Part shown: in pieces, positions 1-34,622 of the stretch | Layout: every line of letters starts with the position of its first letter | Position numbering within the stretch: position 1 is the stretch's first letter | Assembly: GCF_004010195.1 (NCBI RefSeq) | Contig: NC_057718.1 | Coordinates: 72,005,271 to 72,039,892, forward strand | Origin: Chiloscyllium plagiosum | Taxonomy: Eukaryota | Reading direction: 5' to 3' | DNA length: 34,622 bases | Position numbers and translations under genes: made by a program | The notes under the pieces: generated by a model | Seen by the model: only the letters and a program-made list of their open reading frames with translations | Databases searched by the model: none | Told to the model about the DNA's origin: nothing

Positions 1-559
1 TGCTATTCTGAATTGGTATGGGGTATATTGTTGGGCCATCTGTAATGAAAGTACATAACCATAACTTAAATTTTAAAGGGCATGTAAAATAGCCTTTGAA
101 TGCAAGAACGATTTTTGCAACCTCTCAAAATGGTACTACCTGAGACTTAAAGTTCATTGACTTTAACAGATTCAAACAGAAACAAAGAATTTTTTTTTAA
201 TTTAGCCTAAAATGGACACAAATATAACTGCATAAAATTATTTTTAATAATTCTGCTTATTCACTTTTGAGCAAATGCTATGCAAAGTGTCAAATACTGT
301 TGACTGAAAACTGGGAAAATCTGCTCATGGATAAATAACTTGTTAGTTCAAAACTACTGTGTGAGAGAGCATTAGTTGGTACCCTCTGCAGTATAAAATT
401 AAATTAAAATGCTTACAAACATGAAAAATGATGATTCTGGAAATTGAAACTGTACAGCAAAGTGTTACAAAATGGGAGAATAAAACCTTGCAAGAGATAT
501 CAAAATCAACACAAAAAGGTTAGTCAGGAATAACAGTGTGACCGGGAGTTATCTATTGA

Positions 560-846
560 AAACTCAGTGACATTATAAATGAAAAGGAGGAAATGAAGGA
601 CATTCTGCTACTTTGTATCGATATATATAGTGTAGGAAAGGATCAGCGCGCAATATTGAATCAAGGAACTTCTGAACTTCCCTCAATTTAAGGAGCATTA
701 CTTACCATTTCTTTAACATTTCAGAAAGGAGATAACACTCAATGAATTATCGACCAAATCGCTTAATGTCTTATTTCAGAAATTAATAGCATCTATAATC
801 AGGATGACAAATACCTAGAAAACAGCAATTTAAAGATTGCCAAAAT
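560..846 (+). mobile_element. Old degenerate CR1-type LINE ORF2 remnant (left half, interrupted by L1)
   Basis: Decayed 'FQKG..NYRP..L' pre-RT motif at ~715-770. The expected continuation (GF.K...NLIEIFE.VT) resumes at ~4895 after the L1. Confidence 0.6.
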
Positions 847-1010
847 AGGGAATCCAAGACGGCGGCCATCTAAACGGATTGCTTTGCTGGGTTCTGCATC
901 ACAGTACAAGCAAAGCAGTGCTTTAACCCACCCTACTCAAACCATTTCGCGAAGTTTCAACACTGAAATAGTTGTAGAATTTTTATCAGTCCCTGTTTTG
1001 CCGAGTGGAA

Positions 1011-1849
1011 ATGACAAAACACTGAAAAGGATCAATACGTGGAGCTCCCGCCAGAGGCATCTAATTCAGGCACGGCCGTGACTGCGGCTCCCCCTACCAA
1101 TTCGATGGACCCAATTCGATGTCGCACAGCTCACAAAGTTGTGTGAAAAGCTTGAAGACAAGATCAAAGAAAAGTTTAACAGTAAGTTGGACTCGCTCTC
1201 TACCGTAATACAAAAACATGATCAGCAGCTTGAAAACCTCGGGAAGAGAGCAGATGAGGCCAGGCGCTGAACCGCAATGGCAGAGACTGCGATTGATTCA
1301 TCATAAGATCAGATCCGAGCCCTTGAAATACAGGTACGTAATTCAATTGATCAAGTTGACGATCTCGACAGCAGGGGCAGGAGGAAAAATGCCCTTATCG
1401 TCAGTCTACTCGAGGGAACGGAAACCAGTGGAACTTTTCAAGAACTGGCAGCTGCAATTCCTCAACATAGAAGTCGAAATGGGTGGGTGAAAATTGAAAG
1501 AGCACACCGGGTTATGGCACGCAGGTCAGGTTTGTACCAGTGCCCTGCCCTATCTTCGTGCGGTTTCACAGCTCCAGGGACAAACAAAGAATCATGGAAA
1601 CCTCCAGAACCGGGGAAAGAGCCGAAGGCTTTGGCTCACGAGGGCTTCAGGATCATGTTTTTCCAGGACTTCTCGGTGGTAGTGATCCGGAAAATAAATC
1701 CTTTGAAGGATATCGAGAAAAGATTAAGGGAACTCGGGATCCAACACTATTCAAGGTACATAGCAGTGTTTTGGTTTGCTTTCAATGGATCTGCACATCC
1801 ATTCAATTCTCTACAGAAAGCAAAAACATTTGTGGACGCTTTAAATTAG
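1011..1849 (+). pseudogene. L1 ORF1p (coiled-coil/RRM/CTD), frameshifted
   Basis: Fragments 'KIERAHRV', 'RIMFFQDFS', 'KRLRELGI' are L1 ORF1 motifs spread over several frames and parallel to L1 copy B. Confidence 0.85.
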
Positions 1850-2287
1850 ATGGGACAATTTAATGGATACAGGTAATTTTTTTTATATTTAAAGAAAGTC
1901 TTGTTGGGATTTTTCTGGAACTAACCAGTGTTAAATTATACTTGGGGGTGGACATAGTCTTCACTTTTAATCCATTATTTAAAGCTATTTTTTCTCTTTT
2001 TGCTTGTGTCTGTGATGCAGCTCGAACTGGAAGGAGTTAGGAAGGTGTTTGCTAGATACCTATCTGCAAGCAGTTCAATCCCAGTTTTTGTATTCAATTG
2101 CCCTGGTTGACATATTGGCAATAGAGCAGAAGACAAGGTTTTGGGATGTGTAGGTGCCCCCTTTACGTGGAGGGTAAATTCCCCTATTCAGCTCCATTGG
2201 CACTTTATGTTTTGTTTCATTTTTTGGTTCTTGTTGTACATGGATTTTGTACATATAATTGGTAGTCCGGGTTTCCAACGGAGTGTA

Positions 2288-3774
2288 ATTTTGCCAGAGC
2301 GGCAAGGAGAGAAGGAGTGGTGAAGCGAGGGCTGCCAGGAAGGGTGAGTTTTCCCACAGATTGCCGAGCCTTTGGCATTGATCTTTAAATTGTCATTGTC
2401 TACAGGAATAGTGCCAGAAGACTGGAAGATAGAAAATGTGGTTCCCCTGTTCAAGAAGGGGAGTAGAGACAACCCTTACTTCAGTTGTTGGTAAAGTGTT
2501 GGAAAAGGTTATAAGAGATAGGATTTATAATCATCTCGAAAAGAATAATTTGATTAGGGATAGTCAGCACAGTTTTGTGAAGGGTAGGTCGTGCCTCACA
2601 AACTTTATTGAGTTCTTTGAGAAGGTGACCAAACAGGTAGATGACAGTAAACCGGTTGATGTGGTGGATTTCAGCAAGACGTTCGATAAGGCTTCCCACA
2701 GTAGGCTATTGTACAAAATGCGGAGGAATGGGATTGTGGGAGATATAGTAGTTTGGATCAGTAATTGGCTTGCTGAAAGAAGACAGAGGGTGGTGGTTGA
2801 TGGGAAATGTTCATCCTGGAGTCCAGTTACTAGTGGTGTACCGCAAGGGTCGGTGTTGGGTCCACTGTTGTTCTTCATTTTTATAAATGACCTGGATAAG
2901 GGCGTAGAAGGGTGGGTTAGTAAATTTGCAGACAACACTAAGATCGGTGAAGTTGTGGATAGTGACGAAGGATGTTGTAGGTTACAGAGAGACATAGGTA
3001 AGCTGCAGAGCTGGGTTGAGAGATGGCAAATGGAGTTTAATGCGGACAAGTGTGAGGTGATTCACTTTGATCGGAGTAACCGGAATGCAAAGTACTGGGC
3101 TAATGGTAAGATTCTTGGTAGTGTTGATGAGCAAAGAGATCTCGGTATCCAGGTACACAGATCCTTGAAAGTTGCCACCCAAACTGACAGGGTTGTTAAG
3201 AAGGCATACAGTGTTTTAGCTTTTATTAATAGAGGGATCGAGTTCCGGAACCATGAGGTTATGCTACAGCTGCACAAAATTCTGGTGCGGCTGCACTTGG
3301 AGTATTGTGTACAGTTCTGGTCACCGCATTATAAGGAGGATGTGGAAACTTTGGAAAGGTTGCAGAGGAGATTTACTAGGGTGTTGCCTGGTATGGAGGG
3401 AAAGTCTTACGAGGAAAGGCTCAGGGACTTGAGGCTGTTTTCGTTGGAGAAAAGAAAAAGGTTGAGAGGTGACTTAATAGAGACATATAAGATAATCAGA
3501 GGGTTAGATAGGGTGGACAGGGACAGCCTTTTTCCAAGTATGGTGACAGCGATTTCAGAGGTAGTTTCTTTACTCAGAGTAGTAGGGGTATGGAATGCTT
3601 TGCTTGCAACGGTAGTAGATTCGCCAACTTTAAGTACATTTAAGTCGTCACTGGACAAGCATATGGACGTACATGGAATAGTGTAGGTTAGATGGGCTTC
3701 AGATTGGTATGACAGGTCGGCGCAACATCGAGGGCCAAAGGGCCTGTACTGCGCTGTAATGTTCTATGTTCTAT
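2288..3774 (+). mobile_element. CR1 family A, internally deleted copy (68 bp of 5'UTR fused to RT region and 3' tail)
   Basis: 2288-2355 matches the 5'UTR repeat at 18075-18142. 2357-3774 matches 20900-22370. Ends in a (TTCTATG)n tail. Confidence 0.92.
2436..3686 (+). pseudogene. CR1 reverse transcriptase domain, open 416 aa but catalytically mutated (FADN) with small deletions
   Basis: Motifs [45 protein letters not shown] in the ORF track. Confidence 0.9.
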
Positions 3775-3775
3775 A

Positions 3776-4634
3776 TAAGTTAATGGACTCCAGGTTTAAA
3801 CTCTGGGCAGTTAAGGTTGTCTTTTGCCTGGCTGACTTATTTGAGGGGGAAACAATGATGTCCTCTGATCAATTAACTCAGAGGTACAAACGACCTAGCA
3901 TAAACCTCTTCTGTTTTTTCCAAATCAGGGATTTCATTCAAAAAAGTACACTTCTAACCGACCCTTACAGATCTGACACAGAGAAGCACTCTGGCAGCAC
4001 TCTTAATCACCTGTTAGGGGGTGACCCTTCAGACACGGTCCAGCGGTTTTATAAGGTCTGGGAGAAACAGTTGGGAGTCAAGATCTTCTCTGAGACGTGG
4101 AAGGATATATGGGAAAGTGCAAGAAAGATTTTAATTTGTAACAGGACCTATGCCCTACAGCTGAAGATTCTCCACAGGGTCCATCTAGGCCCAGATCCCC
4201 TCTCAAAATTCAAAGTGGGAGTATCCTCAACATGTCCCAAATGCAAAACGACTAAGGGCATTCTCACTCATTGCATTTGGTCCTGCCACAGACTCTGGAC
4301 ACAATGGAGCGCTGTGGTAGGTACAAAAGAGAGGTTTTTGGGGACAGAATTGGAGATGGACATGATCTCTCTTCTTCTGGGCCTGCCCAGTGTTCTTCCT
4401 TTAGACAGGCACAGGAACAAACTTTACAATATCCTTATTTTTTGTGCAAGGAAAAATATTTTGCTATATTGGGTGTCTGAAAACCCCCTGGGTCTGTCGG
4501 GTCGGCATAAGTTAATCATGGAGCATATCACTCTGGATTTTCTTATAAGTATGATACACCAAAAAATTGAGAATTTTTATAAGACACGGAGTCCCTTTTT
4601 GGATTACCTGGAACAGATTTATCTGCCACACTAA
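3776..4634 (+). pseudogene. L1 ORF2 C-terminal region with CCHC zinc knuckle
   Basis: 'LQLKILHRVHL...CPKCKTTKGILTHCIWSC' is the CX2CX8HX4C-type motif of the L1 ORF2 C-terminus. Confidence 0.85.
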
Positions 4635-4885
4635 TAAGGATTTTTATACAGCCATGACGGTCGTGTCCAATGAATCTAACATCCTGAGAGAAAGAATTAC
4701 GAACATGTGCAAGTTAGTGCTCTCGATGATCAAGAGTTATTGTTTTGTCACTCTGAACCGTATTATATATTTATTTATTTATTCATCTAGTTGTTGCTTT
4801 TTATGTACATGTGTATTATTTTGATTTGCATTGTTTTTGGTTTAATGTAACATTAAAAAAACATTTTCAATAAAAATACACTTAG

Positions 4886-5105
4886 AAAATTTCCAAATGG
4901 ATTTGCAAAGATAAACCACCTCTGATGAATCTAATTGAAATTTTTGAACGGTGACTAAATGAATTAATTTTAAAACTAACTGATTTTTTTTTGTTATTAA
5001 GGGATAAGAGGGAAAAATGGCATATGGAGCTAGATCACAAATAGGCCAAATCTAACCGTATACCTAAACTAACTCAAAAGGACAAAACAACCTATTATTT
5101 TTCCA
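4886..5105 (+). mobile_element. Old CR1 remnant, right half and decayed 3' end
   Basis: 'aatctaattgaaatttttgaacggtgact' = NLIEIFE.VT, continuing 560-846. Confidence 0.55.
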
Positions 5106-5352
5106 ATCCCAAAGATTCAAGTTATCAGTTACGATTCTAGACTTTTTTTTTCTCAAAATTCCAATGTCCCCAGTTCCGCTACCCATTCCCATGGTTATTT
5201 GTCTCCTCGGTTGACTTTTTTTCCAGCTCATAATTTTTCCCTAATCAAAAAGATCAGGATCAACTAGTAAGCTATTCCCAAATGCTAACTGTAAGCTATT
5301 CAAGGAAGGTAAAGCTTCTTTCTTTATAGAAAATTGTATACAAATACAAAAA

Positions 5353-5520
5353 GCTGAAAATGTGCTGGAAAAGCGCAGCAGGTCAGGCAGCATCCAAGGA
5401 GCAGGAGAATCGACGTTTCGGGAATGAGCCCTGCTCCTTGGATGCTGCCTGACCTGCTGCGCTTTTCCAGCAACACATTTCCAGCTCTGATCTTCAGCAT
5501 CTGCAGTCCTCACTTTCTCC
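5353..5520. mobile_element. Short Penelope-derived (pLTR) insert, palindromic
   Basis: Inverted arms ~5352-5405 / ~5430-5486. 14-bp TSD tacaaatacaaaaa (5339-5352) / tacatatacaaaaa (5521-5534). Homologous to the end of the Penelope fragment at 31336. Confidence 0.8.
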
Positions 5521-5547
5521 TACATATACAAAAATACATGCACATGT

Positions 5548-6130
5548 AAACTAGGAGCAGGATTAGGCCATTTAGCTTTCAAGCCTACTTCAACGTTTCA
5601 TGTGATGTTAGCTGATCCTCTAGTTCAATGTTTTTTCTCCATACCCCTTAGCATCTATGATATCTAAAAATGTATCTCTTTCTTACTTGATTCAGTGACA
5701 TGGCCTTCAGTGAAGCAGCTTTAGCTCACTCCAAAAAATGGTCTACCCTGTATCCTTTTGGAATAAGACCATCAGACATAGAATTAAAAATTAGGCCATC
5801 CAGCCCAGCAAGTCTGCTCTGCCAGTTAATCATAGCTGATAAGTTTCTCAAACTCATTCTTCTGCATTCTCCCCATAACCCTTGATCACCTTGACAATAA
5901 AGAACCAATCTATCTCTCTTTTAAATATACCCAATGACCTGGCCTACACAGACTTCTGTGGCAATTAATTCCACAGATTCACCACTCTCCAGCTCAAGAA
6001 CTTTCTCCTTATCTCTGTTCTAAAGAGTCTTCCCTTTACTCTTATGTGCTTGGGTCCTCATCCCTCCTGCCAATGGAAGCATCTTCCCAATGTCCATTCT
6101 GTCCAGGCCATTCAGTATTCTGAAAGTTTC
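5548..6130 (-). mobile_element. Two 5'-truncated CR1 3' ends (older ~5548-5715; younger 5765-6130)
   Basis: Minus strand encodes 'ETFRILNGLDRMD..KMLPL.G..RT' followed by a CR1-type 3'UTR and tail. Confidence 0.75.
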
Positions 6131-7050
6131 AAGGGGCAGGCAGGTAGTGCAGGAGTCATTTATGGCTATCCCCATTTCAAACGGGTTTGCTGATTTGGAA
6201 AATGTAGGGCGTGATGAACTCTCAGGAGAATGTAGCATGAACAGCCAAGCTTCTGGTATCAAGATTGGTTCTAATGCAATGAGGGGTATGTCCGGTTCCA
6301 AGCAATCGCTTGTGATAGGGAACTCTCTGGTCAGAGGCACAGATAGACATTTCTGCGGCCAGCAGCGAAAAATCAGAATGGTGTGTTGCCTCCCTGGTGC
6401 CATGATCAAGGATGTCTCATAGAGGGTACAGAATGTTCTCAAAGGGGAAGAGGGACCAGCAGGAGGTCATTGTACACATTGGCACCAACAACATAGGAAG
6501 GGAAAAGGATGAGATTCCGAAAGAATTTAGGAAGTTAGGCAGGAATTTCAAAAGGAGGTCCTCGAGGGTAGTAATATCTGGATTACTCCCGGTGCTACGA
6601 GCTAGTGAGGGTAGGAATAGGAGGATAGAGTGGATGAATACGTGGCTGAGGAGCTGATGCATAGGAGAAGAGAGTTCACATTTTTGGATCATTGGAATCT
6701 CTTCTGGGGTAGAAGTAAGATGTACGAGGATGGATTACACCTGAATTGGGAGGGATCTAATATACTGGCAGGGAGGTTTGCCTGATCTTTTTTTTTGGGG
6801 GGGGGAGTGTTGGGGTACCAAGGGAAATAGTGAGGTAAAAAATGAATCTTACAGTTGGGAAAGGGAGCGAGTCAAACAATCTGGGCAGGAAGGAACAAAG
6901 CAGAGAACAAGTTAAGACTGAAAAATTAAACTGCATTTACTTCAGTGCAAGAGGCCTAACAGAGAAGGTCGATGAACTCAGGGCACGGTTAGGAACATGG
7001 GACTGTGATATCATGGCAATTACAGAAACATGACTCAGAGATGGACAGGA

Positions 7051-7268
7051 GAAAGTGAGGACTGCAGATGCTGGAGATCAGAGCTGAAAATGTGTTGCTG
7101 GAAAAGTGCAGCAGGTCAGGCAGCATCCAAGGAACAGGAGAATCAACGTTTCGGGCATAAGCCCTTCTTCAGGAATTTCCTGAAGAAGGGCCTATGCCCG
7201 AAACGTCGATTCTCCTGTTCCTTGGATGCTGCCTGACCTGCTGCGCTTTTCCAGCAACACATTTTCAG
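7051..7268. mobile_element. Short Penelope-derived palindromic insert with hammerhead cores on both strands
   Basis: 17-bp TSD ctcagagatggacagga (7034-7050, 7269-7285). ~95-bp inverted arms centred at 7176. Confidence 0.88.
7177..7209 (+). ncRNA. Minimal hammerhead ribozyme-like motif (PLE type)
   Basis: CTGAaGA (7180-7186), extra A, stem II GGGC-ctat-GCCC, GAAA (7200-7203), palindromic ACGT stem III, GTC. Stem I is only ~2 bp. Confidence 0.6.
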
Positions 7269-8035
7269 CTCAGAGATGGACAGGACTGGCAGCTTAACGT
7301 TCCAGGATATAAATGCTATAGGGAGAATAGAAAGGGGAAGCGAGAGAGGAGGAGGATTGGCATTTTTGGTAAGAGATAGCATTAGTGCTATACTTAGGGA
7401 GGATATTCCTGGGAACACATCCAAGGAAATTATTTGGGTGGAACTGAGAAATAAGAAAGGGATGATCACCTTAGTGGGATTGTATTACAGACTCCTTAAT
7501 AGTCAGTGGGAAATTGAGAAATAAAATTTGCAAGGAAATTTCAGTTATCTGTAAGAATAATAGAGTAGTTATGGTAGGGGATTTTAACTTACCAAACATA
7601 GACTGGGACTACCAGAGTTTTAAGCGTTTAGATGGAGAGTGTGTACATGAAATTTTTCTGATTCATTATGTATATGTTCTCACACTAGAGAAGGTGAAAA
7701 ACTTAACATACTCTTGTGAAATAAGGCAGGGCAGATGACTGAGTTGTCAGTGGGGGAGCACTTTGGAGGCAGCGATCATAGTTCTATTAGTTTTAAAATA
7801 GTGATGGAAAAGAATAGACCAAATCCAAAACTTGAAGGTCAAATTGGAGGAAGGCTAATTTTGACGGTATTAGGCAAGAACTTTCAAAAGCTGATTGGGG
7901 GCAGACGTTCACAGATAAAGGGACAGGTGGAAAATGGGAAGTCGTCAAAAATGAGTTAATAAGAGTTCAGAGACAGTTATATTCCAGTTAGGGTGAAAGG
8001 AAAGGCTGGTAGGTGCAGGGAATGCTGTATGATTA

Positions 8036-8322
8036 GAGAATCATAGAATCCCTGCAGTCTGAAACAGGCCATTCAGCCCATCAAGTCCACACAAACCTAC
8101 TGAAGAGCAATCCACTCACATCCATCCCCCTACCCTATATCTTCCATGACTAACACACCTGACCTACGCATCACTGGACATTATGGAGCAATTAGCATAG
8201 CTAATCCATGTAACTTGCACATCTTTGGACTGTGGGAGGAAACTGCAAACTCCACACCAAGAGTGGAATTGAACCCGGGTCCCTGGCGCTGAGAGGCAGC
8301 AGTGCTAACCACAGCCACCACA
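8036..8322 (-). mobile_element. tRNA-derived SINE (HE1/V-SINE-like), internally deleted
   Basis: Minus strand has A-box TGGTTAGCACTG, B-box GGTTCAATTCC and a CR1-like 3' tail. Confidence 0.85.
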
Positions 8323-8339
8323 GCTACCCTGAGATTACT

Positions 8340-9010
8340 ACATTTGAGGTCCTATTAAAGGAAGTAATACCAGAACATTTGGGAAATCATAATTTAATCA
8401 AGCAGAGTCAGATTAGCTTGGAGAAATCTCAACCATTTTGACTTGTTGTATTTTGACTTCCAGAAATACTTTGACAAGGCACCTCACAAAAGGTGGAGTT
8501 ATAAGAGCCCACAGTGTTGGATATCGTGTAATGTTATGGATAGAGAACTGGCCAATAGTCAGAAAACAGTGGGAATAGAGACTTCTTTTTCAGGTTGGAA
8601 TCTGTAACCTCTGGAGTTCCACAAGATCAGTGATGGAAGTGTAACTATTTACAAATGCTTGCAATCCTTGGAACATGTATGCACTGGAGCCAAAATTTAC
8701 AAGTGACAAAAACAGGAGGAAAGGCAAGTTGTAAGAGGGATACTAACAGTTTACAAAGAGGTATTGATTAAGTAAGCGAGAAAAAGTTGGTAAATGAAGT
8801 ATAATGTGGGAAACTGTGAAGTTATTCATTTTGGAAGGGAGAAAAAAAAGATCAGAGTATTACTTACAATGGAGAAAAGCTGCAGAACGCTTGGTCATGG
8901 GGATGTTTGAACATGAAACACAAAGTCAGTATACAGCTACAGCAGTTAATCAGGAAGGCAATTGGAACGTTAGTCGTTATTTCAAGGGGTTGGAGTATAA
9001 GAGTAGTATT
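8340..9010 (+). mobile_element. Old heavily deleted CR1 RT fragment
   Basis: 'DFQKYFDK.PH', 'SGVPQ', 'EVIHFG'-like motifs, broken by indels. Confidence 0.7.
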
Positions 9011-9116
9011 ATGAAGTTGAAGGCATGTTAAGAGAGAGTGAAAGCTGTTTTGCACAGTGCTTGCAGGCACCTGTCATGTGCCTGACTGCAATCTCAGAAT
9101 ATACTGGAAAATTGGT

Positions 9117-9360
9117 GGGCGGCACGGTGGCACAGTGGTTAGCACTGCTGCCTCACAGCGCCAGAGACCCGGGTTCAATTCCCATCTCAGGCGACTGTGT
9201 GGAGTTTGCACATTCTCTCCGGTTAGGTGAATTGGCAAAGTTAAGTTGCCCATAGTGTTAGGGGCAGGGGTAAATATAGGGGAATGGGTCTGGGTGGATG
9301 GCGGGTAGGTGTGGACTTGTTGGGCCGAAGGGCCTGTTTCCACACTGTAAGTAATCTAAT
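9117..9360 (+). mobile_element. tRNA-derived SINE (HE1/V-SINE-like)
   Basis: GGGCGGCACGGTGGCACAGTGGTTAGCAC head, B-box GGTTCAATTCC, tail ...GGCCTGTTTCCACACTG...TAATCTAAT. Confidence 0.9.
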
Positions 9361-9364
9361 ATAA

Positions 9365-10565
9365 AAAAATTGATGAGGGCAGAGCAGTAGATGTGATCTA
9401 TATGGACTTCAGTAAGGCGTTCGACAAGGTTCCCCATGGGAGACTGATTAGCAAGGTTAGATCTCATGGAATACAGGGAGAACTAGCCATTTGGATACAG
9501 AACTGGCTCAAAGGTAGAAGAGGGTTGTTTTTCAGACTGGAGGCCTGTGACCAGTGGAATGCCACAAGGATCGGTGCTGGAACCTCTACTTTTTGTCATT
9601 TACATAAATGATTTGGATGCGAGCATAAGAGGTACAGTGAGTAAGTTTGCAGATGACACCTAAATTGGGAGTGTAGTGGACAGCAAAGAGGGTTACCTCA
9701 GATTACAACAGGATCTGGACCAGATGGACCAATGGGCTCAGAAGTGGCAGATGAAGGTTAATTCAGATAAATGCGAGGTGCTGCATTTTGGGAAAGCAAA
9801 TCTTAGCAGGACTTATATGCACAATGGTAAGGTCCTAGGGCGTGTTGCTGAACAAAGAGACCTTGGAGTGCAGGTTCATAGCTCCTTGAAAGTGGAGTCG
9901 CAGGTAGATAAGATAGTGAAGGAGTCGTTTGGTATGCTTTCCTTTGTTGGTCAGAGTATTGAGTACAGGAGTTGGCAGGTCATGTTGTGGCCATACAGGA
10001 CATTGGCTAGGCCACTGTTGGAATATTGCATGCAGTTCTGGTCTCCTTCCTATCGGAAAGATGTTGTGAAACTTGAAAGGGTTCAGAAAAGATTTACAAG
10101 GATGTTGCCAGGGTTGGAGGATTTGAGCTATAGGGAGAGGCTGAACAGGCTGGTGCTGTTTTCCCTGGAGTGTCGGAAGCTGACGGGTGACTTTATAGAG
10201 GTTTACAAAATTATGAGGGGCATGGAAAGGGTAAATAAGCAAAGTCTTTTCCCTGGGGTTGGGGAGTCCAGAACTAGAGGGCATAGGCTTAGGGTGAGAG
10301 GGGAAAGATATAAAAGGGACCCAAGGGGCAACGTTTTCACACAGAGAGTGGTACGGGTATGGAATGAGCTGCCAGAGGAAGTGGTGGAGGCTGGTACAAT
10401 TGCAACATTTAAGAGGCATTTGGATGGGTATATGAATAGGAAGGGTTTGGAGGGATATGGGCCGGGTGCTGGCAGGTGGGACTAGATTGGGTTGGGATAT
10501 CTGGTCGGCATGGACGGGTTGGACCGAAGGGTCGGTTTCCATGCTGAACGTCTCTGTGACTCTAT
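9365..10565 (+). mobile_element. CR1 family B, 3' half (RT and 3'UTR)
   Basis: YMDFSKAFDKVPH, FADDT, LEYCMQFWSP; ends TCTCTGTGACTCTAT. Inverted homologue at 17572-18066 and 22371-22780. Confidence 0.92.
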
Positions 10566-10569
10566 TATT

Positions 10570-11525
10570 TTGGGTCAGTTTCACTACTGAGACACGTGGC
10601 ATAGGTCGAGAAATAGTGAGATGGTCTGTAATACAATTAAAGAAATTAGCATAGACAAAGAGGAAGTTCTGAGTACTCTAGTAGACTTAAAAGTAGATAC
10701 ATCTCCAGGGCAGGAACAAGTGTATCCCAGTTTGAGTGAGGCAAAGGAGGAAATAGCAGAGTTGCCCACAAAGCTTTTCAATTCCACACAGAACATAGAA
10801 CACTAGAGTACAGGAGTGGGACCTTCAGCCCATGATGTTGTACTAAACATGATGCCAAATTAAACCAGTCCCTTCTGACTGCCATATCTCTCTATTCCTT
10901 GCATTTTCATGTACTTATCCAGAAGTTCTTTAAATACCCCTATCATATCTGCCTCCATCTGGCAGCGAGAGGTGCTGGAGGAGAGTAAATTTGGTAGCAT
11001 TATTCAATAAGGGTACATGTGCCATTATTAGTTTAACAGCCAGGTGGTTATGCTGGAACTACATAAAATATTGGTTACAGTGTTGCGCATAGTTCTGGAA
11101 TCCACATTACAGCACTGCAAAGAGCCTCAGAGGGAATTTACCAGGATGTTGCCTGTGTTCAAGACTTCCAGTTATGGAGACAGATTGGATTGTCTGGGAA
11201 TGTGTTCCTTAGAACAAAGGAGTTTGACAGGGGACATGAGATAAATAAAATCATGAGGCAGGCGGGAGAAACCATTCCCCCTTTTGGAGGGACCAATGAC
11301 TAGGGGTTATAGATTCAAGATTTAAAGGAGACATCAGGGGTGGTGGAATCTGCAACTCATTGTCTGTATCGTGGCAGAGGCAGAAACCCTTATCACATTT
11401 AGTAGTATATGGATGTGCATTTGCCAGTCTTGGAAAATGGGATTAGAGGAGTTAAGTGGTTGTTTTCAGCCATCACAAATGTTATGGTCTGAAAGGCTTA
11501 CTTCTGCACTGCAGATCTCTATGAC
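10570..11525 (+). mobile_element. Old CR1 ORF2 remnant with a minus-strand CR1 tail inserted at ~10790-10968
   Basis: 'LKVDTSPG...YP..L.EAKEEIA', 'FTRMLP...SY.DRL' motifs. AGAACATAGAAC reverse tail at ~10790. Confidence 0.7.
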
Positions 11526-11559
11526 ACCTCACTGGACACACTGTCCACAACAACATCAG

Positions 11560-12000
11560 CACGGCAGATGCTTCACCGTGATTCCACCTGCTGCTCCATT
11601 CCGAATTGCAATTAGCGAGTAGCTGCAGCTGGACATACTTTCTCTATGTGGTCTCCAGGGATACACTGAAGCAATTTCAATCCATCCAATATTTAACTGG
11701 AAGGAATCACAAGTCAAGCAGTACTAAATATCTGGTAAGTAGCATGAAAATCTAACCTCAATGGAGAAGTGGAGGCAAATAGAACTGAGCTGGTGAAGCA
11801 CGCACATGAAATCCAACACAGCTTTTGGAAGTATCACTGTAGGACAGCATGTAGATGAGAAATAGGAGGACAGTGCAAAGGATAGATCCTCAGGAGCACC
11901 TTAGAAACATGCCAAAAAGTCACTGAAAGATATTCTGGCTACAATTAGATAATTAAAAATGGAACAAGATGGCAGCAGTTCTACATAGCTGCATGACAGT
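11560..12000 (-). mobile_element. Small decayed LINE fragments: CR1 ORF1 zinc-finger/zipper piece (~11560-11675) and L2/CR1-type RT piece (~11760-12000)
   Basis: Minus strand reads 'VQLQLLAN..SE.EQQVES' and '(GVPQG)SIL..LLFLIYML'. Confidence 0.55.
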
Positions 12001-12002
12001 GG

Positions 12003-12624
12003 TTTAATTGATTGATTGATATATTGTCACATGTACAGAGATACAGTGAAAAGCTTTATCTATGACCAGTACAAGCAGATCATAGTAAGAAGGAAGTACA
12101 GATAAAAAAGACTTAGAGTCATACAGGTCACACTACAAAAAAGGTTGCGTGCTAAGCAAGGTCAGAGTTAGCAAGATCAGCATTATTTTTGGCTAGAGAA
12201 TCCATTCTTCTATCTAATAATGGCTGGGAAGAAGCTATTACTGAACCTGTTGATGCGCGTGTTCAGGTTTCTGTATCTTCTGCCTGGTGGGCAGCACGGG
12301 TGGCACAGTGGTTAGAACTGCTACCTCACAGCGCCAGAGACCCGGGTGCAATTCCCGCCTCAGGTGACTGACTTGTGTGGAGTTTGCACATTCTCCCCGT
12401 GTCTGCGTGGGTTTCCTCCGGGTGCTCTGGTTTCCTCCCACAGTCCAAAATTGTGTAGGTTAGGTGAATTGGCCATGGTAAATTGCCCATAGTGTTAGGT
12501 GCATGCGTAGGGGAATGGGTCTGGGTGGGTGCGCTTCGGCGGGTTGTGTTGACTTGTTGAGCCGAAAGGCCCGTTTCCACACTATAAGTAATCTAACCTA
12601 ATCTAATCATTACCGGGGTGCGAT
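12003..12624 (-). mobile_element. Rex-Babar-type LINE 3' end (left part; interrupted by SINE and ERV)
   Basis: Minus strand 'HPGN...GRRYRNLNTRINRFSNSFFPAIIR', joining 'KAANIIKDP' at 31168-31200. Confidence 0.8.
12289..12608 (+). mobile_element. tRNA-derived SINE (HE1/V-SINE-like), near full length
   Basis: tRNA head, central TGTGTGGAGTTTGCACATTCTCCCCGTGTCTGCGTGGG domain, (TCTAA)n tail. Confidence 0.92.
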
Positions 12625-12717
12625 TGAGGATCTAAAATCTGGATTTAGACTGTTGTCAGGAGCAACCATTTAATGCATGCTTTTACTAACTACAAAATGG
12701 CTTCTTAATGCAAGTAA

Positions 12718-14362
12718 GGAGAGCCAGGAGGGGGCACGAGAAAGGCTTGGCAGAACGGATTAGGGAGAACACAAAGGCAAAAACTATCAACAAAGCTCGC
12801 TTTTATTTTACATGAGTGATTGGGCTTGTGGGGACCCTCTTTCAATATGACCAGATTTGTCCTCGGCCGCTTTGGGAAACGAGAAATGCAATTGCATCGC
12901 CACTTGCGAAGATCTTTGCATCCTCGCTCTCCACTGGAGTCGTATCTGAGGACTGGAAAGAGGCAAATGTAATTCCTCTCTTCAAGAAAGGAAATAGGGA
13001 AATCCCCAGTAATTACAAACCAGTAAGTCTCACATCTGTCGTCTGCAAGGTGTTAGATAGGATTCTGAGGGATAGGATTTATGACCATCTGGAAGAGCAC
13101 GGCTTGACTAAATGCAGTCAACACAGCTTTGTGAGGGGCAGGTCATGCCTCACAAACCTTATCGAGTTCTTTGAGGATGTGACTAGAAAAGTTGATGAGG
13201 GTCGAGCTGTGGATGTGGTGTATATGGACTTCAGCAAGGCATTTGATAAGGTTCCCCATGGTAGGCTCATTCAGAAGGTCAGGAGGAATGGAATACAGGG
13301 GAACTTAGCTGTCTGGATACAGAATTGGCTGGCCAACAGAAGACAGCGAGTGGTAGTAGAAGGAAAATATTCTGCCTGGAAGTCTGTATTGAGTGGTGTT
13401 ACACAGGGCTCTGTCCTTGGGCCTCTATTGTTTGTAATTTTTATTAATGACTTGGATGAGGGGATTGAAGAATGGGTCAGCAAGTTTGCAGATAACACAA
13501 AGGTTGGAGGTGTCGTTGACAGTATAGAGGGCTGTTGTAGGCTGCAGCGGGACATTGACAGGATGCAGAGATGGGCTGAGAGGTGGTAGATGGAGTTCAA
13601 CCTGGATAAATGCGAGGTGATGCATTTTGGAAGGTCGAATTTGAAAGCTAAGTACAGGATTAAGGATAGGATTCTTGGCAGTGTGGAGGAACAGAGGGAT
13701 CTTGATGTGCATGTACATAGATCCCTTAAAATGGCCACCCAAGTGGATAGGGTTAAGAATTCATATAGTGTTTTGGCTTTCATTAACAGGGGGATTGAGT
13801 TTAAGACTCGTGAGATCTTGTTGCAGCTCTATAAAACTTTGGTTAGACTGCACTTGGAATACTGTGTCCAGTTCTGGTTGTCCTATTAAAGGAAAGATGT
13901 GGATGCTTTGAAGAGGGTTCAGAGGAGGTTTACCAGGATGCTGCCTGGACTGGAGGGCTTATCTTATGAACAGAGGTTGACTGAGCTCGAACTTTTTTCA
14001 TTGGAGAAAAGGAGGAGGAGAGGGGACCTAATTGAGGTATACAAGATAATGAGACGCATAGATAGAGTCGATAGGCACAGACTTATTTCCCAGAGCAGAA
14101 ATGCCTAACACGAGGGGTCATAGTTTTAAGCTGGTTGGAGGAAAGTATAGGGGGGATGTCAGAGGCGGGTTCTTTACACAGAGAGTTGTGAGAGCATGGA
14201 ATGCGTTGCCAGCAGCAGTTGTGGAAGCAAGGTCATTGGGGACATTTAAGAGACTATTGGACATGCATATGGTCACAGAAATTTGAGGGTGCATACATGA
14301 GGATCAGTGGTCAGCACAACATCGTGGGGTTGAAGGGCCTGTTCTGTGCTGTACTGTTCTAT
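12718..14362 (+). mobile_element. 5'-truncated CR1 (family D) inserted in the 5' LTR
   Basis: RT ORFs 12816-13589, 13590-13889, 13899-14286. TSD GTAA (12714-12717 / 14363-14366), confirmed against the uninterrupted 3' LTR. Confidence 0.92.
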
Positions 14363-14501
14363 GTAACATAAAATATCATAACAAAATGGCTTCTAGGAGC
14401 AATGGCATCTAACTCTACTGAAAACTGCATCCCTGAACTAATTGAAAGAGATTAGCAAACAATGCCCTGTTCATAGTGTGAATTAACTAAGCAAGATATG
14501 A

Positions 14502-14814
14502 TGATATGATGATTAGATTAGATTCCCTACAGTGTGGAAACAGGCCCTTCGGCCCAACAAGTCCACACCGACCCTCTGAAGAGCAACCCACCCAGACCCA
14601 TTCCCCTACATTTATCCCTGCACCTAGCACTACAGACAATTTAATATGGTCAATTCACCTAATCTGCACTTCTTTGGACTGTGGGAGGAAACCGGAGTAC
14701 CTGGAGGAAACCTCATGCAAACTCCACACAGACAGTTGCACGAGGCCGGAATTGAACCCAGGCCCCTGGCGCTGTGCGGCAGCAGTGCTAACCACTGAGC
14801 CACTGTGGAAGCCC
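14502..14814 (-). mobile_element. tRNA-derived SINE inserted in the 5' LTR
   Basis: Reverse-complement SINE. TSD ATATGA (14496-14501 / 14816-14821). Confidence 0.9.
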
Positions 14815-15186
14815 TATATGACATTATTAAAGTATCCGAGCTGGCCTTGTAGACACAGGTGGAGAGAGATAAAAACGTGCAAACAAGTCAGTTCCCAGGA
14901 AAAATCACTGGCTTAATTTCATGCCTTTTTGTCATTTTATTTCATTTTATTGGATTAAGTTTGAAATTAAGGCTGTTCTGTTTGTTAAGAGACCTATAAA
15001 AGTTTCTTGTGTTTTAAGATTGTGCGCAGCTTTTCCAGAGTACACAGAGGTGCTTAACCCGTGTTGCTGGATAACCTATGCCTGGTGTCTTAATAAATTG
15101 TTAAAACTTGCTAAAACAGGCTAGTGTTTATTTCACCAATTGCGGAACCTGTGAGACCGACCCCCCCCCCCCCTTACAGGTTCATA

Positions 15187-15205
15187 TGGTGTCTGTGACT
15201 CTGAT
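15187..15205 (+). promoter_or_regulatory. Primer-binding site, tRNA-His-like
   Basis: TGGTGTCTGTGACTCTGAT, 2 nt after the LTR CA, vs the tRNA-His complement TGGTGCCGTGACTCGGAT (2 substitutions, 1 insertion). Confidence 0.75.
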
Positions 15206-15566
15206 ACGGCACGGACGGATTGTGGAAAGCAGCGTAACAGCCTCAAGTCCTCCACTATTGAGTGTTTAGGAATCGGCCACCCAGATGTGAATTGTTCAAA
15301 TCCGTCTGGATTTCATCTCATTCAAGTAGTGGTTGACCTGACCCCTTTCTGTCTATCATCTCAGTCCAGCCCGTAACATAGCGGTCTCGGTAAGATGGAG
15401 GGTCAGGGACCCTAGATAAAGGGAAAAAAGAAAAGATAATTAAAGGGAAAAAAAGATAAAAGATAGGATCGAAGATCCTACGAAGTTGGGATCTTCCATT
15501 AGCAGATCGGGGATCTGTAAGCAGAGTTGGGAACTCTGGTTCGGCTGGATGGGCATTATTTAAATT

Positions 15567-15699
15567 CCTTCCTGATGAAGGGCTTTTGCGCGATACGTCG
15601 ATTTTCCTGCGCCTTGAATGCTGCCTGACCTGCTGTACTTTTCCAGCATCACTCTGGTCTAAACTCTGGTTTCCAGCATCTGCAGGCCTCACTTTTGCC
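15567..15699 (+). mobile_element. Short Penelope-derived insert with damaged hammerhead core
   Basis: CTGATGA-A-GGGC..GCGC-GATA-CGTC (GAAA mutated). TSD attatttaaatt (15555-15566) / ataatttaaatt (15700-15711). Confidence 0.8.
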
Positions 15700-15881
15700 A
15701 TAATTTAAATTGGTACTTAAATTGTTCGGTGAGATAAGGAAGTATCGCTATACATTAAAACAGGATTATCGAGCCTTAAGGAAAGGGTCAGTGAAAGTTG
15801 TGGAAGTCGGTAGATTGTTGTGTGTTTACGGCTGTTAAATAGTAGAAGTTTTGCGTCTGGACTATAAAAAGATTGTTTAAG

Positions 15882-16144
15882 ATGGGTAATATTGTATGTA
15901 TAAAATGTTTCCAGAGAAATCCGATAGCCTGCGGAAGCTTTTGGTGCCTTAAAAAAAGACATTAGGTGATGAGCAGTGGCCTCTAGCTGGCCCTAAAATG
16001 TATTCAATTGATTAAATCAGCCCAGCAATGATTTGGCAATTAATTAGACTGTGGCGGCAATTCTGTGACAAAAGCCACAAAGAATCAGTTTTGCACTCAT
16101 GTCAGGACACTACCACCAAATTGGAAATTGAATTTACTAAAAAT
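15882..16144 (+). pseudogene. gag: gag matrix remnant
   Basis: ATG-GGT-AAT (MGN, myristoylation-type start) ~700 nt after the PBS, then 'MFPEKSDSLRKL...KKTLGDEQWPLAG' resembling the WPxxG matrix motif. Frameshifted. Confidence 0.55.
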
Positions 16145-18069
16145 AGAACGTAGAACATAGAATAATACAGCACAAAACAGGACCTTTGGCTGTCGATGTT
16201 GCGCCAACCTGTGAACTATTCTATGCTCATCCCCCTGCACTAACCCATCATCATCCATGTGCTTATTCAAGGATGGTTTAAAACTCCATAATGTAGCTGA
16301 GTTAACCAAATTGGCAGGTAGAGCATTCCACGCCCTTACCACTCTGAGTGAAGAACCTGCACCTGACATCTGCCTTAAATCTATCACCCCTCAATTTGTA
16401 GTCCTGCCCCCTCGTACAAGCTGACATCTTCATCCTGGGAAAAAGACTTTCACTGTCTACCCTATCTAATCCTCTGATCATCTTGCATGTCTCTATCAAA
16501 TCCCCTCTTAGCTATCTTCTTTCCAATAAGAACATATCCAACTATCTTAGCCTTTCCTCATAACAGCCTACCTCCAGACCAAGCAACATCCTGGTAAATC
16601 TCCTCTGCACCTTTTCAAATACTTCCACATTGTTCCTGTAATGGGGCAACCAGAACTGTACACAATATTCCAAGTGCGGCCGCACTAGCGTATTGTATTG
16701 TTGCAGCATGGCATTGCGGCTCCAGAACTCAATTCCTCCACCAATGAAACCTAACACACTGTATGCCTTCTTAAGAGGACTATCAACCTGTGTGGCAGCT
16801 TTCATGGATCTATGTTCATGGACTCCAAGATCCTTCTGCACATCCACACTACCAAGAATCTTTCCATTGACCCAGTACTCTGCTTTCCTGTTATTCTTCC
16901 CAAAGTGAATAACCTCACATTTAGCTGCATTGAACTCCATTTGCAACCACTCAGCCCAGTTCTGCAGTTTATCCAAGTCTCCCTGCAACCTGTGACATTC
17001 TTCCACACTGTCTACTACTCCACCGACTTTAGTGTCACCTGCAAACTTACTAACCCATCCACCTTTGCCTGCAAAACAATCATTTATAAAAATGACAAAC
17101 AGCAGTGGTCCCAAAACAGATGTTTGCTGCACACCACTGGTAACCGGAATCCATGCTGAATATTTTCCATCAACCACCACTCACTGCCATCTTTCAGAAA
17201 GCCAGTTTCTAATCCAAACTGCTAAATCACCCTCAATCCCATGCCTCTGCATTTCTCCAGCAGTCTACCAAGTGGAACCTTATCAAAAGGCTTTACTGAA
17301 GTGAATGTACACAACGTCAACTGCTCTATCCTCATCTATATGCTTGCTCACCTTCTCAAAAAAACTCAGTTTTGTGAGACATGATCTACCCTTGACGAAA
17401 CCATGTTGACAATCTGAAATCAAATTGTTGCTTATGAGATTATCATAAATCATATCTCCTATAGTCCTTTCCTAAACCTTTTCTACAACAGAAGTAAGGC
17501 TCACTAGTCTATAATTACCTGGGTCATCTTTCCTGCCCTTCTTGAACAAGGGCACATTTGCAATCCTCCAGACATAGAGTCATAGAGATGTATAGCATGG
17601 AAACAGACCCTTCAGTCCAACCTGTCCATTCCGACCAGATATCTCAACCCAATCTAGTCCCACCTGTCAGCACCCGGCCCATATCCCTCCAAACCCTTCC
17701 TGTTCATGTACCCATCCAAATTAATCTTAAACATTGCAATTGTACAGCCTCCACCACATCCTCTGGCAGCTCATTCCATTCACATAGCACCCTCTGTGTG
17801 AAAGAATTGCCCCTTAGGTCTCTTTTATATCTTTTCCCTCTCACCCTAAACCTATGCCCTCTAGTTCTGGACTCCCCGACTCTAGGGAAAAGACTTTGTC
17901 TAGTTATCCTATCCATGCCCCTCATAATTTTGTAAACCTCTATGAAGTCATTCCTCAGACTCCATCGCTCGAGCGAAAACAGCCCCAGCCTGTTCAACCA
18001 CTCCCTATAGCTCAAATCCTCCAACCCTGGCAACATCCTTGTAAATCTTTTCTGAACCCTTTCAAGAAC

Positions 18070-18330
18070 CCTCCATTTTGCCAGAGCGGCGAGGAGAGAA
18101 GGAGTGGTGAACTGAGGGCTGCCAGGAAGGGTGAGTTTTCCCGCATTAAAAGGGACTTACCTCGGGAGTCGGGCCTCCATTTTGCCAGAGCGCCGAGAAG
18201 AGAAGGAGTGGTGAAGCGAGGGCTGCCAGGAAGGGTGAGGTTTCCCGCATTAAAAGGGACTTACCTCAGGAGTCAGGCCTCCATTTGCCAAGAGGTGCGA
18301 GGGAGGAGTGAAGGACTTCTGGGAAGTCAT
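18070..18330 (+). repeat. 104-bp tandem 5'UTR monomers (2 full plus partial third)
   Basis: CCTCCATTTTGCCAGAGC... recurs at 18070, 18174 and ~18279. Each begins with a reverse YY1-like CCATTT(T)G. Confidence 0.9.
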
Positions 18331-18496
18331 ATATTTGTGCGGTTGCGTTACCCAAAACACTACTCGGGTTGTGACTCCCACCCATTCTCCTCCTCGAACC
18401 AAAAAAAAGGACCTGTGCGCCAGATTAGTAAGATAACAAGTTTTTTTTTATTCCTTATTTTTTTAACAGTCTCTTTGGGAATTTAGAATAGTGGGA

Positions 18497-19430
18497 ATGG
18501 GAGGTTAGGGCAGTTGCATGTTCCTCCTGCAGAACGTGGGAGGTAAGGGTCACCACTAGTGTCCCTGCTGACTACACCTGTGGCAAGTGCACCCAACGCC
18601 AGCTCCTCGAAAACCACGTCAGGGAACTGGAGCTGGAGCTGGATGAACTTCGGATCATTCGGGAGGTAGAGGGGGTTATTGAGAGGAGTTAAAGGGAGGT
18701 AGTCACTCCTAAGGTACAAGAAAAAGGCAAATGGGTTACAGTCAGGGGACGGAAAGGGAACCAGCAGGCAGTGCAGGGATCCCCTGTGGCCATTCCCCTC
18801 AACAATAAGTATACCGTTTTGGATACTGTTGGGGGGCACGACATACCAGGGGAAAGCAGTGGGGTACAGGGCTCTGGCACAGAGTCTGTCCATGCTGCTC
18901 AGAAGGGGAAGAGCAGCAGAGCAGTAGTCACTGGGGACTCCATAGTTAGGGGGACAGATAGGAGGTTTTGTGGGGATGAGAGACTCTCACAGTTGGTGTG
19001 TTGCCTCCCAGGTGCCAAGGTTCATGATGTCTCTGATCGTGTTTTTGGGATCCTTAAGGGGGAGTGGGAGCAGCACCAAGTCGTGGTCTACACGGGCACG
19101 AACAATATAGGTAGGAAGAGAGATGGGGATTTAAGGCAGAAATTCAGGGAGCTAGGATGGAAGCTTAGAGCTAGGACAAACAGAGTTGTTGTCTCTGGTT
19201 TGTTGCCTGTGCCACGTGCTAGTGAAGCAAGGAATAGGGAGAGAGAGGAGTTGAACACGTGACTATAGGGATGGTGCAGGAGGGAGGGTTTTGGATTCTT
19301 GGATAATTGGGACTCTTTCTGGGGTAGGTGGGACCTCTACAAGCAGGATGGACTTCATCTGAACCAGAGGGGTACCAATATCCTGGGGGGAGGGAAATTC
19401 ACTAAAGCTATTTAGGCAGGTTTAAACTAA
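18497..19430 (+). pseudogene. CR1 ORF1 (zinc finger/leucine zipper + SGNH esterase)
   Basis: 'AVACSSCRTWE...CGKCTQRQLLENHVRELELELDEL', 'GDSIVRG', 'GTNN', 'DGLHLN'. Confidence 0.9.
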
Positions 19431-22285
19431 TCCAGCAGGGAGATGGGAACCAAAATTGTAGTTCGAGTATAGAAAAGATTGAGAGTAGGGAGGTCCAAAA
19501 TCAAGTTTCAGGGACGCAAGATGGCACCGGCAAGCAAGAAGTTGGTTTGAAGTGTGTCTACTTCAATGCCAGGAGCATCCAAAATAAGGTGGGTGAACTT
19601 GCAGCATGGGTTGGTACCTGGGACTTCAATGTTGTGGCCATTTCGGAGACATGGTGAGAGCAGGGAGAGGAATGGTTGTTGCAGGTTTCAGGATTTAAAT
19701 GTTTCAGCAAGAACAGAGAAGATGGGAAAAGAGGGGAGGTGTGGCATTGTTGATCAAGGACAGAATTACAGTTGCAGAAAGAATGTTTGGGGACTCGTCA
19801 ACTGAGGTAGTATGGGCTGAAGTTAGAAACAGGAAAGGAGAGGTCACCCTGTTGGGAGTTTTCTATAGGCCTCCAAATAGTTCCAGAGATGTAGAGGAAA
19901 GGATAGCAAAGATCAATCTAGATAGGAGTGAGAGAGACAGGGTAGATGTCATGGGAGACTTCAACTTTCCAAATATTGACTGGGAAAACTATAGTACGAG
20001 TTTTTTAGATGGGTCAGTTTTTGTCCAGTGTGTGCAGGAGGGCTTCCTGACACAGTATGTAGACAGACCAACAAGGGGCGAAGCCACTTTAGATTTGGTA
20101 CTGTGTAATGAGCCCAGCCAGGTGTTAGACTTGGAAGTAGATGAGCACTTTGGTGATCACAATTCTGTTATGTTTATTTTAGTGATAGAAAGGGATAGGT
20201 GTATACCACTGGGCAAGAGTTACAGCTGGGGGAAAGGCAATTACGATGCAATTAGGCAAGATATAGGAAGCATAGGATGGGGAAGGAAACTGCAGGGGAT
20301 AAGCACATTAGAAATGTGGAGCTTATTCAAGGAAAAGCTACTGTCTGTCCTAGATGAGCATGTACCTGTCAGGCAGGGAGGAAGCTGTAGACTGCGGGAG
20401 CCATGGTTTTATGAAGGAAGTGGAATCTCTGGTCAAGAGGAAGAAGGCGGCTTATGTTAGGATGAGATGTGAAGGCTGAGTTAGGGCACTTGGGGGTTAC
20501 AAGGTAGCAAGGAAAGACCTGAAGAGAGAGCTCAGAAGAGCCAGGAGGAGACAGGAGAAGTTGTTGGCGGACAGGATCAGGGAAAACCATAAGGCTTTCT
20601 GCAGGTATTTAAGGAATAAAAGAATGACAACAGTAAGGTTAGGGCCAATCAAGGATAGTAATGGGAAGTTGTGTGTGGAGTCAGAGGAGATAGGGGAAGC
20701 ACTAAATCAATATTTTTCGACAGTATTCACTCTAGAAAGCGACAATGTTGTCGCAGAGATTACTGAGATACAGGCTACTAGACTAGGTGTGATTGAGATT
20801 CACAAGGAAGAGGTATGAGAAATCCTGCAGAGTTTGAAAATAGATAAGTCCCCTGGGCCGGATGGGATTTATCCTAGGATACTCTGGGAAGCCAGGGAGC
20901 AGATTGCTCAGCCTTTGGCATTGATCTTTAAATCGTCATTGACTACAGGAACAGTGCCAGAAAACTGGAGGATAGCAAATGTGGTTCCCCTGTTCAAGAA
21001 GGGGAGTAGAGACAATCCAGGTAATTATAGACCAGTGAGCCTTACTTCAGTTGTTGGTAAAGTGTTGGAAAAGGTTATAAGAGATAGGATTTATAATCAT
21101 CTCGAAAAGAATAATTTGATTAGGGATAGTCAGTACAGTTTTGTGAAGGGTAGGTCGTGCCTCACAAACCTTATTGAGTTCTTTGAGAAGGTGACCAAAG
21201 AGGTAAATGAGAGTAAACTAGTTGATGTGGTGTATATGGATTTCAGCAAGGCATTCGATAAGGCTCCCCACAAAATGGCTATTGTACAAAATGTGGAGGA
21301 ATGGGATTGTGGGAGATATAGCAGTTTGGATCAGTAATTGGCTTGCTGAAAGAAGACAGAGGGTGGTTGTTGATGGGAAATGTTCATCCTGGAGTCCAGT
21401 TACTAATGGTGTACCTCAAGGGTCGGTGTTGGGTCCATTGCTGTTCGTCATACCTGGATGAGGGCGTAGAAGGGTGGGTTAGTAAATTTGCAGACAACAC
21501 TAAGGTCAGTGGAGTTGTGGATAGTGACGAAGGATGTTGTAGGTTACAGAGAGACATAGATAAGCTGCAGAGCTGGGCTGAAAGGTGGCAAATGGAGTTT
21601 AATGCGGACAAATGTGAGGTGATTCACTTTGATCGGAGTAACCAGAATGCAAAGTACTGGGCTAATGGTAAGATTCTTGGTAGTGTTGATGAGCAGAGAG
21701 ATCTCGGTATCCAGGTACACAGATCCTTGAAAGTTGCCACCCAAGTTGACAGGGTTGTTAAGTGTTTTAGCTTTTATTAATAGAGGGATCGAGTTCCAGA
21801 ACCATGAGGTTATGCTACAGCTGTACAAAACTCTGGTGCGGTCGCACTTGGAGTATTGTGTACAGTTCTGGTCACCGCATTATAAGGAGGATGTGGAAAC
21901 TTTGGAAAGGGTGCAGAGGAGATTTACTAGGATGTTGCCTGGTATGGAGGGAAGGTCTTACGAGGAAAGGCTGAGGGACTTGAAGCTGTTTTTGTTAGAG
22001 AGGAAAAGGTTGAGAGGTGACTTAATACAGACATTTAAGATAATCAGAGGGTTAGATAGGGTGGACATGGAGAACCTTTTTCCAAGTATGGTGACAGCGA
22101 GCACAAGGGGGCATAGCTTTAAATTGAGGGGTGATAGATTTTGGACAGATGTCAGAGGTAGTTTCTTTACTCAGAGAGTAGTAAGGGTATGGAATACTTT
22201 GCCTGCAACGGTAGTAGATTCACCAATTTTAAGTACATTTAAGTCGTCATTGAACAATTATATGGACGTACATGGAATAGTATAG
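19431..22285 (+). pseudogene. CR1 ORF2 (APE endonuclease + RT)
   Basis: ORF-track fragments with [38 protein letters not shown]. Confidence 0.93.
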
Positions 22286-22883
22286 GTTAGATGGGCTTCA
22301 GATTGGTATGACAGGTCAGCGCAACATCGAGGGCCGAAGGGCCTGTTCTGCGCTGTTATGTTCTGTGTTCTTAAATTTCACAACATCTTTCAGATAGGAA
22401 GGAGACCAGAATTGCACGCAATATTCCAACAGTGCCCTCTTCGCTGTCCACTACACCTCCAATTTTGGTGTCAGCTGCAAACTTACTAACTGCACCTCTT
22501 ATGCTCGCATCCAAACATTTATGAAAATGACAAAAAGTAGAGGACCCAGCACCGATCCTTGTGGCACTCCACTGGTCACAGGCCTCCAGTCTGAAAACCA
22601 ACCCACACCACCACCCTCGGTCTTCTACCTTTGAGCCAGTTCTGTATCCAAATGGCTAGTTCTCCCTGTATTCCATGAGCTCTAACCTTGCTAATCAGTC
22701 TTCCATGGGAAAACCTTGTCGAACACCTTACTGAAGTCCATATAGATCACATCTACTGCTCTGCCCTCATCAATCTTCTTTGTTACTTCTTCAAAACTCT
22801 CAATCAAGTTTGTGAGACATGATTTCCCACGCACAAAGCCATGTTGACTATTCCTTATCAGTCCTTGGCTTTCCAAATACATG

Positions 22884-23052
22884 CAGCATCTAGGGAACAG
22901 GAGAATCGACGTTTCGGGCATTAGCCCTTCCTCAGGGAAGGGCTAATGCCCGAAACGTCGATTCTCCTGTTCCCTAGATGCTGCCTGACCTGCTGCGCTT
23001 CTCCAGCAACACATTTCCATCTCTGATCTCCAGCATCTGCAGACGTCATTTT
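22884..23052. mobile_element. Short Penelope-derived palindromic insert
   Basis: 15-bp TSD ctttccaaatacatg (22869-22883 / 23053-23067). Perfect ~49-bp arms around 22932-22935. Hammerhead core CTGAgGA..GAAACGTC intact on the minus strand. Confidence 0.88.
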
Positions 23053-26000
23053 CTTTCCAAATACATGTACAACCTGTCCCTGAGGATTCCCTCCAACAAC
23101 CTGCCCACCACTGAGGACAGGCTCACCGGTCTATAGTTCCCTGGCTTGTCTTTACCACCCTTCTTAAACAGTGGCACACGTTTGCCAACCTCCAGTCTTC
23201 TGGCACCTCACCTGAGACTATCGATGATATAAATATCTAAGCAAGAGTCCTGCAGTACTAAACCTGCAGACAATGACTATTCAAATATCAAAGCCAAAGA
23301 TTTCGTTATCTCCTCCCTAACTTCCCAGAGAATCCTCAGATAAATCCCATCCGGCCCAGGGGACCTGTCTACTTTCACTCCTTCTAGAATTGATAACACC
23401 TCTTTGGAACTAACCTCGATCCTTTCTAGTCTAATATCTCGTATTTCATTCTTCTCCTCTACAATATTCTCATTTTCCTGAGTGAAAACTGATGAGACAT
23501 GTTCGTTGAGCACCTCTCCGATCTCCACAGGGTCCACACTCAACTTCCCGCTTCTGTCTTTGACTGACCCTATTCCTACTCTAGTCATCCTTTTATTCCA
23601 CACATACCTATAGAAAGCTTTAGAGCTCTCCTTTATTCGACCTGCTAAAAACTGCTTATGTCCTTTATTTGCTCTTCTTAACTCTCTCTTTAAATCTTTC
23701 CTAGCTAATTTGTAACTCTCCATCGCTGCATCTGAACCATCTTGTCTCATCAACACATCAGCCTCCTTGTTCTGCTTAACAAGAGATACAATTTCTTTCA
23801 TAAACCACGGTTCCTTTACCTTATCACTTCCTCCCTGCCTGACAGGGAAATACCTATCAAGGACACGCAGTATCTGTTCCTTAAACCAGCTCCACATTTC
23901 CATTGTCTGCATCCCCTGCATTTTGCTACACCATTCTAGGCATCCTAATTCTTGCCTAATCGCATTATAATTGCCCTTGCCCCCTCAATAACTTTTGACC
24001 TGTGGCATTACCTATTCCTTTCTATCGCTAAACTAAACGTAACTGAATTATGGTCACTCTCTCCAAAGTGCTCACCTACAACTAAATCAAACACCTGGCC
24101 TGGTTCATTACCAAGCACCAAATCCAGTGTGGCCTCCTCTCTTGTCGGCCTTTCAACATACTGTTCCTTGCAGCTTGCAGAGAGTTTAACCCTTTCAGAT
24201 TCAGTCCGGATGCACATTTGCTTGTTGGTGATTGAATGTTGTGTTTTGTTGCCTGGAGTTCGAGATCGGGACTGTTTTGGATTTGATTTGCATTTTGGAA
24301 ATTTAACATGATTTCTTTTAAGGTTAAGGATCCTTCAATGATTATGAAATGAAATATTAACCCCCTTACAAACCATGACTGCCCTACTGTCAATTTCTAA
24401 CTAATCTCTTTTATCCTGACATGAAAGCCAACTTTATTCAATTTCAAAACAATTTAATACAGAGGAAGACAACATTGTAAACTTTTTTTTGTTTCAGACG
24501 CATTTGTTTTCACTTAATTTTAAGACTGCTGTGTTTCATTGGTGATAATAATGTACCAGTCATAGCTTTATTGAGGGAGTCCCCTCCATCAATGACAATT
24601 GAAGTTTCAGTTCAACATTCGGTTGTGATAAATCATGTAACAAAATTAACATCCTATGGTTAATATCTGTGTCTTTAGATTTGGCCATTATTCGTGCATT
24701 AGAAGTTTTTGTTACCATGTGAGTAGACAAGCCCTATTAAGGCAGCTGCAGTCACTTCACAACCTATAGTATTGTAAATGAGCAATGACTAGTCAGGACC
24801 GCTAAAGGAACCTAATCTTGGATTTAAATTAAAGGACTACAATTGTAATTATAGTGGATTTCAAAGTTGGAAAAGTTCTGAGGCAAAGTATAGAATTATA
24901 CATAAATACAGAAACATCAGGGATTAAGGCATTACATCTTCACATTTCAAATCTGAAACTCTGGCATTAGAGAAAGCACATAAAGTGTTCAATTGATACC
25001 AAATTTCCTATATCCACTTTATATTTCTATATACAGCAGCCTGATAATCACTGATAATTGTTGTTTTGCTAATTTCTGCAAAACATGTTGTTTTGCTAAT
25101 TTCTGAGTTATCTGTTTAGGGATATACAAAAAAAAGCTTGAAACATATCAACCTATTTTGTTTAATTTGGGCCAAGAAAGATACTGCTGAACTAAGGACT
25201 AGGTATGTGAGTTCAGACAGGAGGGTTAGGAAGGAAGAAACATTTAACTTATGTCTTATCACACAGATATAAAATTATGAGGTACCAAAATTAGCTGCCA
25301 GCCTATAGATTTACCTGTTGGTTTAATCAGAGAACTTCTAACAACTATTTACAAAGGGAGCATCAACAGCATCATAAACTAACTTTTGATCACAAAGAAA
25401 ATTCACTTGAGTTATTAGTGCCTGACTACTTATTACCTCTTTGAAAATGACAACAGTCAACAAAACAAGAAACAATACAATTATTAACTAATGATAAAAT
25501 AACGTATACAAGTTACAGAAAGGATCTAGAGATGCAAGTGGACTCTTACTTTTTAGAATTACTATACATATGTCAACATAGTAAAAATTGAGTTAACAGG
25601 TGTCAGAACAGCATCAATAATTTCACCAGTTCATGCAACAGTACCCTAAAGCCTGGATCTGTACACACCAATTTTACATTTCCACACCATACAGTTTAAC
25701 ATTAAAATAATATTGACAGCATTAAATAATTCAAAACTGTAACAAACCTACAATATTTGTTTGGAGAAGTCACAACTCAAGACATCTTAAAGTGTTTAAC
25801 TGTAATACTTGGTATTGCCTTAGTACAGACTTAGAGAGTGAAAGTTAACTTCAGCAGAGATGAAAAACGAACAATATCAAATTAACCACCAGCTGTACAC
25901 TCTGCCCAATTTGTTTCTTACAAAGTTGACCAAAGTTGAATTTTGCCCCATGCATTTCCAAATATCCTTTCTGCATATTTTTCAAAATAAAATGATCATT

Positions 26001-27326
26001 AAAGTTCCTTTTTAATCTTTTAGTCCACATCCAATTTAAAAATAAAAGGGCAAAAGGAACAGTTTAAGTTATGTCATTTCAAAACGTTAATTTACTTAAA
26101 AACAGCCTTAAGTGTTCTGAATGATGTGTCTTTGTCAAACTTTGTGAAACTGCCTTAACTATATTAGAACTATACCTGCAACTAGTTTATTTCACATGGG
26201 ACAGGCTTACAGCCATTCTCAAAGAGGGTGTTAATTTTGAAAAAAGAAATGCATAGCTTTAAAAGGAATTTGTTTTGTTGTATTTAGCAGCCATATTGTA
26301 TTAGCCCGAATCACAAAATCAAAATTAATTGGCAGGATCGTTGGTTTTATTCCTTTACCTGTCTCATTGCCTCATGGTTAATTTGAAGCATGGCTGCATT
26401 AATTTGTTGTTAACTATAGAATGGGAAGATACCTTACTGGCCAGTATAAGGAATTCTGCATGTGATTGTGGGATAGAGATATGTGTAGCAGATGCAACTC
26501 CCAAAAGCTGGGAGGTGACTGTGAATGGGTATATGAAAAATAAAACGGACATGAGAAACAGTGTGAGGCCACTAAGGTTGAGGAATATACAAATAGGGTT
26601 AAAGCAACAATGCTGTAAAATAAAGACTTAGGCTCGGGATTCTGAGTGGAATCTATGTCTGGCAATATGACCCTTTTTTTGAGAATGGGGGTTTTGTTCC
26701 TGGATACCCGCTGAGCCCCTAACATCTCCTGATTGTCCCCAGCACACCAGCCACTTATTACAAACCTCTCCTTCTTTTGAAAATGAAGCATCCAGTCTTC
26801 ATAGCCGATATCATGGTGATGAGTGGTCTGCACCATCCTAAACCAGGTCCCATCCCAGGAATTAGAGTAATGTTAATGAAGCATGCCCCTTACCGCAAGA
26901 CCAAACCTGCTCATTTTGCTCAATATGTCCAAGGGCGATACGAATATAAATGCAGTGAAATGCTGGGATTAGCCTGAAGACGAATGGCTTGTGTTACAGT
27001 ACTGAAAGATGTGACTCTCTCTTCGGAAGTGATATATAATTGAACAATAAACAAGAAGCTCAATTACCGTTATTTAACCCTATGCTTTTGCAATGTTTTC
27101 CAGCTGGAGTCACTGACATGATCCAGACCAACAATACAAACCAGTCCACGAGTTTCTAGTCACAAATGAGATGAGCGGTGGTTTTCTATTGGGATGGGCA
27201 GAACCATACTGAACCACAATGCAAGTTATAGGTAAAACAGATTATATCTAGTGCCCTCCCGATCCCAAATACCAAACGCCAGCCCTAATATGGTTGGTTG
27301 GAAACAGGATACCCACTAGAGGCGGA

Positions 27327-27447
27327 GGAGAAAGTGAGGTCTGCAGACGCTGGAGATCAAAGCTGAAACTTTATTGCTGGAACAGCACAGCAGGTCAGGC
27401 AGCATCTAGGGAACAGAAGATTCGACGTTTCGGGCACATGCCCTTCT
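27327..27447 (-). mobile_element. Short Penelope-derived insert (single arm)
   Basis: Perfect 14-bp TSD ccactagaggcgga (27313-27326 / 27448-27461). Truncated within the hammerhead core. Confidence 0.88.
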
Positions 27448-27682
27448 CCACTAGAGGCGGAACCTACCTCAGGTGCCCACCCGACAACCACTGCTGAGCA
27501 ACCTTTTCCTGAGGGGACCCTGAAAATGGGGATAGGCAGACCCCAGCATTTTACCTTTGAGACTGGGAACAAGACAGTAAAATCCCCCAGGGACAAATGG
27601 CTAGTCCTTGCTTTAACTTTTGTAATGTGGCCACTGGGGAGTGATGTGTCTTTAATGTTACCTTTGAGCTGACAAGGGGAAT

Positions 27683-28185
27683 CAACATGCTTTCGTCCTA
27701 GCAAAAGGAAAATCTACTAATATACACTGACTCTTCATTATGCTCTTAGTAGGATCCACAATTTTAGAGCCTTGTGGAAACATTGAAGATTTTTAATGCC
27801 CAAGGGGCAGCGTTATAGTACGGCTGTTTGTCCAATCAATCTGGCAACTATCAAGATGTTCGGCTCGTGCCAAGGAAACTGATACTGTTTCCAAAGTACT
27901 GGGCAAGTAGGTGCAGCTGCCAAGCAGGCAGCCTTACACCCCAAATTTCTCATGCCCAGCAAAACCTGGTCAGACACAGGATAAGAACGGGTATGCCAGA
28001 CCTGGGTAAGGTACAGAAATCACAGGGGAAGCCCCTGCAGAAGAGCACAAACTATGGACTCAAATAGGGTACTTTCTCGATACTCAAACCAGAATGTGGG
28101 TGACCCCTAGCGGAAAGGTTTGTGTTCCTTCTTTGCTGCTGCCTATTTTAATTGATTTTGTGTATTTTGCATACACATGGACAAT
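27683..28185 (+). pseudogene. pol: pol remnant: RNase H C-terminal half and integrase N-terminal region
   Basis: Across frameshifts: 'HAFVLAKGKSTNIYTDS.YALS.IHNF.ALWKH', 'LATIKCSAR..ETDTVSK', 'AAAKQAA', 'APAEEHKLW..IG...MWVTPSGKVCVP.LLL'. Confidence 0.85.
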
Positions 28186-28213
28186 GAGGAAACGGCTTAT
28201 ACTTAATTACAAT

Positions 28214-28580
28214 GATTAGATTAGATTATAATTTGGAGATGCCGGTGTTGGACTGGGGTGTACAAAGTTAAAAATCACACACACCAGGTTATAGTCCAAC
28301 AGGTTTAATTGGAAACACACTAGCTTTCAGAACGACGCTCCTTCATCAGGTGATTAGATTACTTAGTGTGGAAACAGGCCCTTCGGCCCAACAAGTCCAC
28401 ACCAACCCGCCGAAGCGCAACCCACCCAGACCCGTTCTCCTACATTTACCCCTTTACCTAACACTATGGGCAATTTAGCATGGCCAATTCACCTAACCTG
28501 CACATTTTTGGACTGTGGGAGGAAACTGGAGCACCCGGAGGAAACCCACGCAGACACGGGGAGAATGTGCAAACCCCACA
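28214..28580 (-). mobile_element. 5'-truncated SINE, tail interrupted by a Penelope insert; sits where the integrase core is missing
   Basis: Reverse-complement SINE body 28362-28580 and a (TTAGA)n tail at 28214-28228. Confidence 0.88.
28229..28351 (-). mobile_element. Second family of short Penelope-type insert with minimal hammerhead motif
   Basis: TSD gattagatta (28219-28228 / 28352-28361). Minus strand CAC-CTGATGA-A-GGAGC-gtc-GTTCT-GAAA-GC-TA-GTG. Confidence 0.7.
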
Positions 28581-28589
28581 CACCGCCCA

Positions 28590-28720
28590 GTGGACACTCT
28601 GCAGCCTCCAACCTCATTGGGAAGGACCCTTCCAGGTCCTCCTCATCACCTCAACTGCTGCTAAGGTCGCCGAACGTTCTGCCTGGGTTCATCTCCATCA
28701 TTGCAAGTTCATCAGACGAG
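28590..28720 (+). pseudogene. pol: Integrase C-terminal (GPY/F) domain
   Basis: 'LQPHWEGPFQVLLITSTAAKVAERSAWVHLHHCK' matches the gamma/epsilon-retroviral IN C-terminus pattern. Confidence 0.9.
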
Positions 28721-28728
28721 CCCCTTGC

Positions 28729-28746
28729 AAGGGGGGAGATGAAGAT
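28729..28746 (+). promoter_or_regulatory. Central polypurine tract (copy of the 3' PPT/LTR junction)
   Basis: AAGGGGGGAGATGAaGAT vs AAGGGGGGAGATGAgGAT at 30567-30584 (17/18). Confidence 0.6.
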
Positions 28747-30390
28747 GATCAAACTTGTCATTGTGGACTTGCCATTGCCAGCATTAGTGCACAAGAAGGG
28801 ACAGTTTACCTGTGCGATCCTGAGCAACCAGAGAGTCTGTATCAATTATGCCGAAAAAAATACCATTGCATGCCAAGAGACTGAACATTACCAAGGATGA
28901 CTGTTGCAGTGGTAAACTGCATCAAAGAGATTGAAAAGCTCATTTACAGAACAACTCTAAATGGTCTTTACCCTGTCAAGGTGTTGTGTGCCAGTTTGAT
29001 TTCAGTTGTACTATGGACGATCCTGGTAAGCCTTGCCCCCATTCAAATAGATCACGTCGCAAAAAAGAAGATAGGGAAATGTTACCTTTCACTAACAATT
29101 TGTTTCTCCAAAGTGACAATAGAATATTTGGCAGGGATGAAATGGTCTGTTATGTCCTGACTTCAGCAAAAGACTCTTTGACCTCTTTTCTCCTCTTGAA
29201 TCCTAACGAAGGAGTATGGATTGCTACTAAAGCGTTCACTGGACATAGCATTTCTTTTTATTATTACCTATCCCCACCTGCTAGATGCTAATGGACTTCT
29301 TCCAATAAGTCCAGAGTAGCCTATCCAAATTGTTGCAATGGTAAAGGATGAAGGTACTTATGTTAATGTGACCAAGAATATTCCCTGCTCAATGATTAAA
29401 TGTGCCAGTCACGACTGCTCCCCTATCGGACCTCGCATCTCATGCGTATGCTGCGGGGAAGTGTGTGTCTTGGTTATCGCTGGTATTCAGACCCTGTGTG
29501 GAATGGATAATAGCACCCACCTTCATTTTAAGACCACTATTGGCACCCCTAAGACCATAAGACATAGGAGTGGAAGTAAGGCCATTCGGCCCATCGAGTC
29601 CACTCCGCCATTTAATCATGGTTGATGGGCATTTCAACATCTTCCCAATTGCAGGATGGAAGGAACCATTCTGGGACAATAACCATATCTCTTTCCAGAA
29701 AACTCATCGCTTTCTATTGAACAGTTTTCATCCCAAGTGCTCAGGCCATGGACTATCCATATGTTCCAGGAGTTCACAAAGCCAGGCCCGCATCTTATTG
29801 GGAAGCTCCCTCCAGCATTTATACTAAACCTGGTTACTTTTTTTAAACCAAGGCAAAGCAACCAATTTCCTTGTCCTTAATGAAATAGGTACTCCCCGCG
29901 CTGTAACTGTAGGAACACTTTTTCCGACCACGGGTTCCTGTCCAATTACCTGGTAACAGGATTGGGATTTCTCTGTCAAGTGTTCAATCTCACCTGAGTT
30001 CTGCGCAAATTGGAAGAATTCAAAGGCTTTGAGCACCACTAAGGCTCATTCTCTGGGGTATGCATTTCTTAGGTTTTTTTCTGTAGGAGGATCTGCAGGA
30101 ATTATTAGCCATCAAAACCGAAATTATCCCATGCTTTCAGAATTGCACCTATTTTCCCTATGAAACCGGTACGTCCTCGATTACATACTTGCAAAGGAAG
30201 ATGGAGTTTGCGCCATAGTCAAAGGCAAATGCATTATGGGGGTCACTAACCTCATCGAGACACAGGATGGGGAGATTGGGTTTTCAGTTCATGGTACAAC
30301 TGGCTGATCAATATGATTATGTATGATGCTATTGTTTTAGTTGGTCTTTTTGATGGCATTGTTAAGCATATGATTGCAAAATATTAACTT
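28739..30390 (+). pseudogene. env: env remnant (signal peptide, Cys-rich leader, SU, TM with ISD, MPER and transmembrane segment)
   Basis: 'LSELHLFSL*NRYVLDYILAKEDGVCAIVKGKC' (30134-30232) is the immunosuppressive-domain/CX6C region. 'GWGDWVFSSWYNWLINMI...IVLVGLF' follows. Fusion-peptide-like 'SLGYAFLRFFSVGGSAGII'. Confidence 0.85.
29551..29638 (-). mobile_element. Short CR1 3' tail inserted in env
   Basis: AAGACCATAAGACATAGGAG...AGGCCATTCGGCCC, the same tail type as 5765. Confidence 0.75.
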
Positions 30391-30565
30391 CTATTGACAG
30401 CATCGGTTCTACCCAGAAAATGCTTCTTCTCCAATCAGATGAAGATAAGGAGGTGCCATTGCCTACCCCTACTTCCTTCCTGGTAGAGGAAGAAGTGTGG
30501 CAGTTTCTGGCTTCCATTCGATTGGACTTTATGCCCTCACATCCTATGTGTGGTTATGAAATGAC

Positions 30566-30577
30566 AAAGGGGGGAGA
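30566..30577 (+). promoter_or_regulatory. 3' polypurine tract
   Basis: AAAGGGGGGAGA immediately before the 3' LTR TG. Confidence 0.9.
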
Positions 30578-31167
30578 TGAGGATCTAAAATCTGGATTTA
30601 GGTTGTTGTCAGGAGCAACCATTTAATGCACGATTTCACTAACTACAAAATGGTGTCTGAATGTAAGTAACATAAAATAACATAACAAAATTGCTTCTAG
30701 GAGCAATGGCATCTAACTCTGCCGAAAAAATGCATTCCTGAACTAATTGAAAAAGATTAGCAAACAACGCTCAGTTCATAGTATGAATTAAATAAGCAAG
30801 ATATGACATTATTAAAATATCTAAGCTGGCCTTGCAGACACAGGTGGAGAGAGATAAAAACTTGCAAACAAGTCAGTTCCCAGGAAAAGTCATTGGCTTA
30901 ATTTCATGTCTTTTTATCATTTTATTTCATTTTATTGGATTAATTAAGATTGTTCTATTTGTTAAGAGACCTATAAAAGTTGCTTGAGTTTTAAGATTGT
31001 GTGCAGCTTTTCCAGAGTACACAGAGGTGCTTAACCCCTACGTTGCTGGATAACCTATGTCTGGCATCGTAATAAATTGTTAAAACTTGCTGAAACAGGC
31101 CAAGCTGCTCATGTTTATTTAACCAATCGTGGAACTGAGAGGCCCCTTTTGGGGGACCAGATCTTCA
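30578..31167 (+). repeat. 3' LTR (590 bp, uninterrupted)
   Basis: TGAGGATCT...AGATCTTCA terminal inverted repeat, TATA ~30971, AATAAA 31071. Confidence 0.93.
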
Positions 31168-31333
31168 CAACGGGTCTTTGATGATGTTGGCAGCCTTTAT
31201 GCGGCAATAAGCCATGTAAATAGAGGCCAAGGATGGAAAGTTGGCTTCCATGATAGTCTGAGCTGTGCACACCACTTTCTGTAGTTTCTTATGGTCCTGT
31301 GCAGGGTAGTCGCCACACTAGGCATTGCGTACC
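31168..31333 (-). mobile_element. Rex-Babar-type LINE (right part)
   Basis: Minus strand 'AQDHKKLQKVVHTAQTIMEANFPSLASIY...KAANIIKDP'. Confidence 0.85.
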
Positions 31334-31335
31334 TG

Positions 31336-31546
31336 GGAGAAAGTGAGGACTGCAGAAGTTAGAGAGTGAGTCAAAAAGTGTGGCACTGGAAAAGCACAAA
31401 AATTCAGACAGCAACCGAGAAGCAGGAAAATCGATGTTTCAAGCATAAGCCATTCATCAGGAATATGGAGGGGGAAAGAAGCTAAGAGACAGACAGGGAG
31501 GTGGGGGGGGGGGGGGGAGGGGGGGGGGGGGGGGGGGGGGGGGGAG

Positions 31547-31585
<39 letters not shown>

Positions 31586-32010
31586 AGAAGATAGCTGGGA
31601 AGGCAATAGGTGGATGCAGGTGGGAGGTAATAGTGATAGGGCAGTGAGGAGGTGGAGCAGATAGGTGGGAAGAAAGATGGACAGGTCAGAAATGTCAAGA
31701 GAGCGGTGCCAAGTTGGAGGGCTGCATCTAAGATGAGGTGGGAGGGGGAGGGAAGATTTGGAAACTAGTGAAGTCGATGCTGATGCAGTATGGTTGAATG
31801 GTCCCAAGGTGAAAGATGAGATGTTCTTCTCCAGTTGGCAGAGGGCTTTGATTTGGTGATGGAGGTGGCCCAGGACTTCAAAGAGTTTAAATGGTTGGCC
31901 ACAGGGCGATGAGGTTGTTTGGTGCATGTCCTCCAGAGATGTTCTCTGAAATGCTCCACAAGTTGGCACCCTGTCTCCACGATGCAGAAGAGACCGCATC
32001 AAGAGCAACA
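31336..32010 (-). mobile_element. Penelope-like element 3' fragment: GIY-YIG endonuclease remnant, pyrimidine-rich UTR and pLTR
   Basis: Minus strand 'CGLFCIVETGCQLVEHFREHL...PVANHLNS' (YIGET...RFxEH...VAxHFN pattern). 31336-31463 is homologous to the short inserts, with a decayed CTGATGA...GAAAC. Confidence 0.82.
31499..31584 (+). repeat. Poly-G tract (~85 nt, few interruptions)
   Basis: Directly visible. Confidence 0.9.
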
Positions 32011-32197
32011 GACATGGGGATCTGAGATGGCGCGATCTGAGAAGATCACACTGCAGAGCTTCAAATCGCAGCAGGAGCAGGGCGGTCCTTTAACGCACCC
32101 AAACCAGGTCATCAGGATTTCTTGGGGCATTAGAAAGATTGTGGAGCCCCAAGAAACATTTAAAAATTGACTTCCCTGTATTTTCAGCTGTCCAGAA

Positions 32198-32969
32198 ATG
32201 CCTAAAAAGGGAGGAGGAGCATCTGAGGCCTGCAGCTCAGTCTGCAGCAGCCTCGGAGCCGATTACTCTCCAGGACCTGGTGAGCCAGCTTTTGAAATCT
32301 CGCGAGATGTTGGGGAAACAGATTGAAGAGAAGTTGGCTCCAGTCTCTCTCTCGCTGCAGAAGCATGAGCAGCAGCTGGGAGACCTGGAGAAGAGGACGG
32401 ATGAGATGGAGCACAGAGTCACAGTAGTGGAAGCTGATGCTAGTTCATTCAAGGAAGAGATCCAAGCCCTGAAGACGCAGGTTCATAATTTGCGTGACCA
32501 AGTGGATGATCTTGAAAACAGGGGCAGGAGAAAAAACATTCGGATCATCGGTCTGCCCGAGGGTAAGGAAGGTGAGCGGCCTGCGGAATTTGTTGAAGAT
32601 TGGCTTCTGAAATTCCTCGACTTGGAGACTGACACGAGAGGATTGAAGATAAAGAGGGCTCACCGGGTCGCAGCACGGAGGTCGGGTCTGGGTCAATGCC
32701 CTCGTCCTTTCCTGATGCGGTTCCATCATTACCGGGATAAGGAGAGAGTCATGGAGGCTTCCAGATTCCAGGGGAAGGATCCAAAGGCCCTAATTTACGA
32801 GGGGTCTAAGATCATGTTTTTTCAGGACTTTTCAGCGGCGGTGATCCAGAAACGAAAGTCGTATGATGGTATCAAGAGAAGATTGAAGGAGCTTGGGATC
32901 ACCTTAGGATCCATGCATCTCTTTGACACATCAGAGAAGGCAAGAGACTTTGTGGACAAACTAACCTAA
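32198..32969 (+). pseudogene. L1 ORF1p (N-terminal frameshift, small C-terminal deletion)
   Basis: Coiled coil, 'DDLENRGRRKNIRIIGLPEG', 'IKRAHRV', 'PRPFLMRF', 'IMFFQDFS'. Confidence 0.92.
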
Positions 32970-33574
32970 CTTAAACAATTGTAGTATGTATAAATATTGT
33001 TGCTTGGGTATGTGTTTATCATTCTGTAAAAGAAATGGAGGAAATCCGGTTGGAGCTTTGTTTTTCCCCTTTTTTTTCCTCTATTGATGATAATTTGATT
33101 CAAACTATGTTTGGCAGTGGTTAAGATGTACGTTTTAAATTTCTAAGTTAGGACATACCAAAGGATGGGTAGGGTAATTATTCCTTTTTTTTATAAAAAA
33201 TGTTTTTTTATTTATATTGATATTCTATGGGATGTTTATTCTTTTTAGCTTGTGCTTACGATGCAGCTCTAGCTGGGAGAAGTGAAGATGGTTGAGATGG
33301 TTTGATGCCTATTTATGGGCAGTTCGGGACGGGTAGTTGCCCCTCCGGGCAGGCGGTAAGTTCCCCTACTCAGCGCTATTGGCGCTTTATATGTTGGTTT
33401 GTTTTCTGGTTTTTGTTGTTTTTTATTTTTAATAATTTTGTATGTTTGTTAAATGTAGTGGTTTTAGTTTATGTAGTTTTTATATTTGGTGGACCATGCA
33501 ACACTAAGGCTCAGCAATTTGTGGTTCGGGTTCCTCCTCTCTGGAATTTAAATGGAATTGCAGAAGATTTGATA

Positions 33575-34622
33575 ATTGCTAATGATTTGATTAAATGGTG
33601 TACCTGAAATATCAAGGGAAGTCACTCACCAATTAAGAGGAAGAAGGTACTCTTGAATCTTAGAAAGGAGAAGATGGATATTGCTTTGTTACAGGAGACA
33701 CATTTGGATGACAAGGAGCATCTGAAATTACAGCAGAATGGCTTTGACCGAGTTCATTTTTCATCATTTAATATCAGAAGTAGGGGAGTGGCTATATTGG
33801 GAAGAAAAAATCTCTCATTTAAATTGTTGGAATGTGTTAAAGACACATACGGGAGGTTTGTAATTCTTAAAGCCTTGATAAATGGGGAAGAATATGGCAT
33901 TTTAGATGTTTATCCCAGCTCATCCTCTTAAATTCTTGGTAGATGCTTTTTCTAAACTGATAAGTCTCAAGCCTCGGCACATCTTTATAGGGGGAGATTT
34001 TAACTGCCTCATGGACCCCACAATAGACAGGTTGCCTAAAGGTCCCTCGATACCCTCTGCACAAACTGAACAGTTATTGGGTTTGTGTGGGGAATTAAGA
34101 TTGGTGGACGTCTGGAGGTGTCTCCACCCTACAGGTAGGGATTTCACGTTTTTCTCCAATCCACACAGATGTCACACGAGGATTGATTTTTTTTCTGACC
34201 CCTGCGGTAACCCTGGATCTGGTGGCATCCTGTACGATTGGTAATATTGCCATCTCTGATCATGCTCCAGTGTACCTCATGGTTAAAATTAAGGATGTTA
34301 CAGTGGATTCAAGGTACTGGCGAATGGACCCCTTTATTGTCATGGACAGCAAGTTTGTGGAGTATTTCTCTAGGGAATTTCAGGCATTCCTAGACATCAA
34401 CATATGAGCTATCAACTGAGCCTCTGTTCTCTGGGAAACTGCCAAAGCTTATGCCAGAGGGTTAGTTATTTCATATTCCACCAATAGGAAGCGGCAGAAG
34501 GGTGAGCAGCAACGTCTCCTTGAAGCACGGTTGGAGGCAGCCAAGGAGGCCTATTTCAGACCCTCGTCGGTCAAACGACAGAGGATTACGGCACTGCGGT
34601 CTGCACTAAATTCCATGCTCAC
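33575..34622 (+). pseudogene. L1 ORF2 APE endonuclease, disrupted
   Basis: 'T*NIKG', 'IALLQETHL', 'SRGVAIL', 'GGDFN', 'TRIDFF', 'ISDHAPV'. Confidence 0.93.

What the first reader, a model, noticed from the sequence alone, without database searches (positions are those of the whole stretch)
29975..30390. TM subunit of the internal-fusion-loop, filovirus/reptarenavirus-like type, with CX6C instead of CX6CC
Seen in one frame: VK(C, TGT possibly from CGT=R)|SISPEFCANWK...SLGYAFLRFFSVGGSAGIISHQNRNY / LSELHLFSL*NRYVLDYILAKEDGVCAIVKGKCIMG, then a Trp-rich MPER and TM after a frameshift. The hydrophobic peptide starts ~20 residues after the putative cleavage site and is preceded by a Cys. Established: this layout typifies Ebola GP2 and ASLV TM. 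From memory, ELHLFSLxNR parallels Ebola ELRTFSILNR, and GVCAIVKG parallels reptarenavirus GP2 GLCNVVKG. Loss of the third Cys fits the missing SU CXXC. Part of heptad repeat 1 appears deleted. Inference: a shark ERV env relevant to glycoprotein exchange between retroviruses and negative-strand RNA viruses.
Basis: partly seen in the sequence, partly recalled or inferred. Interest (0 to 1): 0.75.

Follow-up and report, generated by a model that had tools for sequence, protein, structure and literature searches.

The report
Ebola-like envelope fossil in a shark
This is a broken envelope gene of an old shark retrovirus whose fusion subunit is more like Ebola and Marburg virus GP2 than like any solved retroviral one, a kinship likely already published for shark and skate retroviruses, and the whole family lacks the cysteine that normally ties the two envelope halves together, so the halves are predicted to be held without that bond.

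Summary
Observation confirmed. At 29984-30250 one frame encodes a decayed retroviral TM: polar N-terminus, Cys at +7, hydrophobic stretch from +24, an ISD with a stop codon, then CX6C-Ile. It lies after a class I integrase tail and before a PPT and LTR. Intact shark, ray and skate relatives show that the layout is family-wide. Both loop cysteines are present in 14 of 16 aligned relatives, and 20 of 20 that keep the motif have CX6C, never CX6CC. The SU site has one Cys, not CXXC. This copy has lost about 20 residues holding the loop-closing Cys and HR1 start, and most of HR2. The family scores highest against filovirus GP2 (core constructs 52-58 bits, reptarenavirus 45, syncytin-2 28, ASLV 22). 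That kinship is in print: Nino Barreat and Katzourakis 2024 place cartilaginous-fish ERV ectodomains sister to Ebola/Marburg GP2. What I did not find in print is the anatomy: a filovirus-type internal loop and ISD without the inter-subunit cysteine, implying non-covalent SU-TM association (inferred). No tree with outgroups could be built, and the structure models failed.

The parts
12625..15183 (+). Upstream LTR of the same family, in three pieces (12625-12717, 14360-14501, 14816-~15160) split by LINE and SINE insertions; likely the 5' LTR
   Evidence: blastn to the downstream LTR; 47 differences in 556 columns, K2P 0.090, pieces aligned separately
15186..15203 (+). Primer-binding-site-like 18-mer starting TGG right after the upstream LTR; resembles a tRNA-His 3' end (recalled, not tested)
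   Evidence: sequence
15882..16150 (+). gag-like start (Met-Gly), broken; inferred from position only
   Evidence: translation; no Pfam hit
27640..28180 (+). Possible RNase H and integrase N-terminal remnants, judged by eye
   Evidence: translations; no Pfam or PDB hit
28603..28707 (+). Integrase C-terminal domain of class I (gamma/epsilon-like) type
   Evidence: Pfam MLVIN_C E 9e-10, above the cut-off
28739..29045 (+). env start: signal-peptide-like stretch and a Cys-rich N-terminal extra domain shared with some relatives (P0001, P0015, P0023/P0033), frameshifted
   Evidence: tblastn, alignment
29049..29066 (+). Extra basic cluster upstream of the SU core; a possible second cleavage site (inferred)
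   Evidence: similar basic clusters in P0022 and P0023
29094..29159 (+). SU core start with a single Cys (C-Y-V-L) where a CXXC would be expected; homology to the CXXC strand is inferred
   Evidence: N-L-F and C-Y invariant in 7 of 7 rows; 0 of 14 relatives with this motif have CXXC there
29831..29983 (+). SU C-terminal end with a conserved Cys (29939-29941), one stop codon and a decayed SU/TM junction with no basic motif
   Evidence: the Cys is in 11 of the 14 rows that cover it
29984..30127 (+). TM N-terminal part: loop-opening Cys (30002-30004) and internal Gly-rich hydrophobic stretch (30053-30106), the predicted fusion loop
   Evidence: weak, non-significant alignment to the Marburg fusion loop
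30127..30133 (+). In-frame loss of about 20 residues that in relatives hold the loop-closing Cys, an N-glycan sequon and the start of HR1
   Evidence: alignment; other copies leave this sequence at 30127-30128 in 4 of 4 runs
30134..30250 (+). End of HR1, ISD (stop at 30161-30163), CX6C (30209-30232) followed by Ile
   Evidence: best PDB match Marburg GP2 6bp2, E 0.0015
30262..30626 (+). MPER and membrane anchor (to 30381, shifted frame) and cytoplasmic tail (third frame, reads through the PPT); most of HR2 is missing before it
   Evidence: tblastn with P0001, P0022, P0013; translations
30566..30577 (+). Polypurine tract
   Evidence: sequence
30578..31167 (+). 3' LTR, TG...CA, with short terminal inverted repeats
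   Evidence: sequence; homology to the upstream LTR

Best explanation
This is a dead copy of the env gene of a multi-copy shark endogenous retrovirus whose fusion subunit matches filovirus GP2 better than any solved retroviral subunit, likely belongs to the published cartilaginous-fish lineage related to GP2, and lacks the third cysteine family-wide, so SU and TM are predicted to be held together without a disulfide. In the intact virus the precursor would be cut at a basic site 7 residues before a TM cysteine. That Cys would pair with a second Cys 39-43 residues on, closing an internal Gly-rich hydrophobic loop that inserts into the target membrane. HR1 (with a glycan 'stutter'), the ISD, the CX6C chain reversal and HR2 would then fold into the class I six-helix bundle. 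TM has exactly four ectodomain cysteines, all accounted for by the two loops. The lone SU Cys that in ASLV and Ebola bonds to TM would instead pair within SU, most simply with the conserved Cys just before the cleavage site. Triggering would therefore not use CXXC isomerisation; receptor binding with low pH or proteolysis, as in ASLV and filoviruses, is the likelier route. Shown: motifs, their conservation, the similarity ranking, the breaks. Inferred: disulfide pairing, non-covalent association, cleavage enzyme, trigger, and identity with the published lineage. This copy cannot encode a working protein.
For: Relatives: 15 hits, of which the 7 named are all sharks or rays, plus skate and catshark. 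CX6C followed by I/M/V/T in 20 of 27 proteins, CX6CC in none; 7 lack or are broken in that region. Loop Cys pair in 14 of 16 rows each. TM ectodomain has 4 Cys, an internal hydrophobic peak and an N-x-T sequon after the closing Cys in 6 of 6 long Envs. P0001 aligns without gaps to filovirus GP2 from the loop-closing Cys through the chain reversal, the third Cys facing Ile (E 3e-16); syncytin-2 3e-7, CAS virus GP2 5e-7, ASLV TM 2e-3. Family profile against comparable post-fusion cores: filovirus 52-58 bits, CAS virus 45, syncytin-2 28, ASLV 22, MLV-type 22, HTLV-1 16. P0022 repeats the order at the top. Pfam Ebola-like_HR1-HR2 above the cut-off in 6 of 10 relatives. SU features are nearest to clusters bearing Avian_gp85 and TLV_coat (a lead only). 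Retroviral context. Published sister relation, PP 0.83, with 14 chondrichthyan loci in genera that overlap my hits, two of which have the same best hit 6BP2_B. Roles of the cysteines from passages of PMC3758190 and two Hotzel preprints.
Against: No tree with filovirus, ASLV, lizard or tarsier outgroups could be built; bit scores against a small PDB set are only a proxy, and the published support is modest (0.83). Sequence identity with the published loci was not tested. SU-core Cys count is even in only 3 of 6 long Envs; P0006, P0016 and P0018 have an extra Cys that forms a CXXC in mid-SU. The window itself has no Pfam env hit. The opening Cys and the loop do not align significantly to GP2. 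TM features in the ESM Atlas go to TLV_coat clusters, with no filovirus cluster shown. Two degraded relatives have Tyr for the closing Cys. Both AlphaFold models were unusable (pLDDT 43 and 38), so no disulfide geometry was seen.
Confidence: 0.75

Rival explanations
1. SU and TM are still covalently linked, by a rewired bond: the lone SU Cys pairs with one of the four TM cysteines, so that either the fusion loop or the chain-reversal loop is not closed before fusion.
For: The SU Cys at the strand that carries the inter-subunit bond elsewhere is invariant (7 of 7). SU-core Cys count is odd in 3 of 6. All other avian-gamma and filovirus-type proteins in the passages read are covalent.
Against: TM has exactly 4 Cys in 6 of 6, in the register of the two loops known from GP2. 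A conserved spare Cys exists at the SU C-terminus, and 3 of 6 SU cores are even.
Confidence: 0.17
2. The family is a basal avian-gamma (alpha-like) Env, and its closeness to filoviruses reflects shared ancestral features or sparse sampling rather than a sister relation.
For: Internal Cys-flanked peptide, HR1 glycan and lone SU Cys are all avian-gamma traits. SU features lean to Avian_gp85. Published PP is 0.83, and some published shark loci had Tapajos or CAS virus as best hit.
Against: ASLV TM scores 22 bits against 52-58 for filovirus cores of similar span. An independent Bayesian tree groups cartilaginous-fish ectodomains with Ebola/Marburg.
Confidence: 0.15
3. The exchange went the other way: a shark retrovirus took its env from a filovirus-like virus.
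For: Similarity alone gives no direction. Hotzel 2021 names a filovirus-like source of env as one possibility. Filoviruses keep the third Cys, so their form cannot descend directly from the extant CX6C form without regaining it.
Against: Fish filoviruses reportedly lack this ectodomain and the paper reads it as captured from retroelements. The family is spread across sharks, rays and skates in a normal env position, with an SU that looks retroviral.
Confidence: 0.08
4. CX6C and the odd layout are decay of an ordinary gamma-type Env in this one copy.
For: The copy is heavily broken, and on the 29-residue ISD stretch MLV p15E scores as well as anything.
Against: 0 of 20 relatives have CX6CC, including open reading frames of 561 and 646 residues; the internal loop is family-wide.
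Confidence: 0.02

Closest known systems
Filovirus-like ectodomains of cartilaginous-fish retroelements (Nino Barreat and Katzourakis 2024, PMC11521997)
   Same: Host group and genera (Chiloscyllium, Rhincodon, Leucoraja, Scyliorhinus), retroviral context, filovirus GP as best viral match, same top chain 6BP2_B for two of their loci.
   Different: The section, passages and supplements I read deal with the HR1-HR2 ectodomain only; no fusion loop, cysteine motif or SU is described (preprint: 'fusion' 0, 'cystein' 0). Whether this locus is among their 14 was not testable.
Filovirus GP2 (Ebola, Sudan, Marburg)
   Same: Ungapped alignment from the loop-closing Cys through the HR1 glycan, ISD and chain reversal; internal hydrophobic stretch after an early Cys.
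   Different: The third Cys is replaced by I/M/V/T; it is part of a retroviral env with a long cytoplasmic tail; no SU-GP1 sequence match was found; the loop sequence does not align significantly.
Avian gamma-type Env (ASLV TM; alpha-like lizard Mab-Env3/4)
   Same: Cys-flanked internal fusion peptide, HR1 glycan, ISD, lone SU Cys and no CXXC.
   Different: No CX6CC; much lower TM similarity (22 bits); class I integrase tail; a subgroup has an extra N-terminal domain.
Reptarenavirus GP2 (CAS virus)
   Same: Chain-reversal residues alike; 45 bits; Cys-flanked peptide and glycan per PMC3758190.
   Different: Lower score than filoviruses; different Cys spacing; three-Cys motif and no recognisable ISD.
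Anamniote gamma-type Env with CXnC (Chen et al. 2021 preprint, 10.1101/2021.11.23.469661)
   Same: Reports a CXnC subtype and Envs from 6 cartilaginous fish.
   Different: The text says the new Envs show no similarity to the avian type at the TM N-terminus; which lineages carry CXnC is in figures and supplements that I could not see.
Beta-type Env (betaretrovirus, lentivirus)
   Same: Two-Cys CXnC motif and predicted non-covalent SU-TM association.
   Different: Beta-type lacks an ISD and is confined to mammals in the papers read; here the ISD is clear and the sequence is of gamma/filovirus descent, so the likeness is convergent (inferred).

Membership tests
Endogenous retrovirus env | Position between integrase and PPT/3' LTR | tested here: met
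   MLVIN_C at 28603-28707; PPT and LTR
Endogenous retrovirus env | One provirus with paired LTRs and a target-site duplication | tested here: inconclusive
   LTR pair 8.5% apart, same orientation, PBS-like site; flanks match at 2 of 4 bases; non-viral DNA lies between
Gamma-type Env proper | CX6CC in TM | tested here: not met
   window CX6C-Ile; 0 of 20 relatives
Gamma-type Env proper | CXXC at the start of the SU core | tested here: not met
   0 of 14 relatives and not the window; 3 relatives have a CXXC elsewhere in SU
Gamma-type Env proper | N-terminal fusion peptide | tested here: not met
   hydropathy in 6 of 6 long Envs and the window
Gamma-type Env proper | ISD | tested here: met
   aligns to the ISD of filovirus GP2 and MLV p15E
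Avian gamma / filovirus type | Internal hydrophobic peptide flanked by two Cys | tested here: met
   14 of 16 relatives for each Cys; the closing Cys is deleted in this copy
Avian gamma / filovirus type | N-glycan sequon at the start of HR1 | tested here: met
   6 of 6 long Envs; deleted in this copy
Avian gamma / filovirus type | CX6CC with a third Cys for the SU-TM bond | tested here: not met
Avian gamma / filovirus type | Fusion-loop disulfide and covalent SU-TM link shown biochemically or structurally | not testable with these tools
   models unusable
Cartilaginous-fish filovirus-like ectodomain lineage (2024) | Chondrichthyan retroelement with filovirus GP as best viral match and the Ebola-like HR1-HR2 domain | tested here: met
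Cartilaginous-fish filovirus-like ectodomain lineage (2024) | Falls in the published clade in a tree, or matches a listed locus | not testable with these tools
   no outgroup or paper sequences obtainable; the alignment was not in the readable supplements
Beta-type Env | CXnC and no ISD | tested here: not met
   CXnC present but ISD clear

The most novel reading that the evidence does not exclude
Sharks and rays carry a distinct fourth kind of orthoretroviral Env: the closest retroviral kin of Ebola/Marburg GP, sharing the whole GP2 design including the fusion loop, that has traded the SU-TM disulfide for a staple between the two ends of SU. One subgroup has an R-x-V-x-R junction that looks more like an SKI-1/S1P site than a furin site, and another has a second basic site that would shed an N-terminal domain, recalling the cap removal that primes filovirus GP. 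If so, natural open frames in skates and sharks are a window on the ancestor of filovirus entry.
Probability: 0.3. Interest if true: 0.72.

Novelty: new variant of a known kind. Interest (0 to 1): 0.45.

Why it matters
Where filoviruses got GP is an old question, and the published shark link rests on a short ectodomain tree with PP 0.83. The shared loop-closing Cys, HR1 glycan and ungapped register extend that link to the fusion-loop architecture. The family also breaks the textbook rule that an ISD goes with CX6CC and a covalent SU-TM bond, so it is a natural test of the idea that the ISD exists to regulate that bond. The locus itself is a dead copy and adds little; the value lies in the family anatomy.

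Tried and rejected
Pfam on the window's env pieces: no env family. Word-index searches with the window TM and with alignment A3 in 'longer' mode: nothing, weak evidence only. No whole genome is held for this window. No relatives in viral or metagenome contigs. AlphaFold on alignments of 17 and 25 rows: pLDDT 43 and 38; Foldseek on the first gave no match at E 0.001, and its top rows (Ebola GP2) are sequence-driven and not counted. Family-only tree of 14 rows: the window falls in an unresolved group with P0001, P0002, P0003, P0004 and P0022 on a long branch, and has no outgroup. Laying contigs to test the codon after the second Cys across copies: inconclusive, since differences were listed only for 30215-30226 and 328 rows were hidden. 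Expression: no RNA holder listed; 2 reads under 90% alike in about 2% of one RNA run, no evidence either way. gag, RNase H and integrase N-terminal remnants are not confirmed by Pfam or PDB. Flank searches did not confirm that both flanks belong to one element. Earlier scan notes: none by words or sequence, one unrelated note nearby. Rejected: copy-specific loss of the third Cys; reptarenavirus as the closest relative; a non-retroviral EVE, given the integrase, PPT and LTR context.

Full report
Observation. Coordinates: putative TM start 29984, Cys 30002-30004, hydrophobic stretch 30053-30106, NRNY 30116-30127, ISD 30134-30208 with a stop at 30161-30163, CX6C 30209-30232 followed by Ile. The Trp-rich region and anchor follow in another frame at 30262-30381 and the tail in a third. 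A profile of 9 natural relatives finds only these pieces in the six frames of the window (55.1, 43.5 and 17.9 bits); 20 shuffles reach at most -0.2 bits.

Context. An MLV-type integrase C-terminal domain ends just before env (Pfam E 9e-10). A polypurine tract (30566-30577) and an LTR (30578-31167) follow it. A second LTR of the family lies upstream in three pieces at 12.6-15.2 kb, followed by a PBS-like site and a gag-like start (gag not confirmed). The LTRs differ at 47 of 556 columns (K2P 0.090). One provirus is likely but not proven: the flanks agree at only 2 of 4 bases, paralogues are about as divergent, and LINEs, AT-rich DNA and a Kelch-like remnant lie between. The family is multi-copy: 444, 613, 593 and 392 contigs were laid on 1 kb in 4 runs of 3 coded organisms, most under 95% alike.

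Relatives. A full scan of 1.84 billion representatives gave 15 proteins at E up to 0.001. The 7 with names are from Heterodontus (2), Mobula, Pristiophorus, Rhincodon, Chiloscyllium and Hemiscyllium; 8 are unnamed. A second search added Leucoraja (three open 561-residue copies) and Scyliorhinus. The Chiloscyllium protein is 59% identical to the window's tail over 49 residues, so the host is likely a carpet shark (inference).

Anatomy of the family. Among 16 relatives aligned with the window, 14 have the opening Cys (one has a gap, one does not reach it) and 14 have a closing Cys three residues after the NRNY-like motif (two degraded ones have Tyr). In 6 long Envs the opening Cys is 7 residues after the junction arginine, 39-43 residues lie between the two Cys, the first 11 residues are not hydrophobic, the peak is inside the loop, an N-x-T sequon follows the closing Cys, and the ectodomain has exactly 4 Cys (the script counts the arginine as position 1). 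Of 27 proteins, 20 show the chain-reversal motif and all 20 are CX6C followed by I, M, V or T; 7 lack or are broken in the region; several of the 20 are near-duplicates, about 14 being distinct. At the SU core start, 14 proteins and the window have a single Cys and none has CXXC. Against a clean picture: SU-core Cys counts are even in 3 of 6 and odd in 3 of 6, the odd ones carrying a mid-SU CXXC.

This copy. It lacks about 20 residues at 30127-30133 (closing Cys, sequon, start of HR1). Other copies leave this sequence at 30127-30128 in all 4 runs (11, 14, 14 and 6 records), so the loss is not family-wide. Most of HR2 is gone as well, there is no basic motif at the junction, and SU is frameshifted several times. 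It is a pseudogene.

Affinity. The window's best solved match is Marburg GP2 (E 0.0015). Intact P0001 matches filovirus GP at E 3e-16 and aligns without gaps from the closing Cys through the chain reversal, with Ile facing the third Cys; syncytin-2 follows at 3e-7, CAS virus GP2 at 5e-7 and ASLV TM at 2e-3. With the family profile, post-fusion core constructs of similar span score 52-58 bits (filoviruses), 45 (CAS virus), 28 (syncytin-2), 22 (ASLV, MLV-type) and 16 (HTLV-1). P0022 also ranks filoviruses first, but puts syncytin-2 and CAS virus level. Pfam Ebola-like_HR1-HR2 passes its cut-off in 6 of 10 relatives. ESM Atlas features place the SU near Avian_gp85 and TLV_coat clusters and the TM near TLV_coat clusters (leads only). 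No tree with outgroups was possible, and the structure models failed.

Mechanism. Established from passages read: in gamma-type Env the second Cys of CXXC, and in ASLV and Ebola a lone N-terminal Cys, bonds to the third Cys of CXnCC; avian and filovirus fusion peptides sit in a disulfide loop; beta-type Env has CXnC and is non-covalent. Inferred here: the four TM cysteines close the fusion loop and the chain reversal, none is left for SU, so SU and TM associate non-covalently, and the lone SU Cys likely pairs with the conserved Cys before the cleavage site (11 of 14 rows). The main rival, a rewired covalent link, I put at about 0.17. Junctions differ within the family: R-x-K/R-R in P0002, P0004, P0012 and P0022, but R-x-V-x-R in P0001 and P0005-P0009, which fits an SKI-1/S1P-type motif as I recall it (RRLL is such a site). 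This is untested.

What is known. Nino Barreat and Katzourakis 2024 (PMC11521997; abstract, passages, section 11, supplementary PDF, part 5 of the table) report filovirus-like ectodomains in retroelements of cartilaginous fish, sister to ebola-, cueva-, marburg- and dianloviruses (PP 0.83), and list 14 loci; two Leucoraja loci have 6BP2_B as best hit, the chain that tops. Their alignment was not found in the readable supplements; four files were too large and one was a scan, and these may show the motifs. The preprint version contains neither 'fusion' nor 'cystein'. Chen et al. 2021 (preprint, parts 1-3 of 6 and passages) note a CXnC subtype and Envs from 6 cartilaginous fish, but say that none resembles the avian type at the TM N-terminus; their figures and supplements could not be seen. 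Hogan and Johnson 2023 (passages and section 3.5) call the co-occurrence of ISD and CX6CC invariant. Henzy and Johnson 2013 (passages) had not seen the Cys-flanked peptide outside birds. Passages of three Hotzel preprints were read; the two searched for 'shark' and 'skate' contain neither. PMC13568524 does not mention sharks. Frog XtERV-S has an internal peptide without flanking Cys and keeps CX6CC.

Verdict. The evolutionary link is published, so the lineage is known and this locus is a poor copy of it. The family-wide pairing of a filovirus-type loop and ISD with a two-Cys motif fails the defining test of the gamma, avian-gamma and beta types alike and appears undescribed, which makes it a new variant of a known kind. 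Interest 0.45.

Noticed in passing
window 29049-29066; P0022, P0023: A second basic cluster precedes the SU core in the window, the skate and the catshark proteins. In the window and P0023 it follows a Cys-rich N-terminal domain (shared with P0001 and P0015) that other members lack; it may be a second cleavage site.
   Followed up: partly
P0001, P0005-P0009 junction: The SU/TM junction is R-x-V-x-R rather than R-x-K/R-R; it resembles an SKI-1/S1P site (motif recalled).
   Followed up: no
window ~26860-27000 (+): A decayed Kelch-repeat-like peptide (weak matches to designed Kelch proteins and KLHL2/KEAP1) lies between the two LTRs: a host gene remnant, a retrocopy or a captured piece.
   Followed up: partly
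P0022, P0024, P0025 (Leucoraja erinacea): Three near-identical open 561-residue Envs annotated as uncharacterised: a young or still expanding lineage in the little skate.
   Followed up: partly
P0023 and P0033 (Scyliorhinus torazame): Several catshark copies share one large internal loss covering the SU end, the junction and the fusion loop, and gene models fuse one to an LDLRAD3 transcript; either a copied defective form or an annotation artefact.
   Followed up: no
window 15140-15185 against 31140-31167: The last ~30 bases of the two LTRs do not align; the upstream one has a C-run there.
   Followed up: no
window 30530-30626: The env tail frame reads through the PPT into the 3' LTR, as P0001 and P0003 also appear to do.
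   Followed up: no
window 1307-1849, 32094-34407 and 18693-22285: Near-complete LINE copies of two kinds (L1/Tx1-like ORF1 plus endonuclease, by eye; an esterase-bearing CR1/L2-like element with Pfam GDSL, endonuclease and RT hits) and many SINEs, several inserted inside the provirus.
   Followed up: no
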